Shown here: piece after piece, positions 1 through 64,000 of the stretch
Layout: each line of letters begins with the position of its first letter
Numbering within the stretch: the first letter of the stretch is position 1
DNA from: an uncultured SAR86 cluster bacterium
GTDB lineage: Bacteria > Pseudomonadota > Gammaproteobacteria > Magnimaribacterales > D2472
Direction of reading: 5' to 3'
NCBI GenBank assembly: GCA_902558375.1
Contig: CACEDQ010000001.1
Span: forward strand, 25,929-89,928
Length of the DNA stretch: 64,000 nt
Translations under genes and position numbers: made by a program
Notes under the pieces: model-generated
What the model saw: the letters and a program-made list of their open reading frames with translations, nothing else
What the model was told of the DNA's origin: nothing
Database searches by the model: none

Positions 1-558
1 TATGAAATAGACGAAGGCGATGGGGCTTTTTATGGACCAAAATTAGATTTTGTCTTGACAGATGCCATAGGTCGAGAATGGCAGTGTGGTACTTTTCAAG
101 CTGATTTTAATTTACCAGATAGACTTGACGCTGAGTATGTTGGAGAAGATGGTCAAAAACATCGCCCTGTAATGATTCACAGAGCTGTATTGGGATCGTT
201 TGAAAGATTTATTGGTGTCTTGATAGAAAACTACTCTGGCAAACTTCCTTTCTGGCTTGCTCCAGTTCAAGTTGCTGTAGCAACAATTATCTCTGATGTA
301 GATGATTATGCTTCTGATATAGCTAAAGAACTAGAAGATAAAGGCATTAGATGTCATTCAGATTTTAGGAATGAAAAGATAAGTTATAAAGTTAGAGAGC
401 ATAGTGCAGCAAAAGTACCAGTAATATTAGCACTAGGACAAAGAGAAAAAGAGTCTCAAACCGTTTCTATTCGAAGAATAGGAAGCGATAAAACAACTAG
501 CATGAGCCTCAAAGATGCCATAAAAACATTAACTCAAGAAAATTTAATTCCCAGTTAA
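1..558 (+). CDS. thrS: Threonine--tRNA ligase, C-terminal part (5' truncated by window)
   Basis: Frame is open from base 1: [26 protein letters not shown], and anticodon-binding domain [12 protein letters not shown]. Confidence 0.97.
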
Positions 559-563
559 TTTAT

Positions 564-764
564 ATGATCTTAAGAAGATTGTTCATACTTCCAATAAAGT
601 TTTACAGATATTTTATATCTCCGCTATTTCCACCTTCATGTAGATTTACACCAACATGTTCTCAATTTGCTATAGAGTCTATTGAAGAATTTGGAATTTT
701 TAAAGGTAGCATGCTCGCCATTAAAAGAATTTCTAAGTGCCATCCATGGTATAGCGAAAATTAA
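564..764 (+). CDS. yidD: Membrane protein insertion efficiency factor
   Basis: YRYFISP, CRFTPTCS and RISKCHPW motifs. Confidence 0.93.
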   Translation: MILRRLFILPIKFYRYFISPLFPPSCRFTPTCSQFAIESIEEFGIFKGSMLAIKRISKCHPWYSEN

Positions 765-922
765 TCATCTGAAAACAAGCATATATTTATTTTAGTCCAT
801 GTTAATAAGTTTTATATTTAAACATATTTAATATATCTAAAAAATATGTATATATATATTATTTAATGCTATAGTATTTAAAATAATTAAAGCTTTTAGT
901 AATACCAATAGGGGAGGTTTTT

Positions 923-3637
923 ATGGAAAAGTTATCAAGATTTACTTTGCTGTCAGCAAGTTTTCTATTTTTATTCTCAGCACATTCATTTTCTCAAGAA
1001 GTTGAAGAAGTGGTTGTTACGGCAACAAAAAAATCTGAATCAATTCAGGATCTTGCATTATCAGTCGAGGCTTATACGGCTGAGAGTCTTTCAGAAAATA
1101 TGATTGAAGATTTCAGTGACTTAGCAGAAGCTGTTCCTGGATTAATCATGGACAAGGGTATTGGTTCTGGTGCTAGTTTTTCTATGAGGGGAACAGGTTC
1201 ATACGGTGTTGGTGCTGCAGTTATAGGCTCGCTTGTTACAGCTTCAAATGGACATAGCTATAATTCATCGGCTATTGCTGATATAGGTTTCTATGATGTA
1301 GAAAGAATTGAGGTATTAAAGGGACCTCAAGGGACTAAATTTGGAAGAAATGCAGTAGCTGGCTTAATTAATATGATTACCGCAAGGCCTACTGGAGAAT
1401 TTGGTGGTGATTATAGAGTAGAGCTTGGAAATTTTGCTTCAACTCAATTCAATGGTCATATTAATGTACCTCTTACAGATTCAATAAGAACAAGATTGGC
1501 GTTTGTATCTAAGAAAAGAGATGGAACTACTCATAATATTAATACAGGAAACGACTTTAATGATATTAATGCTTGGGGTGCTAGATTTTCTTTAGATTGG
1601 GACATTGGAGATAGTACTATTTTAAAACTTACAACAGAAACTTATGAAGGAGATGATAATAGAACTAACATTGGTACTGTTTATTGTGCACCTCATCCTT
1701 TGTATGGTTGTAATCCTTTAGAACGAGGTCAGCCAAATGCGACACCAGACTCAAGAGGAAGTACCGCTGCATTATTTAATTTAATTGGTGCTTTACATTA
1801 CACAGCTGATCATAATTCGTATGCTAACTCTGTTACCCCTGATAGTTTTAGATATGCGAATTTAAATAGAGAACCAGAGCATGAACAGACTATGCAATTT
1901 TCAACTCTTGAATTAAATCACGAGCTTTCAGATGAATTAATGTTGAATGTTAAGTATTCATACGGAGATAGAGATTACTATCATTCGAATGATAATGATT
2001 ACTCAGTTGCTAGTGAATCTTTTCCAGGTTTAGCTGCAATACCAGGATTCCCAATGACATGGTTTGGTTGTTTTGGTGGATATAGAGGAACTGGGTTTTG
2101 TGAAGATATAGATTCTGACAGAACTTACGAATTCTCAGTTGTCAAAACCTATGGAAAGCAATTTGAAGTTTCATTAATTTCTGATTTTGATGGACCTTTG
2201 AATTACACTATTGGGGCATACACTTTTGATGCAAAAAATCATAACGTTTATCAAGTTCAAACAGCATCATGGCAAATGATTAGTAAGGCTGTTCAACACC
2301 CATACAATAATGCATTATTTGGTGGAGCCTTAACTGGATATGGTGGCACAGACTTCTTTACAGCCTTAGTATTAGGTGCACCTGCAACATTAACCCCTCA
2401 AGGATTAATGGCTTTATTAATGAGTCAGCCTAAATATGAGGTACCTACAGAGATTTTAGGCTTCATTAATGATGATCATGTTCATACTGAATCTAAAGCC
2501 TTATTTGGTGAAATATATTATGACCTTTCTGATGCTACTAAATTAACTTTAGGTCTAAGGTATAACGATGATACTGTCACTGATAATATTATGTCATGTC
2601 TTACTATGTTGGGCTGTGATCAGTATCCGCTTTCACAAAGATTAACAAATGAATATGGATTTTACCCAACAGAGGTAATTGAATCAGATGATGCATTAGC
2701 TTATAAATTGGCTCTTCAGCACGATCTTTCAGATAATGTGATGGTTTATGGAAGCTTTACTACTGCAGTAAAGGCAGGAGGCAATAATCCCAATGAAACT
2801 GGTACGCCAGATCCATATGATCAAGAAGAGACTTCTGTTTTGGAGCTTGGTATAAAAAGTATTCTCATGGACGGATCTTTACTTCTAAACGCAACTTATT
2901 TTGATAATACCACTGATGGAATGTTAATTTCTTCAATTGTGAATGCTGGGTCAAAAAATAATAATGTTGATGCTGAGATACAAGGTTTCGAAGGTAATAT
3001 GGTTTGGTATCTTAGTGAAACAACTAGACTTGACGCCACATGGTTGTTTGTAGATTCTGAAATAAAAGACTTTTCATTAATTGATCCGATTAATATTAAT
3101 AATGCAACGGCTCTATTATCCAACCCAATTTCAGTAGACCCTCAAGGAGTCCTGAGATACATTCTTACAGATCAAGGACCAATTTTTAAATCCGCAGGAT
3201 ATCTTTGTACTGTTCCATTTAATCCTCTTGCTCCAGGAGGAGCTTGTCCAGCAGCAGGATTAGGAACTCCAGTAGATGTTTCTGGTAATAAATTGCCTCA
3301 ATCACCTGAGTCATCATATAGCTTATCGCTTAATCATGACTTCAACACTGCAAATAGCAAAACCACTGCAAGATTGACTTACAGATATCAATCTGAAAGA
3401 GAGGGTAATGTTTTCAATTCAGACAGGTCAAGAATGCCGGAACATAAATTCTTCGATTTAAGTGTTACATATAAGCCAAATGAAAACGATTGGTATGCAT
3501 CACTTTTTGTTAAGAATATTGGTGATGATGTTTATATTGGAACATGGGCTGCAGCTAGTGCCCTTCAAGGTGGAGCACAATTTGCAACTTATACCGATCC
3601 AAGAACTTATGGAATAGCATTTGGTAAAACTTTTTAA
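923..3637 (+). CDS. TonB-dependent receptor
   Basis: Signal peptide, TonB box EEVVVTA, plug motif RIEVLKGPQGT, C-terminal Phe (PRTYGIAFGKTF); SD GGGGAGG upstream. Confidence 0.95.
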   Translation: MEKLSRFTLLSASFLFLFSAHSFSQEVEEVVVTATKKSESIQDLALSVEAYTAESLSENMIEDFSDLAEAVPGLIMDKGIGSGASFSMRGTGSYGVGAAVIGSLVTASNGHSYNSSAIADIGFYDVERIEVLKGPQGTKFGRNAVAGLINMITARPTGEFGGDYRVELGNFASTQFNGHINVPLTDSIRTRLAFVSKKRDGTTHNINTGNDFNDINAWGARFSLDWDIGDSTILKLTTETYEGDDNRTNIGTVYCAPHPLYGCNPLERGQPNATPDSRGSTAALFNLIGALHYTADHNSYANSVTPDSFRYANLNREPEHEQTMQFSTLELNHELSDELMLNVKYSYGDRDYYHSNDNDYSVASESFPGLAAIPGFPMTWFGCFGGYRGTGFCEDIDSDRTYEFSVVKTYGKQFEVSLISDFDGPLNYTIGAYTFDAKNHNVYQVQTASWQMISKAVQHPYNNALFGGALTGYGGTDFFTALVLGAPATLTPQGLMALLMSQPKYEVPTEILGFINDDHVHTESKALFGEIYYDLSDATKLTLGLRYNDDTVTDNIMSCLTMLGCDQYPLSQRLTNEYGFYPTEVIESDDALAYKLALQHDLSDNVMVYGSFTTAVKAGGNNPNETGTPDPYDQEETSVLELGIKSILMDGSLLLNATYFDNTTDGMLISSIVNAGSKNNNVDAEIQGFEGNMVWYLSETTRLDATWLFVDSEIKDFSLIDPININNATALLSNPISVDPQGVLRYILTDQGPIFKSAGYLCTVPFNPLAPGGACPAAGLGTPVDVSGNKLPQSPESSYSLSLNHDFNTANSKTTARLTYRYQSEREGNVFNSDRSRMPEHKFFDLSVTYKPNENDWYASLFVKNIGDDVYIGTWAAASALQGGAQFATYTDPRTYGIAFGKTF

Positions 3638-3654
3638 AGTGTAAATTAGTTAAT

Positions 3655-3681
3655 AATAGGGCTGGGTAACCAGCCTTATTT
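3655..3681 (+). terminator. Probable intrinsic terminator
   Basis: Hairpin AATAGGGCTGG-GTAA-CCAGCCTTATT after the receptor stop; short T tail. Confidence 0.7.
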
Positions 3682-3785
3682 GTACTAACAAAATTTATAT
3701 ATAAAATTTATATGCAATTTATATCCAAATCTTTCATTAAGTAGCCTACTCTAGGCATATTAACGATTATATATAGGGGATTTTA

Positions 3786-6548
3786 ATGTCAAAATTATAT
3801 GTATTTTTAAGGAACGCCGTACTGTCATCTGTAGTACTTTTTTCATTCACTATTTCTGCTTCAGAAATTGAAGAAGTTGTTGTTACAGCAACTAAGAAAG
3901 AAGAGTCTACACAGGACTTAGCGTTATCTATTGAGGCTGTAACAGCTGAATCACTGGATGTGAATCAGGTATATGATGTCTCAGACCTTGCTGAAATCAC
4001 ACCAGGTCTTGAAACTTCAAAAACTATTGGTTCTGGATCTGGATGGACTATCAGGGGTATGGGCTCATTTGGTATCGGAGCTGGTGTAATTGCATCAGTA
4101 GTAACAGCTGTTAATGGACACAGCGTTAATGACAGTGTTGTCGCTGATACTGGTTTCTTTGACTTAGAAAGGGTAGAGGTTCTTAAAGGTCCTCAAGGAA
4201 CTTTGTACGGAAGAAACGCTGCTAACGGTGTTATCAACTTAATTACTGCTAGACCAACAAGTGAATTTGAAGGCTCATATGGGGTTGAGGTTGGTAATTT
4301 TGGTGCAATTAGAACAAATGCAGTCGTCAATATGCCATTAGGAGATTCCCTAAGAACAAGACTTGCAGTAATGTCTAATAAAAGAGACGGCATGGTTCAA
4401 AATCTTGTTACTGGAAATGAGTTTGATGATAGAAATGATATGGCATTCAGGCTTTCAGTTGACTATGATCTGTCTGATAGTACCCAAATACAATTTACTT
4501 ACTCTGATCAAGAAAGTGATGATAATAGATACCAAGAAGAGGTATCATTTTGTCAACAAGATCCTTTTTATGGATGTAGTCCATATGCAAGAGGCGGTTT
4601 AAATGTTGCTGCGGATACAAGAGGTCATTTTGCAGGTGCATTTGCATTTTTAGCTCATTTAAATACTGGTGAAGTTGCAAATGGTTTTGCAGGTCAAACA
4701 GCATCTGATGATTTCACTAGAGTCTCAATGAATAGAGAGCCTTCTCATTTTCAAAGACAAACAGTTGCTAACTTACAAATCAATCATGACTTAACCGATG
4801 ATTTGCTTTTAACAGCAAAAGTTTCTTATGAGACTAGAGATTTCCACCAAAGCGGTGACCAAGATCAATCATATTCTACTGCTCCATTTACTGGAACAGC
4901 AGCTGCTTTAGGCGTACCTCCAATTTCAGGATATCTTTGTTTTGGTGGCGAAAGACAATTCTGTGAAACTGTTGATTCAGAAAGAATTTATGATTTCTCA
5001 GATGTGAACATGCATGGTACACAAATGGAAGTAAATATAATCTCTGATTATGATGGACCATTTAACTACACTGTTGGTTTATATAACATTGAAAACAGAA
5101 ATGATAATGTTTATTTAGCACAAACTGCTGGTTCACAGTTTATGACAAGTTTTGGAGTTCACCCTTACAGTGCTGTGGTTCAAGGACTAACAGGCATAGA
5201 CTGGAGTGGTAAAGCTGGTGTACCTTTCTATCAATCAATGCTGAGCTGGTTAGCAGTAGCACCAAATGCTTTATCATGTGGCGCAGGCGGCCCATGTGAT
5301 TTAGCTCAACTAACTGCCTTTAATCAATTAACTGCAGCTCACAATGCATTGCCTGATATGGTAATACCTTGGGAGTTAGGCGGTATTATTAATGATCAGA
5401 ACGTTCTTACAAAATCAAGTGCTTTGTATGGTGAAATGTATTTTGACCTTTCAGATGATACTAGGTTAACACTTGGAGCTCGTTACCAAGAAGATGACGT
5501 AACATCATGGACTTATAATGACACTGGTGGTATTAGCTGGATGCAAGCAGGTGGCTTTATGGTTGAAAACAGAGATACTTTGCCATTCGTAGACAAAGAT
5601 AGTGCTACTGATGATCAGTTCTCATATAAGATTGCTTTACAGCATAACCTATCTGATGACGTTATGGTTTACGGTAGTTACACAACAGCTGCTAAAGCTG
5701 GTGGAGTCAATGCTGGTGATAACCCAACAAAATATGACCCAGAAAAATCTGGTGTTTTAGACCTTGGTTTGAAGAGTATTCTTATGGACGGAGCAATGCT
5801 TCTTAACATGAATGTATTCAATGCTAAAAATGACGGTTTCTTAGTTGCTGCAGTTGTTAATACTGGAACTCAGAATAAAAATATCGACGCTGAATTTACT
5901 GGGTTTGAAGGTAATATGATGTGGTTCCTAACAGAAACAACTAAGCTTGAAGCTAACTGGTTATTTTTAGACCACGAAATAGTATCAGATACTATGTTGA
6001 TAGATTACTTAAATCCAACAGGCACACCACTTGGATACATTGGTTCAGCTCCAGGTGCTTTTGGTTTAACGACTATGGCTGTAAATCCAGCAGATGGATC
6101 TATCTTCTTTAAATCTGCAGGTTATAACTGTTCTGTTCCATTCTTATATGTAAATGGATGTGGCGGTGTAGACGGTTATGCGCAAAGCGTTAAAGGAAAT
6201 AATGTTCCTGGTTCTGCTGATGAGTCATACGGAATGTCATTAACCCAAGACTTTAATTCTACAAGTGGTACAACATCAATGAGACTTTCATATAGATATA
6301 GAGGCGATGCTGATTTAAGTGTCTTCAATATGGATAGATTGAAAGTAGATGGATATGCCACTATGGACTTATTGGTAAGATTTACTCCTAACAGCGATGA
6401 TTGGTATGCAGGTATATATGTTAAAAATCTTAGAGATCAACAACATGTAAATGCATTACGTGAATCAAGTAATGTTGGTGGTGGTTCTTTGCTTGGTGCA
6501 TTTACTGACCCACAAACTTACGGTATCGAATTTGGAGCAAAATTCTAA
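3786..6548 (+). CDS. TonB-dependent receptor (paralog of 923..3637)
   Basis: EEVVVTA, RVEVLKGPQGTLYGRN, C-terminal TYGIEFGAKF. Confidence 0.95.
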   Translation: MSKLYVFLRNAVLSSVVLFSFTISASEIEEVVVTATKKEESTQDLALSIEAVTAESLDVNQVYDVSDLAEITPGLETSKTIGSGSGWTIRGMGSFGIGAGVIASVVTAVNGHSVNDSVVADTGFFDLERVEVLKGPQGTLYGRNAANGVINLITARPTSEFEGSYGVEVGNFGAIRTNAVVNMPLGDSLRTRLAVMSNKRDGMVQNLVTGNEFDDRNDMAFRLSVDYDLSDSTQIQFTYSDQESDDNRYQEEVSFCQQDPFYGCSPYARGGLNVAADTRGHFAGAFAFLAHLNTGEVANGFAGQTASDDFTRVSMNREPSHFQRQTVANLQINHDLTDDLLLTAKVSYETRDFHQSGDQDQSYSTAPFTGTAAALGVPPISGYLCFGGERQFCETVDSERIYDFSDVNMHGTQMEVNIISDYDGPFNYTVGLYNIENRNDNVYLAQTAGSQFMTSFGVHPYSAVVQGLTGIDWSGKAGVPFYQSMLSWLAVAPNALSCGAGGPCDLAQLTAFNQLTAAHNALPDMVIPWELGGIINDQNVLTKSSALYGEMYFDLSDDTRLTLGARYQEDDVTSWTYNDTGGISWMQAGGFMVENRDTLPFVDKDSATDDQFSYKIALQHNLSDDVMVYGSYTTAAKAGGVNAGDNPTKYDPEKSGVLDLGLKSILMDGAMLLNMNVFNAKNDGFLVAAVVNTGTQNKNIDAEFTGFEGNMMWFLTETTKLEANWLFLDHEIVSDTMLIDYLNPTGTPLGYIGSAPGAFGLTTMAVNPADGSIFFKSAGYNCSVPFLYVNGCGGVDGYAQSVKGNNVPGSADESYGMSLTQDFNSTSGTTSMRLSYRYRGDADLSVFNMDRLKVDGYATMDLLVRFTPNSDDWYAGIYVKNLRDQQHVNALRESSNVGGGSLLGAFTDPQTYGIEFGAKF

Positions 6549-6564
6549 TACTACATAAATATTT

Positions 6565-6594
6565 AAAAAGCCCAGTTTACTGGGCTTTTTTTTT
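6565..6594 (+). terminator. Intrinsic terminator
   Basis: AAAAAGCCCAGT-TT-ACTGGGC followed by T9. Confidence 0.9.
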
Positions 6595-6610
6595 ACTTCA
6601 TACTTAACGG

Positions 6611-7084
6611 ATGCAAGCACTTCCATATAAATCCGAAATAAAAATTGTTTCCAAAGATATGTGTGATCACAATGGCCACATGAATGTTAATTATTATTAC
6701 CAACTCTTTGATAGTGTTTATACTGCCATGTATTACGAAGATCTTGGTTTTGATGACACGTATCTGGCAAGCGGGTTTTCAACATTTACTCTTGAAGACA
6801 GTATTAGATATTTAAAAGAATTTAAATTAGAAGATAAGGTATATCCATCATTCCATCTTGTAAATGTAAATAAAAAGTTACTCCATTTTGTAGGTATTCT
6901 TCAGAATGAAGCTGGAGAATTGTCAGCAATATTCGAAACAGTTTTAGCTCATATGGATCTCCATGCTCGAAAAGTAACAGAGTTCAGTGACAAAAAGCTA
7001 AAAAACTTACTTGAATACAAGTCTTCAAATGAGCTAACAGAAAATCTTCCATTTGACCTTAAATTAAAAATAAGAGACCTTTAG
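6611..7084 (+). CDS. Hot-dog fold acyl-CoA thioesterase
   Basis: DHNGHMNVNYY motif of 4HBT-like thioesterases. Confidence 0.85.
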   Translation: MQALPYKSEIKIVSKDMCDHNGHMNVNYYYQLFDSVYTAMYYEDLGFDDTYLASGFSTFTLEDSIRYLKEFKLEDKVYPSFHLVNVNKKLLHFVGILQNEAGELSAIFETVLAHMDLHARKVTEFSDKKLKNLLEYKSSNELTENLPFDLKLKIRDL

Positions 7085-8080
7085 ATGCTTAAAATCTTCT
7101 TTACTTTTATCTTATTTTTCTCATTACATCATTTAAATGCAGAAAACATTAGTGTTATGTCTATCAATGCTCAAAACTTATTTGATACCATTGATGATCC
7201 TGGAAAAGATGATAAAGCATTTTTACCCTTAGAAATGAAGCAATCTGAAAATCACAAGAATTCATGTAATTCTATTACAGTTAGGAGATGGAGAATGGAA
7301 TGCTTCTTTCAAGACTGGAACGAGGAAACAAAAAATGCAAAACTTCGCAACCTTGTAGAAGTAATCATTTCTTACGATAAAAATGGGGCAGATGTAATCG
7401 GACTTCAAGAAATTGAAAATATGAATATTTTGGAGCAACTATTTAATCTTTTAAAGCCCTATGGCTATGTAGATTTTCATTTACTTGAGAGTACTGATAA
7501 GAGGGGTGTTGATACAGCTTTTATAAGTAAATATAAGATTTCTAATCCAAAACTACACTATGTAAATTTCTCTCCAAATTTTGAGACCATAGATACTAGA
7601 CCAATATTTGAGGTTGAAATAAATTTTAATCAAAAAACATTAAAGTTTTATAACGTTCACTTTCCTTCAAACTTTCATCCAGCACAAATGAGGATTGAAT
7701 CATTCCAAAAGTTAAAAGAGCTAATAGCTAGTCATTCTGAGCCATCAGTAGCTTTGGGTGATTTTAATCTTACCAAAAAGGATGATAAGAAATTCGATGT
7801 TTATAAAAATCAAGAAGATTATTGGTATGTTGCACACAGAGAAGGTTGCGATTCATGCCTGGGAACCTATTACTATAGTAGAGGTAAGTCATGGGACTAT
7901 CTCGATACTATAATGGTTTCAAGGAATAGAGGAGTTAAATTTGAAGAAAGCTCTATAAACGTTTTTAAAATAGATTTTAATACCTACCTAGATACGGGTA
8001 AGCCACATTGGTTTAATTCAGAATCTAAAACAGGAGTTTCTGATCACTTCCCATTTGTTGCAAAAATAACTATCAATTAG
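7085..8080 (+). CDS. Secreted endonuclease/exonuclease/phosphatase family protein
   Basis: Signal peptide; NAQNLFD, LQEIEN, LGDFN and SDHFP motifs. Confidence 0.88.
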   Translation: MLKIFFTFILFFSLHHLNAENISVMSINAQNLFDTIDDPGKDDKAFLPLEMKQSENHKNSCNSITVRRWRMECFFQDWNEETKNAKLRNLVEVIISYDKNGADVIGLQEIENMNILEQLFNLLKPYGYVDFHLLESTDKRGVDTAFISKYKISNPKLHYVNFSPNFETIDTRPIFEVEINFNQKTLKFYNVHFPSNFHPAQMRIESFQKLKELIASHSEPSVALGDFNLTKKDDKKFDVYKNQEDYWYVAHREGCDSCLGTYYYSRGKSWDYLDTIMVSRNRGVKFEESSINVFKIDFNTYLDTGKPHWFNSESKTGVSDHFPFVAKITIN

Positions 8081-8479
8081 CTATTTTCTCCAGCCACCTC
8101 TATCAAAAATTCTTAAGTAAGTTAGCTGATCATGTTCGGATAAATTTATGACCTTACAATAGTCACCAGATTGGACAAGAACAACATCTCCAGCTGTTAA
8201 ATCATATGAGTCTTTATGCTCAACACCATATGATGGGTCAGATCCATGACCTTCATCAGAGTTCATGTATTCAACAATTTCCATTGAGCCTCTACCATTA
8301 GTAATAACATAAACGACATCAGAATTAATTAATTTATGTCCTTGTGTGGACTTACCAGGCTGTATAACTGTTTTACTAGCTATAACTCTTTCAAGTAGGT
8401 CATTTGTCCATACTGCATAGTCTTCATTTACATTGTGTGGCGAACCGCCAACTCTAAAATTATTGTATTTTTTTGCCAT
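8081..8479 (-). CDS. Cupin-domain protein
   Basis: IQPGKSTQGH..VYVITNGRGSM and LTAGDVVLV cupin strands. Confidence 0.75.
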   Translation of the reverse strand: MAKKYNNFRVGGSPHNVNEDYAVWTNDLLERVIASKTVIQPGKSTQGHKLINSDVVYVITNGRGSMEIVEYMNSDEGHGSDPSYGVEHKDSYDLTAGDVVLVQSGDYCKVINLSEHDQLTYLRIFDRGGWRK

Positions 8480-8583
8480 AATATTTATATGTCCTTTCGA
8501 ATAATTATAGTTATTTTAATTAAACATGCTAGTAAATACTTCTTTAGCCTGTTGTTATTGTTGCATATAAAATATAATGGAAA

Positions 8584-8635
8584 TGCGCTTATTTGATATC
8601 AGCTTGCCGGCGCAAAAAAAATTGGCTAAAGAGAA
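8584..8635 (+). ncRNA. SAM-II (SAM-alpha) riboswitch
   Basis: P1 TGCGCT/GGCGCA encloses ATTTG..AGCTTGC, followed by an A-rich linker and GCTAAAG; it lies upstream of metY and just downstream of TATAAT (8573-8578). Confidence 0.85.
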
Positions 8636-8690
8636 CTTAGAACAATCTTCTCTCAGTTGATGTTTTAATATTTTTACTAAAGGAAACATT

Positions 8691-9983
8691 ATGAGCAAAA
8701 CATATACAAACCCAGAAACGATTGGACTTCATGCCGGATGGAGGAAGGACGACAATACTAACTCAGTAGCAGTACCAATTCATCAAACAACAAGTTATCA
8801 GTTTGACAATACAGACCATGCTGCAAATTTATTTGCATTATCTGAGCTAGGTAATATTTATTCAAGAATCATGAATCCAACCTGCGCTGTGCTTGAAGAT
8901 AGAATAGCTGCTTTAGAAGGTGGTGTTGGAGCATTAGCTGTAGCATCAGGACAAGCTGCATCAGCATATGCAATTCAAAATATTGCAAAGAATGGAGATA
9001 ATATTGTTGCTTCATCTCATTTATACGGTGGAACATATAACCAATTTAAAAATGTGTTCTCAGATATGGGCATTGAAGTTAGATTTGTAGATCCAGCTGA
9101 CCCACAAAATTTTGCTAATGCTACCGATGATAAGACTAGAGCATATTATGGTGAAGTTTTACCAAACCCAAGCTTTGAGGTATTCCCAATATCTGAAGTT
9201 GCTGAAATAGGCAGACCTTTAGGGATACCATTAATTGTTGATAATACAGCTGCACCTGTAATATGTAAGCCCTTTGATCACGGAGCTGCCGTAGTAATAC
9301 ACTCCACAACTAAATTTATAGGCGGTCATGGAACTTCAATTGGTGGAATTATTGTTGATAGTGGTAATTTTGATTGGGAAGCTTTTCCTGAAAGACAGCC
9401 TGCATTAAATAATCCAGATCCTTCATATGCCGGTGCTGTTTGGACTGAAGCTGTAAAGCCGCTTGGACCTATCGCTTATATACTCAAGGCTAGAACGACT
9501 ATTCTAAGAGATATGGGTGCTGCTATGAGTCCATTTAATGCATTTATGTTCATTCAAGGTTTAGAAACGCTTGCACTAAGAATGAGAGAGCATTCAAGTA
9601 ATGCAGAAAAAGTTGCTGATTATCTATCAAACCACGAATCTGTTGAAAGAGTTGGCTATCCTTCAAAAATGGATGGCTACGCTAAAGAAAGAGCTGACAA
9701 GTACCTAACTAAAGGGAATGGTGCTCTTATGGGCTTTGAGATAAAAGGTGGCGTAGAGGCAGGAAAGAAATTTATTGATGCCTTAGAGATGGTCTATCAC
9801 GTTGCAAATATTGGCGATTCAAGAAGTTTAGCTATTCACCCTGCAAGTACTACTCACAGTCAGTTAAATGAAGAAGAGCTTCTTTCAGCTGGTGTCACAC
9901 CTGGATACGTAAGACTATCAATTGGTCTTGAGCATGTTGATGACATTATTGCTGACTTTGAACAAGCTTTAGCAAAGATATAA
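8691..9983 (+). CDS. metY: O-acetylhomoserine aminocarboxypropyltransferase (sulfhydrylase)
   Basis: PLP Cys/Met-metabolism motifs YSRIMNPT, ASGQAA, HSTTKFIGGHG, HVANIGD, IHPASTTHSQL. Confidence 0.93.
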   Translation: MSKTYTNPETIGLHAGWRKDDNTNSVAVPIHQTTSYQFDNTDHAANLFALSELGNIYSRIMNPTCAVLEDRIAALEGGVGALAVASGQAASAYAIQNIAKNGDNIVASSHLYGGTYNQFKNVFSDMGIEVRFVDPADPQNFANATDDKTRAYYGEVLPNPSFEVFPISEVAEIGRPLGIPLIVDNTAAPVICKPFDHGAAVVIHSTTKFIGGHGTSIGGIIVDSGNFDWEAFPERQPALNNPDPSYAGAVWTEAVKPLGPIAYILKARTTILRDMGAAMSPFNAFMFIQGLETLALRMREHSSNAEKVADYLSNHESVERVGYPSKMDGYAKERADKYLTKGNGALMGFEIKGGVEAGKKFIDALEMVYHVANIGDSRSLAIHPASTTHSQLNEEELLSAGVTPGYVRLSIGLEHVDDIIADFEQALAKI

Positions 9984-9990
9984 TTTAATC

Positions 9991-10503
9991 TTGAGCCAAG
10001 AATTAGTTACTTACATAGTTCTTGGCTCAAAATCTAGACTTCAGGGAATTAAGCTTCCTGCTAATAGTAAATTTGAAGAATATATATCCTTAGATTTTGA
10101 TTCAAAACATAAGATTCTAGAAAAATTAGACCAACTGATTACTGCTTCCCAAGGTGAATTAATAGTTCTATTGCCTCCATCATCTTATCCAAATAACCTA
10201 GCTAGAGAAGCTTTAAAGAAAATTGCTTTAATTGGTTTATCTTCATGGGGGTGGTTTGAATATAATTCAAAAAGAAAAAACTTAGTTCAAAATATTAAAA
10301 AAGTTAATACTCTAATAAGAAGTATCCCAGATTTGGAACAGGGTATTTATTTTACAAAAAGATTATATTTTTCTGTTGGCGGTTTTGGTTCTATAGAACC
10401 AAATATTTTTTCAGAAATATCAAAAAGACTATATTCTAGAATAGATCCACAAAAACCATTGCCAGCACTTATAATAAGAACAAAAAATCTTCAACTTGAT
10501 TAG
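9991..10503 (+). CDS. Hypothetical protein, degenerate GT2-like
   Basis: EQGIYFTKRLYFSVGGF resembles the GDQ..F..R..F..GGF motif of TIGR04283-type glycosyltransferases. Confidence 0.5.
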   Translation: MSQELVTYIVLGSKSRLQGIKLPANSKFEEYISLDFDSKHKILEKLDQLITASQGELIVLLPPSSYPNNLAREALKKIALIGLSSWGWFEYNSKRKNLVQNIKKVNTLIRSIPDLEQGIYFTKRLYFSVGGFGSIEPNIFSEISKRLYSRIDPQKPLPALIIRTKNLQLD

Positions 10504-10506
10504 ATT

Positions 10507-11073
10507 ATGAACGCCTTAGTTAAAGCACAAAATTTAAGCTACAAAATTAATGACAAGAAATTGTTTCAAGGCGTATCTTTTGAACTTTTAAAAGGAAAAG
10601 CATTACATATTCAAGGTGAAAATGGGTCAGGAAAAACCACACTTTTAAGAATGGTTTGCGGACTTACAAAACCTATAAAAGGCGATTTAATTACTCAGAC
10701 AGATAAAGAAGTATGTTTTATAGGACATAAAAACGCTATAAAACAATACCTGAATGTTGAAGACAATCTTGTATTAATGAATTTAAGCAATCATAAGGAT
10801 CTTCAAAAATATTTATCAGTATTTGATTTGGATAGATCTCTTGATATAAATATTGCAAATCTTTCATTCGGACAGCAAAAAAAAATTGCGCTCCTAAGAC
10901 TATTTCTTAATAGTTCAGATTTATTAATTCTAGATGAGCCCTGTGTTGGACTGGACATTAATTCACAAGAAATTTTAGTAGATTTTTTAAAAAAAGAACT
11001 TACTAATGGAAAGGGTATTATATATTCATCACATATATTTCTAGACTTTGATTCGGATAGTTTAGGTATTTAA
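10507..11073 (+). CDS. ccmA: Heme export ABC ATPase
   Basis: GENGSGKTT, IGHKNAIK, LSFGQ, LILDEP; first gene of the ccm cluster. Confidence 0.92.
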   Translation: MNALVKAQNLSYKINDKKLFQGVSFELLKGKALHIQGENGSGKTTLLRMVCGLTKPIKGDLITQTDKEVCFIGHKNAIKQYLNVEDNLVLMNLSNHKDLQKYLSVFDLDRSLDINIANLSFGQQKKIALLRLFLNSSDLLILDEPCVGLDINSQEILVDFLKKELTNGKGIIYSSHIFLDFDSDSLGI

Positions 11074-11076
11074 GTT

Positions 11077-11724
11077 ATGGAAATAATTAAATTTGAATTT
11101 CTAAAGCTATTAAAAAAATCCAGAGGTTGGCTTGGACCTATATTAGTTTTTATTTTAATAATGGTTGCTTATCCTTTAACCGTTGAAGTTTCTGATATTG
11201 AATTAAGCCAATCTTTTTTTTCAATACTATGGATTGCTGCTTTATTAGTAATAATGTTAGCTACAGAGGATATCTTTTTAGAAGATTTTAATGACGGAAC
11301 CTTGGAGCAATATGCAATATCACAAAAAAACTTATCATTAATAATTGGCGCCAAAATTTTTGTCTACTGGCTGGCAATTGGAGTACCAATATCTATGATA
11401 GGAACGATTTTTTGCGTTGGGACAACAAGTCAAACTGCTTTTGGTTATCAAATTCTTCCAGTTTTGTTAGTCTCAACTTATATTTTCATGAATGTCTTTA
11501 GTTTTGGAAATGCTTTAAGTTTAACCAAAGGTTCTGTTTTAGGAACTTTAGTAACATTGCCGTTACTTTTACCTTTATTAATTATTTTAGGAAAAGTTGT
11601 AGTTGCTATTAATTTTGATTTAAATTATTCAGGCTTCTTACTTCTACTTTTAGGTATCTTATCGATTATAATAATGATTATTCCAATGATAATTTCATAT
11701 ATTATTAGAGCGCATTTAGAATAA
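11077..11724 (+). CDS. ccmB: Heme exporter permease
   Basis: FLEDFNDGTLEQ motif; multiple TM helices. Confidence 0.92.
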   Translation: MEIIKFEFLKLLKKSRGWLGPILVFILIMVAYPLTVEVSDIELSQSFFSILWIAALLVIMLATEDIFLEDFNDGTLEQYAISQKNLSLIIGAKIFVYWLAIGVPISMIGTIFCVGTTSQTAFGYQILPVLLVSTYIFMNVFSFGNALSLTKGSVLGTLVTLPLLLPLLIILGKVVVAINFDLNYSGFLLLLLGILSIIIMIIPMIISYIIRAHLE

Positions 11725-11751
11725 TTATTTATCATTGAGAATCTATTTATT

Positions 11752-12483
11752 GTGATAAAAAAATTTATACATCAATTTGCTTCGCCAAAAACCTATATGT
11801 TTCAAGTAAACAGAGCATATCCTTATATTTTTTATTTATCACTAATAACATATCTTCTATCAATCTTTTGGGGACTATTTTTAACACCTGAGGATTTTGT
11901 GCAAGGTAACTCTTACAGAATAATCTATCTTCACGTCCCAGCATCATTTATTTCTCAATCCCTATATTTAGCAATGGCAATTGCAAGCGCTGTTTATCTT
12001 ATATGGAAAGTTAAGTTATCTGTTTATCTTGTAAGATCTATAGCACCAATTGGTGCAGTCACTACATTTATAGCTCTAATCTCAGGTTCAATCTGGGGTA
12101 TACCAACATGGGGCACTTGGTGGGTTTGGGATGCCAGAATTGTATCGACCTTAATCTTGTTTATTATGTATTTAGGTCTTATCTCTCTTCATGATTCTTT
12201 TAATAACAATGAAAAAGCTGATAAATTCTTATCAATACTTGTTTTAGTGGGCTCAGTTAACATACCGATAATAAAAATGTCTGTTGAATGGTGGAGCACC
12301 TTGCACCAACCAGCATCTATAACTTTATCTGAAAAACCAGCAATTGATCTGGTAATGCTTTATCCTTTATTTGGTTCAATTATTGGTTTTACTGGGTTGA
12401 TTACCTGTTTAGTAATACTTTCATCTAAACTGCAAATCATAAAAAGAGAGAAAAATAAATCCTGGGTAAAAGACTATGTTTAA
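11752..12483 (+). CDS. ccmC: Heme exporter protein C
   Basis: WWD motif WGIPTWGTWWVWDAR; HVP; TLHQ. Confidence 0.96.
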   Translation: MIKKFIHQFASPKTYMFQVNRAYPYIFYLSLITYLLSIFWGLFLTPEDFVQGNSYRIIYLHVPASFISQSLYLAMAIASAVYLIWKVKLSVYLVRSIAPIGAVTTFIALISGSIWGIPTWGTWWVWDARIVSTLILFIMYLGLISLHDSFNNNEKADKFLSILVLVGSVNIPIIKMSVEWWSTLHQPASITLSEKPAIDLVMLYPLFGSIIGFTGLITCLVILSSKLQIIKREKNKSWVKDYV

Positions 12484-12649
12484 TATTGAATTTAATTCAC
12501 TTGCAGAAGCGCTTTTAATGCAAAGCCAAAATGGTCAAAATCATGGCATATACGTTTGGTCCGTTGTCTTAATTGTTACATTATGCATTTCAATTTCTTT
12601 TATCTTTTACAAATATAAAATAAAAGAAATTTCTAAAAAAATTAAATGA
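12476..12649 (+). CDS. ccmD: Heme exporter protein D (57 aa, not in ORF track)
   Basis: MFNIEFNSLAEALLMQSQNGQNHGIYVWSVVLIV...; HG.YVW motif plus one TM helix; overlaps the ccmC stop and the ccmE start. Confidence 0.85.
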   Translation: MFNIEFNSLAEALLMQSQNGQNHGIYVWSVVLIVTLCISISFIFYKYKIKEISKKIK

Positions 12650-13050
12650 AAGCAGTTCGAAAAAAAAGACTACAAACAGTTTTACTAATTCTAGCTACAT
12701 CTGCGCTTGGATCTTTTTTTATTATTCGAGCCTTGGATTCAAATTTAGATTTTTTCTATACACCCTCAGAAATCTTTTTAGAGGAAATTCCAGAAAATAA
12801 AAGAATAAAAATTGGAGGTATGGTTTTAGAAAACTCAGTAATAAGAGAGAAAACTAAAATATCTTTTATTGTTTCAGACTTTCAAGGTTCAATTAATGTT
12901 GAATTTGATGGAATAGTGCCAGATTTGTTTAAAGAAGGCAGTGGTGTTGTTGTGTTGGGTTATTTAAAAGATAAAACCATAATTGCTGAGGAAGTGTTAG
13001 CAAAGCATGATGAAAACTATATGCCGCCAAGTATAGACATAGAAAAATAA
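12646..13050 (+). CDS. ccmE: Heme chaperone
   Basis: PDLFKEG, LAKHDENY. Confidence 0.96.
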   Translation: MKAVRKKRLQTVLLILATSALGSFFIIRALDSNLDFFYTPSEIFLEEIPENKRIKIGGMVLENSVIREKTKISFIVSDFQGSINVEFDGIVPDLFKEGSGVVVLGYLKDKTIIAEEVLAKHDENYMPPSIDIEK

Positions 13051-14945
13051 TGATCATAGAGGCAGCCCAATTTTTAACTATCCTTGCTACAGGATTATTT
13101 TTTTTATGTTTTATATTTTCTATTTTTTTTAATGTTAACGATGTAAATATTATTAAACTTATATCTAGAATATATTCTCATAGTTTTTTTCTATTTTTGT
13201 CCTCTTTTTTGATATACGTTTGGCTGGCAATAAATGATAATTTTAGTGTTCTATACATAGCTCAACACTCAAATACGAATCTGCCAGTTTTTTACAAAAT
13301 ATCTTCGATATGGAGTGCGCATGAGGGGTCGATGTTTCTCTGGATCATATTTCTTAGTTTGTGGGGAGCAATTTATAATTTTTCAGTTCATAACAACGAA
13401 CCACTTAAAGCAAGAACCGTTGGAGTAATATCCATAACAACTGTTGGTTTTTTATTGTTTTTACTACTAACGTCCAATCCATTTGAAACAATACTTCCTC
13501 TGCCTCCAGAAAATGGAGCTGATATCAATCCTGTGCTTCAAGACCCGTTGTTAGCAATTCACCCGCCAACACTTTATCTTGGTTACGTTGGTTTTGTAAT
13601 CGCATTTGGACAAGCAATAGCTTTTTTGATAGAGGGCAATTCTAGTATTAATTGGGAAAAACAGGTTAGATTTTGGTCAATAATTGCTTGGTCATTTTTA
13701 ACTTTAGGGATTACTTTAGGTAGCTGGTGGGCATATTATGAATTAGGATGGGGAGGGTATTGGTTTTGGGATCCGGTTGAAAACGTTGCCCTAATGCCCT
13801 GGTTAGCAGCAACAGCTTTTATTCATTCGCTAAGCGCATCATCAAAGTCATCAATCTTAAGAATTTGGACTATTTTATTGTCTATTTTAGTTTTTTCATT
13901 AAGTCTATTTGGAGCATTTATTGTAAGGTCAGGAATCATAGATAGTGTTCATTCTTTTGCAAACGATCCGGAGAGGGGCCTTTATTTGCTGGCTTTTATT
14001 GGGATATTAGTAATGACGTCTCTTATTTTATTTTCTTATAGACTTACAATATTGATTTCAAATAAAAGAATAGTTTCCTTATCAAAAGAATCTTTTATAT
14101 CAATTAATAATATTTTTTTTGGAACATTAATTTTTTCAACAATGCTTGGTGTAATGTATCCATTAATATATGAGTTTATTTATGATCAAAAAATAAGTGT
14201 AGGCGCACCATTTTACAATGCCATATTTGTTCCAATTACGCTCTTAGCATGCCTGTTTCTTCTTTTTTCTATTGAGTCTAAATGGCAAAGCAAACTTAAA
14301 TTTGCTTTTTTGAGTAACCCTCTAATAATTAGCTTTGTATTTTCTTTGTTTATTACTTTTTTATCATTTAAATTTTATTCTGTATCCAGAGCCTGGACGC
14401 TAGCTTCGTTATTCATTGGCTCACTAATAATTAGTAGATATATCATGGTAATTTATGCCTATATTTTTCATAGAAAATTTGTAAATATATATAGTGTTTT
14501 AGCCCATTTAGGACTTGGATTATTAATAATATCTATAGCCCTTAATAATGATTTTAGTTCAGAAAGAGCATTGAATATTAAAATCAATGAAACAGAAACT
14601 TATAAAAATCATGAGATTACATTTAACAATTTACAACTTTCAGAAGGCCCAAACTATGAATCTGTAAAAGCAGATTTCATAATAGAAAATAAAAACGGAA
14701 ATAAATTTTCTTTAAATCCTGAAAAAAGAAAATACTTCGTTAGAGGTCAAATCACAACTGAAACAGCAATACATGCATCCTTATTAAAAGATATATATTT
14801 AACAATTGGTGATCAACTAGATGATGGAAGTTGGATTGTAAATGTTCAGTTTAATTATTTTATAAGATGGATATGGTTTTCAGCCACATTAATGATTATT
14901 TCAGGTTTATTTTTAGCTAGGTCATTAAATAGAGTGCACTCATGA
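13050..14945 (+). CDS. ccmF: Cytochrome c heme lyase
   Basis: HEGS, HPP, WAYYELGWGGYWFWDPVEN, SVHSF. Confidence 0.97.
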   Translation: MIIEAAQFLTILATGLFFLCFIFSIFFNVNDVNIIKLISRIYSHSFFLFLSSFLIYVWLAINDNFSVLYIAQHSNTNLPVFYKISSIWSAHEGSMFLWIIFLSLWGAIYNFSVHNNEPLKARTVGVISITTVGFLLFLLLTSNPFETILPLPPENGADINPVLQDPLLAIHPPTLYLGYVGFVIAFGQAIAFLIEGNSSINWEKQVRFWSIIAWSFLTLGITLGSWWAYYELGWGGYWFWDPVENVALMPWLAATAFIHSLSASSKSSILRIWTILLSILVFSLSLFGAFIVRSGIIDSVHSFANDPERGLYLLAFIGILVMTSLILFSYRLTILISNKRIVSLSKESFISINNIFFGTLIFSTMLGVMYPLIYEFIYDQKISVGAPFYNAIFVPITLLACLFLLFSIESKWQSKLKFAFLSNPLIISFVFSLFITFLSFKFYSVSRAWTLASLFIGSLIISRYIMVIYAYIFHRKFVNIYSVLAHLGLGLLIISIALNNDFSSERALNIKINETETYKNHEITFNNLQLSEGPNYESVKADFIIENKNGNKFSLNPEKRKYFVRGQITTETAIHASLLKDIYLTIGDQLDDGSWIVNVQFNYFIRWIWFSATLMIISGLFLARSLNRVHS

Positions 14946-15472
14946 CAGTTTTTTTAAGAGTATTTATATTAAGCGTATCTCTGATGTTTTTTTACTTTTT
15001 TTATTTATATATTGAAGATGATAAATACTATCCAGGAGCAAGTTTTCAAACTTCAAATATGCCATTGTTTGAACTTGAAGATTTATATTCGGATGGCGTT
15101 ATAACAAATTCAGATATAGAAGGCGCACACTTAATTAACGTCTGGGCAAGCTGGTGCATTACATGCCGAATTGAGCATGGTTTTTTAGTAAAACTAAGCT
15201 CACAAGGTATTCCTATAATGGGGTTAAATTATAAAGACGAAAGAATTGATGCAATAAATTGGATTACAAAGTTTGGTGACCCTTATAAATTTATTATTCA
15301 TGATCTAAAAGGCGAATTAGCCTTAGATATGGGTGTCACTGGCGCACCTGAAACTTTTTTAATAAATAATGGAAAAATTATTGCTCATTACAGGGGTGAG
15401 GTAAATGAAATGATTTGGAGTGATGTTTTTTCTCCAATTATAAAAAAGGAGAACCTTTTTAATGACAATTAA
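14942..15472 (+). CDS. ccmG: Thiol:disulfide interchange protein
   Basis: NVWASWCITC, GVTGAPETF. Confidence 0.93.
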   Translation: MTVFLRVFILSVSLMFFYFFYLYIEDDKYYPGASFQTSNMPLFELEDLYSDGVITNSDIEGAHLINVWASWCITCRIEHGFLVKLSSQGIPIMGLNYKDERIDAINWITKFGDPYKFIIHDLKGELALDMGVTGAPETFLINNGKIIAHYRGEVNEMIWSDVFSPIIKKENLFNDN

Positions 15473-15839
15473 ATCGTTGTTATTTATATTTTTTATATCC
15501 TCAACAAATGTTTTGGGCGATTCTTTATATAATTTTGAAAATATAAAAGATGAGGAAAGGTTTTATAGTTTAATAAAAGAAATTAGATGTCCAAAATGTA
15601 CTAGTGGATCACTTGCAAGCTCTAATGCTCCGGTATCTGAGGATATCAAAAAGAAAATTATAGAATTAATTAAAGAAGGCAAAACTGATGATGAGATTAA
15701 GACTTTTCTGTCTGATAGGTTTGGAAATGAAGTCTTATACAATCCAGGATTGAATAGCAGTACGTATATTCTCTGGATTGCACCAGTATTATTTTTATTT
15801 ATTGCTTTGTTAATATTCTTTTTTAGAAGAAAGACATAA
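15462..15839 (+). CDS. ccmH: Cytochrome c biogenesis protein H
   Basis: IRCPKC, RFG..VLYNP, C-terminal TM helix. Confidence 0.93.
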   Translation: MTIKSLLFIFFISSTNVLGDSLYNFENIKDEERFYSLIKEIRCPKCTSGSLASSNAPVSEDIKKKIIELIKEGKTDDEIKTFLSDRFGNEVLYNPGLNSSTYILWIAPVLFLFIALLIFFFRRKT

Positions 15840-16618
15840 TGTTTTTTATATACTTCTTAGCTTTCTTTGCATTCATTCCAATCTTGGCATATCTGTTATC
15901 GCAAAATACAAACAATAAAGGATATATTTTTGGAATCTCTTTTTTAGTTGTTCTTGTTTGTTTATTTACTGTTGTTGGAAAATACTCATTCTTAGGCTCA
16001 ATTAAAAATCAAAAGATCAATTCAGAAATTCTTATGAATATTAACTTTAATAATAAAATTTCTGAAAATATTACAAGAGAATTTAATAACAATATTAGCA
16101 ATGAAGATAAAGTGTATTGGCTTCAAGGTTATATTAATAAAGCCATTGAAGACAGTAAATTCATTGCTGCTGAAAGCTTAATTTCTATCTCAGAGCAATA
16201 CTTTCAAACTACAGATGAAAAATTTATTTTTTATACCTTATACACAAAACTTAGAGACGCAAAATTCCCTGATTTTGCAAAGTCTAAATTAATTATAAAT
16301 CTTCATTCTCCACCAGAGTGCTCTAATTTTTTTGGTACAGCAGAAGTATTTATCATGAATGGTCCAAAAATACCCATAGCCTCAAAAAAATTCACGGATT
16401 CTTCTGAATTTGAGTTAGAAAATATTCATTCCTCCATTCCTGGTTTTGATTTGGCTTCTGCCTATCTAAATCAAGAAACTCTCGATTTAAAAGTATCATT
16501 AAACTGCCCTGCTACAGCCTCTATTTTTTATTCTGAAAACGCTTTGTTAATTGATAACAATCAGCCTGTAAATTCCTATAATATTAAGGCAAATGAATGG
16601 TTTAAAAGGGAACAATAG
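15839..16618 (+). CDS. Divergent CcmI/CycH-like protein
   Basis: Follows ccmH; two N-terminal TM helices; NGPKIPIA..IPGFDLAS resembles the CcmI C-terminal domain. Confidence 0.55.
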   Translation: MFFIYFLAFFAFIPILAYLLSQNTNNKGYIFGISFLVVLVCLFTVVGKYSFLGSIKNQKINSEILMNINFNNKISENITREFNNNISNEDKVYWLQGYINKAIEDSKFIAAESLISISEQYFQTTDEKFIFYTLYTKLRDAKFPDFAKSKLIINLHSPPECSNFFGTAEVFIMNGPKIPIASKKFTDSSEFELENIHSSIPGFDLASAYLNQETLDLKVSLNCPATASIFYSENALLIDNNQPVNSYNIKANEWFKREQ

Positions 16619-16651
16619 TTTAATATATCTCTAAGAAAAATATTCTCAATA

Positions 16652-19639
16652 ATGCAGCTTAAACATATAAAACTCGCAGGTTTTAAAAGTTTCGTAGATC
16701 CAACGAAGATATCTTTTCCTTCAAATTTAGTAGGCGTAGTCGGCCCTAATGGCTGTGGTAAATCAAACGTAATTGATGCCGTAAGATGGGTTTTAGGAGA
16801 GCTCTCTGCTAAAAATCTTCGTGGGGAGTCTATGGTAGACGTCATCTTCAATGGCTCAGAAAATAGAAAGCCATCAGGACAGTGCAGTATTGAATTACTT
16901 TTTGATAATTCTAGTGGAAAGATTGGTGGCGAATATACTTCCTATAATGAAATTTCCATCAAAAGATTAATGACAAGAGATGCACAGTCAACTTATTTTA
17001 TAAATAGCACAAAGTGTAGAAGAAAAGATGTTCAAGATATATTTCTAGGAACAGGTTTAGGACCAAGTTCTTATGCAATTATTGAACAAGGAATGGTCAG
17101 TAGGCTTGTAAGCGCAAAGCCAGAAGAGCTTAGAACCCATATTGAAGAGGCTGCTGGTGTCTCTAAATATAGAGAAAGAAGAAGAGAAACGGAAAGTCGA
17201 ATTAAGAAGACAAAAGAGAACCTATCAAGAGTTAAGGATATAAAGGATGAAATAGAAAGGCTTATTAGAAGGCTTGAAAATCAAGCTAAAGCTGCTGAGA
17301 AATATAACAAGTTAAAAGAAGAGGAGAATCAGAAACAGACTGATATAGCAATTCTTTATTCACTTGAAGCTAAAAACAATAAAGACAAACTCCAAAAGAA
17401 CTTAGAAGGCTTAAATAGAGATCTCAAAATAAAACAGGCCGAATCAGATTCAAAACAAGCACAAATCGATGATTATAGAACCCAGAATGAGTCTGTAATT
17501 AATGCTTATGAGGATGCTCAGAAAAATTTTTATACAATAGGTGCTGAAATAGCTAAGCATGAATCAGATCTTCATAACATCAATAAATCTGAAGCCACTA
17601 ATTTAGAAGCCCTTGAAAGAGCTCAAAAAAGTTACAAAGATGCTCTTCAAAAAGAGTCTGCATTTAAGGACTTAAGTCCAAAAGAAAAAGAATTAAAGCT
17701 AAATATTGCTATTGTTAAGGCTTTTGATGCTCTTGAGAAAAAAAATACAATCGGTGTATCAATTAAACCGCTCGAAGACCAAATAAACATCAAACAAAAT
17801 GAATTAGATTCGAAGCAGGATATTTTTGACGGTATTAAAGCTAATAAAGACAAAATCGTAAATGAGATAAAAGATATTCAAAAAAATCAATTTTCTATTG
17901 ATGCTGAAATTGCAAGAATCGAAGGCTCAATAAAAAATCTTAATAATTTAGCAGAAAATGCAAAATCAGATTTTGAAGAGGCTTCACGTAATTATGCAAA
18001 TGCTGTTGAAAAAGAGTCAAATAATGAACATTTAAGCCCTAAAGAAAAAGCAATACACTTACTAGATTCAATCACAGACTTACTTAAATCATTTGGATCA
18101 AGCGCAGATAAAGTGAATTCAAAATTATCTGAGCTGAAAGAACTCCTAATGAGCATATTAAAAATTGCTTCTGATCAATCAAAAAGCTTTACTGCAGAAT
18201 ATTTAAATCAAAAAAATAGAGCAGAAGAGGCTATTAACAAAGCTAAGGAAGATAAAAAAATTGCTGAAACTAAGCTTGAAGACCTTAACAGTCAAAGAAT
18301 CTCAATTGGTAATCAACTGGAATCACAGATTAATATTCAGACTAATATAGATAACCAATTGCAAGAAATGGATAGCAATAAATCTGTTGTATCAAATGAA
18401 CTTAGAAACCTTGAGAAAGAAATTAATGATTTAAGGCTTGAGCTAAGAACTCACGAAATTAATTTAGAAAATGCTTCAATGGTTTTAGAGAAAGCAGAGG
18501 TAAGTATTTCAGACCTTGATTCAGCACAATACAAGGGGATGGATTTAAAAGGGCTTGAGGTCTCTTTAGATGAAATACAAAAAAACATTGCTCAATTAGG
18601 TTCATTTAATTTAGCTGCTCCCGAGGAGTACTTGAGCAGAGAAAACGAATTAAAAAAATTAATTGAAGAAGCTGAAATAAGGAAGTCTGAAATTCAAGTA
18701 ATTATGGATGGCTTGGTAGAAAAGAGCTCTCAAGCAGAATCTGAATTAACAGCCATAAGGCAAAAACAATCTCAGTTTAATGAAAGCTTAAGAGACCTTG
18801 AAAATCAAAAAAATGTAGCTGAATTAGATCTTAAATCAATTGCAGAGAAAGTTACTAATCTGAGGTTGGATTTAAAAACCCATGAAATTAATTTAGATAA
18901 CGCAAATACTAAAATTAAAGAGGCTGGTTTAAATATTGAAAATATAGATTATTCAAAATATGAAGACATGGATCTTAATGTCCTCCAAGATTCACTTGCA
19001 GATATACAGGCAAAAATCATACGTCTAGGAGCTATCAACCTTGCAGCTCCAGAGGAAATAGCTGCTGAATCAAAAAGGAAAGAAGAGCTAGATGTTCAAT
19101 ACAACGATCTTACTGAAGCTCTTGAAAAACTTACAGGCGCCATAAAAACAATTGATCTTGAAACAAAAACAAGATTTCAAGATAGTTTTGATTCAATAAA
19201 CAAAAGAATGAAAGAGGTATTTTCAAAGTTATTTGGTGGTGGTTTCGCTGAACTTGCTCTTACTGAAAATGATGCACTAAATGCTGGTGTGGTAATTATG
19301 GCTAGACCTCCAGGAAAGAAAAATTCATCAATTTCTCAATTATCAGGGGGTGAAAAAGCTTTAACTGCTTTAGCTCTTGTTTTTGCAATTTTTGAACTCA
19401 ATCCTGCGCCTTTTTGTATTTTAGACGAAGTAGATGCTCCATTAGACGATTTAAATACTATGCGTTTTATAAATATGGTTGAGGAGATGTCAAAGACAGT
19501 TCAATTCATATTTATAACCCATAATAAAGTTTCTATGGAAAAAAGTGATCATTTAATGGGAGTTACAATGCAAGAAGCTGGTGTCTCTAGAATGGTTTCT
19601 GTTGACGTCAATCAAGCTCTAGAGTTTGCTGAAGTATGA
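16652..19639 (+). CDS. smc: Chromosome segregation ATPase SMC (atypical: no recognisable hinge, duplicated arm segments)
   Basis: GFKSF, GPNGCGKSN, IEQG, EEAAG, LSGGEK, LDEVDAPLD, ITHNK; upstream of zipA. Confidence 0.95.
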   Translation: MQLKHIKLAGFKSFVDPTKISFPSNLVGVVGPNGCGKSNVIDAVRWVLGELSAKNLRGESMVDVIFNGSENRKPSGQCSIELLFDNSSGKIGGEYTSYNEISIKRLMTRDAQSTYFINSTKCRRKDVQDIFLGTGLGPSSYAIIEQGMVSRLVSAKPEELRTHIEEAAGVSKYRERRRETESRIKKTKENLSRVKDIKDEIERLIRRLENQAKAAEKYNKLKEEENQKQTDIAILYSLEAKNNKDKLQKNLEGLNRDLKIKQAESDSKQAQIDDYRTQNESVINAYEDAQKNFYTIGAEIAKHESDLHNINKSEATNLEALERAQKSYKDALQKESAFKDLSPKEKELKLNIAIVKAFDALEKKNTIGVSIKPLEDQINIKQNELDSKQDIFDGIKANKDKIVNEIKDIQKNQFSIDAEIARIEGSIKNLNNLAENAKSDFEEASRNYANAVEKESNNEHLSPKEKAIHLLDSITDLLKSFGSSADKVNSKLSELKELLMSILKIASDQSKSFTAEYLNQKNRAEEAINKAKEDKKIAETKLEDLNSQRISIGNQLESQINIQTNIDNQLQEMDSNKSVVSNELRNLEKEINDLRLELRTHEINLENASMVLEKAEVSISDLDSAQYKGMDLKGLEVSLDEIQKNIAQLGSFNLAAPEEYLSRENELKKLIEEAEIRKSEIQVIMDGLVEKSSQAESELTAIRQKQSQFNESLRDLENQKNVAELDLKSIAEKVTNLRLDLKTHEINLDNANTKIKEAGLNIENIDYSKYEDMDLNVLQDSLADIQAKIIRLGAINLAAPEEIAAESKRKEELDVQYNDLTEALEKLTGAIKTIDLETKTRFQDSFDSINKRMKEVFSKLFGGGFAELALTENDALNAGVVIMARPPGKKNSSISQLSGGEKALTALALVFAIFELNPAPFCILDEVDAPLDDLNTMRFINMVEEMSKTVQFIFITHNKVSMEKSDHLMGVTMQEAGVSRMVSVDVNQALEFAEV
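17330..18049 (+). repeat. Two diverged tandem 360-nt (120 aa) units in the SMC N-terminal arm
   Basis: IAI at 17345/17705, IKQ.E.DSKQ at 17429/17789, LSPKEK at 17672/18032; each pair exactly 360 nt apart. Confidence 0.9.
18197..19054 (+). repeat. Two diverged tandem 429-nt (143 aa) units in the SMC C-terminal arm
   Basis: EYL at 18197/18626, HEINL at 18452/18881, NLAAPEE at 18608/19037; each pair exactly 429 nt apart. Confidence 0.92.
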
Positions 19640-20274
19640 TAAGTTCCAATATAGATATATACTTAATTGGTTTTTCTGTTCTTATATTTCTTATAATCAC
19701 ATTTCTTTTTATAAGAAAAATTTCTAATAAAGGAGAGCTCAAAGTAAAAATTGAGCCTGTCACAGATACATTTGAAATAAAAGAATTTGATGAAATTGAT
19801 ATAAAGTCTCAACAAGCATTTGATTTTGATGATAAAGATCATATTGATTATCAAGAGCAAAAACTTGTTGTTTTAAATTTAATATCCATTGATAAGTCTA
19901 TGTTTGAAATCGATCAAGTATATGGTTTTATGAGCAATGTTGGAGCAACCTTATCACAGGGGTTCTTCGTTATAAAAGATAACAATAATAAGGAGTCATT
20001 TAGAATAGCTAACGCTTTAAATCCTGGCACATTTGAATCAGAGACTAGTACTTTTGCAATCATTGTTGCTGCTGATCTCAATAACGTCTTAGATCCAATT
20101 AAAACAGTAAAAGACATGGTAAATTTTGCTTATGAATTTACTGAAAAGTTTTATGCAAATATCTGTGATGAAGAAAGAACACCAATAACCAAACAAATGA
20201 TTTCGCATATTGAATCTCAAGCTCAAGAGATAGCGAGATTAAAACAACTTGCAGTTGCTGAAAAATCTGACTAA
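19636..20274 (+). CDS. zipA: Cell division protein ZipA (short)
   Basis: N-terminal TM helix; FRIANALNPGTF and ICDEER match the ZipA C-terminal domain; smc-zipA synteny. Confidence 0.85.
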   Translation: MISSNIDIYLIGFSVLIFLIITFLFIRKISNKGELKVKIEPVTDTFEIKEFDEIDIKSQQAFDFDDKDHIDYQEQKLVVLNLISIDKSMFEIDQVYGFMSNVGATLSQGFFVIKDNNNKESFRIANALNPGTFESETSTFAIIVAADLNNVLDPIKTVKDMVNFAYEFTEKFYANICDEERTPITKQMISHIESQAQEIARLKQLAVAEKSD

Positions 20275-21557
20275 TGAAGCCGTGGAAAATAATTCAAAAA
20301 CTTGAAAGTGATAATAGTAGATTATTTAAAGAAAACGTTATTGAAGAAAATATTAATGACCTAGACTTTCAAGAAGGTCTATCAATGTGCCTAGATGCAT
20401 TGGTAACATTTGGCGTTAAACAAGTTCCTAAATCTGATAAAAATGGAAAAGGATTAAGTTGGAGTTCTTTCAAGAACTCCGCCTTACTATTAATAGAAAG
20501 AGAAAAAACCGGTCACGCTGCTAGGGATGAAATTTTGGCGCTAATGGATAAAGCTACTTTAGAAGAGTGGAATGATTGGTATAGAAGAATCTTAATAAAG
20601 GATTTGAGATGCGGCGTAAGCGAGAAGACAGTCAACAATGTTGCAAAAAAAATGGATATTCAATTTAGGGTGCCTGTTTTTGCTTGCATGCTATCTCATG
20701 ATGGAATGAAACATCCAAAAAAGATTAAAGGTAACTGTTTAATTGAATATAAATATGATGGAGTGAGGGTAATAGCGATAACAAAGAAAAATAATACAAC
20801 TCTTTATAGCAGAAATGGAAAAATATTTAGCAATTTCCCTCATATTGAAGAAGCATTAAGCAAACCTGAATTTAATAATATGGTTTTTGATGGTGAGGTC
20901 ATGAGCAATGACTTTCAATCATTAATGAAACAAGTTCATAGGAAAACCAATGCAAAAACAGAAGATGCATATTTAGCTTTGTTTGATATCTTGCCTCTTA
21001 AAGAGTTTAACGATGGCAAAAGCAAGCTTACCACCCTTGAAAGAAAACATAATTTAGAGAAATTTTCTAAAAAATTTCCTTCATGTATCAAAATTGTTGA
21101 CTATCAGGTCGTAGATTTTGATAAAGAAGAGGGTGAAGCAATATATTCTAAAATGAATAAAGAAGCACTAGATCGTGGTTATGAAGGATTAATGATAAAG
21201 CCTGTGAATGATTTATATGAATGCAAAAGAAGTCATGCCTGGCTAAAAATGAAACCCTTCATTGAGGTCACATTAAAAATCACAGAAGTTCATGAAGGCA
21301 CTGGCAGGCATGCAGGGAAGCTTGGTGCATTTTCAGTAGAGGGTGCTGATGATGGTAAATTTTTCTCTCTAAATGTAGGTAGTGGGTTAACTGATGAAAA
21401 TAGAGAAAAGTTTTGGGAATATAAAGATTCATTAATTGGACAATTAATCGAAATAAGAGCAGATGCTGTTACTCAAAGCATGGAAGGTGAAAATTACAGC
21501 TTAAGATTTCCTCGTTTCAAAACATTTAGAGGTTTTAAACCGGGTGAAAAAATTTAA
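20274..21557 (+). CDS. ATP-dependent DNA ligase
   Basis: Motif I EYKYDGVR, III FDGEV, IIIa LFDIL, IV EGLMIK, V WLKMK, VI SLRFPRF; no Zn finger, HhH or BRCT of LigA. Confidence 0.95.
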   Translation: MKPWKIIQKLESDNSRLFKENVIEENINDLDFQEGLSMCLDALVTFGVKQVPKSDKNGKGLSWSSFKNSALLLIEREKTGHAARDEILALMDKATLEEWNDWYRRILIKDLRCGVSEKTVNNVAKKMDIQFRVPVFACMLSHDGMKHPKKIKGNCLIEYKYDGVRVIAITKKNNTTLYSRNGKIFSNFPHIEEALSKPEFNNMVFDGEVMSNDFQSLMKQVHRKTNAKTEDAYLALFDILPLKEFNDGKSKLTTLERKHNLEKFSKKFPSCIKIVDYQVVDFDKEEGEAIYSKMNKEALDRGYEGLMIKPVNDLYECKRSHAWLKMKPFIEVTLKITEVHEGTGRHAGKLGAFSVEGADDGKFFSLNVGSGLTDENREKFWEYKDSLIGQLIEIRADAVTQSMEGENYSLRFPRFKTFRGFKPGEKI

Positions 21558-22168
21558 TGAATATTAGATTTCTAAAAACTGCATTTTTTATATTTTTAAT
21601 ATTGTCATTTCAATCTTGTATTACGACACCTCCACAAAATCCAGATAATATTTGTTTAATATTTGAAGAAAAGAAAAGTTGGTATAAAGCAGCAATGAGG
21701 TCTGAGAAACGATGGAAGATTCCACCATACGTATTAATGTCATTTGTATATCAAGAATCGAGTTTTAAAGCAGATGCAAAGCCTGACAGAACAAAGTTAT
21801 TATGGGTCATACCATGGAAGAGACAATCTACTGCATCTGGATACTCTCAAGCATTGAATATGACATGGGATGATTATATTGATGAAACTGGTAATTCTGG
21901 AGCAAGCAGAAGCAATTTTAGTGACTCTGCCGATTTTATAGGATGGTATGCATCTAAGGGTTACTATCAGGGATTTGATAGATTAGATGCTAGATCATTA
22001 TATCTTGCCTACCATGAAGGATATGGCGGCTTTAAGAAAAAAACTTATAGAAAAAAACCATGGCTTATAAAAGTTGCTGATAGGGTGCAGGCTAGATCTA
22101 CAAAGTACCAACAGCAGTATTGGAGTTGTGCTGGAGAGCTAAAGAAAAAGAAATATTTCTTTTTTTAG
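21557..22168 (+). CDS. SLT-like transglycosylase lipoprotein
   Basis: Lipobox FQSC; QESSF catalytic Glu; SGYSQA; YLAYHEG. Confidence 0.8.
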   Translation: MNIRFLKTAFFIFLILSFQSCITTPPQNPDNICLIFEEKKSWYKAAMRSEKRWKIPPYVLMSFVYQESSFKADAKPDRTKLLWVIPWKRQSTASGYSQALNMTWDDYIDETGNSGASRSNFSDSADFIGWYASKGYYQGFDRLDARSLYLAYHEGYGGFKKKTYRKKPWLIKVADRVQARSTKYQQQYWSCAGELKKKKYFFF

Positions 22169-25032
22169 ATGTACTTAATATCAAACCCCAAATCTTTAAG
22201 CTCTGATTTATAGTTTTCACCTGCGATGACAGAGCGTTTTGATTCGTTAAATAAATATTTCTCTGAAACCATAGCAAGATCCTTTAATGTGCATGATTTA
22301 ACTTTTGATCTGAAATGCAGGCGCTCATCTTGAGATTTTTGATCTAATGAGCTCATAAAATCACTCATTGCTTCACCATATGGAGACAATGGCTTATCTA
22401 TGCTTGATATAACACCCAAAATTCCTTCTTCTAGCTGTCCCTCAGAAATGTTTTTAATTGACCATTCTCTAGAATTTTTAAATTCATTAAATGTTTCTGA
22501 ACACTTAGGGTCTCTATAAGAAAAAAATTTAAAAACCTTATTATTTGAATCATGTGAGGCACCAGCACCATACGCGCCGCCTTTTTCTCTAATGGCAGAA
22601 TGAAGATAGCCATTTCTTAAGACTGTTCCAAGTACCGTTAGGGCAGGCGCATCTTCATGATGAAAGTCAACTGTTGGGAATGCTTCAGCGCAAAAGCAAA
22701 CCTGTGAGCCGGTAATCCAACCAATAGGACTCTTTTGGACACCAACAAAATTCTGATCTTTGTATTGTTCTGTATTTCCTTCAATTGCAAAGTTTAATTT
22801 TAATTTTTTCATATCTAAAGCTGATGCAGTAAAGATATGACTGGGAGAATAAGAAATTTTAGATTTTATAGATCTAAGTAATTCTAGATATTTTGTAAGT
22901 TCTTTCTCTTGTTCTACTAACTTGGAAAGCTGATTAGTATTATGAATAAATCTCAATCCTGATGTTAGCTCATTGGTTGATGCGATATCAGTTATTTGTG
23001 ATGCTGCGTTACTCATTGCAAGAATGTGACCATTTTGAATAACTGATTTTTCATTATCAGATGAGATAAACTCTAAAAGTTCTTTAATCCTTTTGATTTC
23101 TTCAAAATTAGATTCTTTTACAGTTCTTATAATTAATTCCTGCATTAAAGACTCATTACTTTCTAAACTTTTTGAATTAACTTTAAGTGCTAATTTAAAT
23201 GTACCATTTATTCTATTGGGTATAGTTATAAATGATGCTGAAATACCTCCAGTAATTGATGATTGATATTTTTGGATGTCCTCATAGCCATCTTTACCTA
23301 GACCAATATCTGTTAAAGTATTTGAAAATAAACTAGCAATCTGTAATTCATTTTCTTCAAGAGCTTCGCAAGGAAAAATCATTGTATGATAGACAATTCC
23401 ATTAGTACCAGTTTTGTAGAAGTAGTTAGTTGATTTATTGTTTGGACAAGCTATTGGAGATGGATAGTTTCTAGTTTTAGGTATATCTTCTTTTGTAACC
23501 TTTGGTAAAACTTCAGGATCATCAATAGAGTTTTGTCTTTTTTCTAAATCATCAGCAAGCTTTATAAGTTTTTCTTTATCATCTGATGAAAAGTTTTTTG
23601 TAATTTCAAAAACCTTATTTTGAATTTTTTCTTCATTTTTTTTATTTAAATCAATATCAGGAATCAAAGAATAGGTTAGCCTATGATTGTTTTTAATCAA
23701 ATTTTCTTCAATAAGGTTCTCAATGTAATTATCTGTTTTAAGGTTGTTTTTTATAGCATTAAAAGCATTATCTAAATCTAGTATATTCAATGGATTATCA
23801 TTATGGATACATGCAGGCAAGCAAGTCAGCATGATTTGTAGACCAAAAGGCATGCCAGACCCAGTAATTTCTCTCTGTCTAATTTCAAGCTGATGCAGAG
23901 AAGAATCTATAAGATCTTTTGGTACCCCATCTTTTACAAGTTTTTTAAGACAGTCCATTATGAGTGTCTCAACTTCTTTTGATTTATTTGAATCAACACC
24001 TTCTAACCCTGCAGCAAAGACAAGTTCTTTTTGATCAGCTTCAAGACCAGTTAAGGGTGATGGTGACCTGCCTAGCTTTGAACTTTCTAAAACCTTTCTC
24101 AATGGGGAGGCAGAGTTATCTAAAAGAATATTAGACATTAAATATGTTTCAAGTAATTGAACCGGGTCGTGACTTTCATTTAAAAGCCAGCTTAAAACAA
24201 TATGATGATTATTTTCATCTCCTGGAATAGGGTTATAAAAATCTGAAACAATTTTTGGTGATTCTAATCTAACTTCATTTTTAACACCTACGACCTCATC
24301 TGAAGGTGAAAAGTTAACTAAAACATTTTTTTTAATGTAAGACTGAATTTCTTGAGGATCTAAGTTTCCAAATGTAAAGAAAGTAGCATTTGAAGGATGA
24401 TAATGTTTTTTATGAAAATTAACTAAATCTTCATGAGAAAGGTCTATTATGCTTTCAGGATCGCCACCACTATTATGTTTATATGTTGAAGAAGAGTATA
24501 AGTGTTTTGACATTCCATGCCATAACTGACTTGTAATCGAGCTCATAGCCCCTTTCATTTCGTTATAAACAACTCCTTTTATTTCAATTTCACTCTCTGG
24601 ATTATTTTTTTCTTGAAACTCTAGCCTATGTCCTTCTTGAGCAAAATCAAGATTATCTAAATTAGGGAAAAAAGCTGAGTCCAGATATACACCTAAAAGA
24701 TTGTCAAAGTCTTTTTTATTGAGTGTTGCAAAAGGATATGCAGTCCAATCACTTGAGGTAAAAGCATTCATGAATGTATTAAGAGATCTTCTAATCATCA
24801 TAAAAAATGGATCTCTTACTGGATATTTTTTTGAACCACAAAGAGCTGTGTGTTCTAAAATATGGGCCACACCAGTAGAATCATGAGGAATGGTTCTGAA
24901 AGCAACCATAAATACTTTTTCATCACTATCACAAGCTAGGTGAACATGTTTGCAATTAAATTCTGATTCGCTGTATATTTGAGCATTGACATCCAGTAAA
25001 GGAATTCTTTTTTGTTCTTGAAGGTTAAACAT
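22165..25032 (-). CDS. M16C (PreP-like) metallopeptidase
   Basis: Inverted zinc motif HILEH; FMNAFT, GVVYNEMKG, REKGGAYG, SYRDP. Confidence 0.94.
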   Translation of the reverse strand: MFNLQEQKRIPLLDVNAQIYSESEFNCKHVHLACDSDEKVFMVAFRTIPHDSTGVAHILEHTALCGSKKYPVRDPFFMMIRRSLNTFMNAFTSSDWTAYPFATLNKKDFDNLLGVYLDSAFFPNLDNLDFAQEGHRLEFQEKNNPESEIEIKGVVYNEMKGAMSSITSQLWHGMSKHLYSSSTYKHNSGGDPESIIDLSHEDLVNFHKKHYHPSNATFFTFGNLDPQEIQSYIKKNVLVNFSPSDEVVGVKNEVRLESPKIVSDFYNPIPGDENNHHIVLSWLLNESHDPVQLLETYLMSNILLDNSASPLRKVLESSKLGRSPSPLTGLEADQKELVFAAGLEGVDSNKSKEVETLIMDCLKKLVKDGVPKDLIDSSLHQLEIRQREITGSGMPFGLQIMLTCLPACIHNDNPLNILDLDNAFNAIKNNLKTDNYIENLIEENLIKNNHRLTYSLIPDIDLNKKNEEKIQNKVFEITKNFSSDDKEKLIKLADDLEKRQNSIDDPEVLPKVTKEDIPKTRNYPSPIACPNNKSTNYFYKTGTNGIVYHTMIFPCEALEENELQIASLFSNTLTDIGLGKDGYEDIQKYQSSITGGISASFITIPNRINGTFKLALKVNSKSLESNESLMQELIIRTVKESNFEEIKRIKELLEFISSDNEKSVIQNGHILAMSNAASQITDIASTNELTSGLRFIHNTNQLSKLVEQEKELTKYLELLRSIKSKISYSPSHIFTASALDMKKLKLNFAIEGNTEQYKDQNFVGVQKSPIGWITGSQVCFCAEAFPTVDFHHEDAPALTVLGTVLRNGYLHSAIREKGGAYGAGASHDSNNKVFKFFSYRDPKCSETFNEFKNSREWSIKNISEGQLEEGILGVISSIDKPLSPYGEAMSDFMSSLDQKSQDERLHFRSKVKSCTLKDLAMVSEKYLFNESKRSVIAGENYKSELKDLGFDIKYI

Positions 25033-25053
25033 AATAAAAACTATAATAAATCT

Positions 25054-25566
25054 ATGAAAAAAATAACCACATTAATTACTGTACTGTTACTAGTTAGCTG
25101 TAACAATATGAAAACTAACATAAAAGTTGATTCAGTTGATACTTTCAACTTAGACAATTATAGCGATTTTTCTATAAAGATAAATCAGTCAAGTATTAGC
25201 GCAGAAATCAATCCAATCGAATTAGAAAGATTTAAAGATAATTTAAAATATTCACTAATTGAAAGAGGACTATCTTATTCTGATAACTCTAATTTAACTT
25301 TTGAAATAAACACCACCACTAAAGATAAGGTTCAATCAGACAGAATGAATCATTATTATTCGAGATATTATTGGGACAATTACTATTTTCGTGATGACAT
25401 TAGAACAATTACTGAAAATATATTAAGAGTTAATCTTAAGGATAATAATGCTGATAAAACTTTATGGACTGTGGTAACTGTTTGGAGAAATGGCTCCTCA
25501 AAAGCTCCAACTTCTGAAGATGGCTCCAATATCATTGTTGATGAAATTATGCTTAGTTTCCTTTAA
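25054..25566 (+). CDS. DUF4136-like lipoprotein
   Basis: ATG at 25054 gives MKKITT..LLVSC lipobox; aromatic-rich loop and LRVNLKD..TLW. Confidence 0.6.
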   Translation: MKKITTLITVLLLVSCNNMKTNIKVDSVDTFNLDNYSDFSIKINQSSISAEINPIELERFKDNLKYSLIERGLSYSDNSNLTFEINTTTKDKVQSDRMNHYYSRYYWDNYYFRDDIRTITENILRVNLKDNNADKTLWTVVTVWRNGSSKAPTSEDGSNIIVDEIMLSFL

Positions 25567-25585
25567 ATTTAAAATTTATATCTAA

Positions 25586-27313
25586 TTGAAATCAAATTTT
25601 AATAAAAATTATCTTTTAAGCTTATATGCTTTGTTTATATTTTTTTCTTGCACTTCTGAAGAAAATACAATTGAAGTTCCAAAAATTTCATCTGTTGAAA
25701 AACTTATAGAACACTCTAAAGAGTTTGAGCAGAATGTTTTGACATACGAGACTCCTGGAGGAAGAATTCATTTCGCTATTGGTTTTGGAATTGCAAACTC
25801 TATTATGATAGAAGGAGATGAAGGCAATATCATTATTGACGCTTCTGACAGTACTCATGAGGCATCGAAGATTTATGATAGATTCCAACAATTAAATGAT
25901 AATCCCATAACAGCAATAATCTATACTCATAATCATGGAGATCATACTTTTGGAGCAGCACATTATTTAACAACACAAAAAGAAAGACCTATGGTAATAG
26001 CGCATGAATCTACTGACTATTACATGCAAAGAATATTGGGAATTATAAATCCAATTATTACCATAAGAAGCGCAAGAATGTTTGGAACAGCACTTCCAGA
26101 AGGTGAATTAATAAATGTTGGTATTGGTAAAAGCCTTAATGTTTCCAAATCACCTTTTGGGTATGTCAAGCCAGATACAACTTTTAGAAAAGAGTTAAAA
26201 ATAGAAATTTCTGGTATCAATATTGAGTTATATCATGCTCCAGGTGAGACGAACGACCAATTATTTGTCTGGTTGCCAGTGCACAAATCTTTGATGCCTG
26301 GTGACAACATTTATAAAACATTTCCAAATCTTTATACAATTAGAGGAACAACTCACAGGGATGTTATTGGATGGGTTTCAAGCCTAGATAAGATGCGATC
26401 TTATGAACCAGAATATATATTTCCAAGTCATACAAAACCTATTGTTGGGTCACAAGAGGCTATGGACGCATTAACAACTTACAGAGATGCAATTCAATAT
26501 GTTCATGATCAAACAATTCGACTGATGAATGAGGGCTATTATCCTGACCAGATTGTTGAAATGGTGGAATTACCGGACTCAATAAAAAAATCACCATTTT
26601 TATCGGAGTTTTATGGTACTGTTAGATGGTCTGTTAAGAGCATATTTAATGGATATTTGGGCTGGTTCAATGGCAACCCTGCCGAGCTTGACCCATTATC
26701 AAGAAAAGAAGAAGCTCAAAAGTTTTCTAAATTAGTCGGCGGTGAAGCATTTTTGCTAGAAGCATTAAAAAAATCTATTTTAGATGAAGACATGCAATGG
26801 GCTCTTGAATTAAGTGATAAGCTTCTAGCTCTAGATTATGAGATAGACACAGTAAACAATTTAAGACAAAAAGCTCTTCTTTATATTGGGCTGCGCTCAT
26901 CTAATCCAAATAAAAGAAATTACTTTCTTTCATCTGCTATGGAATTAGATGCTAGTTTTGATGGTTATCCAGTTGCGGAAAGAACAGAAGAGGGCGTAAA
27001 TGAAATTTCAATTGATACGATTTTTAGTATTTTATCTGTTAGGTTAAATCCTGAAAGAGTCATTAATCAAAACATTAAAACATGTTTCTTATTTTCATCT
27101 GGCATAACTAGAGCTATTACAATAAGAAATCAAGTTGCCTCAGTTTCAGCCAATGTTGATTTACCTTGTGATATTACAGTTAAAACTTCTGAACTTAATT
27201 TTAAAATGGCATTATCAGGGTTGTTAAATCCAGTAATGGCTATAGCTTCTGGAGATATTATTGTTGATGGTGGTAATACTAATTTTTTAAAGTTCTTATC
27301 TTACTTTAGATAA
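25586..27313 (+). CDS. Alkyl/aryl sulfatase (SdsA1-like MBL fold)
   Basis: THNHGDH, HAPGET, PNLYTIRG, YLGWFNGNP, C-terminal SCP2-like domain; possible lipobox. Confidence 0.9.
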   Translation: MKSNFNKNYLLSLYALFIFFSCTSEENTIEVPKISSVEKLIEHSKEFEQNVLTYETPGGRIHFAIGFGIANSIMIEGDEGNIIIDASDSTHEASKIYDRFQQLNDNPITAIIYTHNHGDHTFGAAHYLTTQKERPMVIAHESTDYYMQRILGIINPIITIRSARMFGTALPEGELINVGIGKSLNVSKSPFGYVKPDTTFRKELKIEISGINIELYHAPGETNDQLFVWLPVHKSLMPGDNIYKTFPNLYTIRGTTHRDVIGWVSSLDKMRSYEPEYIFPSHTKPIVGSQEAMDALTTYRDAIQYVHDQTIRLMNEGYYPDQIVEMVELPDSIKKSPFLSEFYGTVRWSVKSIFNGYLGWFNGNPAELDPLSRKEEAQKFSKLVGGEAFLLEALKKSILDEDMQWALELSDKLLALDYEIDTVNNLRQKALLYIGLRSSNPNKRNYFLSSAMELDASFDGYPVAERTEEGVNEISIDTIFSILSVRLNPERVINQNIKTCFLFSSGITRAITIRNQVASVSANVDLPCDITVKTSELNFKMALSGLLNPVMAIASGDIIVDGGNTNFLKFLSYFR

Positions 27314-27315
27314 AA

Positions 27316-27771
27316 CTACCACCTATACTTATCAAAGTTTTCTGGATTAGCCCATCCTTCTGAATTGTTCCAAGATCTTTTATTGTTATAGGTCTTAAGG
27401 TTATATGAAAAACATAGCAACTTATTTGAGCTATCCTCAAGCTCAACTTGAAACCCAAGTTTAATCATATTGGATTCTTTGATGCCATCTTTAGGACGAG
27501 AAAAAATTATAATTTTTTGACTTAAAAGATTCTTAATTGTTCCGATCTGGCTTTGAGATAAATCTATATCATCCAAAACAATGAATAAATCAACTGGATC
27601 TTTTATATGCTCAAAATCTGGATCAATGCTTAGATGTGCTATGTCAGAATCTTCAAATTTTTGTACAAGCTTTGAGATATCTTGCTTTGTTACTATTTGA
27701 AGGTTTTTACATTCTTCATTATTAAGGGTGTCTAATATAAATTGATTTAATATTTTTTCCCTTTGTTTCAT
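27316..27771 (-). CDS. Conserved hypothetical protein (DUF6231-like)
   Basis: C-terminal W..WANPENFDKYRW motif. Confidence 0.6.
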   Translation of the reverse strand: MKQREKILNQFILDTLNNEECKNLQIVTKQDISKLVQKFEDSDIAHLSIDPDFEHIKDPVDLFIVLDDIDLSQSQIGTIKNLLSQKIIIFSRPKDGIKESNMIKLGFQVELEDSSNKLLCFSYNLKTYNNKRSWNNSEGWANPENFDKYRW

Positions 27772-28766
27772 TTAAGTAAATGTTTTACTGCCTCTCTTTC
27801 AGATTCTAACTCATCTATAGATATTTGAAACTTTTGCTTTGCAAATTCTGACATCACTAGATCTCTTTTAATCTCTATTGTGCCATCAGGTAGAGTAAAG
27901 AGAGGGTATCCACACATCAAACCCTCAGGAACACCGTAAGCTCCATCGCTTGCTACGGCAGCACTAAATGAATCGCCATCATCAGTTGGATTTTCACATG
28001 CAACAATTGTATCTAGAGCTGCTTTTGCAGCAGATGTTGCTGATGAAGCCCCTCTAGAGTCAATTACAGCCTTGCCTCTTTGCTGAACAGTCGGAAGAAA
28101 AGAATTTTCAACCCACTCCATATCACTTATAACTTCACTTCCAGGTCTTCCATCAATAAGAACATTTTCAACATCTGGATACATCGTAGGACTATGATTA
28201 CCCCAGATAATCATATTTTTAACGTTATCAATATTTGTTCCAGTTTTTTTGCTTACCACAGACTTGGCCCTGCTTGAATCAAGCATTGTCATAGCCATCC
28301 ATAATTGAGAATCTTTATTAGCTGCATTTTTACCTATAAGTGCATTTGTATTAGCAGGGTTGCCAACAACTAGAATTTTTGCGTCATCTTTACCATATTT
28401 ACCAATGGCTTCTCCTTGATTAACAAAGATTCCACCGTTAATTTTTAATAAATCTGATCTTTCTTCAATTTTTTTTCCTTCATAAACAATTCCTCTTGGG
28501 ATACTGCCAACAAGAAGAAACCAATCTGCATCATGAGATGCTTCTTCAAAATTATCTGTATATTTGACTTCACCCATATTTGGAAAATATGAATCTTCAA
28601 GCTCCATAATTAAACCTTCAAGCTTATTAACAACCTGAGGAATTTCAACAAGGTATAAATCAACTATCTTGTCACCAAATGTTCTTCCATCAACCAATCT
28701 TGGAATAAGAGAGTAGGCTATTTGTCCTGCCGCTCCGGTTACCACAACTTTAACTCTTGAACTCAT
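27768..28766 (-). CDS. mdh: Malate dehydrogenase (type 2, cytosolic-like)
   Basis: VTGAAGQIAY, VVGNPANTN, IWGNHS, SSATSAA. Confidence 0.9.
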   Translation of the reverse strand: MSSRVKVVVTGAAGQIAYSLIPRLVDGRTFGDKIVDLYLVEIPQVVNKLEGLIMELEDSYFPNMGEVKYTDNFEEASHDADWFLLVGSIPRGIVYEGKKIEERSDLLKINGGIFVNQGEAIGKYGKDDAKILVVGNPANTNALIGKNAANKDSQLWMAMTMLDSSRAKSVVSKKTGTNIDNVKNMIIWGNHSPTMYPDVENVLIDGRPGSEVISDMEWVENSFLPTVQQRGKAVIDSRGASSATSAAKAALDTIVACENPTDDGDSFSAAVASDGAYGVPEGLMCGYPLFTLPDGTIEIKRDLVMSEFAKQKFQISIDELESEREAVKHLLK

Positions 28767-28788
28767 TTTTTACCTTTTAATATGAAAT

Positions 28789-29382
28789 TTAATTCGTAAT
28801 TATATTCCTAAAAGTTAGATTTATTCTTGGCTTTTTAATTTTTTTTGTTTTTTTTATTTCATGCTTCCAATATTCTTGTGTCTTGCCATGCATAACCAAT
28901 AGTTGACCACTTGCTTGAGGAATAATTAAGTTTAATTTTTTATTTTTATGCTTAAAGTATATTTCTCTTGCTTCTCCAAGTGATAAAGATGCTATCACAG
29001 GCTTTTTTCCAAGCTCCTTTTCGTCATCAGAATGAAGCCCCATTGAATCATTTCCATCTCTATACAAATTAGCTAGAACAGAATTAAATTTAAAAGATGT
29101 AATATTCTCAATTTTTTCTTTAATTTCTAGTAGCAAATTATTCCAGTCATGTCTTTGAAGTTTTTTTCCGGAATATGTGTATTCAATTTTGTTGTCCGCA
29201 TACCAGGCTTGCAGTCTCGGTATTTGATGAGTTTTACCAAAGATTGTTATAAAACCTGTTTCCCAATCTAAATCATGCAGGCATAATTCAAACCATAAAT
29301 CTTTTTTTTCCTCTAATCTTTTATCTTGATATAAGTCAATTTCTAAATCTTCATATCCAGTTATTGCCTCTTTTTTAATCAA
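28789..29382 (-). CDS. AlkB-family 2OG-Fe(II) dioxygenase
   Basis: NLYRDGNDSMGLHSDDE, WKHEI, RINLTFR; TTG start after GGAG. Confidence 0.92.
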   Translation of the reverse strand: MIKKEAITGYEDLEIDLYQDKRLEEKKDLWFELCLHDLDWETGFITIFGKTHQIPRLQAWYADNKIEYTYSGKKLQRHDWNNLLLEIKEKIENITSFKFNSVLANLYRDGNDSMGLHSDDEKELGKKPVIASLSLGEAREIYFKHKNKKLNLIIPQASGQLLVMHGKTQEYWKHEIKKTKKIKKPRINLTFRNIITN

Positions 29383-29478
29383 GGGTGCTCCTTTTTCAGT
29401 AATAGTAAATAAGACTAATTTTTATTAGAATAACTTTATCTTAAACGTATAACGACTTCCAAAAAAGGGGTGAAATAA

Positions 29479-30381
29479 ATGAGTATTAGATTTGATGATC
29501 AGGTTGCAATCGTTACTGGTGCAGGTGGAGGATTAGGTAAAGAGCATGCTTTAGGGCTTGCAAGAAGAGGGGCAAAGGTAGTTGTTAATGATCTTGGTGG
29601 AGGTGTTGATGGAAGTGGTGCTAGTGATGCCGCAAAGGCCGTTGTTGACCAAATTATCTCTGAGGGTGGTGAAGCAATTGCTAATGGAGCCAGTGTCACT
29701 GATTTAGAAGCAGTTCAAGCTATGGTTCAAGAAGCTAAAGAAAAATGGGGAAGAATAGATATTCTTATTAATAATGCCGGTATCTTGAGAGATAAAAGCT
29801 TTCATAAAGACACTATAGAAAGCTTTAACACAGTTATGGATGTTCATTTTCAAGGAACTTTGAATTGTACTCATACTGTTTACCCAATAATGCGAGAACA
29901 AGAATTCGGAAGAATTATTTTTACTAGTTCATCTAGCGGAGTTTTTGGTAATTTTGGTCAAGCAAATTATGGATCTGCAAAAATGGCAATGATTGGATTA
30001 ATGAATACACTGAAATTAGAGGGACAAAAATATAATGTGTTCACTAACTCTATTACTCCTGTAGCTTATACAAGAATGACAGAGGGCTTGATACCTGAAG
30101 ATTTTGGTAAAAATATGCAGCCAGAGCATGTAACACCTGCTGTGCTATATCTTGCTAGCAAAGATGCTCCTAATGGAGTTGTTATAGCTGCTGGTGCTGG
30201 AGTTTTTGCTCGAATATTTATTCATGAAACTATGGGTATTAATCTTGGTACTGGGGAGGATATGACTCCAGAGAATATAGCTGCAAACTGGGATAAGGTT
30301 TCAGACATGGACGATGCGAGGCCTCTACAAAACGGCGGTGAACAGACTCTAAAAATATTTGAATTAATTAATAAGGGCTAG
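29479..30381 (+). CDS. SDR oxidoreductase (3-hydroxyacyl-CoA dehydrogenase-like)
   Basis: TGAGGGLG, VVVNDLG, NNAGILRD, YGSAK. Confidence 0.92.
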   Translation: MSIRFDDQVAIVTGAGGGLGKEHALGLARRGAKVVVNDLGGGVDGSGASDAAKAVVDQIISEGGEAIANGASVTDLEAVQAMVQEAKEKWGRIDILINNAGILRDKSFHKDTIESFNTVMDVHFQGTLNCTHTVYPIMREQEFGRIIFTSSSSGVFGNFGQANYGSAKMAMIGLMNTLKLEGQKYNVFTNSITPVAYTRMTEGLIPEDFGKNMQPEHVTPAVLYLASKDAPNGVVIAAGAGVFARIFIHETMGINLGTGEDMTPENIAANWDKVSDMDDARPLQNGGEQTLKIFELINKG

Positions 30382-30383
30382 CA

Positions 30384-30998
30384 TTGAAGCTGTATTCAAG
30401 CAAGCTTGCCCCCAGTCCGCTCAAGGTTTTAATTTTTTTAAAAGAAAAGGGTATATTAGATCAAGTAGAGGTCATTGATCTTGATCTAGGAAAACTTGAA
30501 CATAAAACTCCAGAGTATAAAGCCATAGCTCCTAATTCTAGAGTACCTGCTCTAAAGTTAGATGACGGCACAATTATTTTAGAAACAACGGCTATATGCA
30601 GATATTTAGAGTCTCTGTATCCTGATCCCAATTTATTTGGAGAAAACCCTATCGAGATCGCCTCTATAGAGATGTGGTACTCAAGGGTGACTTATGAGTT
30701 AGCAGTCCCATTAATGCATGGTTTTCGGCATACTCACCCCCATATGAGTCAAATGGAAAATCAAAATCAAGAATATGGATTGGCACAAAGAGAATTAGCA
30801 GTTAAATCCTTAGATGTTTATGACAAAATTATTGCGAGTAGAGAATATATAGCAGGAGAAAGGTTTACTTATGCAGATATTCAAATGGTAACCTCATTAC
30901 AATTCTTGGTGAGGTTAAATAGGCTTGATATAAACGATTACGAAAACCTGAATGATTACATCAATCAGGTTTCCAGTAGATCTAGCTTTTCTGTTTAG
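30384..30998 (+). CDS. Glutathione S-transferase
   Basis: APSP, RVPALKLDDG..ETTAICRYLE, YIAGERFTYADI. Confidence 0.9.
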   Translation: MKLYSSKLAPSPLKVLIFLKEKGILDQVEVIDLDLGKLEHKTPEYKAIAPNSRVPALKLDDGTIILETTAICRYLESLYPDPNLFGENPIEIASIEMWYSRVTYELAVPLMHGFRHTHPHMSQMENQNQEYGLAQRELAVKSLDVYDKIIASREYIAGERFTYADIQMVTSLQFLVRLNRLDINDYENLNDYINQVSSRSSFSV

Positions 30999-30999
30999 A

Positions 31000-32262
31000 C
31001 TATTCCCAGTTTAGAGCGCCACCAACTTGGTACTCAGTAACTCTGGTTTCAAAGAAGTTCTTTTCTTTTCTTAAATCTATTATTTCTGACATCCATGGGA
31101 ATGGATTACCAACACCTTTGAATTCTTCTTCTAAACCAATTTGTGTCAGTCTTCTATTCGCAATGAACTTTAGATACTCTTCCATCATTGCGGCATTCAT
31201 TCCAAGTACTCCTCTAGGCATAGTATCTCTTGCATACATAATTTCTAGTTCTGTTCCTTCAAGGATCATTTGAGCAGCTTCAGCCTTCATTTCTTCATCC
31301 CATAAATGAGGATTTTCGATCTTAATTTGATTGATTACATCTATACCAAAATTAACATGCATAGATTCATCTCTTAAAATATATTGGAACTGTTCTGACG
31401 TTCCAGTCATTTTATTTCTTCGACCCATAGATAATATTTGAGTAAAGCCACAATAGAAGAAGATTCCTTCTAGAACACAATAGAAGGCAATCAAGTTCTT
31501 AAGAAGCTGTTTATCAGTTTCTACGGTGCCTGTTTTGAATTCAGGATCTGATATTTCTTGTGTATATTTAAGACCCCAGGCTGCTTTTCTCGAAACGCAT
31601 GGTATTTCACGGTACATATTGAATATTTCGCCTTCGTCCATACCAAGTGATTCAATACAGTATTGATAAGCATGTGTATGAATAGCTTCTTCTAAGCTTT
31701 GTCTTAAAATATATTGTCTACATTCAGGATTTGTTATCAATCTGTATAGTGCTAATACTAAGTTATTTGCAACAAGAGAGTCAGCTGTTGAGAAGAACCC
31801 TAAGTTTCTTTTTACAATTGTTCTTTCATCTTCTGTAAGGCCATCTTCAGATTTCCACAATACAATATCGTTTGTCATATTAATTTCTTGTGGCATCCAA
31901 TGGTTAGCACTTCCGTCTAAATATTTTTGCCATGCCCAGTCATATTTAAATGGTACTAGTTGATTAAGATCTGCTTTACAGTTAATCATCATTTTGTCAT
32001 CAACCTGAACCCTCGAGCCAGCCATTTCATCTAGTTCTTCAACACCTGCTGCATCATCTAGATTTTTTATAGCCTCTCTTGCCAGTTGTGCACGAGATCC
32101 TTCTTCTATCTTGGCTGTATTTTCTTTTATTGGAGCTGCTGTATCTACTACTGGAGCAGGTTGTTCTTTTGCAACTTGAGGTGTTTCTACTACAGGAGCA
32201 CTAGCAGTTACTGCTGCACTTGTGTTTGTTTCCTCTTTTCCATAATCATCCCAATTTAACAT
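31000..32262 (-). CDS. nrdB: Class Ia ribonucleotide reductase beta subunit
   Basis: Di-iron ligands in STAD, EEAIH, EGIFF, DESMH; radical Tyr in HTHAY; [10 protein letters not shown] tail. Confidence 0.96.
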
Positions 32263-32276
32263 TTCGTTCTCCTATA

Positions 32277-35153
32277 TTATTGACATGCCTCACAATCTGG
32301 GTCATCCAGAGAGCATGCTGTTGGAACAGGGGCCGGTGCTCCTAGTTCCTGTGGTGCGGCTTGTGTTGCTTGCGCACTAACCGCATTTAATTTTCCTTGT
32401 GCAACTGTTGATTTTTCAGTTGATGTTGCAGCTATTGATCTTAGGTAATAGGTAGTTTTGAGACCTGAATACCATGCCATTCTGTATGTAATATCAAGCT
32501 TTTTACCATCAGCATTTCCTATATATAAATTTAAAGATTGAGCTTGATCTATCCATTTTTGTCTTCTGCTTGCTGATTCAACTATGTATCTTGGTTCAAC
32601 CTCAAAAGCTGTTGAGTATATGGTTTTAATTTCATCAGGTATTCTTGATATCTGTGAAAGACTGCCCTCAAAATATTTGAGGTCATTAATCATGACATCA
32701 TCCCAAAGATTGAGCTCTTTTAACTTATTAACTAAATGTGGGTTTACAATAGTAAACTCGCCAGAAAGGTTAGATTTTACATATAAGTTTTGATAAGTTG
32801 GTTCAACCGACTGTGTAACACCAGTAATATTTGATATCGTAGCAGTTGGAGCTATAGCCATAACATTTGAATTTCTCATTCCATCGGTCATAACCTTTTT
32901 TCTTAAGGATTCCCAATCAAGAGTTTCAGATTTATCAACATTTAAATATTCTGATCCTCTATTTTTTTCTAGTATCTCAAGCGAGTCTTTTGGCAATATG
33001 CCTTGGCTCCAAAGTGAACCTTTATAGGACTCATAACTTCCTCTTTCTTTTGCTAGTTCTGTTGAAGCATGAATAGCATAATAACTAATTAATTCCATGC
33101 TTCTGTCTGCAAACTCAATAGCTTCATCACTGCAATATGCTATATCTTGCATGTATAAAGTGTCTTGAAAGCCCATCATTCCAAGACCAATCGGTCTATG
33201 TTTTAAATTAGAATTTTTTGCTGTGTCTACAGAGTAATAATTTATATTGATTACGTTATCTAACATTCTTATGGCTGTTGAGACAGTTTGTTTTACTTTT
33301 TCTTCATCTAGCTTTCCGTCTTTCATATGTTGCGCTAAATTAACAGAACCAAGATTACATACGGCTATCTCATCTGCGCTCGTATTAAGAGTAATTTCAG
33401 TACATAGGTTTGAAGAATGAACAACGCCTGCATGCTGTTGTGGTGATCTTAAATTACATGAATCTTTAAAAGTAATCCACGGATGACCTGTTTCAAAAAG
33501 CATTGTTAACATTTTTCTCCATAGCTCTTTTGCAGGCACGGATTTAAATTGATCCATTTCTCCAGCTTGAGCTTTCTTTTCATATTCTTCATATTTTTCT
33601 TCAAATGCTTTGCCTATTAAGTCATGAAGGTCTGGTGTTTCACCTGGAGAAAAAAGAGTCCAGTTTTTATCTTCTTCCACTCTCTTCATAAATAAATCAG
33701 GAACCCAATTAGCAGTATTCATATCATGGGTTCTTCTTCTTTCATCGCCAGTGTTCTTTCTTAGTTCTAGGAATTCCTCAACATCTAAGTGCCATGTTTC
33801 AAGATAAGCACACATTGCTCCTTTTCTTTTTCCTCCTTGATTTACAGCTACAGCTGTATCATTAGCTACTTTTAAGAAGGGAACAACACCCTGGCTTTTA
33901 CCGTTTGTGCCCTTGATATAAGAGTTCATGGCCCTTACCGATGTCCAATCGTTTCCAAGTCCGCCTGCCCATTTTGATAAAAGGGCATTGTCTTTCATGG
34001 CTCCAAAAATACCATCAAGATCATCTGGAATTGTTGTTAGGTAGCAAGAAGACAATTGAGGTCTTTTTGTTCCAGAGTTAAACAGAGTTGGAGTTGAACT
34101 CATATAATCAAAACTTGATAGGAGCTTGTAGAACTCAATAGCTCTCTCTTCTCTATTTTCTTCTTCTGCCGCTAAGCCCATTGCAACTCTCATAAAAAAG
34201 ACCTGAGGAAGCTCGTACCTGACATCATCACAATGAATGAAGTATCTATCGTATAGTGTTTGCAACCCTAAATAAGTAAATTGATTATCTCTAGTATGAT
34301 CAATTGCTTTGCCTAAAACTCCTAAATCAAATGTTTTAAGTTCTGGGTCTAAGATATCAAGCTCAATTCCTTTATCTATATAAGCTAAAAATGCTTTTGG
34401 ATAGTTTTCCTTCATTTGATCATAAGTTGATTCTTCAGCTACTTTTAAGAAGCCGAGCGCCTCACTTCTGATTTGATCCATAAGAATTCTTGCAGTGACA
34501 TATGAGTAGTTTGGTTCTTTTTCAACTTTTGTTCTTGCAGACATAACTAAACTTGTTCTCATGTCTGATATTGAAACTCCGTCGTACAGATTTTTTAATG
34601 CTTCTTCTAAAACTTCGTTCATTGAAACTTCTTCTAGCCCTTCACACGCATCATTAATTAGGGCAGCAAGCTTATCGATATCAAGAGGAACAAGTGACCC
34701 ATCAGCTTTGGTGATATTAATATTGGGTCTATCAGGAATATCAATTTCTGGTGTTTCTTTTTTTCTTTCTTGGGTACGGCCAGCTCTGTATAAGATGTAG
34801 CTTTTTGCAACCTCCAACTCTTCGCTTCTCATTAATTGAAGCTCAACTTGATCTTGAATTTCTTCTATATGAAGGGTTCCTCCAGAGGGCATTCTTCTTT
34901 CAAATACCTCAATAACTCCAGACGAGATTGCATTAACTTTCTTATGAATTCTTTCACTTGCAGCTGCATTTCCTGATTCAGTTGCCAAGAATGCTTTAGT
35001 AATAGCAACTTTAATTTTATCTTCTTCAAAAGCAACGACTTTACCATTTCTTTTGATTACTCTCAGTTTGCCGGGAGCAGTGGTCTCTATTTCGTTAGCC
35101 CCAACTTGTTGTTGTATCTCTAATGTTTTGCTTGTTTTTTGTTGTGTTTCCAT
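32277..35153 (-). CDS. nrdA: Class Ia ribonucleotide reductase alpha subunit with two ATP-cones
   Basis: VIKRNG and ITKADG cones; QLSSC, SNLCTE, KTTYY, C-terminal CEACQ. Confidence 0.97.
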   Translation of the reverse strand: METQQKTSKTLEIQQQVGANEIETTAPGKLRVIKRNGKVVAFEEDKIKVAITKAFLATESGNAAASERIHKKVNAISSGVIEVFERRMPSGGTLHIEEIQDQVELQLMRSEELEVAKSYILYRAGRTQERKKETPEIDIPDRPNINITKADGSLVPLDIDKLAALINDACEGLEEVSMNEVLEEALKNLYDGVSISDMRTSLVMSARTKVEKEPNYSYVTARILMDQIRSEALGFLKVAEESTYDQMKENYPKAFLAYIDKGIELDILDPELKTFDLGVLGKAIDHTRDNQFTYLGLQTLYDRYFIHCDDVRYELPQVFFMRVAMGLAAEEENREERAIEFYKLLSSFDYMSSTPTLFNSGTKRPQLSSCYLTTIPDDLDGIFGAMKDNALLSKWAGGLGNDWTSVRAMNSYIKGTNGKSQGVVPFLKVANDTAVAVNQGGKRKGAMCAYLETWHLDVEEFLELRKNTGDERRRTHDMNTANWVPDLFMKRVEEDKNWTLFSPGETPDLHDLIGKAFEEKYEEYEKKAQAGEMDQFKSVPAKELWRKMLTMLFETGHPWITFKDSCNLRSPQQHAGVVHSSNLCTEITLNTSADEIAVCNLGSVNLAQHMKDGKLDEEKVKQTVSTAIRMLDNVININYYSVDTAKNSNLKHRPIGLGMMGFQDTLYMQDIAYCSDEAIEFADRSMELISYYAIHASTELAKERGSYESYKGSLWSQGILPKDSLEILEKNRGSEYLNVDKSETLDWESLRKKVMTDGMRNSNVMAIAPTATISNITGVTQSVEPTYQNLYVKSNLSGEFTIVNPHLVNKLKELNLWDDVMINDLKYFEGSLSQISRIPDEIKTIYSTAFEVEPRYIVESASRRQKWIDQAQSLNLYIGNADGKKLDITYRMAWYSGLKTTYYLRSIAATSTEKSTVAQGKLNAVSAQATQAAPQELGAPAPVPTACSLDDPDCEACQ

Positions 35154-35291
35154 TTTTAACTCTGTTTCCCTATTTTAAAATTCGCCGTATCTTTTCCTCT
35201 CACAAAGAGTTCTATTTAATTAATTTGGAAGAAGTTTTGTGCGTCTGCAGTTACACTAACTTTTTTGTTCTTCAGTACTAATATTACATGT

Positions 35292-35300
35292 TGTGGATAA
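35292..35300. promoter_or_regulatory. DnaA box in the nrdA promoter region
   Basis: TGTGGATAA, the reverse complement of perfect TTATCCACA. Confidence 0.75.
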
Positions 35301-35316
35301 AGAAACAAGTAAAAAA

Positions 35317-35362
35317 ACACTATATATTGTGACAATTTCATTTTTTTTCACTATATAGTGTA
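35317..35362. promoter_or_regulatory. Tandem NrdR boxes
   Basis: ACACTATATATTGTG (35317) and TCACTATATAGTGTA (35348), 31 bp apart; both match acaCwAtATaTwGtg. Confidence 0.88.
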
Positions 35363-35402
35363 TGTAAGCTGTTTTTTTGCTGTTGGCAATCAGTTAATAA
35401 AT

Positions 35403-35411
35403 TGTGGATAA
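35403..35411. promoter_or_regulatory. DnaA box between nrdA and glpK
   Basis: Perfect TGTGGATAA. Confidence 0.65.
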
Positions 35412-35433
35412 TTATAGTTATGGAGATATTTTT

Positions 35434-36891
35434 ATGAGTAATTTTTTAGCTATAGACCAAGGAACAACAAGCTCACGAGCGATAGTATTTAATTCACAGC
35501 TTAGTGCAGTTGTTGATTCTCAAAAAGAATACAAATTGTCTTATCCAAATGACGGTTGGGTGGAAGCAGATCCAGCTGATATTTTAAATACGGTCAAAGA
35601 AACCGTTAGCAATGTTCTAAAGTATGATAACCCGATAAATGCATGCGGGATAACCAATCAGCGAGAATCTACTATTGTTTGGTCTAGAGAAACTGGAGAA
35701 CCTATTTATCCTGTAATAATTTGGCAAGATAGAAGAACTCATCAGTTATGCAAAGAGCTTAAAGAAAGCGGGTATGAAAAAATAGTAAGAGATAAAACAG
35801 GACTAGTTATAGATCCATACTTCTCTGCGACTAAGATTAAATGGATTCTTGATAATGTAAGCGGAGCAAGAGATCTTGCAGATGATGGCAAATTAATGTT
35901 TGGAACAATAGATTCATTTTTAATATATTCAATGACCAAAGAAAAGGGCCACTATACAGATGTAACGAATGCCTCAAGAACTATGCTATTTAATATTAAT
36001 AACATGGAATGGGATAAAGATTTACTAGATTTGTTTAATATTCCAATATCCATGATGCCGCATGTTCAACCCTGTGATGGAAATTTTGGCACTTTAGACA
36101 TAGATAGTAAGAGTATCAGCATAAAGGGTGTTGTAGGTGATCAGCAAGCAGCATTAGTGGGGCAAAATTGTTTTAATTATGGCGATATAAAATCTACTTA
36201 TGGAACGGGTTGTTTTTTAATGGTAAATACTAAAGAAAATATCATAACTTTGGAGGAGGGACTCTTAACAACAGTTGGGTATCAATTAAATAATGAAGTT
36301 AGCTATGCGATTGAAGGAAGTATTTATTCTTGTGGCAATATTATTCAATGGCTTAGAGACAAAATGAAGTTTTTTGATAATGCCAAAGACAGTGAAGTTT
36401 TTTTAAATGGTGATGGTAATTCTAAAAATGTACATTTCTTGCCAGCATTTAATGGACTTGGAGCTCCATATTGGAATTCAGATATTAGAGGTGGTTTTTA
36501 CGGCATCACTCAAGACTCAGATAACACTGATTTAATAACGGCAGCATTTAAATCTATTTGTTACCAAACCAAAGATATAACAGACTTGCTTGAGAAAAAT
36601 AATATAAAAATAAATTCTTTGTTTATCGATGGCGGAATGACCGCAAATAAAACTTTTTGCCAGCTATTATCAAATATTCTTCAAGTAAACATTTCTATGC
36701 CTGAAAACATTGAATCAACAGCGCTAGGAGCTTGTATTGTTTCTCAAATAGCAGAAGGATTGCCAATTGATGATCTTAAGCTAAAACTCGAGAGACTTTA
36801 TAGGCCAGATACAGCATCTATAAGTTTTTACGAAAGTGATTATTTGTTGTGGAAGGAATATATAGAAAGAACTATATCTACTATTAAGTAA
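35434..36891 (+). CDS. glpK: Glycerol kinase
   Basis: AIDQGTTSSR, ITNQRES, DPYFSATK, GDQQAAL, TYGTGCF; ATG at 35434 after GGAG. Confidence 0.94.
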   Translation: MSNFLAIDQGTTSSRAIVFNSQLSAVVDSQKEYKLSYPNDGWVEADPADILNTVKETVSNVLKYDNPINACGITNQRESTIVWSRETGEPIYPVIIWQDRRTHQLCKELKESGYEKIVRDKTGLVIDPYFSATKIKWILDNVSGARDLADDGKLMFGTIDSFLIYSMTKEKGHYTDVTNASRTMLFNINNMEWDKDLLDLFNIPISMMPHVQPCDGNFGTLDIDSKSISIKGVVGDQQAALVGQNCFNYGDIKSTYGTGCFLMVNTKENIITLEEGLLTTVGYQLNNEVSYAIEGSIYSCGNIIQWLRDKMKFFDNAKDSEVFLNGDGNSKNVHFLPAFNGLGAPYWNSDIRGGFYGITQDSDNTDLITAAFKSICYQTKDITDLLEKNNIKINSLFIDGGMTANKTFCQLLSNILQVNISMPENIESTALGACIVSQIAEGLPIDDLKLKLERLYRPDTASISFYESDYLLWKEYIERTISTIK

Positions 36892-36963
36892 TAAATTAAC
36901 TTATAAAATAAATTTTTTTTAGATATAATCCATGCGTTCTAAACACAATCAGCCTTTTAATAA

Positions 36964-38139
36964 ATGTTTACATATAAAATATTTAATAATATTGCTCAAG
37001 ACGGCCTTGATATATTTAAGAAAAATAATTTTCACATCGATGAAATTGATCCTGATTCACTAATATTAAGAAGCCAGGTTCTTGCAGAAGCTGATTTTAA
37101 TGAGTCCCTAAAATGTGTTGGTAGGGCTGGTGCTGGAACCAACAATATCCCAGTAAAACAAGCTACTGATAAAGGTATTGTTGTTTTTAACACTCCAGGA
37201 GCAAATGCTAATGCAGTAAAGGAGCTTGTTGTTTGTGGAATGCTGCTGTCTTCTAGAGGCATTATTCAAGGTAACTTGTACTCCAAGAGTCTTTCAGGTC
37301 AGGACACTGACGAGTTAAACAAGTCGATGGAGGCTCAAAAGAAAAACTTTAAAGGAAATGAATTAAAAGGAAAAACACTTGGAATTATTGGGCTTGGAGC
37401 AATAGGCTCATTGTTAGCTCAAACAGCTGAAGTTATGGGTATGAAAATTATAGGCTACGATCCATACATATCTATTGATGCTGCATGGAGGCTTCCTAAA
37501 GATGTTGAAAAAGCCGACTCTATGGAATACCTTTTAAATAATTCTGACTATATTTCTATTCATGTCCCTCTAGTAGACGAGACTAGAGATTTAATTTCAA
37601 AAGAATCTTTAAAATATTTTAAAAAAGGTTCAAAGTTAATAAATTTATCCAGAGGAGGTATTGTAAATAATGAAGATATCATTGATGCCTTAAACTCAAA
37701 AATTATTGATAAATTTGTTACTGATTTTCCAACACCTGAACTAATAACGAGATCTAGTGAGTTTCATGATGTAATTCTTTTGCCACATTTAGGTGCTAGC
37801 ACAAAGGAGGCTGAAATTAATTGTGCTGTCATGGCCGCCGATCAGATATCAAATTTTTTAAAAGACGGAGTAATTGTCAATTCTGTGAATTTTCCATCAA
37901 TAAAACTAGGCAGAAAAACAGAATTCAGAATGGTTATTATCAATAAAAATGAACCTGGAATGATTGGAAAAATTACCGATGAGATAGGCTATAAAAATAT
38001 TAATATTGCAGATATGACCCATAAGAGTAGAGACTCCATTGGTATTAATTTGATAGATTTAGAAGACAAACCAACACAGGAATTGATTGATAATATAAAT
38101 AACATAGATCACGTAATAAGTGTCAGGGTTTGTGATTAA
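36964..38139 (+). CDS. serA: D-3-phosphoglycerate dehydrogenase with ACT domain
   Basis: RAGAGTNNI, GLGAIG, PHLGAST, C-terminal ACT domain. Confidence 0.9.
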   Translation: MFTYKIFNNIAQDGLDIFKKNNFHIDEIDPDSLILRSQVLAEADFNESLKCVGRAGAGTNNIPVKQATDKGIVVFNTPGANANAVKELVVCGMLLSSRGIIQGNLYSKSLSGQDTDELNKSMEAQKKNFKGNELKGKTLGIIGLGAIGSLLAQTAEVMGMKIIGYDPYISIDAAWRLPKDVEKADSMEYLLNNSDYISIHVPLVDETRDLISKESLKYFKKGSKLINLSRGGIVNNEDIIDALNSKIIDKFVTDFPTPELITRSSEFHDVILLPHLGASTKEAEINCAVMAADQISNFLKDGVIVNSVNFPSIKLGRKTEFRMVIINKNEPGMIGKITDEIGYKNINIADMTHKSRDSIGINLIDLEDKPTQELIDNINNIDHVISVRVCD

Positions 38140-38395
38140 CTATATTAAATCTAACATTTTTAAACTAGACTTTTGCCCATTTATAAGTTTGTAAAGAATT
38201 AACATATTAAAACACTTGTCAACAAGAAAAAAAAATGATATCGCAAATAGTTTATAATTCTTGCTGGGTAAGTGTTTTCTTTTAATTTATTTACATAAAC
38301 CACTGATATGCGGTGTTAAATTTAATATTTGTACAATTTTTGTTCATCTTTTAAAAAACCTTTAAATAAAAGGCTTTTATGTGATATAAATAAAG

Positions 38396-38430
38396 TTATC
38401 CATAACTTTATCCACAGTTTCTGTGGATAA
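38396..38430. promoter_or_regulatory. Cluster of three DnaA boxes (DARS-core-like)
   Basis: TTATCCATA-act-TTATCCACA-gtttc-TGTGGATAA. Confidence 0.85.
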
Positions 38431-38444
38431 AATTTTGACTACAA

Positions 38445-39122
38445 ATGCATAAATTAAAGACCCTACATCAACTTCCAAATGATTGGCATAAAGTATTGAA
38501 AAAACAATGTCTTTTACCAGAACTTTCGAGTACGATTGAAAAAATTCAAAAAGATATTAAACAAAATAAAAAAATTTTTCCTGAAGTAAATAATATATAT
38601 AAAGCTCTAGAATTATGTAGTTATGAAAAGACCAAAGTAGTAATTTTTGGCCAAGATCCATATCACAAAGAAGGGCAAGCTAATGGGTTGGCATTTGGTG
38701 TAAATCCTAATATTAAAATTCCTCCATCTTTGAGAAATATCTACAAAGAAATTAATGATGACATTGGTTCCTGTAAATATAATTTAGGTAATTTAGAAGG
38801 CTGGGCATCTCAAGGAGTTCTTTTACTTAATTCATCGTTAAGCGTTTGTGAGTCCAAGCCCAACTCACATAAAAATTATGGTTGGGATAAATTAATTTTC
38901 TCAATAATAAAATCTTTAAATAATAAAAGAGAAGTTATTTTTATTCTGTGGGGGAAAGATTCAATTGAAAAAGAAAATTTAATTGATTTAGATGTTAATT
39001 TTGTTTTAAAAGCTGCACACCCATCGCCCTTATCATCTTACAGAGGGTTTTTTGGCTGTAAACATTTTTCATTAACAAATGAAATTTTAGTTTCTCTTGG
39101 AAAGAATCCTATAACTTGGTAA
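38445..39122 (+). CDS. ung: Uracil-DNA glycosylase
   Basis: GQDPYH, PPSLRNI, GVLLLN, HPSPLS. Confidence 0.96.
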   Translation: MHKLKTLHQLPNDWHKVLKKQCLLPELSSTIEKIQKDIKQNKKIFPEVNNIYKALELCSYEKTKVVIFGQDPYHKEGQANGLAFGVNPNIKIPPSLRNIYKEINDDIGSCKYNLGNLEGWASQGVLLLNSSLSVCESKPNSHKNYGWDKLIFSIIKSLNNKREVIFILWGKDSIEKENLIDLDVNFVLKAAHPSPLSSYRGFFGCKHFSLTNEILVSLGKNPITW

Positions 39123-39911
39123 TTAAACCAGTACAACATGAGGGTTATTTTTTTGATATTCGCTCATGTAATCATTGTTAATTGAGCAATGGTAAACATA
39201 AAAGTTTTTATATTTAAGTTTGTCACCCAATATTCTTAGCTTTTTTTCACTTAATATTTCTTTATTAGAGATAATTGTAATGAATTTTCTTCTATCAACA
39301 CCCAAATATTTCATTCTTGCAATTATTTCCTGGCCTCTGAAACAACCTTTATCAAAATCAACTCTGTATTTGTCATAATTGATTTCTAAAGGCCTATATT
39401 TTCCAATATCGTTTAAAGATAAATAAAAATTGCCTAACAACATATTGGCATAAATCCATTCTTCATTAGTTATTGAGCTAGTAATATTCTGTGCCTCATT
39501 TTTGATACTAATAGACAGTGCTAAATCTTTGTTTTTTAAAAATACTCCTTTGGCTTTAGAGCTATTCTTTTCAACAGAAGCAAAGACCTTATCACTTGAT
39601 TCTTGAAAAGTTACCCCGTAGAACTTTGCATATGGACTTAATTCATCAATAAATATATCTATAAGAGAATAATTAATTATAATTTTGAATTTTCCTTGAT
39701 TCCTGCCTATAAAAAAATCAGCCATTACAAAGGCTTTTTGATTACATACTGAAGATAGCTGAAAACCCTCGTTGGATATGGAACAAACATCAGATGTAAT
39801 TTGACCTTGAAGAAAAGTTTTAATTTTTTCCTCGCTTCCAACTATTTCGACTACTTTAAAGTCATCTATAAAAAATGAGCCAAAAGTTATTAATTTATTT
39901 TGAACGTCTAT
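39123..39911 (-). CDS. ygfZ: Folate-binding Fe-S/tRNA-modification protein (true start uncertain)
   Basis: KGCFRGQE motif; the frame stays open upstream of the track start and includes FLQGQIT; divergent from sdhE. Confidence 0.85.
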   Translation of the reverse strand: MDVQNKLITFGSFFIDDFKVVEIVGSEEKIKTFLQGQITSDVCSISNEGFQLSSVCNQKAFVMADFFIGRNQGKFKIIINYSLIDIFIDELSPYAKFYGVTFQESSDKVFASVEKNSSKAKGVFLKNKDLALSISIKNEAQNITSSITNEEWIYANMLLGNFYLSLNDIGKYRPLEINYDKYRVDFDKGCFRGQEIIARMKYLGVDRRKFITIISNKEILSEKKLRILGDKLKYKNFYVYHCSINNDYMSEYQKNNPHVVLV

Positions 39912-39951
39912 TTTCTTGTAAAATTATTCTCTAATATTTACATTTTAACCA

Positions 39952-40209
39952 ATGAGTACAGAAATAAACAGAATCTATTGGAAATGCAGAAGGGGAATGC
40001 GTGAAATAGATCTCCTCTTAAGAGAATTTTCATCATCAGATATTTATAATATTGATAATAAACAACTTAAGATTTTTGATGAAATTTTAAACTATGATGA
40101 TCAAAAATTATTTGACTATATTTTTAAAAATGTTGAACTGGGAAATAAAAGTCATGAAAATTTCATTAATGAGCACTTAAAAAAATTTTCTCAACAAGGA
40201 AACTTTTAA
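39952..40209 (+). CDS. sdhE: Succinate dehydrogenase assembly factor
   Basis: WKCRRGMREID. Confidence 0.93.
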   Translation: MSTEINRIYWKCRRGMREIDLLLREFSSSDIYNIDNKQLKIFDEILNYDDQKLFDYIFKNVELGNKSHENFINEHLKKFSQQGNF

Positions 40210-40226
40210 TAAGTTTGATTGTCTTA
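40199..40226 (+). promoter_or_regulatory. Putative sigmaE-dependent promoter of rpoE
   Basis: GAAACTT-N16-TCTTA, compared with consensus GAACTT-N16-TCtnA. Confidence 0.6.
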
Positions 40227-40247
40227 ATTCAAAAGGAATTTATATAA

Positions 40248-40820
40248 ATGAAAAATAGTTCAGATAATAGCGATTCCTTGCTTATAGAAAAGGCAAAAAA
40301 TGGTAATGAAGGGGCTTTTGAATTTCTTATGACAAAATATTATCCAAGAGTATACGCATCCTTATATGCTTATACTAAATCAATAGAAGATTCTGAAGAT
40401 CTTGCTCAAAAAACATTTATAAAAGTTTGGCAACAAATACATACTTTTAGAGGAGATAGCGCTTTCTTTACCTGGGTGTATAGAATTGCAATTAATTTAG
40501 CAAAAAATCATTTTGTAAGTTCATCTTACAAAAAAGATAAATTAAATATTTCATCAGATGAATCTGAAATTGATTTTACTTTCCATTCAAATCCAGAAAC
40601 AGATCTAATGCATGATGAATCTTTAAAAAAAATTGATAAATACATTGAGACCTTACCAGAATCATTGAAAACCGCCTTTAAGTTAAGAGAAACTCATGGT
40701 AAAACTTATGAGGAGATCTCATTAATTACAGAGACACCAGTTGGCACTGTAAGATCAAGAATTTTTAGAGCTCGTGATCAAATATTAAACTTTATAGAAA
40801 GGGAGACTAACGTTGAATGA
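40248..40820 (+). CDS. rpoE: ECF sigma factor RpoE
   Basis: FRGDSAFFTWVYRIAIN, PVGTVRSRIFRAR; synteny. Confidence 0.94.
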   Translation: MKNSSDNSDSLLIEKAKNGNEGAFEFLMTKYYPRVYASLYAYTKSIEDSEDLAQKTFIKVWQQIHTFRGDSAFFTWVYRIAINLAKNHFVSSSYKKDKLNISSDESEIDFTFHSNPETDLMHDESLKKIDKYIETLPESLKTAFKLRETHGKTYEEISLITETPVGTVRSRIFRARDQILNFIERETNVE

Positions 40821-41490
40821 TATAGAAGAAAAATTATCTGCCTTATATGATGGTGAGCTTAGCGAGGCTGAGATAGATGAGGTCTTATCCCTTCTTAAAG
40901 AGGATGTTGACCTAAAAAAGAAAGTATCAGGATATGCATTGATTAGTTCATCAATGAAAAAAGATAAAAATAATATTCAGTCAATATCGTCAAAAAAAAT
41001 TAATTATCAATTTTGGTTTTCAAATACAATTACAGCTGCAGCTACAGTTTTAATTACATTCTTTGCTCTTAATCAATATGATATTAATAGAATGGGGGAA
41101 GATATATCAGCAACCAACAAACTTAATGTAGCTATTAATAGCAAAGAAGCCAAGGATTTAGTCAACAGAGTCGAAGAAAACCTTGTAGACCACGTGATGC
41201 ATGTTATTAATAATCCAGGAAAAGACATTGCAACAGCTTACGATGTAGATTTAAGAAACGTTGGTTATGTGAGATCAAAATCTCAAAATAGACAATATAA
41301 TAAAGGTAACAAAAATTTTATATTGCGTGTTGAAAAAAAGAATTTAGGCATTAAAAATATAAAATACTGGAAGCATGGAGAAAAGATGATATATGTCATT
41401 CCGCTATCAGAAGGAAAGGTAGCAACACTATATGGCAATATTGATTCAAAAACGGCGGTAGAAATAGCCAACTCAATTAATATAAAATAA
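40813..41490 (+). CDS. rseA: Anti-sigmaE RseA/MucA with RseB-C-like extension
   Basis: EKLSALYDGEL N-terminal domain, a TM helix, and C-terminal ATLYGNIDSKTAVEIANSI. Confidence 0.8.
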   Translation: MNDIEEKLSALYDGELSEAEIDEVLSLLKEDVDLKKKVSGYALISSSMKKDKNNIQSISSKKINYQFWFSNTITAAATVLITFFALNQYDINRMGEDISATNKLNVAINSKEAKDLVNRVEENLVDHVMHVINNPGKDIATAYDVDLRNVGYVRSKSQNRQYNKGNKNFILRVEKKNLGIKNIKYWKHGEKMIYVIPLSEGKVATLYGNIDSKTAVEIANSINIK

Positions 41491-41491
41491 T

Positions 41492-42892
41492 ATGAAAAAT
41501 CTAAATATATCTACATTTATTATAGTTTTGGTAAGCACATTTATGCTTAATCTTGAGGCGGCCTTACCAGATAACATTTCTGAACTTGTTGAAGAGTCGG
41601 CTCCTGCTGTAGTTAACATTACATCAAAAAAAGAAGTAACCCAAAGACAATCATATGGATTTGGAGGCATTCCAGATGAAATGTTAGAAAGATTTGGTAT
41701 TCCGAGGCAGTTTCGAGAGATGCCACAAGAAAAAAGGGAAGCAACTTCTTATGGATCTGGCTTTATTTTAAAAGATAATTATATTTTAACTAATTATCAC
41801 GTTGTCGAAGATTCTAATGAAGTAGTTGTGTCTTTGTCAGATAGAAGAGAGTTTATTGCAGAAGTTGTTGGTGTTGATCCTCTCTCAGATCTCGCAGTAT
41901 TAAAAGTTGAAGGAGATAATTTACCCCAAGTAACAGCTGGTAACAGCGATGAACTTAAAGTTGGTGATTGGGTGATTGCAATCGGTTCTCCTTTTAGTTT
42001 TGATTTTTCAGTAACTGCAGGTATTGTAAGTGCTAAGGGTAGAAGTATTCAAAATAATAATATTGGTAATTATGTCCCTTTCTTACAAACCGATGTTGCT
42101 ATTAATCCAGGTAATTCAGGTGGACCTCTTTTTGACTTAGATGGAAAAGTAGTTGGTATAAATTCACAAATCTATTCAAGAAGTGGTGGTTATCAAGGTT
42201 TGGCTTTTGCTATACCAATAAATGTTGCTATAGATGTTGCTAAGCAAATTATTGACAAAGGCGAAGTATCACGAGGTTATCTTGGAGTAAGAATGAGTGA
42301 GGTTGATAGTGATCTTGCTGAGGCATTGGGTATGAACAAACCATACGGGGCTTTAATTAATGATATCGAAGAAGGCGAATCTGCAGATAATGCTGGGTTA
42401 GAACCGGGAGACGTGATAGTAGAATTCAATAATAAAGAAATCAAATTTAGTTCAGATCTTCCTCATGTAGTTGGTCAAATGCAACCTGGAACAAAAGCTT
42501 ATGCAAAAATAATCAGGGATGCTAAAGAAATTAAATTAAAATTTGTGCTTGGCGAACTGCCAGTGAATAAAGATTCATTTGTGCCTGCAAAATCTCAAAC
42601 TTCTTCAGATCCGATTGGAATAAAAGTAGCTGAAATTGATAGAGATAATCCTTCAATGGCTAATTTGCCTGACGGGGTCATAGTATCAAGGGTAAATTCG
42701 GGTTCTGCTGCTTCAGGAAAAATTCAAAGAGGCGATCTGATAACTTTAATACAACATAAAGGTAAAAAATATCAGATAATTGATGTAGATTCATATGAAG
42801 ATGCATTAGAAAACTTTACCTCTGGAAATAAAATTGTTTTGCATATTAATAGAAGTGGCGGAACTATAATTAGATCAATTACTGTTAATTGA
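41492..42892 (+). CDS. DegP/MucD-like serine protease
   Basis: TNYHV, SDLAVLK, INPGNSGGPL; two PDZ domains. Confidence 0.94.
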   Translation: MKNLNISTFIIVLVSTFMLNLEAALPDNISELVEESAPAVVNITSKKEVTQRQSYGFGGIPDEMLERFGIPRQFREMPQEKREATSYGSGFILKDNYILTNYHVVEDSNEVVVSLSDRREFIAEVVGVDPLSDLAVLKVEGDNLPQVTAGNSDELKVGDWVIAIGSPFSFDFSVTAGIVSAKGRSIQNNNIGNYVPFLQTDVAINPGNSGGPLFDLDGKVVGINSQIYSRSGGYQGLAFAIPINVAIDVAKQIIDKGEVSRGYLGVRMSEVDSDLAEALGMNKPYGALINDIEEGESADNAGLEPGDVIVEFNNKEIKFSSDLPHVVGQMQPGTKAYAKIIRDAKEIKLKFVLGELPVNKDSFVPAKSQTSSDPIGIKVAEIDRDNPSMANLPDGVIVSRVNSGSAASGKIQRGDLITLIQHKGKKYQIIDVDSYEDALENFTSGNKIVLHINRSGGTIIRSITVN

Positions 42893-42954
42893 TGCTTTAA
42901 AAATCACTTGATACTCCTATATTAGTAATATTGGCTGTAAAATAGCAGCACTAT

Positions 42955-44742
42955 ATGAAAAACATTAGAAACTTCTCCGTAATTGCCCATATTGATCATG
43001 GAAAATCTACTTTATCTGATAGATTAATTGAATATTGTGGTGGACTGTCAGCTAGAGAAATGTCAGAACAGATTCTTGATTCAATGGATATTGAAAGAGA
43101 AAGAGGAATTACCATTAAGGCCCAAGCTGTAACCTTGGAATATAAAAAGGATAACGTAAGTTATTTATTAAACTTTATTGATACTCCAGGCCATGTTGAT
43201 TTTTCATATGAAGTATCAAGGTCATTATCGGCCTGTGAAGGTGCTTTGCTTGTTGTAGATGGATCTCAAGGAGTTGAAGCTCAAACATTAGCAAATTGCT
43301 ATACAGCAGTTGATCAGGGATTAGAGGTAGTTCCTGTTATTAACAAAATAGACTTACCTCAATCAGAGCCCGAAAGAGTCAAAAAAGAAATTGAAGATAT
43401 GATTGGTATTAATGCGTGCTCAGCTCCTCTTGTTAGCGCAAAAACAGGAGTAGGCATTGAAGATTTATTAGATATGCTAGTTACAGAAATTCCTTCGCCA
43501 GATGGTAGTTCATCTGAACCATTACAAGCATTAATAGTTGACTCATGGTTTGATTCTTATTTGGGAGTTGTCTCGCTAATAAGAATCAAAAATGGCTCAA
43601 TTAAGACTGGTCAAAAATTTAAAATTCATTCAACAGGACAATCTCATAATGTGGATGAATTAGGAATATTTTCACCTAAAAAAATTAAAAAAGATTTTTT
43701 ATCTGCAGGTGAAGTTGGCTATTTAGTTGCTGGGATAAAAAACATTAAAGGCGCTCCTGTTGGAGATACAATTCTAGAGGGGGGTGATGAAACTACCCAA
43801 GCTCTTCCAGGTTTCAAAAAGGTTAATCCTAAAGTTTTTGCATCAATGTTTACTGTCAATTCTGATGATTACGAAAGGTTTAGGGATGCTCTTTCTAAGC
43901 TCATATTAAATGATTCTTCTCTTATTTACGAACCAGAAGTTTCTGATGCACTTGGATTTGGATTTAGATGTGGTTTTCTTGGAACTCTTCATATGGAGGT
44001 TATAAGAGAAAGGCTAGAAAGAGAATATGATTTAGATCTAATATCTACAGCCCCATCTGTTGAGTATGAGGTATTAAAAACGGATGGTGAGGTTATAAAA
44101 ATTGACAATCCATCTCAACTACCCGCTCCAAATGATATTGAAGAGATTAGGGAGCCAATTGTTAATACCACCATCCTTACTCCCAATGAATATGTTGGGA
44201 ACGTTATTACTCTATGCACTGGGAAAAGAGGTTTACAAAAAGATATGACCTATTTTGGAAATCAAGTTTCTATTGTTTTTGAAATGCCTTTATCATCAGT
44301 AATTGTAGACTTCTTTGATCAAATAAAATCATCAACCAAGGGCTTTGCATCAATTGAATACTCTCTAATTGGATTTTTTAAATCAGATTTAACCAAAATA
44401 GACATATTAATTAATAATCAAAAAATAGATGCTCTATCTATGATAGTTCATAAATCTTTTTCAACTCAAAAAGCTAGAGAAATTGCTTCTAACCTTCAAA
44501 AACTTATTCCAAGACAGATGTTTGATGTGCCAATTCAAGTAGCCCTTGGTTCTAAAATTATTTCAAGAGAAACTGTAAAAGCCTTAAGAAAGAATGTCAC
44601 AGCAAAATGTTATGGTGGTGATATTACTAGGAAAAAGAAATTGCTCGAAAAACAAAAAGATGGAAAGAAAAAAATGAAACAATTCGGCAAAGTATCAATA
44701 CCTCAAGATGCTTTTTTAAATTATTTTAAATCTGGAGAATAA
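42955..44742 (+). CDS. lepA: Elongation factor 4
   Basis: [27 protein letters not shown]. Confidence 0.98.
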
Positions 44743-44743
44743 C

Positions 44744-45691
44744 TTGATATTAGACCCAATTTTTATAATTTCAATAATTGGAATGGCTACCGTGCTTGTT
44801 GCATGGATTATTAGTGAAACAAAAGAAGGTTACAAAGATAATTTCGTAGCAAGTAACTCATCTATGCTATCAACAATTTTTGGTTTAATGATGCTTTATA
44901 GCATTTTCATCAATGCAGGCGATTTAAGTATTGTTCTTTTAGTGGGTTCAGTTATATCTCTTTTAGTACTTTTAGTTGGTTTTTTTCTTAAAAACAATGA
45001 AATTATTTCTTCTTCGAGAGGATATTTTATTCCTATTTTTCTCATATTTATCTTAAGAACTTTTATTTATGAGCCATACCAAATTCCCTCGGGTTCAATG
45101 ATGCCCGGTCTAAAAGTAGGCGATTTTTTACTGGTCGATAAAAATTCTTATGGATATAAAATTAATAGAATAGGCAATCCACTATCATCTCAAAGCGACC
45201 CACAATATGGTGATGTTGTTGTCTTTGTTCCTCAACATAATCCAGTACCTTATGTTAAGAGGCTAATTGGTATGCCTGGAGATAAAATTAGAATTATCAA
45301 TAAACAAGTTTATGTAAATGACAAGCCAATTAAGAAAACATTTTACAAAACAAAAGAAGAGCGAATCACTAAAAAATATAGAGATCTTTCAGGAAACATT
45401 ACATCAAAAGAATCCAATGTAATTGTTGATTATTATTATGAAGAACATGGAAATAGGAAGTTTTTGACTAGAAATATTCGTGGTGAAAATATTCAGTATC
45501 CATCTGAGTGGACTGTGCCTAGCGGTAATTATTTTGTGATGGGGGATAATAGAGATAATTCAAATGATAGTACAAAAGATGTTGGGTTTGTTCCAAGAGC
45601 AAATTTCTTTGGGGAGGCTAGTTATCTTTTTATGACTTGGGAGTGTTGGACTTGCCTTCCATATTTCGCAAGAGTTGGCACAATTAATTAA
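44744..45691 (+). CDS. lepB: Signal peptidase I
   Basis: IPSGSMMP, YVKRLIG, GDNRDNSND. Confidence 0.95.
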   Translation: MILDPIFIISIIGMATVLVAWIISETKEGYKDNFVASNSSMLSTIFGLMMLYSIFINAGDLSIVLLVGSVISLLVLLVGFFLKNNEIISSSRGYFIPIFLIFILRTFIYEPYQIPSGSMMPGLKVGDFLLVDKNSYGYKINRIGNPLSSQSDPQYGDVVVFVPQHNPVPYVKRLIGMPGDKIRIINKQVYVNDKPIKKTFYKTKEERITKKYRDLSGNITSKESNVIVDYYYEEHGNRKFLTRNIRGENIQYPSEWTVPSGNYFVMGDNRDNSNDSTKDVGFVPRANFFGEASYLFMTWECWTCLPYFARVGTIN

Positions 45692-46353
45692 TGTCTTATA
45701 AAGATCTTCAAAATCGATTGGGCTATACATTTAAAGATGAGGCACTGATCGAACTTGCTTTAACACATAAAAGTTTTAGTGGCACTTCAAACAATGAAAG
45801 ACTTGAGTTTTTAGGAGATTCAATTCTTAATTCCATTATTTCAGAATATCTTTTCAATAGATTTAATAATCAAAAAGAAGGCTTGTTAACGCGAATGAGG
45901 GCCTATCTTGTTAAAGCTGAAACCTTAACCATTAAAGCAGAAGAACTATCTTTAGAAAAAGTTGTAAAACTATCTAAAGGTACTGCAAATTTATCAAAAG
46001 AACGAAAGAATTCAATTTTAGAAGGTGCATTTGAAGCAGTTATAGGGGCGATTTTTATCGATGGTGGTTGGAATGCAGCCAAAGATATTACTTTAAAAGC
46101 TTTTAATAAAAATTTAGCAGCTTTATCTGAAGATATGACTTTTAAGGATGCAAAAACTGAATTGCAGGAATTATTCCAATCTCTAAAAAGCGATTTACCA
46201 AAATATATTGTTGAAGAAACTGGTAAGAGTAATTTTTCATGCACAGTTAAATACAAAGATATGGCATTTGAATCTTCAGGCTCATCAAAAAGAATAGCTG
46301 AAACAAATGTCGCGATGAAACTTTTAGCTTACATAAAACAGAATGATGTCTAA
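45691..46353 (+). CDS. rnc: Ribonuclease III
   Basis: NERLEFLGDS, dsRBD KTELQE. Confidence 0.95.
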   Translation: MSYKDLQNRLGYTFKDEALIELALTHKSFSGTSNNERLEFLGDSILNSIISEYLFNRFNNQKEGLLTRMRAYLVKAETLTIKAEELSLEKVVKLSKGTANLSKERKNSILEGAFEAVIGAIFIDGGWNAAKDITLKAFNKNLAALSEDMTFKDAKTELQELFQSLKSDLPKYIVEETGKSNFSCTVKYKDMAFESSGSSKRIAETNVAMKLLAYIKQNDV

Positions 46354-47248
46354 AAGTTACTGCGGATATATCTCCATTATTGGCAAGCCTAATGTAGGAA
46401 AGTCCACAATTCTTAATCACATATTAGGAAAAAAAATATCAATTACTTCAAGAAAATCGCAAACTACTAGAAATAATATTTTGGGAATAAAGACCGAAGG
46501 GAATAAGCAGATGATATATGCAGATACACCAGGCATGCATATTAAATCACCCAAGGTTATGAATAAGGTATTAAATCGCTCAGCTGAAAGTTTAATGGAG
46601 GATTCAGATATTATTCTGTTTGTTACTCAGAGGTTAGTTCTTGATGAGCAAGACTTATCAGTTCTAAAAAAACTCAAACAAATTAACTCAAAGGTGATAT
46701 GTGTTGTAAATAAAGTTGATCAAGTTACAGATAAAAATAAATTACTGCCACTAATAGAGAGGCTCTCAAATGAATATAGTTTCTTAGACATCATACCAAT
46801 ATCAGCAATTAACAATGATGGCATTAGTGAGCTAGAAATGTTAATAAAAAAATACCTTCCAGAAAGTGAACATTTATATGACAAAAATACAGTATCTAGC
46901 TCTCACAAAGATATGTTTATGATTTCAGAACTAATTCGTGAAAAAATAATTAGAATGCTTGGCGATGAGTTGCCTCATGATACATTTGTGCAAGTTGAAT
47001 TGTTTGAAGATGAAGATACGTTAATAAAAATTCATGCAGTAATATTTGTCGCTAGAAATAGTCAAAAGCAGATAGTTATTGGAAAAGATGGAAATACATT
47101 AAAGAAAATTGGAAAACAGGCCAGGATAGAGATCGAAGAGTACTTTAATAAAAAAGTTTTCTTAAAAACTTGGGTAAAGGTTAAAAAGAATTGGAATACA
47201 GATTCTGATTATCTTCAAAGCCTGGGAGTTGGCGGAAGCTATGACTAA
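46346..47248 (+). CDS. era: GTPase Era
   Basis: GKPNVGKST, QTTR, DTPG, NKVD, KH domain. Confidence 0.96.
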   Translation: MSKSYCGYISIIGKPNVGKSTILNHILGKKISITSRKSQTTRNNILGIKTEGNKQMIYADTPGMHIKSPKVMNKVLNRSAESLMEDSDIILFVTQRLVLDEQDLSVLKKLKQINSKVICVVNKVDQVTDKNKLLPLIERLSNEYSFLDIIPISAINNDGISELEMLIKKYLPESEHLYDKNTVSSSHKDMFMISELIREKIIRMLGDELPHDTFVQVELFEDEDTLIKIHAVIFVARNSQKQIVIGKDGNTLKKIGKQARIEIEEYFNKKVFLKTWVKVKKNWNTDSDYLQSLGVGGSYD

Positions 47249-47936
47249 TAGTGACTGGGATGAATGTTTTCTTTTGCACCATAGGGCGCACGGAGAGACG
47301 AGTTTAATTGCAGATGTATTTACGAAAAAAAATGGAAAAATGTCGATCATTGCTAAAGGAGCTAAAAAACCTAAATCAAAGTTTTTTGGATATTTAACTC
47401 CATTTACTAAACTTAAGATTACATATACAGGAAGGTCTGAGTTAAAAACATTAACAAATATAGATAGAGATTTTTCAGAATTAACAAACAGTCTTTCAAA
47501 AAAAAGTTATAGTCTTCTATACATTAATGAGCTGTTAACAAAACTTCTTCCAAAAGATGCAGCGCATGATGATTTATTTTTGTTATACGAAAGTTTTTTA
47601 TTAAAAATTCATTCGGGAGAAAATATCGAACTTACCCTAAGAAGCTTTGAATTAGATATGCTTGAAATGCTAGGCTATGGAATAGATTTTGAAAATGAAA
47701 TAGATAAAAACCAATCAATCGACGCTAATAAGAATTATTCATTTATTCCACAAAGAGGCTTTAGAGAGTCAAGAAACTCTAATTTTTCAGGAAAAGACAT
47801 TATAAATATTCGCATAAGAAACCTTTCAGAAGTATCAAAAAAACATCTCAAGCACATTACTCAAGAGACAATACATTTTTGTTTAGACGGAAGAGATTTA
47901 TCAAGTCGAGAAATTTTTAGGAGAATCAAGCAATGA
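47241..47936 (+). CDS. recO: DNA repair protein RecO
   Basis: LHHRAHGETSLI, YINELL; synteny. Confidence 0.92.
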   Translation: MTNSDWDECFLLHHRAHGETSLIADVFTKKNGKMSIIAKGAKKPKSKFFGYLTPFTKLKITYTGRSELKTLTNIDRDFSELTNSLSKKSYSLLYINELLTKLLPKDAAHDDLFLLYESFLLKIHSGENIELTLRSFELDMLEMLGYGIDFENEIDKNQSIDANKNYSFIPQRGFRESRNSNFSGKDIINIRIRNLSEVSKKHLKHITQETIHFCLDGRDLSSREIFRRIKQ

Positions 47937-48310
47937 TTTTTGGTATTGGAACAGACATGGTAAAGATCTCAAGAATTAAAGAAATGAAATCTTTATCAAC
48001 ATTCGCAGAGAAAATACTATCACCTGAAGAGCTTAAAATAGCCTCATCTCATAAAGATGAAAAACTCATTAAATTTCTAGCAAAACAATTTGCAGGAAAA
48101 GAAGCCATCTCAAAAGCTTTTGGAACTGGATTAAGAAAACCAATTTTATTGAAGGATATTGAAATCTTAAGAGATGAAAACGGTAAGCCATTATTTAATC
48201 CATTAGGAGGAGTAAAAAAAACTATTATTGACTTGGGTATAACTAAGTCTCATGTTAGTCTTGCAGACGAAAATGATTACTCAATAGCGTTTGCTATATT
48301 AGAATTATGA
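47933..48310 (+). CDS. acpS: Holo-ACP synthase
   Basis: GIGTDMV, FAGKEA.SKA.GTG. Confidence 0.93.
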   Translation: MIFGIGTDMVKISRIKEMKSLSTFAEKILSPEELKIASSHKDEKLIKFLAKQFAGKEAISKAFGTGLRKPILLKDIEILRDENGKPLFNPLGGVKKTIIDLGITKSHVSLADENDYSIAFAILEL

Positions 48311-48951
48311 AAAATATTATTTTGCTAGGCCCTCCGGGCGCAGGAAAGGGTACCCAGGCTGATTTAATTTGCGACCTATGCAATATTCCTAAAATTAGTA
48401 CTGGCGATATGCTTCGAGAAGCCGTAGCGTCTGGGAGTGATTTTGGAAAAAAAGTTTCAAATATTCTTGATACAGGAGGCCTGGTTTCAGACGAAATAAT
48501 AGGCGAGTTAATTAAAAATCGTTTAACGCAATCTGATTGCATTAATGGATCTTTGTTTGATGGTGTTCCAAGAACCCTAGGTCAAGCAGCCGAGCTAAAG
48601 AATATGGGAATTGCTTTTACACATGTTATTGAGATTCAGGTAGATGATGAGGTTATTGTTAAAAGAATGTCTGGAAGAAGAGTTCATCCAGGGTCAGGTA
48701 AAAACTATCATATTGATTTTAATCCTCCTCTAATAGATGGTAAAGATGATGAATCCGGAGAACCTCTAATTCAAAGAGAGGATGATAAACCAGAAACAGT
48801 CCTTAAAAGATTGGCTGTATATCACGATCAAACAAAACCTTTATCAGACTTTTATTCTAATCAAGCTCTTCAAAGTAATTTAAAATATATTACAGTTGAC
48901 GGATCAAAGTCTGTAGATGATGTTTTTAATTTGATATCTAGTCAAATATAA
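48307..48951 (+). CDS. adk: Adenylate kinase
   Basis: GPPGAGKGTQ, STGDMLR, DGVPR, QREDD. Confidence 0.96.
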   Translation: MKNIILLGPPGAGKGTQADLICDLCNIPKISTGDMLREAVASGSDFGKKVSNILDTGGLVSDEIIGELIKNRLTQSDCINGSLFDGVPRTLGQAAELKNMGIAFTHVIEIQVDDEVIVKRMSGRRVHPGSGKNYHIDFNPPLIDGKDDESGEPLIQREDDKPETVLKRLAVYHDQTKPLSDFYSNQALQSNLKYITVDGSKSVDDVFNLISSQI

Positions 48952-48956
48952 GCTTG

Positions 48957-49388
48957 ATGAACGTTTTAGCCATACAGAGTTCTGGAAATCAAACCTCTCT
49001 TTGTGCAATTATTAAAGATGATGTTCTCCAATACTCCATTAAACATGAAAGAAAAGATAGGCCAAATTGGTCAGAAATGCTTACAAGCATAGGGCTTGAT
49101 TCTTTTTTTACTCTAGAAGAAATTGATATTTTTGCATATGCAAATAATTCAAACTCATATACAGCAACACGAAGTGTTGCAGCTTATTTAAAAGGAATTA
49201 CTTCGGCTATTAGCAAACCTCTAATTGTTATCGACACAGATGATGTTGATAAGATAGACTCTGATGCTGTGGCTAAAAAGGCTTTAGACCAGTATCTTAA
49301 TTCAAAGAATAATATAGACTCATTTAAGCCGGATAATGCAAATCCTATTTATTCTTCAATACCACAATATAAAAAAGTAAATGAATGA
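48957..49388 (+). CDS. Reduced TsaB-like protein
   Basis: VLAIQSS and NSYTATR (cf. GSFTGLR); follows adk. Confidence 0.6.
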   Translation: MNVLAIQSSGNQTSLCAIIKDDVLQYSIKHERKDRPNWSEMLTSIGLDSFFTLEEIDIFAYANNSNSYTATRSVAAYLKGITSAISKPLIVIDTDDVDKIDSDAVAKKALDQYLNSKNNIDSFKPDNANPIYSSIPQYKKVNE

Positions 49389-50172
49389 AGTTTTTCTTAG
49401 CTTTCTTTTAGGCTTAATACAAGGATTAACAGAATTTTTACCAATTTCAAGCTCTGCACATTTACTATTTCCAACTTTATTATTTGGAACAGACGATCTT
49501 GGATTGGCATTTGATATAGCCGTTCATGCTGGGACACTAGTTGCTGTAGTATATTTTTTTAGGTCTGAGATTAAACTTATGATTAAGTCTTTAATTTCTA
49601 GAAATAATGCTTTTAACGATAGCAGAAAACTTGCATATTTATTAATAATTGCGACTCTTCCAATTGTTATCGCAGGTCTATTTGGTACAGATTTTATAGA
49701 ATCAAATAGAAATAGTATTTCTAGTATTGCATACATGAATCTTTTATTTGCAGGCTTTTTACTTTTTGCATATAAATATAGCTCTTCATCTAAAAGCTTA
49801 ATTGAATTAACAATTGCTGGTGCTATTTGTATAGGTATATTTCAGGTTTTTGCTTTATTTCCTGGAGCATCAAGATCAGGAACGGCAATTACAGCTGCCT
49901 TATTAATAGGATTAAATTTAAAAGATTCATCAAAATTCGCTTTTCTATTGGCAATACCAACTATTTTTGGAGCACTAGTTTTTTTAATTGGGGATATAGT
50001 TCTATATGAAACGCAAATTAATATTATCTCTTTAGTTATTGGTTTTTTAACTTCATGTGTTGTTGCTTTTCTGACTATAAAGTACTTTCTAATTTTTGTT
50101 GAAAAAATTGGCATGTATCCATTTGTAATTTACAGGGTTTTATTGGGAGTTTTATTACTAGTTCTCATATGA
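49381..50172 (+). CDS. uppP: Undecaprenyl-diphosphate phosphatase
   Basis: QGLTEFLPISSSAH, PGASRSG. Confidence 0.95.
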   Translation: MNEVFLSFLLGLIQGLTEFLPISSSAHLLFPTLLFGTDDLGLAFDIAVHAGTLVAVVYFFRSEIKLMIKSLISRNNAFNDSRKLAYLLIIATLPIVIAGLFGTDFIESNRNSISSIAYMNLLFAGFLLFAYKYSSSSKSLIELTIAGAICIGIFQVFALFPGASRSGTAITAALLIGLNLKDSSKFAFLLAIPTIFGALVFLIGDIVLYETQINIISLVIGFLTSCVVAFLTIKYFLIFVEKIGMYPFVIYRVLLGVLLLVLI

Positions 50173-50900
50173 ATTTCCCAATTTATATTGATAACAAAAT
50201 CTATATAGATTATTTAACTAATGTATTAGGTGTTCCTGAAACAAACATAGTAAATATATATCCTAAAGAACCAACATTTTTTATATACAAAGAAAGCGGG
50301 TTACATTTTGTTATTAATTCACCACAAAAAAAGATAATTCATATAGATTTTTTAAAAGGTCAAATGGGATGGAGGCTGAGAAGGCCAGATCACGAAACTC
50401 TTTTAAAGAAAGCATTAGGTAAAAAAAAAGATAATCTAACAATACTTGATGGAACTGCAGGTTTTTTATCAGATACTCTAATTTTTCTAGCCTTGGGGCA
50501 TAAAGTAATTGCTTGTGAGCAAAGTAGAGTTTTATTTATGTTATTAAATGATGCCATTCATAGAGCAAGAGATGAATTAATTTTTTTAACAAATTTGGAT
50601 TTAGTCCATGGAAATGCTGTCGATATTTATAAAAATACTAAAAATATTGATCTAATCTATCTAGATCCAATGTATCCTGATAATAAGAAAAATAATGCTA
50701 GATCAGGCGTCATGAATGATATAAAAAATATCCTTGAAATTGAGGCAATTACAAATCTAGAAGATCAGATATTTTTTGATTTCAAAAAACAAGAATTTAA
50801 AAAGATTGTCTTAAAAAGACCAATTAAATCAAAGATAATAGATAGAAACTTAAATTATCAAGTCAAAGGTAAATCAACAAGATTTGATGTATATATATAA
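50169..50900 (+). CDS. rsmJ: 16S rRNA m2G1516 methyltransferase
   Basis: DGTAG, YLDPMYP, VLKRP, TRFDVY. Confidence 0.85.
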   Translation: MNFPIYIDNKIYIDYLTNVLGVPETNIVNIYPKEPTFFIYKESGLHFVINSPQKKIIHIDFLKGQMGWRLRRPDHETLLKKALGKKKDNLTILDGTAGFLSDTLIFLALGHKVIACEQSRVLFMLLNDAIHRARDELIFLTNLDLVHGNAVDIYKNTKNIDLIYLDPMYPDNKKNNARSGVMNDIKNILEIEAITNLEDQIFFDFKKQEFKKIVLKRPIKSKIIDRNLNYQVKGKSTRFDVYI

Positions 50901-50909
50901 GGAGACAAA

Positions 50910-51077
50910 ATGAACCCTTTTACAATGATGAAAGATGCTAAAAATATGGAAAAGATGATGAAGCCAGCTCTAGAAAAATTTATGAAGGAAGCAGGTTTTG
51001 TTAAAAAGGATGAAATTGAACCTTTAAAAAGAAGAATTGCTGAATTAGAGTCTAAGGTATCAAAATTAAAAGGTTAA
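50910..51077 (+). CDS. Small coiled-coil protein (55 aa, not in ORF track)
   Basis: SD TAAGGAG; MNPFTMMKDAKNMEKMMKPALEKFMKEAGFVKKDEIEPLKRRIAELESKVSKLKG. Confidence 0.75.
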   Translation: MNPFTMMKDAKNMEKMMKPALEKFMKEAGFVKKDEIEPLKRRIAELESKVSKLKG

Positions 51078-51106
51078 AAGAAGCAGATATTTCTAGGGTC
51101 ATTGAA

Positions 51107-51322
51107 ATGGCATGGGAGGACAGAACTCCTTTTGATGCTATTGAGGCAGCCTATGGCCTTAATCAGAATCAAGTTGAAGATCTGATGAGAAGAAATCTAA
51201 AAAAGGGTAGCTATACTCTCTGGAGAGAGAGGGCTAGGGGTCGAAAAACAAAACATGCAGGCTTAAGAGATTTTAAAGTAGGAAGACATCATTCTTATGA
51301 CCAAAACAAACTTAAAAATTAA
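51107..51322 (+). CDS. TIGR03643-family protein (true start may be upstream)
   Basis: IEMAWEDRTPFDAI..W R.R..GRKTKH. Confidence 0.85.
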   Translation: MAWEDRTPFDAIEAAYGLNQNQVEDLMRRNLKKGSYTLWRERARGRKTKHAGLRDFKVGRHHSYDQNKLKN

Positions 51323-51614
51323 CCGTATTAGAATAGAAAATCTATATAAATCAATGTTTGTAGAGGTAGACAACACTTCTATCACTTGTTCAGATAGTCA
51401 TATTGAAATTAAACATCATGATAATTTTAATCATGATTCTGCATCATTAGAAATCGAAGAAATAAAAGATAGCTATTTCATTGTTAGATATTGGGATGGC
51501 TATTCACTAGCAGAAATTGAAGAATCAAGTGACTTAGCCAAATCTCTAAAAATTTTTAAACGCCTAGCAAAAAAAATGGCTAAAAATCTAAGGAGATTTT
51601 CTAATAACTTCTAA
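51297..51614 (+). CDS. Hypothetical protein
   Basis: 105-aa ORF in the same transcription unit; no motif recognised. Confidence 0.55.
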   Translation: MTKTNLKINRIRIENLYKSMFVEVDNTSITCSDSHIEIKHHDNFNHDSASLEIEEIKDSYFIVRYWDGYSLAEIEESSDLAKSLKIFKRLAKKMAKNLRRFSNNF

Positions 51615-51876
51615 TAAATTAAATTTAGTTTAGGTTAGATCTGGGCGTCCTAGATATATAAGTTTATTAAATGCCTTTAATAAACAAGAAATAGGCAAAG
51701 CAGATCTTATTGTATTGCCTGATATCAATTTTTGGAGAGGAGATAGTTAATATTCTAATAGGGGAGAACAAAAACTATTAAATGTAATATACAAGCAATA
51801 CTTGTAGCGAATGTTATTTTATTGGATAAATATTTGTCAAATTTTTTATAAATGCCTATATATAAGCATTTAAGGG

Positions 51877-51909
51877 TGTATATTTCTGTAGTTATACTAC
51901 AGATATACA
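51877..51909 (-). terminator. Hairpin just after the proA stop
   Basis: TGTATAT..TCTGTAGT-TAT-ACTACAGA-TATACA inverted repeat. Confidence 0.45.
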
Positions 51910-51915
51910 AACTTT

Positions 51916-53175
51916 TTAATTTCTAGTATGGCCATTTCCATTAACAAGGTATTTAAAACTTGTTAATTGATCAACTCCAACAGGCCCTCTTGCATGAAAT
52001 TTTCCAGTAGCTATTCCAATTTCTCCACCAAGACCAAATTCACCACCATCAGCAAATTGAGTAGAAACATTATGCATAACTATTGCACTATCTAATTCTT
52101 TTTGAAACTTAGAAGCTCTGTTCAGATCTTCTGTAAGAATCGATTCGGTGTGTCCCGATGAGTATTGCTCAATATGTTTAATAGCCTCATCTAAGCTATT
52201 CACTATTTTTATACTTACAATTGGAAGAAGATATTCAGTTGACCAATCTTCTTCTGATGCTTGTTTAATATTTTCATTATATTTAAATGTTTCTGAACAT
52301 CCTCTAATCTCACAAGCTTGTGCTTTTAGCGCATTTATTAGAAGTGGCATAAAATCATTAGCAATTTCTGAATGAACAAGTATTGTTTCTACTGCACCGC
52401 ATATGCCAGGTCTTCGCATTTTTGCATTAATACAAACATCTAATGACTTGTTTTGATTTGCTGATTTATCTACAAATATATGACATATACCTTCGAGATG
52501 AGCAAAGACTGGAACTCTTGCTTCTTCTTCAACCATCGATACAAGACTTTTACCACCTCTTGGAACTATTACATCTATAGATTGATTTATTCCGTGAAGC
52601 ATTTGTTTTACAACTTCTCTATCAGTGGTTTTTATAATCTGAATAGCATTTTCATTAATTCCAGCTTCTTTTAATCCTTTCACCAGTGATTTATGGATTT
52701 CTAAACAAGAGTTAATGCCATCAGATCCACCTCTCAATATAGATGCATTACCAGCTTTTAATGATAATGCGCCAGCATCTGCAGTTACGTTCGGTCTGCT
52801 TTCAAATATTATGCCAATTACACCCAAGGGTGTTGAAACTCTTGATATGTGCATACCATTCGGTCGTTGCCATGAATCAAGAACTTTTCCAACCGGATCA
52901 TTAAATGATGCAATTTCAAGAAGGGTGTCGGATATGGACTTGACTCTTTCTCTATTAAGTTGAAGACGGTCTATAAAAGATGCAGATAAATTTTTTGATT
53001 GACCATTTTCTATGTCAATTGCATTAGCATCTAAAATATCTTGTTGATCAGCAAGTATAAATTTTGACATTGCGTGCAGTGCATTATTTTTTTGCTCGGA
53101 GGTTGTTTTCGCAAGAATTCTTGCTGCTTCTTTAGCCCTTAAACCAATTTGAGTGATGTTAATATCTTTAGTCAT
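51916..53175 (-). CDS. proA: Gamma-glutamyl phosphate reductase
   Basis: IFESRPNVT, VPRGG, CGAVET, STQFADGGEFG, HARGP. Confidence 0.96.
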   Translation of the reverse strand: MTKDINITQIGLRAKEAARILAKTTSEQKNNALHAMSKFILADQQDILDANAIDIENGQSKNLSASFIDRLQLNRERVKSISDTLLEIASFNDPVGKVLDSWQRPNGMHISRVSTPLGVIGIIFESRPNVTADAGALSLKAGNASILRGGSDGINSCLEIHKSLVKGLKEAGINENAIQIIKTTDREVVKQMLHGINQSIDVIVPRGGKSLVSMVEEEARVPVFAHLEGICHIFVDKSANQNKSLDVCINAKMRRPGICGAVETILVHSEIANDFMPLLINALKAQACEIRGCSETFKYNENIKQASEEDWSTEYLLPIVSIKIVNSLDEAIKHIEQYSSGHTESILTEDLNRASKFQKELDSAIVMHNVSTQFADGGEFGLGGEIGIATGKFHARGPVGVDQLTSFKYLVNGNGHTRN

Positions 53176-53963
53176 TATGATTTTGCAATAAATTTAGTAG
53201 CCTTTGTTTTTTTATTGGAAAGGCTTCTTATTGGCTTTTCTTTTAATCCTGAGGTAATAATAACTGAGCATTTTGATTTCATACAAATTTCTGCAGCTTC
53301 AACTTTTGAAATCATTCCACCCTTACCAAGTTTGTTAGCAGTACCAGCCATATTTCTTATTTTTCTTGTTATAGATTTCACTTCTTTAACTAAATCATCA
53401 TTTTTATTATTTTTTGGCGGTTCTTTATAAAGCCCATCAACATTTGATAATAAAATTAAATAGTTAGCATCTACTAATGATGCTAATTGTGCAGCCAGGA
53501 TATCATTATCGCCAAACTTGATCTCATCAGTGGATGTGGTGTCATTTTCATTAATAATGGGTACACAATTAAAAGCTAATAAGTTTTCTATAGTTGCAAT
53601 TGCATTTTTAGATGATCTTTTATTTTTGATATCCGAAGGGGATAAAAGTATTTGAGCTACTTGTTGTTTATGTTTTTTAAATTCATTCTGCCAAGCTGTC
53701 ATTAATTCTATTTGACCTCTCGCTGCTACTGCCTGTGATTCGTTTAAAGTGAGATTGTCTTTTAGATTTAATTTTCCTCTTCCTAGGGAGATAGCGCCGG
53801 ATGATACAACAATAATATTTTTATTAGATTTTAGAAGCCAAACTATATCTTTTACTACATTCTTTAGGACAGTTTTGTTTACACCGCCCCTTGAGTTCGT
53901 AAGAAGAGATGACCCTATTTTAATAACTATTTTATTAGAGCTTAAGATACTGTTTTTTTGCAT
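53175..53963 (-). CDS. proB: Glutamate 5-kinase lacking the PUA domain
   Basis: KIGSS, VSSGA, INENDT, FGDND, GGMISK; 262 aa. Confidence 0.94.
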   Translation of the reverse strand: MQKNSILSSNKIVIKIGSSLLTNSRGGVNKTVLKNVVKDIVWLLKSNKNIIVVSSGAISLGRGKLNLKDNLTLNESQAVAARGQIELMTAWQNEFKKHKQQVAQILLSPSDIKNKRSSKNAIATIENLLAFNCVPIINENDTTSTDEIKFGDNDILAAQLASLVDANYLILLSNVDGLYKEPPKNNKNDDLVKEVKSITRKIRNMAGTANKLGKGGMISKVEAAEICMKSKCSVIITSGLKEKPIRSLSNKKTKATKFIAKS

Positions 53964-54016
53964 TTTGCGATTATAAGAGTATCTTGTTTTATAACAATTA
54001 ATTTATACTCATTTCT

Positions 54017-55822
54017 ATGAAAAAAGTATCTATTTTATGCTTATTTTTTTTATCAGCATGTGGGGGAGGTTCTTCAAATTCACCCCCTGAAACTAATAAT
54101 AATAACTTTGATATTTTTTTATCGGGACTTAATTCAAATGGTTATAGCTTTGATCAACAAAATATATCTATAAGTTCAACAGATATAAATTGCTCTTATA
54201 CTTTAAATAGCAGTGACTTAATTCATTTAGAAAACGATGGTAACAATAATTTTTCATTTAAAAATCCAATAATATATGAATCCTCTGAGGTTTTTAATTT
54301 TGTTGTCACCACTGTTCCTAAAAGTAATTGCAGAAATGCGAGCAAGACTTTTTCAATAACCGTAAATAAATTTCCAACAGAATATGAGGCTTATCCTGCA
54401 AACACACCAGATCTTGCTACAGAATTTTACCAAGTTAATGACATTGGCTTTGGTGGGATTGTTATAACAGATAGATTTTCTGCAACAATATGCTATCCAA
54501 CTCCAGACGATTGTGAAGTTTGGGAAAATGAACTTTTTGGTCAAGATGCTCATAACATGACTACCGGTGACTTTAATGGCGATGGGCATGAAGACTTTGC
54601 AGTTGCATGGACATTATTTCCTCATACCGTCAGAGAAGATCAGAAAGTTAATGCTCCAATTAATATTTATTTAAATGATGGTACTGGTAGATATAAAGAA
54701 GATATTAATCTATATCAATCAGGCGAAGCTCCAACCCATCCATTTGCTTACAGACTTGTTGCTAAAGATTTTAATAATGATGGCGTTGATGATTTATTTG
54801 CTGGCTCAATGGGTATTCAAGTTAGATATGAAGACTATTCACAGAATCATATTGATCCATATCCTCATTTATTGTTGCTATCTGACAATAACGGAAAACT
54901 TGTTGAAAGCTCATCAAATATTACAGATGACAATGATGGAAAAGGAATGCTATGTAGTTTTGCTCATGATGCCAGCGCGGGTGATCCTGATGGTGATGGA
55001 GATATAGATATTTATGCATGTAATGTTTTATTAATTAACGATGGAATTGGAAATTTTGAAATCCATCCTTACATTAATTTTGACTGGTCAATTAGTAATA
55101 AATATGGCAATCCTATGAGCAGTCTTGTAGTTGATCTAAATAATGATAATTATGATGATTTAGTTTTTTGGAATTTTGATAATAGACAGCATTGGTCAGA
55201 TGCTAATGAAGGGTATATTCTTTTAAGCAATGAAACACCACATATTGAAGACTGGCAAAAAGTAATTTTGCCTACAGGACCATTTGGAGAAAATCACAAT
55301 AAATATAATCATGCCGCTTCCGGTGATTTTAATAATGATGGTTATATGGATATTGTTGTTGCAGTCACTAGAGACGACCCATATTATGAAGGAGCATATA
55401 TTCAAGTTCTAATTAACGATGGTTCTGGGGTATTAATTGATGAAACATCCTCCAGATTTTCTAATCAACCAAGGAAAGATTCGCATCATGGTGAGGGTAA
55501 TATTTATATAAGAGATATGAATAGCGATAATTTTTTGGATATTGTTCATTCAACTCGTGATTATTCAAGCGGCTATCATGGTGCCCATGTAGCAATAAAC
55601 GATGGTTATGGAAATTTTAGCTCAATAACAAATGCAGATTTACCAGATAGACCAGATAGTGGATTTAATAATTATGATATGTTGATGAAGGGAATGCCAA
55701 TAAATGCAGACAATTCATCATGTTTAGATCTTATATCTGTAACTGACACTGGTTGGGGAGATGGCAGTGAAGATACAAGAAATTATTTATTTACCCTTAT
55801 CAATTTACAGTGTTACCAATAG
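54017..55822 (+). CDS. FG-GAP/VCBS repeat lipoprotein
   Basis: LSAC-GGGSS lipobox; repeated D(F/P/L/M)N.DG..D Ca-binding loops. Confidence 0.85.
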   Translation: MKKVSILCLFFLSACGGGSSNSPPETNNNNFDIFLSGLNSNGYSFDQQNISISSTDINCSYTLNSSDLIHLENDGNNNFSFKNPIIYESSEVFNFVVTTVPKSNCRNASKTFSITVNKFPTEYEAYPANTPDLATEFYQVNDIGFGGIVITDRFSATICYPTPDDCEVWENELFGQDAHNMTTGDFNGDGHEDFAVAWTLFPHTVREDQKVNAPINIYLNDGTGRYKEDINLYQSGEAPTHPFAYRLVAKDFNNDGVDDLFAGSMGIQVRYEDYSQNHIDPYPHLLLLSDNNGKLVESSSNITDDNDGKGMLCSFAHDASAGDPDGDGDIDIYACNVLLINDGIGNFEIHPYINFDWSISNKYGNPMSSLVVDLNNDNYDDLVFWNFDNRQHWSDANEGYILLSNETPHIEDWQKVILPTGPFGENHNKYNHAASGDFNNDGYMDIVVAVTRDDPYYEGAYIQVLINDGSGVLIDETSSRFSNQPRKDSHHGEGNIYIRDMNSDNFLDIVHSTRDYSSGYHGAHVAINDGYGNFSSITNADLPDRPDSGFNNYDMLMKGMPINADNSSCLDLISVTDTGWGDGSEDTRNYLFTLINLQCYQ

Positions 55823-55826
55823 ATGT

Positions 55827-55911
55827 TGGTGCCCCATGCCTGAGTCGAACAGGCACTCCCGAAGGAACGCGATTTTGAATCGCGCGCGTCTACCAATTCC
55901 GCCAATAGGGC
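55827..55911 (-). tRNA. tRNA-Leu(CAA)
   Basis: GCCCTATTGGCGGAATTGGTAGACGC..CGCGA-TTCAAAA-TCGCG; long variable arm, TTCGA, CCA end. Confidence 0.96.
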
Positions 55912-55959
55912 ACGGTTGGCATTGTAGCTAAGTATTAACTAATTTAAAATCAGCATCTC

Positions 55960-58084
<2,125 letters not shown>

Positions 58085-58095
58085 GATTTTTTATT

Positions 58096-58389
58096 ATGGA
58101 ACAGCAACCTTCACTATGGCCAACTTTTGTAATTTTTGGTGGATTATTTTTATTCATGTATTTAATGATTATAAGGCCACAAAATAAAAGAAATGCTCAA
58201 ATTAAAGATATGCTTTCAAAGCTGGAAAAAGGATCAGAGGTTATTGCTGCAAGTGGAATACTTGGAAAAGTTATAGATATAAGCGGGGCATATGTTTCTA
58301 TTGAAATCGGAGAGAATAACGTTATTAAATTACAAAAATCAGCAATTGCTAACATTCTGCCTAAAGGCACTATAGATTCAATTAAATAA
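58096..58389 (+). CDS. yajC: Preprotein translocase subunit YajC
   Basis: TM helix plus IRPQ; LPKGT; synteny. Confidence 0.95.
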   Translation: MEQQPSLWPTFVIFGGLFLFMYLMIIRPQNKRNAQIKDMLSKLEKGSEVIAASGILGKVIDISGAYVSIEIGENNVIKLQKSAIANILPKGTIDSIK

Positions 58390-58394
58390 TTCAA

Positions 58395-60251
58395 GTGAAT
58401 AAGTTCTCCATATATCAATACTTATTAATACTATTTGTATTGGTATTAGGTTTTACTTATGCACTTCCAAACCTTTACCCAACTCAACCATCAATACAAG
58501 TTGCATATACAGATTCAGGCAAATCGGCTGATCAGATTTTATTAAATGAGTTAGAAGAAATTTTAGATAATGACTCTATCAGCTATCAAGAAATTTTTTT
58601 AAGAGAAAATAAGATTGTTATCAAGTTCAATTCATTGGATGATCAGCTTGATTCAAAAACTATTTTGCAAAATAAACTCTTAGATAAAGTTATTATTGCT
58701 CTAAATCTTGAACCTTCAACGCCTGATTGGCTGAAAGATATCGGAGGCCAGCCAGTAAAACTTGGTTTAGATCTGTCTGGCGGTGTTCATTTTTTGCTTG
58801 AAGTTGATATTGATACAGCTCAACAGGGAAGATTAGAACTATTATTAGACACATATAGAAAAACTTTTAAAGAGGAGAGAATTGAATTTATAAACTCTTC
58901 AATTGATGATTTAAAATTATTTTTTGAATTTAAATCCAAAGATAGTTATAACAAAGCTTTAGCTAAATATAGAACTGATAGCCCTGGAATTAGTGGACTT
59001 CAATACATAATAACTGAAAGACCTTCAGCAAATATTCTGTTGTTAGAGTACTCTGATATAGCTCTAAGAGAAATCAGAGATTATGCTGTCGGACAAAATT
59101 TAATGACACTAAGAAACAGAGTAAATGAGCTTGGTGTTTCTGAGCCAATTGTTCAACGTCAGGGTGCGAATAGGATTGTTGTTCAACTTCCTGGAGTTCA
59201 AGACCCCACTGCTGCAAAGAAGATTATTGGAAAAACTGCAAACTTAGAGTTCAGATTAGAAGCTAATTCTAGAACCTCTCCACTTAGAAAAGAAACATTT
59301 TCTTTTAAAGAAGACGAGTTTATGACGGCCTCTCTTGAAAAAGCTGTTGTGGTTTCTGGGGATAGAGTTACTAATGCAAGTACTGGATTTGATGAAAGCG
59401 GCTTTGCTCAGGTAAACATAACTCTTGATATGCAGGGCGGTAGAGCTATGCAAAAAGCTACTTCTGGAAATATTGGTAGAAAGTTAGCTGTATTATTTGT
59501 TGAGCAGAAAAGTAAATCAGAACTAGTTACAAATGAGCAAGGTGAAAGCATTATTGAACAAACCACCTATATAGAAAAAAACATAATTAGTCTTGCCACC
59601 ATACAAGCTGTTTTAGGTACTAGTTTTAGAATTACTGGAGTGGGCTCACCTCAAGAAGCAAGTGAATTGGCACTTTTATTGAGAGCTGGTGCTTTAGCTG
59701 CTCCAATGAAGTTTGTTGAAGAGAGAACAGTTGGACCAAGTTTAGGAAAAGAAAATATTGAGCTTGGAATGAAATCAATAATGATGGGCTTAGCTTTGGT
59801 TATTATTTTTATGACTGTTTATTACAGAGTTTTTGGGTTAGCAGCAAATATATCACTGTTAATTAATTTAGTTCTTATTACAGGAATTATGTCCTTGCTT
59901 GGAGCAACTTTAACATTGCCAGGAATTGCTGGTATTGTTCTTACAGTTGGTATGGCTGTTGATGCTAATGTATTGATTTTTGCCAGAATTCGCGAGGAAT
60001 TAAAAGAAAAAGATCCGCAAACAGCAATTAGAGATGGTTTCTCAAGAGCTTTTATTACAATCTTTGATGCCAACGTAACAACATTAATTGCAGCATTAAT
60101 TTTATATGTCATCGGAACTGGTCCTGTAAAAGGATTTGCGATAACACTATCTATAGGCATAGTAACCTCAATGTTTACAGCAATAATGTGTACAAGAGCT
60201 ATGGTAAATATAGTTTACGGAAATAAAAATATTAAGGTATTGAAAATATAA
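58395..60251 (+). CDS. secD: Protein translocase subunit SecD
   Basis: LGLDLSGG, LGVSEP, GMAVDANV, IFDANVTT. Confidence 0.97.
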   Translation: MNKFSIYQYLLILFVLVLGFTYALPNLYPTQPSIQVAYTDSGKSADQILLNELEEILDNDSISYQEIFLRENKIVIKFNSLDDQLDSKTILQNKLLDKVIIALNLEPSTPDWLKDIGGQPVKLGLDLSGGVHFLLEVDIDTAQQGRLELLLDTYRKTFKEERIEFINSSIDDLKLFFEFKSKDSYNKALAKYRTDSPGISGLQYIITERPSANILLLEYSDIALREIRDYAVGQNLMTLRNRVNELGVSEPIVQRQGANRIVVQLPGVQDPTAAKKIIGKTANLEFRLEANSRTSPLRKETFSFKEDEFMTASLEKAVVVSGDRVTNASTGFDESGFAQVNITLDMQGGRAMQKATSGNIGRKLAVLFVEQKSKSELVTNEQGESIIEQTTYIEKNIISLATIQAVLGTSFRITGVGSPQEASELALLLRAGALAAPMKFVEERTVGPSLGKENIELGMKSIMMGLALVIIFMTVYYRVFGLAANISLLINLVLITGIMSLLGATLTLPGIAGIVLTVGMAVDANVLIFARIREELKEKDPQTAIRDGFSRAFITIFDANVTTLIAALILYVIGTGPVKGFAITLSIGIVTSMFTAIMCTRAMVNIVYGNKNIKVLKI

Positions 60252-61165
60252 TGAATATTAGATTTCAATTTATGAAATATAGAAAAATCGCTGGTATAGC
60301 CTCGATTATATTATTTTCTATTTCTGTGTTCTCTCTTTCGTTTCGCGGTCTTAGTTTAGGACTAGATTTTAGTGGCGGTACATTGGTTGAAGTTACGTAT
60401 GAGACGCCCGTTGAGTTAGAGTCAATTAGAAAAACACTGACAGATAATGGCTTTGAAGACTCTCAGGTAGTCAATTTTGGTACCAATTTAGATGTTCTTA
60501 TTAAAGTTGCAGATCAAAATGGCAATAGCTCGATAGGTGAGGCAGTTTATAACCTTTTGAATGAGAAAGGTTATAAAGGTGAGCTTAAAAGAGTTGAATT
60601 TGTAGGGCCTCAAGTTGGTTCTGAGCTTCGAGATCAAGGCGGCTTAGGTATGTTGGTCGCTCTTTTTATGATTCTTATGTATGTAGCATTCAGATTTCAG
60701 TACAAGTTTGCTTTAGGAGCTGTTACAGCATTGGGTCATGATGTAGTTATTATTCTTGGCTTATTTTCTATTTTTGCATGGGATTTTGATTTGACTGTTT
60801 TAGCAGCATTGTTAGCCGTGATTGGTTATTCATTAAATGACACAATTGTTGTCTCCGATAGGATTAGAGAAAATTTTAGAATTCAAAGAGACATGGAACC
60901 AATGCAAATGATTGATTTATCTTTAAATCAAACGCTTGGAAGAACAATTGTTACCTCTTTAACTACTTTGTTAGTGCTATTTGCTTTATTTATTTTTGGT
61001 GGAGAAATGATAAAGGGTTTCAGTTTAGCCTTAATACTGGGTGTTATGGTTGGTACCTATTCATCTATATATGTTGTTGCAAATATGTTGATGTCATTAA
61101 CGTTAATACAAGAAGATCTAGCAATACCTGAGCCTGAAGGTGCTGAGTTTGACGAATTACCTTAA
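60251..61165 (+). CDS. secF: Protein translocase subunit SecF
   Basis: GLDFSGG, GYSLNDTIVVSDRIRE, GTYSS. Confidence 0.97.
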   Translation: MNIRFQFMKYRKIAGIASIILFSISVFSLSFRGLSLGLDFSGGTLVEVTYETPVELESIRKTLTDNGFEDSQVVNFGTNLDVLIKVADQNGNSSIGEAVYNLLNEKGYKGELKRVEFVGPQVGSELRDQGGLGMLVALFMILMYVAFRFQYKFALGAVTALGHDVVIILGLFSIFAWDFDLTVLAALLAVIGYSLNDTIVVSDRIRENFRIQRDMEPMQMIDLSLNQTLGRTIVTSLTTLLVLFALFIFGGEMIKGFSLALILGVMVGTYSSIYVVANMLMSLTLIQEDLAIPEPEGAEFDELP

Positions 61166-61959
61166 CTATTAAAGTAGGGTTTTACAGATTTAAGTATTGA
61201 TTTATATACTTTTGGTGTAGAACAAATAAAATGATCCCCGTCCAAATATTTTGGATCCCCATTGAAATTGCTTATTAATGCTCCTGACTCTTGAGCAATT
61301 AGGAGACCTGCTGCAACATCCCAAAGCTTTACCCCATACGCCCACATAGCATCTATTCTGCCAGTTGAAATATAAGCCAAATCAAGAGCTATAGAGCCTG
61401 AGGTTCGAATAGATAAATCTTGATTAGCTATCTCTTTGTAAGTTTTATCAAAGTCATATGAGTATTCAGTTTTAGCATCACTATTTTTATAAAAAGAAAC
61501 CAAGGAGTCACTTAAACCTTGTTGTTTACTAACTCTTATTTTTCCATTATTTAAATCAGCACCAGAGCCTTTGGATGCAGAAAACTCTTCTCTTCTTAAA
61601 GGGTCAACAATTACTGCTGTTGTTGGTACTTCGTCAATTAAGGAGCATAGAGATAAGGCAAAATGAGGATAACCGTTGATGAAATTTGTTTCTCCATCGA
61701 TAGCCTTTAGGACCCATGTAATATTTGAATTATTAATTTCTGAACCAGATTCAGCGCCAAGAAAGTTATCCTCTGGATAATATTTTCTTATCTCATCAAT
61801 CACAATACCTTCGACTCTTCTAATAATAGCTTTAAGGTATCCATCTGGACCGCCTTTTGATGCATCTAAGTTATGAACTTTTTTTACAGCAAACTCCAGC
61901 TCACTAGCACCTTTTCTAGCAGCAATTTGATTAACATTTAATAAAGCTTGTATCGACAT
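61162..61959 (-). CDS. suhB: Inositol monophosphatase family protein SuhB (degenerate metal motif)
   Basis: WVLKAIDGETNF (canonical WIIDPLDGTTNF), GSIALDL, WDVAAG; divergent from trmJ. Confidence 0.88.
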   Translation of the reverse strand: MSIQALLNVNQIAARKGASELEFAVKKVHNLDASKGGPDGYLKAIIRRVEGIVIDEIRKYYPEDNFLGAESGSEINNSNITWVLKAIDGETNFINGYPHFALSLCSLIDEVPTTAVIVDPLRREEFSASKGSGADLNNGKIRVSKQQGLSDSLVSFYKNSDAKTEYSYDFDKTYKEIANQDLSIRTSGSIALDLAYISTGRIDAMWAYGVKLWDVAAGLLIAQESGALISNFNGDPKYLDGDHFICSTPKVYKSILKSVKPYFNS

Positions 61960-61994
61960 GTCGCTATTGTAATGGAAATGGAGATAATAGGCAT

Positions 61995-62720
61995 ATGAGT
62001 TTTAAAAGTAATTTAATTAACATCGTATTAGTCGAAACTTCTCACCCAGGAAATATTGGTTCTGTTGCAAGAGCTATGAAAACAATGGGACTATCTAATC
62101 TATCTTTGGTAAATCCAAGAAAATTTCCCTCAGGAGAGGCTAATGCTTTATCTGGAAATGCTGGTGATGTATTAGAAAATGCTCAAGTTTTTACTTCAAT
62201 TGAAGAAGCCATAAAAGATAGCACTTTTGTTTATGCAACATCTTCTAGAAGCAGAACTATTCAATGGCCAACAGTTCATGCTGAAGAGGGCGCTTCACTT
62301 ATTAATAATCAGGTTACATCAGATAAAAAAATTTCTATTTTATTTGGTAGAGAAGACAGAGGTCTTACTAATGAAGAGCTTCAGCTTGCAAATACTCATA
62401 TTGAGATCCCAGCAAATCCTGAATACCCAGTATTAAATTTAGCAATGTCAGCTCAAATAGTATGTTATGAAATATTTAAATCTCATTTTGAGCAAAAGCC
62501 TAGAGATTGGCATGACTATCCAGAAGTGGACTCAGAAAACCTACAAATGTTGATAGATCATTTTATTGAAACAGCTATAAATATAGATGTAATACATCCT
62601 GATAATCCAAAAAAGATTATTTCAAGAATAAAACGAATGTTCTCAAGGCTTCATCCTGATGAAATGGAAACAAGCTTTATGAGAGGTTTTTTAGCTGCTA
62701 TAAATAAGAAGGTAAAATAG
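61995..62720 (+). CDS. trmJ: tRNA C32/U32 2'-O-methyltransferase
   Basis: SHPGNIGSVARAMK, FGREDRGL, LNLA. Confidence 0.93.
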   Translation: MSFKSNLINIVLVETSHPGNIGSVARAMKTMGLSNLSLVNPRKFPSGEANALSGNAGDVLENAQVFTSIEEAIKDSTFVYATSSRSRTIQWPTVHAEEGASLINNQVTSDKKISILFGREDRGLTNEELQLANTHIEIPANPEYPVLNLAMSAQIVCYEIFKSHFEQKPRDWHDYPEVDSENLQMLIDHFIETAINIDVIHPDNPKKIISRIKRMFSRLHPDEMETSFMRGFLAAINKKVK

Positions 62721-62732
62721 TCACTAATTACT

Positions 62733-62760
62733 TTGCTAATTGCCTCTGATTCCATATAAT
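62733..62760 (+). promoter_or_regulatory. sigma70 promoter of tRNA-Glu
   Basis: TTGCTA-N16-TATAAT, ending 14 nt before the tRNA. Confidence 0.65.
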
Positions 62761-62774
62761 ACGTCTCGCATCAC

Positions 62775-62850
62775 GTCCCGTTCGTCTAGAGGCCTAGGAC
62801 ACCGGGTTTTCATCTCGGCAACAGGGGTTCGACTCCCCTACGGGATGCCA
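62775..62850 (+). tRNA. tRNA-Glu(TTC)
   Basis: GTCCCGTTCGTCTAGAGGCCTAGGAC..CCGGG-TTTTCAT-CTCGG..GGTTCGAC..CCA, 76 nt. Confidence 0.96.
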
Positions 62851-62860
62851 ATTTACCAAG

Positions 62861-62885
62861 AAGCCCACAATAGTGGGCTTTTTTT
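62861..62885 (+). terminator. Intrinsic terminator
   Basis: AAGCCCAC-AATA-GTGGGCTT plus T run. Confidence 0.9.
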
Positions 62886-63068
62886 ATGATTTATATTTTT
62901 CCTAGGGTTTTAATTTGTATGCTAAATACCCCAAAAAGATGCATACAAATAAGGATAAAACTGGTGGAATTACGTATCCCCAAATAGACATCTGACCAGC
63001 AAATAAGAAATTTAGAAAGTGAACTAGGGCTGCTACAGAAAGGAATATCTTGGCAATTTTATTTTGAT

Positions 63069-63515
63069 TCATAGCCACATTCGAACATTTTGTTTATATT
63101 GTAAGAAATCTTCTCCAAACAATCTTTCCATAACTTCTTCTTCGGGCTTAATTTGAAATTTAGTTATGTAGATAGTAAATAGAAGAGTGAAAAGGGTGCC
63201 AGCAACCAAATTAAACATTAATGCTAAACCTAATAAAATTAAAGCCATACCTAAATACATTGGATTTCTTGAATATTTAAAAACACCAGAGGTGACTATA
63301 GAAGAAGCATTTTCAATTGTTATAGGATTGACGGTTGTATTTTGCTTTTTGAATAAGCTTACAGCTAATACAAGAATTGATAACCCAGCAAAGTAAAAGA
63401 TATAACTTAATATAGTTAAAAATTCTAAATTAGATTCTGGGAAGTATTCTTGTGAAAAATATATACATAACCCAAAGAACAAAGTAACAATTGGAGGTGG
63501 TATTTTATTTCTCAT
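63069..63515 (-). CDS. Isoprenylcysteine carboxylmethyltransferase/PEMT family membrane protein
   Basis: IPPP, TTVNP, SRNPMYLG, IKPEE..F...Y..V..W. Confidence 0.88.
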   Translation of the reverse strand: MRNKIPPPIVTLFFGLCIYFSQEYFPESNLEFLTILSYIFYFAGLSILVLAVSLFKKQNTTVNPITIENASSIVTSGVFKYSRNPMYLGMALILLGLALMFNLVAGTLFTLLFTIYITKFQIKPEEEVMERLFGEDFLQYKQNVRMWL

Positions 63516-63572
63516 GATTTAATCCTAAACAATGCGTTTTATATTAACAAATTGTTATGGCATTATTGAGAA

Positions 63573-63869
63573 ATGAAAAAACTAATAGCTCTATTACTTC
63601 TATTACCTTTACTGATATTACTTCTATCACCTTTACTGATTAGTGAAGAAAAACAAGAAGAGAGATTGGTTTCAGAACTTACAGTTGATGAGCTCAAAGA
63701 GGTTGTTAAAGAAATTGTTGAAGAAACAATAGAACAATGTGTAGTTATTGGCACTATGGAGGGAAGAGCTAAAGTTAACTTAAAAGTTGAAGGTGAAGTT
63801 GTAGCAAAAATGGAATGCGAACTGAATAAAACAAAAATTAATGACTCTATCAAAAACAAAAATCTTTAG
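63573..63869 (+). CDS. Hypothetical exported protein
   Basis: Signal peptide; VSELTVDELKEVV; two Cys. Confidence 0.6.
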   Translation: MKKLIALLLLLPLLILLLSPLLISEEKQEERLVSELTVDELKEVVKEIVEETIEQCVVIGTMEGRAKVNLKVEGEVVAKMECELNKTKINDSIKNKNL

Positions 63870-64000
63870 TTTAATTGGTGCTTTATTTACATTGCCTTTA
63901 ATTGCTTCAGAAGCTGAAATAAATAAAATTTGGTGTGATTCTCAAAATGGTTTGGCAGAGATACAAACAAAAGATAAAACCTTTGTTGATTGTCTAACAA
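63841..64000 (+). CDS. Exported hypothetical protein, 3' truncated by window
   Basis: MTLSKTKIFSLIGALFTLPLIASEAEINKIWCDSQNGLAEIQTKDKTFVDCLT, open to the window end. Confidence 0.6.
   Translation, partial: MTLSKTKIFSLIGALFTLPLIASEAEINKIWCDSQNGLAEIQTKDKTFVDCLT

Follow-up and report, generated by a model that had tools for sequence, protein, structure and literature searches.

Whether a bacterial condensin can work without the hinge of its Smc subunit is the question raised by one gene in the window analyzed here, a 64,000-nt stretch of contig CACEDQ010000001.1 (GenBank assembly GCA_902558375.1, positions 25,929 to 89,928) from an uncultured SAR86 cluster bacterium. SMC proteins are commonly recognized by their hinge, which is regarded as a defining feature of theirs, being the dimerization site, the DNA-binding site, and a proposed DNA gate. 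The initial annotation of the gene, made from the letters and their translations, described an smc with no hinge, in which the arms are joined by a helical apex of about 49 aa, and proposed that it encodes a minimal condensin with a different mode of dimerization. The results presented below suggest that an abundant, free-living marine lineage with a small genome uses this hinge-less protein as the only Smc of its Smc-ScpAB complex, under strong purifying selection, and such a lineage would provide a natural test of the purpose of the hinge and of arm length.

Identity of the gene and its genomic context

The 995-aa product scored 855.2 bits against the NCBIfam equivalog model TIGR02168 (cut-off 567.35) and 190 bits against Pfam SMC_N, and its best sequence matches in the PDB were the Smc heads 5xg3 and 3zgx (about 1e-106). 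All ATPase motifs were found (Walker A at residue 31, Q-loop at 143, LSGGE at 897, Walker B at 921, D-loop at 925, and H-loop at 955), which, together with the SMC_N score, bears out the earlier claim that both halves of the ATPase head are intact. Other identities were tried and rejected: (i) RecN, since TIGR00634 gave only 30.4 bits versus a cut-off of 407.85, (ii) Rad50/SbcC, since the best Rad50 model gave 64 bits versus 700 and the CxxC motif is absent, and (iii) MukB, the N-terminal domain of which (PF04310) went unmatched in this 72%-complete genome. Judged from its sequence, the gene appears to be the functional Smc of the lineage and an ortholog of bacterial Smc, though without the canonical hinge. 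Since the hinge is missing, we classify the protein as a hinge-less descendant and ortholog and not as a structurally canonical Smc.

The features of the gene and of its downstream neighbor are collected in Table 1. A ZipA_C-encoding gene lies directly 3′ of smc, and the coordinates of the genes in relatives give the order smc-zipA-ligA, so that this is indeed the orthologous smc-zipA locus, as had been proposed. Stretches of zipA and of the ligase gene were uncovered in some of the RNA-seq runs described below, to which we attach no meaning. The check for scpA and scpB recommended initially gave a positive answer for both: the genes are adjacent on contig C4 of the same genome (ScpA, 92 bits; ScpB, 173 bits), and ScpB was present in all 41 genomes of the order that were searched. 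ParB had no match in this 72%-complete genome; it was found in 37 of 40 relatives of at least 90% completeness and in three of three genomes from the same genus. No second SMC was detected in the genome at its 72% completeness, the other SMC-type hits being frames of 359, 535, and 921 aa.

Table 1. Features of the smc gene and its neighbor in the window (res, amino acid residues of Smc)
Feature	Position in the window	Strand	Remarks
smc, hinge-less Smc ortholog	16652..19639	+	995 aa + stop; ORF call, Pfam, NCBIfam
N-terminal half-head, res 1-165	16652..17146	+	Walker A GPNGCGKS res 31-38; Q-loop 143-147
N strand of neck / head-proximal arm, res 166-220	17147..17311	+	Well conserved
N-strand arm module copy 1, res 221-340	17312..17671	+	Head-proximal, slow-evolving; clusters with the single module of 732-aa orthologs
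N-strand arm module copy 2, res 341-460	17672..18031	+	Apex-proximal, faster-evolving; begins with LSPKEKELKL, a copy of the apex-element start
Mid-arm discontinuity, N strand, res 333-344	17648..17683	+	pLDDT <50 in the full-length model; falls in the arm block of highest conservation (res 331-360)
Apex element, res 461-515	18032..18196	+	LSP helix break, cap helix 462-480, turn 481-484, start of return helix
C-strand arm module copy 1, res 516-658	18197..18625	+	Apex-proximal, faster-evolving; joint motif occurs a second time at its end, as LGSFNLAAPEEY
Mid-arm joint-like break, C strand, res 615-656	18494..18619	+	Loop, short helix 632-648, loop; conserved
C-strand arm module copy 2, res 659-801	18626..19054	+	Head-proximal; clusters with the single module of 732-aa orthologs; canonical joint motif LGAINLAAPEE at its end
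C strand of neck (res 802-860) and C-terminal half-head (res 861-995)	19055..19636	+	LSGGE 897, Walker B FCILDE 921, D-loop, H-loop
zipA, 212 aa	19636..20274	+	ZipA_C, 49 bits; 4-nt overlap between its start and the smc stop; synteny marker of the smc locus

Absence of the hinge and structure of the tip

A Pfam scan of the 995-aa Smc gave no match to SMC_hinge (PF06470) at E ≤ 0.1, and none of six Smc proteins of the order tested with the same model matched it. The model recognized outgroup Smc of 1160 and 1166 aa (42.3 and 41.4 bits), used as positive controls, but it also missed two long Smc (1155 and 1110 aa) at E ≤ 0.01, and for this reason the Pfam negative is weak by itself. Searched against whole genomes, PF06470 matched in none of 41 from the order and was also silent in 4 of 14 control genomes, two of which presumably carry a hinge-bearing Smc, so that little weight is given to this negative. 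The hinge of an outgroup protein (L046, residues 500-680), used as a protein query in a run without a positive control, likewise found nothing in the 41 genomes of the order. Neither the GX6GX3GG motif nor a Rad50-type CxxC hook was found on scanning the 995 aa, as had been noted before; the only cysteines are at residues 35, 78, 122, and 922, so that residues 123-921 contain none.

The AlphaFold2 model of the full-length protein (pLDDT 71) was devoid of beta strand throughout residues 170-861; it was built from an alignment of 35 rows and is poor in the heads, with pLDDT below 50 over residues 1-76. A model of residues 300-700 (pLDDT 87.5) consisted of a helix at 301-459, a second helix at 462-480, a turn at 481-484, and a helix at 485-614. 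The claim that there is no hinge fold was thus upheld by all-helical models and by the lack of a Pfam hinge match, and we consider the absence of the hinge confirmed at the level of the predicted structure, which is the decisive evidence. The model of the distal arm superposed on solved Smc arm fragments (5xg2, TM 0.78, rmsd 4.6; 5nnv, Z 12.7, rmsd 2.9 over 232 residues), and fold searches with it also returned generic long helical hairpins, such as those of chemoreceptors, the dynein stalk, Rad50, and toxin shafts, and no specific analog of the cap, while RecN did not appear among the entries listed, to which we attach no meaning; the ESM Atlas yielded unnamed fragment clusters only for residues 300-700. 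When compared by hhalign with 23 full-length outgroup Smc, the heads and necks aligned confidently and about residues 320-700 did so without confidence, so that the apex could not be mapped to hinge or arm columns and the end points of the deletion were not placed.

The 49-aa peptide first taken for the apex corresponds to residues 467-515 (window positions 18050-18196). Its helical nature was retained in the AlphaFold2 models, while its extent was not: the arm turns within 2-5 residues, located between residues 480 and 484, and the remainder of the peptide is a short cap helix and about the first 30 residues of the return strand. Seven residues of the tip (L461, P463, E465, L495, L499, Q509, and K511) are invariant in the 995-aa and the 727-732-aa forms. 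By sequence, two hydrophobic seams run along the cap helix and another two along the beginning of the return helix, more than a two-helix hairpin needs. At the same time, the apex is less conserved than the mid-arm blocks (entropy of 0.9-1.8 versus 0.3-0.7 bits), which is not what one would expect of a sole dimer interface. A two-copy complex prediction of residues 410-550 scored 0.18 versus a mark of 0.42 and speaks neither for nor against dimerization at the tip.

RecN dimerizes via the tip of its coiled coil, and the initial annotation had considered a similar arrangement for the present protein. Two monomers would then be joined tip to tip and antiparallel into an extended rod that bears one head at either end, and assembly would proceed via head engagement between dimers. 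RecN and Rad50/SbcC do resemble this Smc in having an ABC-type head together with a coiled coil that is antiparallel and has no globular hinge at its end, the present protein has neither hinge nor zinc hook, and RecN was not found in the 72%-complete genome. Nevertheless, the scores for both families lie far under their cut-offs, the CxxC motif is absent, and the arms of this protein are three to four times as long as those of RecN. Moreover, the protein is an Smc ortholog that has retained the kleisin ScpA and ScpB, and a kleisin bridging the two heads of one dimer fits a parallel arrangement, which makes RecN-like pairing very improbable.

Another possibility, which we regard as unlikely, is that the protein is functional with its tips unjoined. 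The ATP-engaged heads and the ScpA bridge alone would then pair two Smc molecules, the arms would act as free or rod-aligned levers, and no compartments other than those of the kleisin and the heads would hold DNA. Such an arrangement agrees with the lower conservation of the apex relative to the neck, joint, and mid-arm blocks, with the strong divergence of apex sequences among the four families of the order, and with the universal retention of ScpA and ScpB. It is more difficult to reconcile with the invariant tip residues, with the double hydrophobic seams, and with a dN/dS of 0.00-0.13 for the apex (five pairs, dS < 1). In addition, the hinge of Bacillus subtilis Smc is described as replaceable by a constitutive dimerizer, the Rad50 zinc hook, and replacement constructs of this type, some with truncated arms, are listed in the strain table of that work (Burmann et al. 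2017, Mol Cell 65:861, PMC5344682). We favor an arrangement in which two arms, lacking a hinge, would instead pair either at or near the tip, where helices of the conserved and doubly hydrophobic cap would pack against each other, or along the rods.

Arm duplications, distribution in the order, and selection

The gene contains DNA repeats with spacings of 360 and 429 nt, and sliding-window comparison of the protein with itself matched residues 221-311 with 341-431 (E 1.6e-16) and residues 583-670 with 726-813 (E 1.7e-24), the copies being 26-41% identical. The insertions were clean in the alignment, at residues 315-434 and 515-657; the 995-aa form equals the 732-aa form plus tandem duplications of 120 aa in the N strand and 143 aa in the C strand. 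Of the distal copies, N2 forms one clade with a support of 99 and C1 one with a support of 96, and the duplication of each strand had one origin. The description of the protein as a minimal condensin could thus not be maintained: the 995-aa Smc is a re-lengthened derivative, and the minimal forms are the 727-736-aa orthologs of sister genera.

According to the AlphaFold2 secondary structure, the duplicated units comprise about 108 and about 120 helical residues. For Smc arms, a functional period of 91 aa and a superhelical period of about 99 aa have been reported (PMC5344682), and the idea that exactly one superhelical turn had been added was dropped, as the 120- and 143-aa units are unlike this published period of 91-99 aa. 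The arm is estimated at about 344 residues, near the canonical length, by a crude estimator, the mean of the two head-to-tip segments. A second joint-like break is predicted in the middle of the arm, where residues 333-344 lie opposite residues 615-656, and one may speculate that the arm folds at this point. A conserved discontinuity near mid-arm recalls the "elbow" arms of MukB, cohesin, and condensin; no MukB domain was found in the present, 72%-complete genome, and the structural match to the elbow 6h2x was poor (TM 0.23-0.24, rmsd 14).

We tentatively entertain, as a rather doubtful extension, the idea that the arm is built of a repeatable module, in which one joint-like break is combined with about 110 helical residues on each strand. 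Loss of the hinge and outer arm would have come first, and the canonical arm length would have been restored later by duplication of the module on both strands at once. The highly conserved mid-arm junction, in which the copied cap helix faces the copied joint motif, would in that case represent a new functional element, either an elbow allowing the arm to fold in half or a second arm-arm contact that replaces the hinge as dimerizer together with the cap. If this were true, Smc-ScpAB could function without the hinge fold and without a continuous arm, its requirements being limited to length, phase, and some closure of the tip.

Matches to Smc were found in 59 of 61 genomes, and the extracted open reading frames encoded 7 proteins of 995 aa, 13 of 727-736 aa, and 19 of 807-830 aa, one further frame ending at a contig end. 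In the genomes examined from the four families of the order, Smc is hinge-less and has 727-843 aa, apart from the 995-aa form, which is present in the source genus and one sister genus. In a phylogenetic tree with six full-length outgroups, the short forms made up a single clade (support 99), as did the 995-aa forms (support 96), and the loss of the hinge is common to the order and not peculiar to this gene. The same tree places these proteins inside Gammaproteobacteria, beside full-length gammaproteobacterial Smc.

The assembly consists of 31 contigs and is 72% complete, and 7 of the best 120 metagenome homologs are shorter gene calls, which might be taken to mean that the gene is a decaying remnant or that the duplications are an assembly artifact. 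Two of the seven were inspected and proved to be C-terminal parts, starting from residues 425 and 433, on long contigs, while 113 of the best 120 homologs (58-100% identity) have 995 aa. Of 28 coding sequences, 27 have exactly 995 aa and one has 996; the 27 show no indel, down to 64% identity to the query, and all 24 matches from the genus are free of stops. The ATPase motifs are intact, and dN/dS was 0.03-0.06 for the whole gene and 0.04-0.19 for the distal copies in the same five pairs as above. The repeat copies are too diverged to mislead an assembler, and contigs from four RNA-seq libraries (four other studies) cover the gene free of indels and run across the junctions of the repeats; DNA carry-over is possible in these libraries and strand and level are absent, so that the contigs attest to the presence of the sequence and are no proof of transcription. 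The notion of a remnant or an artifact is already contradicted by these data and is scarcely credible. Nor was there any sign of the situation envisaged initially, in which a full-length smc would exist elsewhere and this copy would be under no selection, since the gene is the sole SMC found in the 72%-complete genome and its dN/dS is low.

Proposed history and relation to known systems

The following history would account for these findings. The protein would descend from a canonical gammaproteobacterial Smc of about 1160 aa. Sequence and phylogeny show that an ancestor of the whole order dropped the hinge together with the distal portion of each arm strand, giving proteins of 727-843 aa. They also show that the joint-to-tip arm module was later duplicated in tandem on both strands in the common ancestor of the source genus and one sister genus, adding 120 aa to the ascending and 143 aa to the descending strand and yielding 995 aa, a length that has been held since without a single indel. 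The predicted monomer is one long antiparallel coiled coil that reverses via the short cap (helix 462-480, turn 481-484), and the protein would still be a kleisin-bridged, ParB-loaded, DNA-organizing motor. Taken as a whole, the data are probably best explained by a functional, hinge-less Smc of a Smc-ScpAB condensin with an arm re-lengthened by paired duplication, to which dimerization, DNA entrapment, and loop extrusion are ascribed by inference.

With canonical Smc of Smc-ScpAB complexes (B. subtilis and the approximately 1160-aa proteins of Cellvibrionaceae, Porticoccus, and Alcanivorax), the protein shares the head motifs, the joint motif LGxINLAAxEE, a predicted antiparallel coiled-coil arm, the partners ScpA and ScpB, the smc-zipA synteny, and probably a head-to-tip length similar to the 344 aa estimated here. 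It differs from them in that a helix-turn-helix cap forms the tip in place of a hinge of about 170 aa, and in that one module occurs twice in tandem along the arm, which has a second joint-like break at its middle.

Hinge-less oceanic SMC proteins as such are already known: a 2025 paper described them, solely from marine Actinobacteria, as a cluster assigned to Actinomycetes (Sussfeld et al. 2025, Environ Microbiome 20:65, PMC12153180). Together with the distribution in the order described above, this report bears out the suspicion that short SMCs exist in other marine bacteria. According to the sections of that paper that describe the cluster, its members are similarly abundant and oceanic, have SMC heads and an antiparallel coiled coil without hinge or CxxC, and are each apparently the sole Smc of their genome, whereas arm duplications, length classes, and partner genes are absent from this description. 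The two groups are unlikely to be the same clade: because of the gammaproteobacterial position of the present Smc in the tree, the hinge would have been lost independently of the Actinobacteria, which were compared by their description only. A full-text literature search returned nothing on the hinge-less Smc of this gammaproteobacterial clade or on its arm duplications.

The closest experimental parallel is provided by the engineered Mini-Smc and Rad50-zinc-hook Smc, in which the arms were resized and the hinge was swapped for another tip, and with which strong constraints on arm length were described (PMC5344682). The natural 727-843-aa forms resemble Mini-Smc, although they are not engineered; the tip of the present protein has no zinc hook, and its steps are of 120 and 143 aa. 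The lineage is therefore well suited to asking (i) what minimal closure of the tip a condensin requires, (ii) whether arm length or arm phase is under selection, as the B. subtilis Mini-Smc engineering suggested, and (iii) whether the mid-arm joint-like break may be an elbow, and its three natural arm-length classes, of about 730, about 820, and 995 aa, are ready-made constructs.

Identity, conservation and partners of the 995-aa protein

The 995-aa protein was found to be an Smc orthologue that has a working-looking ATPase, keeps its kleisin partners, lacks a hinge and is strictly conserved in length. It scored 855.2 bits on TIGR02168, the NCBIfam equivalog of bacterial Smc (cut-off 567.35), and 190 bits on Pfam SMC_N. 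Two other identities were rejected, i.e. RecN (30 bits against a cut-off of 408) and Rad50 (models giving at most 64 bits against cut-offs of at least 700). Among all PDB chain sequences, 58 distinct ones were matched, headed by the Smc head constructs 5xg3 and 3zgx (~1e-106), and the best-matching stretch was head or neck in every match row. The initial annotation had described both ATPase head halves as intact, and this was confirmed by the presence of all the head motifs: Walker A (residue 31), Q-loop (143), LSGGE signature (897), Walker B (921), D-loop (925) and H-loop (955).

The gene appears genuine. It was present and free of internal stops in 24 of 25 genomes of its genus (g1; own genome counted), and 27 of 28 coding sequences were exactly 995 aa long, the other being 996 aa, at identities to the query down to 64%. 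Of the best 120 metagenome homologues of residues 400-620, 113 were also 995 aa and seven were shorter; two of the latter (579 aa on an 88.7 kb contig and 563 aa on a 304 kb contig, 94-98% identity) contained only the C-terminal part, from residue 425 and residue 433 onwards, which might reflect sequencing frameshifts, split genes or real truncations. In four metatranscriptome libraries (four studies), smc was covered without indels by contigs of 92-99% identity; one of 1703 nt spanned window positions 16883-18585 and another of 3108 nt ran from 17204 across zipA into the next gene. These contigs rule out mis-assembly and lend weak support to expression of smc.

The partner genes ScpA and ScpB were checked for, and both were found side by side on another contig of the same genome (92 and 173 bits, respectively); ScpB was present in 41 of 41 genomes searched from the order (Magnimaribacterales). 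A full-length smc elsewhere had been considered in the initial annotation, and no second SMC was found in this genome (72% complete), nor were MukB, ParB or a RecN above cut-off. ParB was detected in 37 of the 40 relatives with a completeness of at least 90%, among them 3/3 of genus g1.

Features of the smc locus and of the Smc protein
Feature	Window (nt)	Strand	Smc residues	Support
Four successive overlapping ORFs (631, 176, 125, 259 aa)	13050-16618	+		Translations read by eye
smc, 995-aa ORF	16652-19639	+		ORF reading, Pfam SMC_N, TIGR02168
Conserved mid-arm copy	17642-17731		331-360	Column entropy
Apex peptide of the initial annotation	18050-18196		467-515
Conserved mid-arm copy	18452-18631		601-660	Column entropy
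zipA, 212 aa	19636-20274	+		Pfam ZipA_C (C-terminal FtsZ-binding domain), 49 bits
ATP-dependent DNA ligase, 427 aa	20274-21557	+		DNA_ligase_A_M 85 bits, DNA_ligase_OB_2
Self-match			221-311 vs 341-431	33% identity, E 1.6e-16
Self-match			282-350 vs 402-470	39% identity
Self-match			583-670 vs 726-813	41% identity, E 1.7e-24
Self-match			525-619 vs 664-762	26% identity
Insertion, 120 aa			315-434	Long/short alignment
Insertion, 143 aa			515-657	Long/short alignment
N1, head-proximal copy			221-340	Unit tree
N2, tip-proximal copy			341-460	Unit tree
C1, tip-proximal copy			516-658	Unit tree
C2, head-proximal copy			659-801	Unit tree

Absence of the hinge

The initial annotation had proposed that the two arm strands are joined by a helical apex of about 49 aa, with no hinge between them. 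The 995-aa protein gave no Pfam SMC_hinge match at E<=0.1, whereas the same scan detected the hinge in the full-length outgroup Smc of a Cellvibrionaceae member (1160 aa, 42.3 bits) and of Porticoccus (1166 aa, 41.4 bits). Since the model missed two other long Smc proteins (1155 and 1110 aa), we did not rely on this result alone; a genome-wide search likewise found a hinge in 0/41 genomes and failed on some of the control genomes. The absence appeared clearer from structural prediction than from the Pfam scan. A full-length AlphaFold2 model (mean pLDDT 71; heads poor, arms 75-90) had no beta strand between residues 170 and 861, and a separate model of residues 300-700 (pLDDT 87.5) consisted of a helix (301-459), a cap helix (462-480), a turn (481-484), a second long helix (485-614), a loop, short helix and loop across 615-656, and a final helix (657-699). 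The latter model resembled the solved Smc arm fragment 5xg2 (TM-score 0.78, rmsd 4.6 A) and B. subtilis 5nnv (Z 12.7, rmsd 2.9 A over 232 residues), its remaining fold matches being generic helical hairpins only. A sequence scan detected no CxxC, GX6GX3GG or arm cysteine in the protein. The proposal of a hinge-less Smc was thus borne out, and the protein is predicted to form one long antiparallel coiled coil, with a helix-turn-helix cap closing its tip.

In such an arrangement, two Smc rods might be bridged at their heads by ScpA and held together at their far ends by packing of the cap regions. As read from the sequence, two hydrophobic seams run along the cap helix AIHLLDSITDLL and two along the return segment LKELLMSILKIA, which fits a three- or four-helix bundle. 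The arm would measure about 344 residues, taken as the mean of the head-to-tip segments 170-480 and 485-861 and dependent on the boundaries set, a value that coincides with the arm length given as canonical for Smc of B. subtilis; the same boundary-dependent estimate gives about 212 residues for the short orthologues. According to Burmann et al. (PMC5344682), natural Smc arm lengths are multimodal (163, 238, 341, 423 and 515 aa), function of resized arms recurs with a 91-aa period, and the Rad50 zinc hook can stand in for the hinge. The duplication units described below (120 and 143 aa) differ from that period, and therefore we make no claim on phase.

In the full-text literature searched, the only report of natural hinge-less SMCs was that of Sussfeld et al. 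2025 (PMC12153180), the accessible text of which concerns a cluster that is abundant in the ocean and was attributed to Actinomycetes; its AlphaFold models show no hinge, and CxxC is missing. A hinge-less SMC as such is therefore already known, and the earlier suggestion that short SMCs may exist in other marine bacteria proved correct. However, that text includes no Gammaproteobacteria, contains the term SAR86 0 times and, in contrast to the present case, mentions neither arm duplications nor partner analysis; what is new is a probably independent gammaproteobacterial hinge loss followed by module-wise re-extension of the arm.

Distribution of short Smc forms and duplication of the arm

A search of 61 genomes of the order with the Smc protein (all at least 85% complete except the window's own) returned a match in 59, spanning all 17 genera. 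ORFs from 40 loci, one of them cut by a contig end, formed discrete length classes: 995 aa (7 loci; g1 and its sister genus g14), 727-736 aa (13 loci; other genera of family f1, and family f4, by our labels) and 807-830 aa (19 loci; families f2 and f3). The Pfam hinge was found in 0/6 scanned representatives, and compared with aligned full-length outgroups the short forms lack the hinge together with roughly 100-130 residues from the strand on either side of it; a separate hhalign comparison with full-length outgroups did not map the deletion end points onto the ancestral arm with confidence. In a maximum-likelihood tree (53 rows, 754 shared columns; a truncated row and two near-identical rows left out), which included six full-length Smc proteins of Gammaproteobacteria for comparison, all short forms fell into one clade apart from these (SH-aLRT 99), and the 995-aa forms made up one clade (96) nested among those of 727-736 aa. 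Of the best 150 matches in 1.84 billion cluster representatives, 140 were 1110-1220 aa long, and the ten shorter ones were members of the order's own classes (995, 732, 736, 810 and 827 aa), two fragments (639 and 516 aa) and three relatives from outside the order. One of these three, of 990 aa, keeps its hinge (26 bits), so its arms are short, whereas the other two, of 941 and 906 aa, gave no Pfam hinge match and may represent further hinge-less lineages or independent reductions of arm or hinge.

The smc gene of the window contains direct DNA repeats at spacings of 360 and 429 nt, and its product matches itself at the protein level (cf. Table). When 27 sequences of 995 aa were aligned with eight of 727-732 aa, the long form amounted to the short one with two clean insertions added (995 - 263 = 732), which flank a conserved apex block with invariant L461, P463, E465, L495, L499, Q509 and K511. 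In unit trees, the head-proximal copies of the N and C arm strands (N1 and C2) grouped with the unduplicated units found in the short orthologues, whereas the tip-proximal copies (N2 and C1) formed one clade each, with support of 99 and 96, on a long branch, and their internal topologies were similar. Each arm strand was therefore duplicated once, prior to the g1/g14 split; it is the distal module that is new, and in it N2 would pair with C1. Intermediates of about 852 or 875 aa were absent from the order genomes, best metagenome homologues and best cluster representatives searched.

The joint motif (LGxINLAAxEE type) is part of the C unit and so occurs twice in Smc, as LGSFNLAAPEEY (residue 647) and as LGAINLAAPEE (residue 790), and the N unit holds a copy of the cap start (LSPKEKELKL at residue 341 versus LSPKEKAIHL at residue 461). 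In the AlphaFold2 model, the extra copies face each other mid-arm (333-344 and 615-656), where confidence drops. Mid-arm copies are the most conserved arm parts of the 995-aa forms, with a column entropy of 0.3-0.7 bits versus 0.9-1.8 at the real tip. Nei-Gojobori dN/dS, calculated for 16 smc pairs and read from the five with whole-gene dS <1, was 0.03-0.06 for the whole gene, 0.00-0.13 for the apex, 0.04-0.19 for the distal and 0.02-0.13 for the proximal copies.

Neighbouring genes

The gene directly after smc encodes a ZipA_C protein, in agreement with the smc-zipA locus named in the initial annotation; on the NCBIfam ZipA equivalog, its product scored 22.6 bits, below the cut-off of 119.65. 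The reading frames of smc and zipA overlap by 4 nt, and the end of zipA directly adjoins the beginning of the ligase gene, suggesting that the three genes are a tightly coupled unit. The ligase occupies the position where relatives carry NAD-dependent ligA. Its top family was phage phrog_114 (304 bits, E 5.8e-90), and no bacterial NCBIfam ligase model came near its cut-off. A search for the NAD-ligase domain PF01653 gave no match in this genome (72% complete), nor in genomes at least 90% complete of g1 (0/3 others), g10 (0/3) and g11 (0/1), the last two being other genera of the order, whereas in families f2-f4 it is present in 27 of 28 genomes, mostly just 3' of smc-zipA. The essential LigA thus seems to have been exchanged in place for a phage-type ligase. 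On the 5' side of smc, the four overlapping ORFs resemble genes for cytochrome c maturation, their translations reading by eye as a membrane protein, a thioredoxin-like CxxC protein and a small CxxC protein.

What the first reader, a model, noticed from the sequence alone, without database searches (positions are those of the whole stretch)
17330..19054. Paired tandem duplications lengthen both antiparallel SMC arm strands
Seen: the layout is head-N1-N2-apex-C2-C1-head, with N units exactly 120 aa and C units exactly 143 aa. The normally single-copy LG..NLAA.EE motif occurs twice. The copies are strongly diverged, which argues against an assembly artefact. Removing one unit of each gives 732 aa. 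Established: Smc function depends periodically on coiled-coil length. Inference: a shrunken hingeless SMC regained arm length by a matched modular duplication, so relatives may show quantised lengths differing by 263 aa.
Basis: partly seen in the sequence, partly recalled or inferred. Interest (0 to 1): 0.85.

Follow-up and report, generated by a model that had tools for sequence, protein, structure and literature searches.

The report
Hinge-less Smc with duplicated arm module
The chromosome-organising Smc protein of this small marine bacterium has no hinge and carries a second, diverged copy of one segment on each strand of its coiled-coil arm, and its close relatives come in just two sizes (about 732 or 995 residues), a natural experiment on why arm length matters.

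Summary
The ORF at 16652-19639 (+) encodes a 995-aa Smc. Two ungapped internal repeats stand far above chance: offset 120 aa in the N strand and offset 143 aa in the C strand (scores 213 and 244; shuffles 48±4, max 59). The layout is head-N1-N2-apex-C2-C1-head, and the LG..NLAA.EE motif occurs twice.

In the same family, 38 complete genes are long (995/996 aa) and 74 are short (727-733 aa). The difference is exactly 120+143, and no intermediate lengths were seen.

No Pfam hinge is detectable anywhere in the order, whereas other Gammaproteobacteria have 1155-1173-aa, hinge-bearing Smc. ScpA and ScpB are present; ParB is present in relatives.

AlphaFold secondary structure shows the long form equals the short form plus one helix-break module on each strand, at matching heights. 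Each extra unit has a single origin (one clade, 100/97 and 100/94). Yet long forms sit in three separate clades of the head and arm trees.

The inserts are g13-like and too similar between genera. I therefore favour one gain followed by lateral spread (about 0.6) over an ancestral long form with repeated matched loss (about 0.2). Dimerisation without a hinge is unresolved. Hinge-less ocean SMCs were reported in 2025; the arm-module dimorphism was not found in print.

The parts
16652..19639 (+). smc gene, 995 aa (stop included): hinge-less Smc
   Evidence: ORF. Pfam SMC_N 190 bits spanning residues 3-979, no SMC_hinge. NCBIfam TIGR02168 SMC_prok_B 855 bits against a cut-off of 567. Best solved relatives are Smc head constructs, E 4e-106.
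16652..17158 (+). N-terminal half of the ATPase head (residues 1-169; Walker A GPNGCGKS)
   Evidence: Sequence. PDB head chains align to residues 1-163 / 2-172. The arm helix starts at residue 170 in the model.
17159..17341 (+). N-strand neck and proximal joint (residues 170-230), single copy
   Evidence: Part of helix H170-334. 70-83% identical across genera.
17342..17701 (+). N unit 1 (residues 231-350), ending in LSPKEKEL (helix break 335-342)
   Evidence: Offset-120 self-alignment. Break in the AF2 model. Residues 347-348 are EL in 35 of 35 long forms.
17702..18061 (+). N unit 2 (residues 351-470), ending in LSPKEKAI (helix break 457-462)
   Evidence: The second N units of 21 long forms make one clade, 100/94.
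18062..18196 (+). Apex (residues 471-515): helix, 3-residue turn at 480-482, helix; replaces the hinge; shared by short and long forms
   Evidence: Alignment. AF2 shows H463-479, a turn, then H483-614. A helical-hairpin chain aligns contiguously to model residues 399-569 (row 48). No Cys in residues 123-921.
18197..18625 (+). C unit 2, distal (residues 516-658), ending in a second joint-like excursion (breaks 615-631 and 650-656, LGSFNLAAPE)
   Evidence: Offset-143 self-alignment. AF2 breaks. The C2 units of 21 long forms make one clade, 100/97.
18626..19054 (+). C unit 1, proximal (residues 659-801), ending in the canonical joint excursion (breaks 758-774 and 793-799, LGAINLAAPE)
   Evidence: Follows the genus tree together with the short forms' single unit.
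19055..19636 (+). C-strand neck and C-terminal half of the head (residues 802-995; LSGGE signature, Walker B ILDEVD)
   Evidence: Sequence. PDB head chains align from about residue 836.
19636..20274 (+). zipA (212 aa); its start overlaps the smc stop by 4 nt
   Evidence: Pfam ZipA_C 6.5e-13. Coordinates.

Best explanation
This is the Smc subunit of an otherwise ordinary Smc-ScpAB (plus ParB) chromosome-organising complex, in a lineage of small-genome marine Gammaproteobacteria. The whole order has lost the hinge domain. The arm ends instead in a short helix-turn-helix apex. In this genus the arm contains one coiled-coil module twice. The module is 120 aa of N strand (a helix of about 112-114 aa plus a Pro-containing break). 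It pairs with 143 aa of C strand (a 101-aa helix plus a 42-aa joint-like excursion). The distal copy (N2 with C2) stacks on the proximal copy (N1 with C1). This lengthens the predicted arm from about 190 to about 310 N-strand residues, roughly 28 to 46 nm, back to the canonical Smc arm length. It also creates a mid-arm discontinuity on both strands at the same height. Each extra unit arose once. Most likely this was a matched duplication in a short, 732-aa-type gene of a g13-like lineage. The extra module then reached the ancestors of g14-long and of g1+g12 by recombination between genera. Shown here: the repeats, the exact dimorphism, the missing hinge, the single origin of each extra unit, and the polyphyly of long forms. 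Inferred: the N2-C2 pairing (from helix lengths, not coordinates), the direction of change, the lateral spread, and any functional benefit of the longer arm. I rate the structural part at about 0.9 and the gain-plus-spread history at about 0.6.
For: Repeats and controls.

Dimorphism. 28 of 28 fetched short forms of the family lack exactly 120 and 143 aa relative to the window protein; the 727-aa forms also lack 5 aa in the apex. From the listing, by my own count of 118 family genes with a head match, 38 are long, 74 are short and 6 are cut or broken. None is of intermediate length.

Hinge. No hit. Canonical Gammaproteobacteria are 1155-1173 aa.

Partners. ScpA and ScpB are adjacent on G000 contig 4. 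ParB_N was found in 12 of 12 genus members at >=85% completeness.

Structure. The long model has helices 170-334, 343-456, 463-479, a turn, then 483-614, 632-649, 657-757, 775-792 and 800-861. The short model has 171-336, 343-360, a turn, then 366-494, 512-528 and 536-598. The long form therefore equals the short form plus [114-aa helix + break] on the N strand and [101-aa helix + 17 + 18-aa helix + 7] on the C strand. Counting from the turn, the N helix 343-456 (114 aa) faces C residues 500-614 (115 aa). The N break 335-342 faces the C excursion 615-656. Dips in pLDDT pair up at the same heights.

Single origin. C2 forms one clade at 100/97 and U2 one clade at 100/94.

Gain rather than loss. 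All 28 short forms combine a unit-1-type body with a unit-2-type tail. Residues 347-348 are A[MLI] in 27 of 28 short forms, as in tail 2 of the long forms, against EL in 35 of 35 tail 1. This is expected if the short form is ancestral. Under repeated loss it would need the same deletion phase in about 8 clades.

Lateral spread. Long forms are polyphyletic on heads (AU p=7e-56) and on shared arms. ML distances of inserts relative to shared arms are 2.0-2.4 within genera and among g1/g12/g14, but only 1.1-1.35 towards g13. The bootstrap ratio of ratios is 0.55 (95% 0.43-0.68), with 0 of 300 replicates >=1. The extra units of every genus are most similar to g13 first or single units, for example g14 C2 is 51% identical to g13 against 41% to its own C1. 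Copy-to-copy identity is highest in g13 (49/51% in L047, against 33-35% in the window protein).
Against: An origin of C2 outside all family C units is not rejected (AU p=0.116). The g13 units sit on short branches, so 'g13-like' may partly mean 'least changed'.

The two inserts flank an apex that mostly follows the genus. There is no long-long excess similarity in residues 457-522. A transfer therefore needs either two patches or later re-conversion of the apex. The apex tree is weak (66 columns).

Insert distances of 1.4-2.2 substitutions per site are near saturation.

No coordinates of the model were available, so the N2-C2 pairing is read from helix lengths only. The model's pTM is 0.30 and the heads are poorly modelled.

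The step of 120/143 aa is not a multiple of the 91-99-aa period of PMC5344682. The genomes are species representatives and kin, not independent samples.
Confidence: 0.62

Rival explanations
1. The long, two-module form is ancestral to the family. The duplication predates the family's crown, and the 727-733-aa forms arose by repeated matched deletions of one N unit and one C unit.
For: The AU test does not reject C2 branching outside all family C units (p=0.116). Copy-to-copy identity (27-51%) is as low as the deepest orthologous arm identities in the family (35-47%), which would fit an old duplication. No lateral transfer of an essential gene segment is needed.
Against: This needs about 6-8 independent double deletions on the head tree, against 3 changes otherwise. 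Each would have to be exactly 120+143 aa and in the same phase, leaving body 1 plus tail 2 in 27-28 of 28 short forms. No one-sided intermediates exist among 112 complete family genes or in the top 150 representative clusters. The outgroup family f4 is also 732-736 aa and single-copy. Inserts are about half as diverged between g13 and the other long genera as vertical descent predicts.
Confidence: 0.2
2. The outcome is the same but the origin was a single step. The apex of a short gene was replaced by a whole second arm hairpin (N unit-apex-C unit) copied from a sister or foreign allele, rather than by two successive tandem duplications. This avoids an intermediate with unequal strands.
For: N2-apex-C2 is contiguous in the gene. 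No one-sided intermediate was seen. N and C copies are similarly diverged (30% and 32%; they move in parallel across genera). Weak similarity beyond the unit ends could mark the joints: the alignments run 152 and 155 aa for periods of 120 and 143. The apex of the main g1 clade groups with g13-long at 84/82.
Against: In sequence this is indistinguishable from two tandem duplications, because the phase of a tandem array is arbitrary. The apex shows no general long-long excess similarity. No mechanism was tested.
Confidence: 0.3
3. Three independent, parallel duplications occurred in g1+g12, g14-long and g13-long.
For: Long forms lie in three separate clades of the head and arm trees.
Against: Second units from all long genera form single clades, separate from their own first units (100/97 and 100/94). 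The length and position are identical everywhere.
Confidence: 0.01
4. The self-similarity is only heptad composition, or the gene is an assembly artefact.
For: Coiled coils give background diagonal scores of 45-95 in relatives.
Against: Scores of 213 and 244 stand against shuffles of 48±4. The repeats are absent from the short relatives. The gene is 995/996 aa in 35 fetched genomes and in 119 of 120 best metagenome clusters.
Confidence: 0.01

Closest known systems
Canonical bacterial Smc of Smc-ScpAB (B. subtilis Smc; NCBIfam TIGR02168)
   Same: ABC-type head halves at both termini. TIGR02168 scores 855 bits, above the cut-off. The best solved relatives are Smc heads with neck (Z 15-18). A joint-like excursion with the LG..N..A..E motif lies before the C-terminal head. 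ScpA and ScpB are in the genome and ParB is in relatives. The predicted arm of the long form is about 333 aa (mean of both strands), close to the 341-aa natural mode and the 344 aa of B. subtilis (PMC5344682, section 8-9).
   Different: There is no hinge domain. The protein is 995 aa, against 1155-1173 aa in other Gammaproteobacteria. The arm is built from a duplicated module with a second joint-like element in mid-arm.
Engineered Mini-Smc, extended BsSp-Smc and Smc(zinc-hook) chimeras (Burmann et al. 2017, PMC5344682; abstract, sections 8, 9 and passages read)
   Same: The arm is resized on both strands in register. The hinge is replaced by a non-hinge apex; a zinc-hook chimera is described there as functional. 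Function there tolerates only certain arm lengths (253-267, 330-373 and 407-435 aa).
   Different: These are natural alleles, not constructs. The step is 120/143 aa rather than about 91-99 aa. The short natural form (about 201 aa per strand by my estimate) falls between the reported modes of 163 and 238. My lengths run to the apex turn, because there is no hinge to measure to.
'Hinge-less' oceanic SMC clade (Environ Microbiome 2025, PMC12153180; section 15 and passages read)
   Same: SMC-type head and antiparallel coiled coil without a hinge and without a CXXC zinc hook. Abundant in ocean metagenomes. Not found beside a regular smc.
   Different: That clade is assigned to Actinomycetes, whereas this one lies in Gammaproteobacteria by the record titles of relatives. 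No arm duplication or length dimorphism is mentioned in the text I read.
Rad50/SbcC and RecN (SMC-like ATPases without an SMC hinge)
   Same: Head plus antiparallel coiled coil ending in a small apex. That RecN dimerises through its coiled-coil apex is recalled, not checked here.
   Different: No CXXC hook; there is no Cys in residues 123-921. NCBIfam scores lie far below the cut-offs: Rad50 models 42-64 against 700-1087, and RecN 30 against 408.

Membership tests
Smc (Smc-ScpAB condensin, TIGR02168 / Pfam SMC_N + SMC_hinge) | Split ABC ATPase head (Walker A at the N terminus; signature and Walker B at the C terminus) | tested here: met
   SMC_N 5e-56 spanning residues 3-979. GPNGCGKS, LSGGEKA and ILDEVD are read. 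PDB Smc heads hit at E 4e-106.
Smc (Smc-ScpAB condensin, TIGR02168 / Pfam SMC_N + SMC_hinge) | Whole-protein score above the curated equivalog cut-off | tested here: met
   TIGR02168 scores 855.2 bits against a cut-off of 567.35, in 3 stretches.
Smc (Smc-ScpAB condensin, TIGR02168 / Pfam SMC_N + SMC_hinge) | Central hinge dimerisation domain (PF06470) | tested here: not met
   No hit at E<=0.01. None at E<=1 in 5 relatives of 732-995 aa, while the 1166-aa Porticoccus control hits at 2e-10. Only 45 residues lie between the repeats, modelled as helix-turn-helix. No hinge-only chain is among the 53 PDB sequence hits.
Smc (Smc-ScpAB condensin, TIGR02168 / Pfam SMC_N + SMC_hinge) | Long intramolecular antiparallel coiled-coil arm | tested here: met
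   Helices span residues 170-861 with one turn at 480-482. A hairpin chain aligns contiguously to residues 399-569. The pairing is inferred from helix lengths; no coordinates were seen.
Smc (Smc-ScpAB condensin, TIGR02168 / Pfam SMC_N + SMC_hinge) | Kleisin ScpA and ScpB encoded in the genome | tested here: met
   PF02616 scores 92 bits and PF04079 scores 173 bits, adjacent at G000:C4:19555-20705.
Smc (Smc-ScpAB condensin, TIGR02168 / Pfam SMC_N + SMC_hinge) | ParB loader in the genome | tested here: inconclusive
   Not found in G000, which is 72% complete. Found in 12 of 12 genus members at >=85% completeness and in 38 of 41 genomes overall.
Rad50/SbcC | CXXC zinc hook at the apex; family score | tested here: not met
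   No Cys in the arm. Rad50 models score 42-64 bits against cut-offs of 700-1087.
RecN | Family score (TIGR00634) | tested here: not met
   30.4 bits against a cut-off of 407.85.

The most novel reading that the evidence does not exclude
An arm module of an essential chromosome motor behaves as a transferable cassette. It was created once. The extra 120+143 aa, possibly as one central N2-apex-C2 block, were then moved between genera at least twice and fixed each time. The result is two discrete condensin arm lengths (about 28 and 46 nm) that persist side by side in sister lineages of abundant ocean bacteria, all without any hinge. The mid-arm copy of the joint could act as an elbow or as a second ParB/DNA contact.
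Probability: 0.35. Interest if true: 0.9.

Novelty: new variant of a known kind. Interest (0 to 1): 0.8.

Why it matters
SMC arm length and the hinge are treated as near-invariant, functionally tuned features. Here nature supplies matched pairs of Smc proteins that differ by exactly one arm module in closely related genomes. All of them lack the hinge, yet ScpA, ScpB and ParB are retained. Two open questions therefore become directly testable with natural alleles. The first is what arm length does for loading and loop extrusion. The second is how an Smc dimer can close or work without a hinge. The case also shows how both strands of an antiparallel coiled coil can be lengthened in register during evolution. 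If the lateral-spread reading holds, it further shows that part of an essential gene can move between genera.

Tried and rejected
Apex homodimer. Complex prediction with two copies of residues 400-580 gave 'no answer' (score 0.09). I draw nothing from it.

Reading N1-C1 and N2-C2 contacts from the model.

Placing the extra C unit by tree. It sits next to g13 units (88/79), but a position outside the whole family is not rejected (AU p=0.116). The N-unit tree roots oddly on the long f4 branch.

Mapping deletion or duplication phase per genus. The best breakpoints fall at residues 299-350 with overlapping ranges, which is uninformative.

Apex tree. It has 66 columns and weak support. The main g1 clade groups with g13-long at 84/82, and g13 monophyly is not rejected (p=0.25).

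Periodicity rationale. The step of 120/143 aa (mean 131.5) is not a multiple of the 91-99-aa period (PMC5344682, section 9). I rejected it as the explanation of the step.

P0134 (990 aa) aligns end to end and looked like a parallel case. It has a hinge hit (1e-5) and no repeats.

Literature. Six searches were run. They found the arm-length paper, the joint-ParB paper and the 2025 hinge-less paper. None of the listed titles or abstracts describes arm duplication in an SMC or a hinge-less Smc in this group. Supplements were closed, so an overlap with the 2025 sequence set cannot be checked.

Full report
WHAT IS THERE. The finding lies inside one ORF, window 16652-19639 (+), 995 aa. Pfam sees only the split SMC_N head (190 bits, residues 3-979) and no hinge. 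NCBIfam's bacterial Smc equivalog TIGR02168 scores 855 bits against a cut-off of 567. The nearest solved sequences are Smc head-neck constructs (E 4e-106). The model's best structural matches are also SMC heads (Z 15-18). The gene is followed, with a 4-nt overlap, by a short zipA and then an ATP-dependent DNA ligase. The genome (G000) is about 1.0 Mb in 31 contigs and 72% complete. Record titles of close relatives read 'Gammaproteobacteria bacterium' MAGs.

OBSERVATION. A self-diagonal scan gives two outliers. Offset 143 covers residues 516-670 vs 659-813 with score 244. Offset 120 covers residues 199-350 vs 319-470 with score 213. The next best diagonal scores 61. Both alignments are ungapped, at 32% and 30% identity. 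Shuffling the coiled-coil region 30 times gives 48±4, max 59. The copies are only 48-51% identical in DNA, so they are old. LGSFNLAAPEE is at residue 649 and LGAINLAAPEE at 792. A second duplicated motif, LSPKEK, is at 341 and 461. A loose form of the LG..N motif occurs once in 68 of 68 canonical Smc. The best phase is N1 231-350, N2 351-470, apex 471-515, C2 516-658 and C1 659-801.

RELATIVES.
- In 41 related genomes, the genus has 995-aa genes. Other families of the order have open frames of 733-759, 809-817 and 825-843.
- Exact ORFs from fetched loci number 35 at 995/996 aa and 28 family members at 727/730/732/733 aa. Family f4 is 732-736 aa and f2/f3 are about 807-827 aa.
- In genus g13 both 732 and 995 occur, and in g14 both 733 and 996.
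- All 28 short family forms lack exactly 120 and 143 aa relative to the window protein. The 727-aa forms also lack 5 aa in the apex.
- With the head alone as query, 228 of 266 genomes of the order match. In the family, by my count of the listing, 38 genes are long, 74 are short and 6 are cut or broken. None has an intermediate frame.
- In the 90%-identity collection, 119 of the 120 best clusters are exactly 995 aa.
- Among the top 150 representatives at 50% identity, the lengths are 995, 732, 736, 810 and 827, two fragments, 990, 941 and 906, and otherwise 1110-1220. None is near 852, 875 or 1258.
- The internal repeats occur only in the long forms.

NO HINGE, PARTNERS KEPT. A 1166-aa Porticoccus Smc hits SMC_hinge at 2e-10. 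Five members of this order (732, 732, 810, 826 and 995 aa) have no hit at E<=1. Other Gammaproteobacteria have 1155-1173-aa Smc. ScpA and ScpB lie side by side on contig 4. ParB_N is missing from the incomplete G000. It is present in 12 of 12 genus members at >=85% completeness and in 38 of 41 genomes overall. The arm has no cysteine, so there is no zinc hook.

STRUCTURE.
- The AlphaFold2 model of the long form used 35 sequences and has pLDDT 69 and pTM 0.30. The heads are poorly modelled but the arms score 70-93. It gives helices 170-334, 343-456 and 463-479, a turn at 480-482, then helices 483-614, 632-649, 657-757, 775-792 and 800-861.
- The short form (L054, 33 sequences, pLDDT 72) gives helices 171-336 and 343-360, a turn, then 366-494, 512-528 and 536-598.
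- The long form is therefore the short form plus [114-aa helix + break] on the N strand and [101-aa helix, 17-aa loop, 18-aa helix, 7-aa loop] on the C strand.
- If the 18-aa helix packs on the N strand, 120 N residues face 119 helical C residues. The 23-aa difference between the units is then loop.
- Counting down from the turn, the N helix 343-456 (114 aa) faces C residues 500-614 (115 aa). The Pro-containing N break 335-342 faces the C excursion 615-656. The pLDDT dips co-locate (333-341 with 646-655; 457-465 with 501-510).
- A hairpin chain aligns contiguously to model residues 399-569.
- This supports N2-C2 and N1-C1 pairing, but it is an inference from helix lengths. I had no coordinates.
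- Taking the heads to end at about residue 170 and restart at about 836, the strands average about 333 aa in the long form and about 201 aa in the short form.
- With about 0.148 nm per residue (general knowledge), the N strands give about 46 and 28 nm.

EVOLUTION: ORIGIN AND DISTRIBUTION. Trees of head plus neck (424 columns) and of the shared arm parts both follow the genus labels. They place the long forms in three clades: g1+g12, part of g14 and part of g13. At least 3 changes are forced by well-supported branches. Holding the long forms together is rejected (ΔlnL 297, AU p=7e-56). Yet the second units are each a single clade. C2 has 100/97 support and U2 has 100/94. Parallel duplication is therefore excluded. 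The alternatives left are one gain with lateral spread, or an old gain with many losses.

EVOLUTION: FOR A GAIN. All short forms look like body 1 plus tail 2. Residues 347-348 are A[MLI] in 27 of 28 short forms, as in tail 2 of the long forms, while tail 1 is EL in 35 of 35. The outgroup family f4 is short and single-copy. No one-sided intermediate exists.

EVOLUTION: FOR LATERAL SPREAD.
- With a fixed topology, the ML distance of inserts relative to shared arms is 1.8-2.4 within genera and among g1, g12 and g14. It is only 1.1-1.35 towards g13.
- The bootstrap ratio of ratios is 0.55 (0.43-0.68), with 0 of 300 replicates >=1.
- Inserts of g13 and g14 are 48-50% identical, about as much as within one genus. 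Their shared arms are only 52% identical, against 63-69% within genera.
- The extra units of every long genus resemble g13 first or single units more than their own first units.
- The two copies are most alike in g13 (49/51% in L047).

EVOLUTION: AGAINST, OR OPEN. A placement of C2 outside the whole family is not rejected (p=0.116). The g13 units have short branches, so 'g13-like' may partly mean 'least changed'. The apex between the two inserts shows no general excess similarity among long forms. In a weak 66-column tree, though, the main g1 clade's apex groups with g13-long (84/82). Excess long-long similarity is confined to the stretches next to the inserts (residues 301-336 and 666-695). 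I put gain plus spread at about 0.6 and an ancestral long form with repeated loss at about 0.2. Whether the origin was two tandem duplications or one replacement of the apex by a second hairpin cannot be told from sequence.

LITERATURE. Burmann et al. 2017 (PMC5344682; abstract, sections 8 and 9, and passages read) report natural prokaryotic arm-length modes at 163, 238, 341, 423 and 515 aa. They report functional windows in B. subtilis at 253-267, 330-373 and 407-435 aa, a 91-aa period, and a functional chimera in which the hinge is replaced by a zinc hook. The long form here (about 333 aa) falls at the canonical mode. Forms of f2/f3 (about 240-248 aa by the same arithmetic) fall near 238. 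The short form (about 201 aa) falls between modes. The step (120/143) is not a multiple of the period. My lengths run to the apex turn, so the comparison is rough.

Bock et al. 2022 (PMC9449133; passages read) map ParB binding to the Smc joint, cross-linking to K220, K245, K954 and K957 of B. subtilis Smc. By distance from the termini, the proximal excursion here (758-799) and the start of N unit 1 correspond to that joint. The duplicated module therefore carries a second, mid-arm joint-like element. This correspondence is my inference.

A 2025 paper (PMC12153180; section 15 read) reports abundant 'hinge-less' SMC in ocean metagenomes and assigns them to Actinomycetes. My six searches listed nothing on arm duplication in SMC.

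HOW IT LIKELY WORKS. The heads, neck, joint, ScpAB and ParB are conventional. The complex is therefore most likely still loaded at parS and used for chromosome organisation (inferred). The arm is a stack of one or two self-contained modules capped by a helix-turn-helix apex. Dimerisation must rely on the apex, on arm-arm alignment, or on heads plus kleisin alone. This was not resolved (one search gave no answer). The longer arm restores the canonical reach. The mid-arm discontinuity might bend like an elbow or offer a second joint surface (speculation).

LIMITS. The genomes are species representatives and kin, and many are incomplete. The trees on 66-143 columns are weak.

Noticed in passing
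window 20274-21557 (+): The gene after zipA is an ATP-dependent DNA ligase (DNA_ligase_A_M 7e-24 plus OB_2), in the slot where I recall Gammaproteobacteria having NAD-dependent ligA. The NAD-ligase adenylation domain PF01653 was not found anywhere in G000, which is only 72% complete. Relatives were not checked.
   Followed up: partly
window 19636-20274 (+): ZipA is only 212 aa, and its ATG overlaps the smc stop codon by 4 nt. This suggests translational coupling of smc and zipA.
   Followed up: no
window 14942-16618 (+): Three small ORFs lie upstream of smc, with a thioredoxin-like WCITC motif, a CPKC motif and a membrane/TPR-like protein. They look like cytochrome c maturation genes (CcmG/H/I type). 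This is read from the sequence only and was not searched.
   Followed up: no
G096:C2:294655-297366 (locus L050): One g14 genome has a long-type smc interrupted by an in-frame TGA. The head frame is only 212 aa, followed by a 709-aa frame. It is either a pseudogene or a sequencing error.
   Followed up: no
proteins P0255 (941 aa) and P0265 (906 aa): Two further representative Smc-like proteins, 42-43% identical to the query, have no Pfam hinge hit and no internal repeats. Hinge loss may therefore extend to other, unidentified lineages with yet other arm lengths.
   Followed up: partly
loci L025-L030, L036-L040 (families f2, f3): The sister families have hinge-less Smc of about 807-827 aa. Each strand is some 40 aa longer than in the 732-aa form, with no detectable repeat. 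Arm length has thus changed in register more than once in this order.
   Followed up: partly
window 18020-18217 (apex, residues 457-522): In a 66-column tree, the apex of the main g1 clade (including this window) groups with g13-long (84/82) rather than with the rest of g1 and g12. L001's apex is 61% identical to g13 and g14 long forms but only 50% to its genus-mate L024. This may reflect mosaic recombination in the centre of the gene.
   Followed up: partly

Follow-up and report, generated by a model that had tools for sequence, protein, structure and literature searches.

Bacterial replication with an NAD-dependent ligase, the essential LigA, is treated as near-universal, and the notion of a sharp divide from archaea and eukaryotes, with their ATP ligases, is built on it. 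The window analysed here, a 64,000-nucleotide stretch of a contig from an uncultured SAR86 cluster bacterium, raises the question of how an ATP-type ligase came to occupy the position at which relatives carry ligA, and whether it does the work of LigA there. The window's own genome (G000) is 71.8% complete and consists of 31 contigs. The features of the locus, all on the forward strand, are as follows.

16652..19639, + strand: smc, 995 aa (SMC_N, 5.1e-56), the first gene of the smc-zipA-ligase-SLT block.
19636..20274, + strand: zipA, 212 aa (ZipA_C, 6.5e-13), with a stop codon that overlaps the ligase start codon.
20274..21557, + strand: ATP-dependent DNA ligase of the Pmar-Lig / AD-Lig P type, 427 aa (PF01068 and PF14743).
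20274..20717, + strand: ligase N-terminal region, residues 1-148, which aligns with the Pmar-Lig N-terminal DNA-binding domain and has no Pfam model.
20718..21254, + strand: nucleotidyltransferase (NTase, adenylation) domain, residues 149-327 (PF01068, 85.1 bits).
20751..20753, + strand: codon of the motif I residue Lys160 (K-Y-D-G-V-R; translation IEYKYDGVRV), which is predicted to accept AMP.
21294..21530, + strand: OB-fold domain of the OB_2 type, residues 341-419 (PF14743, 44 bits).
21557..22168, + strand: SLT_4 lytic transglycosylase, 203 aa (SLT_4, 3.5e-71), with a start codon that overlaps the ligase stop codon.

The ligase gene overlaps both of its neighbours, as a sequence-only reading of this DNA had claimed. 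At the zipA/ligase junction (TAATG, 20272-20276), the zipA stop TAA (20272-20274) and the ligase ATG (20274-20276) have one base in common, and the same is true of the ligase TAA (21555-21557) and the ATG of the next gene (21557-21559) at the ligase/SLT junction (TAATG, 21555-21559). The open reading frame and its context are thus confirmed as real, and the stop/start overlaps make it probable that the ligase is translationally coupled to both zipA and the SLT gene and shares a transcript with the smc-zipA-ligase-SLT block. RNA-library contigs from four libraries of three studies cover the gene at 90-99% identity, and one of them bridges the zipA-ligase junction; these are assembled contigs and may include DNA carry-over, and in some runs they leave parts of the stretch uncovered.

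The class of the enzyme was assessed by profile and structure-database searches. In the 427-aa protein, DNA_ligase_A_M (PF01068) scores 85.1 bits against a Pfam cut-off of 26.2 over residues 149-327, and DNA_ligase_OB_2 (PF14743) scores 44 bits against a cut-off of 28 over residues 341-419. Together these bear out the assignment to the ATP type, and the Pfam search of the same protein found no NAD-ligase domain, so that by domain content it is not a LigA. An alignment of 33 relatives shows no variation at K160, D162, G163 or R165, and motif I (K160-Y-D-G-V-R) aligns with KLDGVR of 6rau. A phmmer search of the PDB returned 6rau, 6ras and 6rar at E values of 3e-133 to 3e-130 over ligase residues 5-427; the best alignment pairs these with residues 10-442 of 6rau (E 3.1e-133) and includes, at the sequence level, the N-terminal domain. 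According to a review, these three structures are of the P. marinus ligase, whose N-terminal helical DNA-binding domain carries no Pfam annotation (PMC7470946). The likeness to the Prochlorococcus enzyme, which the earlier reading had noted, is therefore real and extends over the full length (E 3e-133). The N-terminus is hydrophilic, with no signal peptide apparent when the sequence is read by eye, again in agreement with that reading.

Other ATP ligase classes were considered and rejected. The Lig E model PRK09125 reaches 71.9 bits where the cut-off is 200, and the protein is extended by 148 residues at its N-terminus, which is hydrophilic. For Lig D and the NHEJ ligases, the scores are 88.1 with TIGR02779 (cut-off 227.75) and 75.3 with TIGR02776 (cut-off 373.2). 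All NCBIfam models of accessory ATP-ligase classes fall far under their cut-offs, including DNA_lig_bact (61 against 400). These results point to a three-domain ATP-dependent DNA ligase, with ATP use predicted from homology. By that same homology, Lys160 would be adenylylated by ATP, the AMP would be handed to the 5' phosphate at a nick, and attack by the 3' OH would seal the nick with release of AMP.

The position of the gene was then compared across the order, with the slot defined in a 50-locus comparison as the interval between zipA (or smc) and the SLT gene. The order smc-zipA-[ligase]-SLT is present in 50/50 genomes, with smc in constant position at every locus, and the slot is occupied by an ATP ligase at 27 loci (the window and 26 others) and by ligA at 23. 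The ligA gene lies between zipA and the SLT gene in the same-genus genomes G004, G013 and G022 and in 10/10 outgroup genomes examined, and the ATP-ligase loci at this position include SAGs and single-contig assemblies. A tblastn search for ligA relics in 26 ATP-ligase loci, and the reverse search for ATP-ligase relics in ligA loci, gave chance-level matches (all E >= 0.086). This synteny supports the proposal, already made from the sequence, of a non-orthologous displacement of the replicative NAD ligase in situ.

The origin of the displacing gene was addressed by phylogeny. The ATP ligases of the family, most likely the SAR86 'Suzuki'/D2472 family, form one clade (SH-aLRT 100) that falls within a set of IMG/VR viral contigs. 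Such contigs also supply the nearest non-family sequences, with up to 68% identity over the full length and the same domains, and the neighbours of two of them, L111 and L114, gave PHROG matches in 7/10 proteins (the viral label was checked for these 2 of the 80 loci kept). The IMG/VR marine phage ligases (L111-L190) lie among small same-strand phage-like ORFs, not among core cell-division genes. Cultured-phage ligases in GenBank are more distant, with 1831/1831 matching records less than 60% identical and identities of 29-38% among the matches listed. A Neomarinimicrobiota MAG and a 'Pacearchaeota' MAG also contain copies, which match viral contigs exactly or almost exactly. The Prochlorococcus ligases sit in a separate viral subclade, apart from the family clade, and this placement in the sequence tree supports an acquisition independent of Prochlorococcus, as had been suspected.

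The trees suggest that ligA filled the slot in the order's ancestor and that a marine-phage ligase was captured once within the family, as an exact replacement of ligA. The gene would later have passed to the corresponding slot of other species in the family, presumably through recombination in the conserved flanks. We hold it very probable that a phage-type sole ATP ligase took the ligA slot in this way, captured once and then spread within the family. Five or more switches of ligase type are needed on a tree built from four flanking proteins rather than from whole genomes, and the sister pairs G151/G135, G031/G131 and G036/G029 differ in ligase type. Flanking genes may themselves recombine; between G000 and G001, dS is 0.13 for smc and 1.50 for the SLT gene. 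The ligase of G036 is nested in genus g1 (100/100), and a tree that groups g1 without G036 was rejected at p-AU 0.031, for a group chosen after the tree was viewed. The flanks of G036, in contrast, are sister to those of the ligA carriers G029 and G129. DNA identity between G036 and genus g1 is 72-89% for the ligase, 57-72% for zipA and 70-77% for the SLT gene, and no sharp recombination borders were found at this locus by sliding-window DNA identity, so that transfer is argued from trees and dN and not from breakpoints.

A single displacement could in principle leave the same patchiness through re-acquisition of ligA or sorting of an old polymorphism, with no repeated spread. The ATP ligases of the family do form one clade, as such a history would have it, and change counts on an unrooted character cannot separate gain from loss. 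However, the ligA tree mirrors the flank tree (ligA of G151 is in the flank tree only and absent from the ligA tree), and the ligA genes of G004, G013 and G022 make up their own deep branch and do not fall inside another ligA lineage, which fits vertical retention. The G036 ligase, inside g1 and between flanks related to those of ligA carriers, likewise argues against this history, which we regard as unlikely although it keeps some plausibility. One capture followed by spread between species is the reading followed below.

The swap might also have been driven by NAD economy, in cells that are unable to make NAD and so dropped an NAD-consuming ligase. NadA was found in 0/37 genomes of the family itself (f1), true NadE (E ~1e-70) occurs only in f2 and f3 (16/16), and the NadE search in f1 gave weak partial PP-loop matches only. 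Over cut-off, nadB was found in 0/5 genomes, with NAPRTase in 0/5 and PnuC in 4/5. A 367-aa CTP_transf_like protein of G018, considered as a NadR candidate, gave no NCBIfam match at E up to 1e-5 and so stays unconfirmed as NadR. Given these missing genes, the lineage to which all ATP-ligase carriers belong seems to depend on imported NAD precursors. However, ligA carriers of the family, such as G004 and G022, lack nadA, nadB and true nadE just as the others do, and so does sister family f4, with ligA in 8/8 genomes; ligase type inside the family does not track NAD gene content. In a 1989 Salmonella study, replacement of LigA by T4 ligase reportedly left NAD turnover unchanged, which also counts against the idea. 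Of the NAD link proposed by the sequence-only reading, then, the absence of nadB stands, whereas a causal role does not follow from it and appears quite doubtful.

If the ATP ligase were an accessory repair enzyme, a normal LigA would be expected elsewhere in the genome, in an unassembled part. Accessory ATP ligases beside LigA are described as the rule in bacteria (PMC7470946), and the incomplete, 31-contig state of G000 leaves room for such a gene. In G000, the window ligase is the only PF01068 match in the 71.8% of the genome that is covered, and a PF01653 search at E up to 1 found nothing; at this completeness, the absence of ligA rests on relatives. In three single-contig carriers of the ATP ligase (G018, G025 and G031), the PF01653 search was negative, and querying with a ligA protein brought up nothing beyond a 14-bit stretch with four stops in G031. 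An intact ligA elsewhere, which would have undone the displacement argument, was therefore found neither in G000 nor in these relatives. Among 61 relatives, each of 25 carriers has exactly one PF01068 match over cut-off, and the other three families have none.

Across the 76 family genomes, ligA only is found in 35, the ATP ligase only in 32, both in one and neither in eight, so that 67/68 genomes with either ligase have one type. In the single genome with both (G005), the ligA is a foreign contig-end fragment that is 30% identical to family ligA. One of the eight without a ligase, G012 from the first set, is missing the adjacent SLT gene as well, and its locus is therefore probably unassembled. 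In G028 (96% complete, two contigs), loss of one base within a T run splits the sole ligase gene. Because the adjoining M16 gene is also split, we read this as an assembly error, with a real frameshift as the alternative. This mutual exclusion in one and the same slot, and the presence of no other ligase family, make an unassembled LigA very improbable. The ATP ligase thus appears to be the only DNA ligase of the cell, and would be essential, judging from the presence of no other ligase gene. As the sole ligase, it would join Okazaki fragments and serve repair in the stead of NAD-dependent LigA.

The ATP ligase is under strong purifying selection, with dN/dS of 0.026-0.052 in 8 pairs (0.077-0.101 in 3 pairs for ligA), which likewise points to an essential role, presumably at the replication fork. 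That the gene instead belongs to a prophage, to a mobile island or to a viral contig binned by mistake, with no role in host replication, could be entertained from the viral contigs that carry its nearest non-family relatives and from the two MAG copies matching such contigs, but it is extremely improbable, given the core-gene flanks with overlapping stop and start codons, the constant position in 27 genomes (SAGs and single-contig assemblies among them), a window in which no phage genes were seen adjoining the ligase, the dN/dS of 0.03-0.05 and a ligase tree that largely follows the flank tree inside genus g1.

The closest known system is Pmar-Lig / AD-Lig P of high-light Prochlorococcus marinus (PDB 6RAR, 6RAS, 6RAU and 6RCE; PMC6698739), which has the same plan of N-terminal DNA-binding, NTase and OB_2 domains; genomic Prochlorococcus copies are 51-53% identical to the window ligase by BLASTP. 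ATP use has been shown for the Prochlorococcus enzyme, and there too an ATP ligase stands exactly where relatives keep the NAD ligase, with no intact NAD ligase left (10.1101/2020.05.11.089284). The two cases differ in phylum and locus, which is smc-zipA-lig-SLT here and downstream of recA in Prochlorococcus (10.1101/2020.05.11.089284). They differ also in that no truncated NAD-ligase copies are found here, whereas fragments of 249 aa and 255 aa remain in Prochlorococcus strain SS51, used as a control, and in that ligase types here alternate among congeneric species. With LigA, the window ligase shares its position, tightly packed against zipA and overlapping the SLT gene, and presumably its cellular role. 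In contrast, LigA belongs to an unrelated adenylation family (PF01653 versus PF01068), is ~660-740 aa long rather than 427 aa, and takes AMP from NAD. Lig E, Lig B and Lig C, as well as Lig D, share the NTase core, and Lig E also has an OB_2-type OB domain, but as described in PMC7470946 these enzymes occur beside LigA and not in its place.

According to the same review, of 2020, no bacterium without the NAD form was known (PMC7470946), and a 2020 preprint described high-light Prochlorococcus as the first exception (10.1101/2020.05.11.089284). Our literature search for papers reporting a LigA-to-ATP-ligase swap in this SAR86 family found none. The swap has so far been published only for high-light Prochlorococcus, and the SAR86 case is a second, independent lineage. 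We lean slightly towards a broader view, in which three or more independent displacements of LigA by phage-type ATP ligases took place among dominant streamlined bacteria of the surface ocean, namely in high-light Prochlorococcus, about half of the species of this SAR86 family and a whole low-GC alphaproteobacterial order (42 species), with the SAR86 ligases as interchangeable alleles of one slot that recombine between species, with at least five switches.

If this is true, nature would have tested several times over what makes bacteria elsewhere retain NAD-dependent ligases. SAR86 is among the most abundant heterotrophic groups of the surface ocean. Its case matters too for LigA as a target of antibacterials and for marker-gene sets that presume ligA. 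Within the family, close relatives that differ in the ligase of the slot (G151/G135, G036/G029 and G031/G131) are natural pairs for comparing LigA with an ATP ligase.

Within the window, which has a GC content of ~32%, the ligase gene lies in the following series of genes:

before smc, + strand: ccmF-dsbE-ccmH-ccmI
16652-19639, + strand: smc
19636-20274, + strand: zipA
20274-21557, + strand: ATP ligase ORF, 427 aa
21557-22168, + strand: SLT_4 transglycosylase (SLT) gene

The stop codon of zipA and the start codon of the ligase gene share one base (TAATG at 20272-20276), as do the ligase stop and the start of the next gene (TAATG at 21555-21559). The 427-aa product matches the ATP-ligase adenylation domain (PF01068, 85.1 bits) and the OB_2 domain (44 bits), and its motif I is K160-Y-D-G-V-R. 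Pfam detected no NAD-ligase domain in it, and every NCBIfam model for the named bacterial ATP-ligase classes scored far under its cut-off. In phmmer searches of the PDB, residues 5-427 aligned with 6rau, 6ras and 6rar, along with 6rce, with E-values from 3e-133 to 3e-130; the solved structures ranking next were ligases of archaea and phages, with E no better than 1e-21. According to the review PMC7470946, the four entries are Pmar-Lig, the ATP-dependent ligase of Prochlorococcus marinus, and its N-terminus is a helical DNA-binding domain without a Pfam model. The Prochlorococcus resemblance noted in the sequence-only reading is therefore correct, and the ATP-type ligase overlapping both zipA and the following gene is borne out by the domains and the two junctions.

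Two further features of this region were observed. An antisense 91-aa ORF across the ccmI-smc junction (16576-16851, - strand) is probably spurious. The smc product is 995 aa long in the window, in genera g1 and g4 and in part of g6, and ~727-733 aa in other genera of this family. The ~265 additional residues share ~31% identity with the adjoining coiled-coil region and thus look like an internal duplication.

The order comprises four families; the window's (f1) spans ten genera, with genome sizes of ~1.0-1.5 Mb. The locus was fetched from 50 genomes, and window proteins were matched to their ORFs by BLASTP. All 50 loci exhibit the order ccmF-dsbE-ccmH-(ccmI)-smc-zipA-[ligase]-SLT, and in most the next gene encodes an M16 peptidase and has the opposite orientation; BLASTP does not reach zipA in two f4 genomes because of its divergence. 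The slot is occupied by the ATP ligase in 27 loci and by ligA in 23, the latter including G004, G013 and G022 from the window's own genus and all 10 outgroup genomes. Packing of ligA is equally tight (a 23-base overlap with the SLT gene in G004), and tblastn detected no ligA relics in ATP-ligase loci and none of the ATP ligase in ligA loci. These observations confirm the earlier finding of an ATP ligase in the ligA slot and agree with its proposal of in situ displacement; the sequence comparison supports a replicative-ligase displacement of the AD-Lig P kind, as in high-light Prochlorococcus.

The window's own genome (1,008,300 bases in 31 contigs, 71.8% complete) has no match to the NAD-ligase domain PF01653 at E up to 1, and its only PF01068 match is the window ligase. 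Because this genome is incomplete, the argument for ligA absence rests on relatives. In a first set of 60, ligA was found in 11 of 36 f1 genomes versus 24 of 24 from the other three families, and the ATP ligase in 25 of 36 versus none of 24. In a wider sample of the window's genome plus 75 family genomes at ≥80% completeness, PF01653 was detected in 36 and PF01068 in 33: 35 have ligA only, 32 the ATP ligase only, one both and eight neither. The sole genome with both, G005 (260 contigs), has an additional contig-end ligA fragment that is probably foreign, since it is only 30% identical to f1 ligA. In G012, a genome of the first set with neither ligase, the locus is probably unassembled, because the adjoining SLT gene is also missing. 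The single-contig genomes G018, G025 and G031 all have the ATP ligase and no PF01653 match, and all that a ligA protein query hit in them was a 14-bit segment of G031 interrupted by four stops. The check for ligA in related single-contig genomes thus came out as absence in all three, and no carrier has a second ATP ligase. In G028 (96% complete, two contigs), the only ligase gene is split at L023:7086, where a run of T has lost one base (T5 versus T6 in G025), and the adjoining M16 gene is split as well; the ligase split is likely an assembly error.

The dN/dS of the ATP ligase is 0.026-0.052 (eight pairs), near that of smc and below that of ligA (0.077-0.101, three pairs). In four RNA libraries, from three studies, contigs at 90-99% identity lie over the gene (for example, 891 bases over 20373-21263), and one spans the zipA-ligase junction. 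Transcription of the gene is weakly supported by them, since the data are contigs and may include carried-over DNA.

Outside the family, the best relative in a representative library shares 58% identity, and relatives at 47-55% in named genomes include those of Prochlorococcus, of SAGs and MAGs from Alphaproteobacteria, and of a small number of MAGs assigned to other phyla. Viral contigs from IMG/VR are closer, at up to 68% among the best 80 of 570 relatives (encoded among 600 pattern matches). On two such contigs, 7 of 10 neighbouring proteins match PHROG families. All 1831 GenBank cultured-phage records fall below 60%. In a 122-sequence tree, the f1 ligases form a single clade (100) nested among viral contigs, and the Prochlorococcus ligases form a separate clade (100), sister to another viral contig (99) and several starred branches away. 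The two acquisitions were therefore independent, both drawing on the viral ligase pool of the sea, in line with the earlier proposal of a second case.

Some further relatives are viral sequences inside bins rather than additional displacements: the ligases in a Neomarinimicrobiota MAG (identical) and a 'Pacearchaeota' MAG (near-identical) match viral contigs, and the Neomarinimicrobiota genome also has a normal ligA. In the 'Rickettsiales' MAG MED657, two contigs carry the same ligase, and a third copy is also present. Foreign ligA pieces occur in the public MAGs G005 and G077, and several public MAGs hold foreign contigs (L038, L037, L039/L040, L101 and L064).

A low-GC alphaproteobacterial order (42 genomes within G062-G104; loci at 26-27% GC) seems to be without ligA altogether. 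PF01653 was found in one of the 42, G077, on contig L064; with 71% identity to ligA of the f4 genome G039 and smc-zipA upstream, this contig is a contaminant. A full-length relative of the window ligase is present in ~29 of 41 genomes (L044:6001-7320, L051, L053 and L065-L070), and these ligases form their own clade (100) in the 122-sequence tree. This order is possibly a third independent displacement. On L044 (3762-7320), two genes precede the ligase: one resembling spore photoproduct lyase (TIGR04070 at 2e-24, short of that model's cut-off) and one with a weak likeness to Cas4 (TIGR00372, 4.7e-6). The arrangement is conserved on L051 and L053.

Ligase-type changes within f1 were counted on a tree built from ccmF, smc, SLT and M16, four proteins that flank the slot, giving at least four with 45 genomes and at least five with 49. 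Sister pairs joined at 100 differ in ligase: G151 (ligA) and G135 (ATP), G031 (ATP) and G131 (ligA), and G036 (ATP) and G029 plus G129 (ligA). The ligA trio G004/G013/G022 is nested among ATP-ligase carriers. The G036 ligase is 87% identical to the window's, versus 50-73% for the flanks (dN 0.080 versus 0.184-0.390), and nests within g1 (100/100); a tree uniting g1 without it was rejected (p-AU 0.031, for a group named after the tree was seen). The ligA tree mirrors the flank tree, which fits a history in which ligA was inherited vertically and the ATP ligase spread horizontally into that one slot. Between the window (16652-22168) and the close genome G001 (L071), dS is 0.13 for smc, 0.25 for zipA, 0.47 for the ligase and 1.50 for the SLT gene, a mosaic that suggests recent recombination downstream of zipA. 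Since flank divergence is mosaic and the tree of the flanks does not amount to one of species, the switch count should be read as a minimum under one model rather than as an established history.

A preprint (10.1101/2020.05.11.089284) describes the Prochlorococcus displacement, at the identical position, as the first example, and a 2025 review from that field (PMC12133292) continues to describe Lig A as the replicative ligase essential to bacteria. Literature searches on ATP-dependent DNA ligase in SAR86 or SAR11 turned up viral-ecology papers alone, those on DNA ligase in HIMB59/AEGEAN-169/Pelagibacterales nothing relevant, and the SAR86 isolate paper does not mention DNA ligase. No published report of ligA displacement in the SAR86 family was found in the open-access main texts searched.

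The sequence-only reading had also raised a link to NAD economy. NadA was detected in 0 of 37 f1 genomes, 0 of 8 from f4 and 12 of 16 from f2 and f3. True NadE (E ~1e-70, frames of ~540 aa) is present in all 16 f2 and f3 genomes; f1 and f4 gave no more than weak PP-loop matches, N-terminal and in frames of different length. Five f1 genomes, covering both ligase types, had no nadB match above cut-off (the best ones resemble SdhA) and no NAPRTase, and four of the five had PnuC. For the NMN adenylyltransferase step, a 367-aa CTP_transf_like protein of G018, considered as a NadR candidate, gave no NCBIfam match at E up to 1e-5. Thus f1 seems to depend on imported NAD precursors, and the pattern in f1 and f4 suggests nicotinamide riboside or a similar compound. 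The nadB part of that reading holds in these five genomes; NAD economy as the cause of the swap is not supported, as the same losses occur in f1 ligA carriers and in the all-ligA family f4. Precursor dependence may be a permissive background for the swap, and does not explain which species switched. What this family adds to the AD-Lig P kind of displacement is an alternation of the two ligase types from one species to another within a genus.
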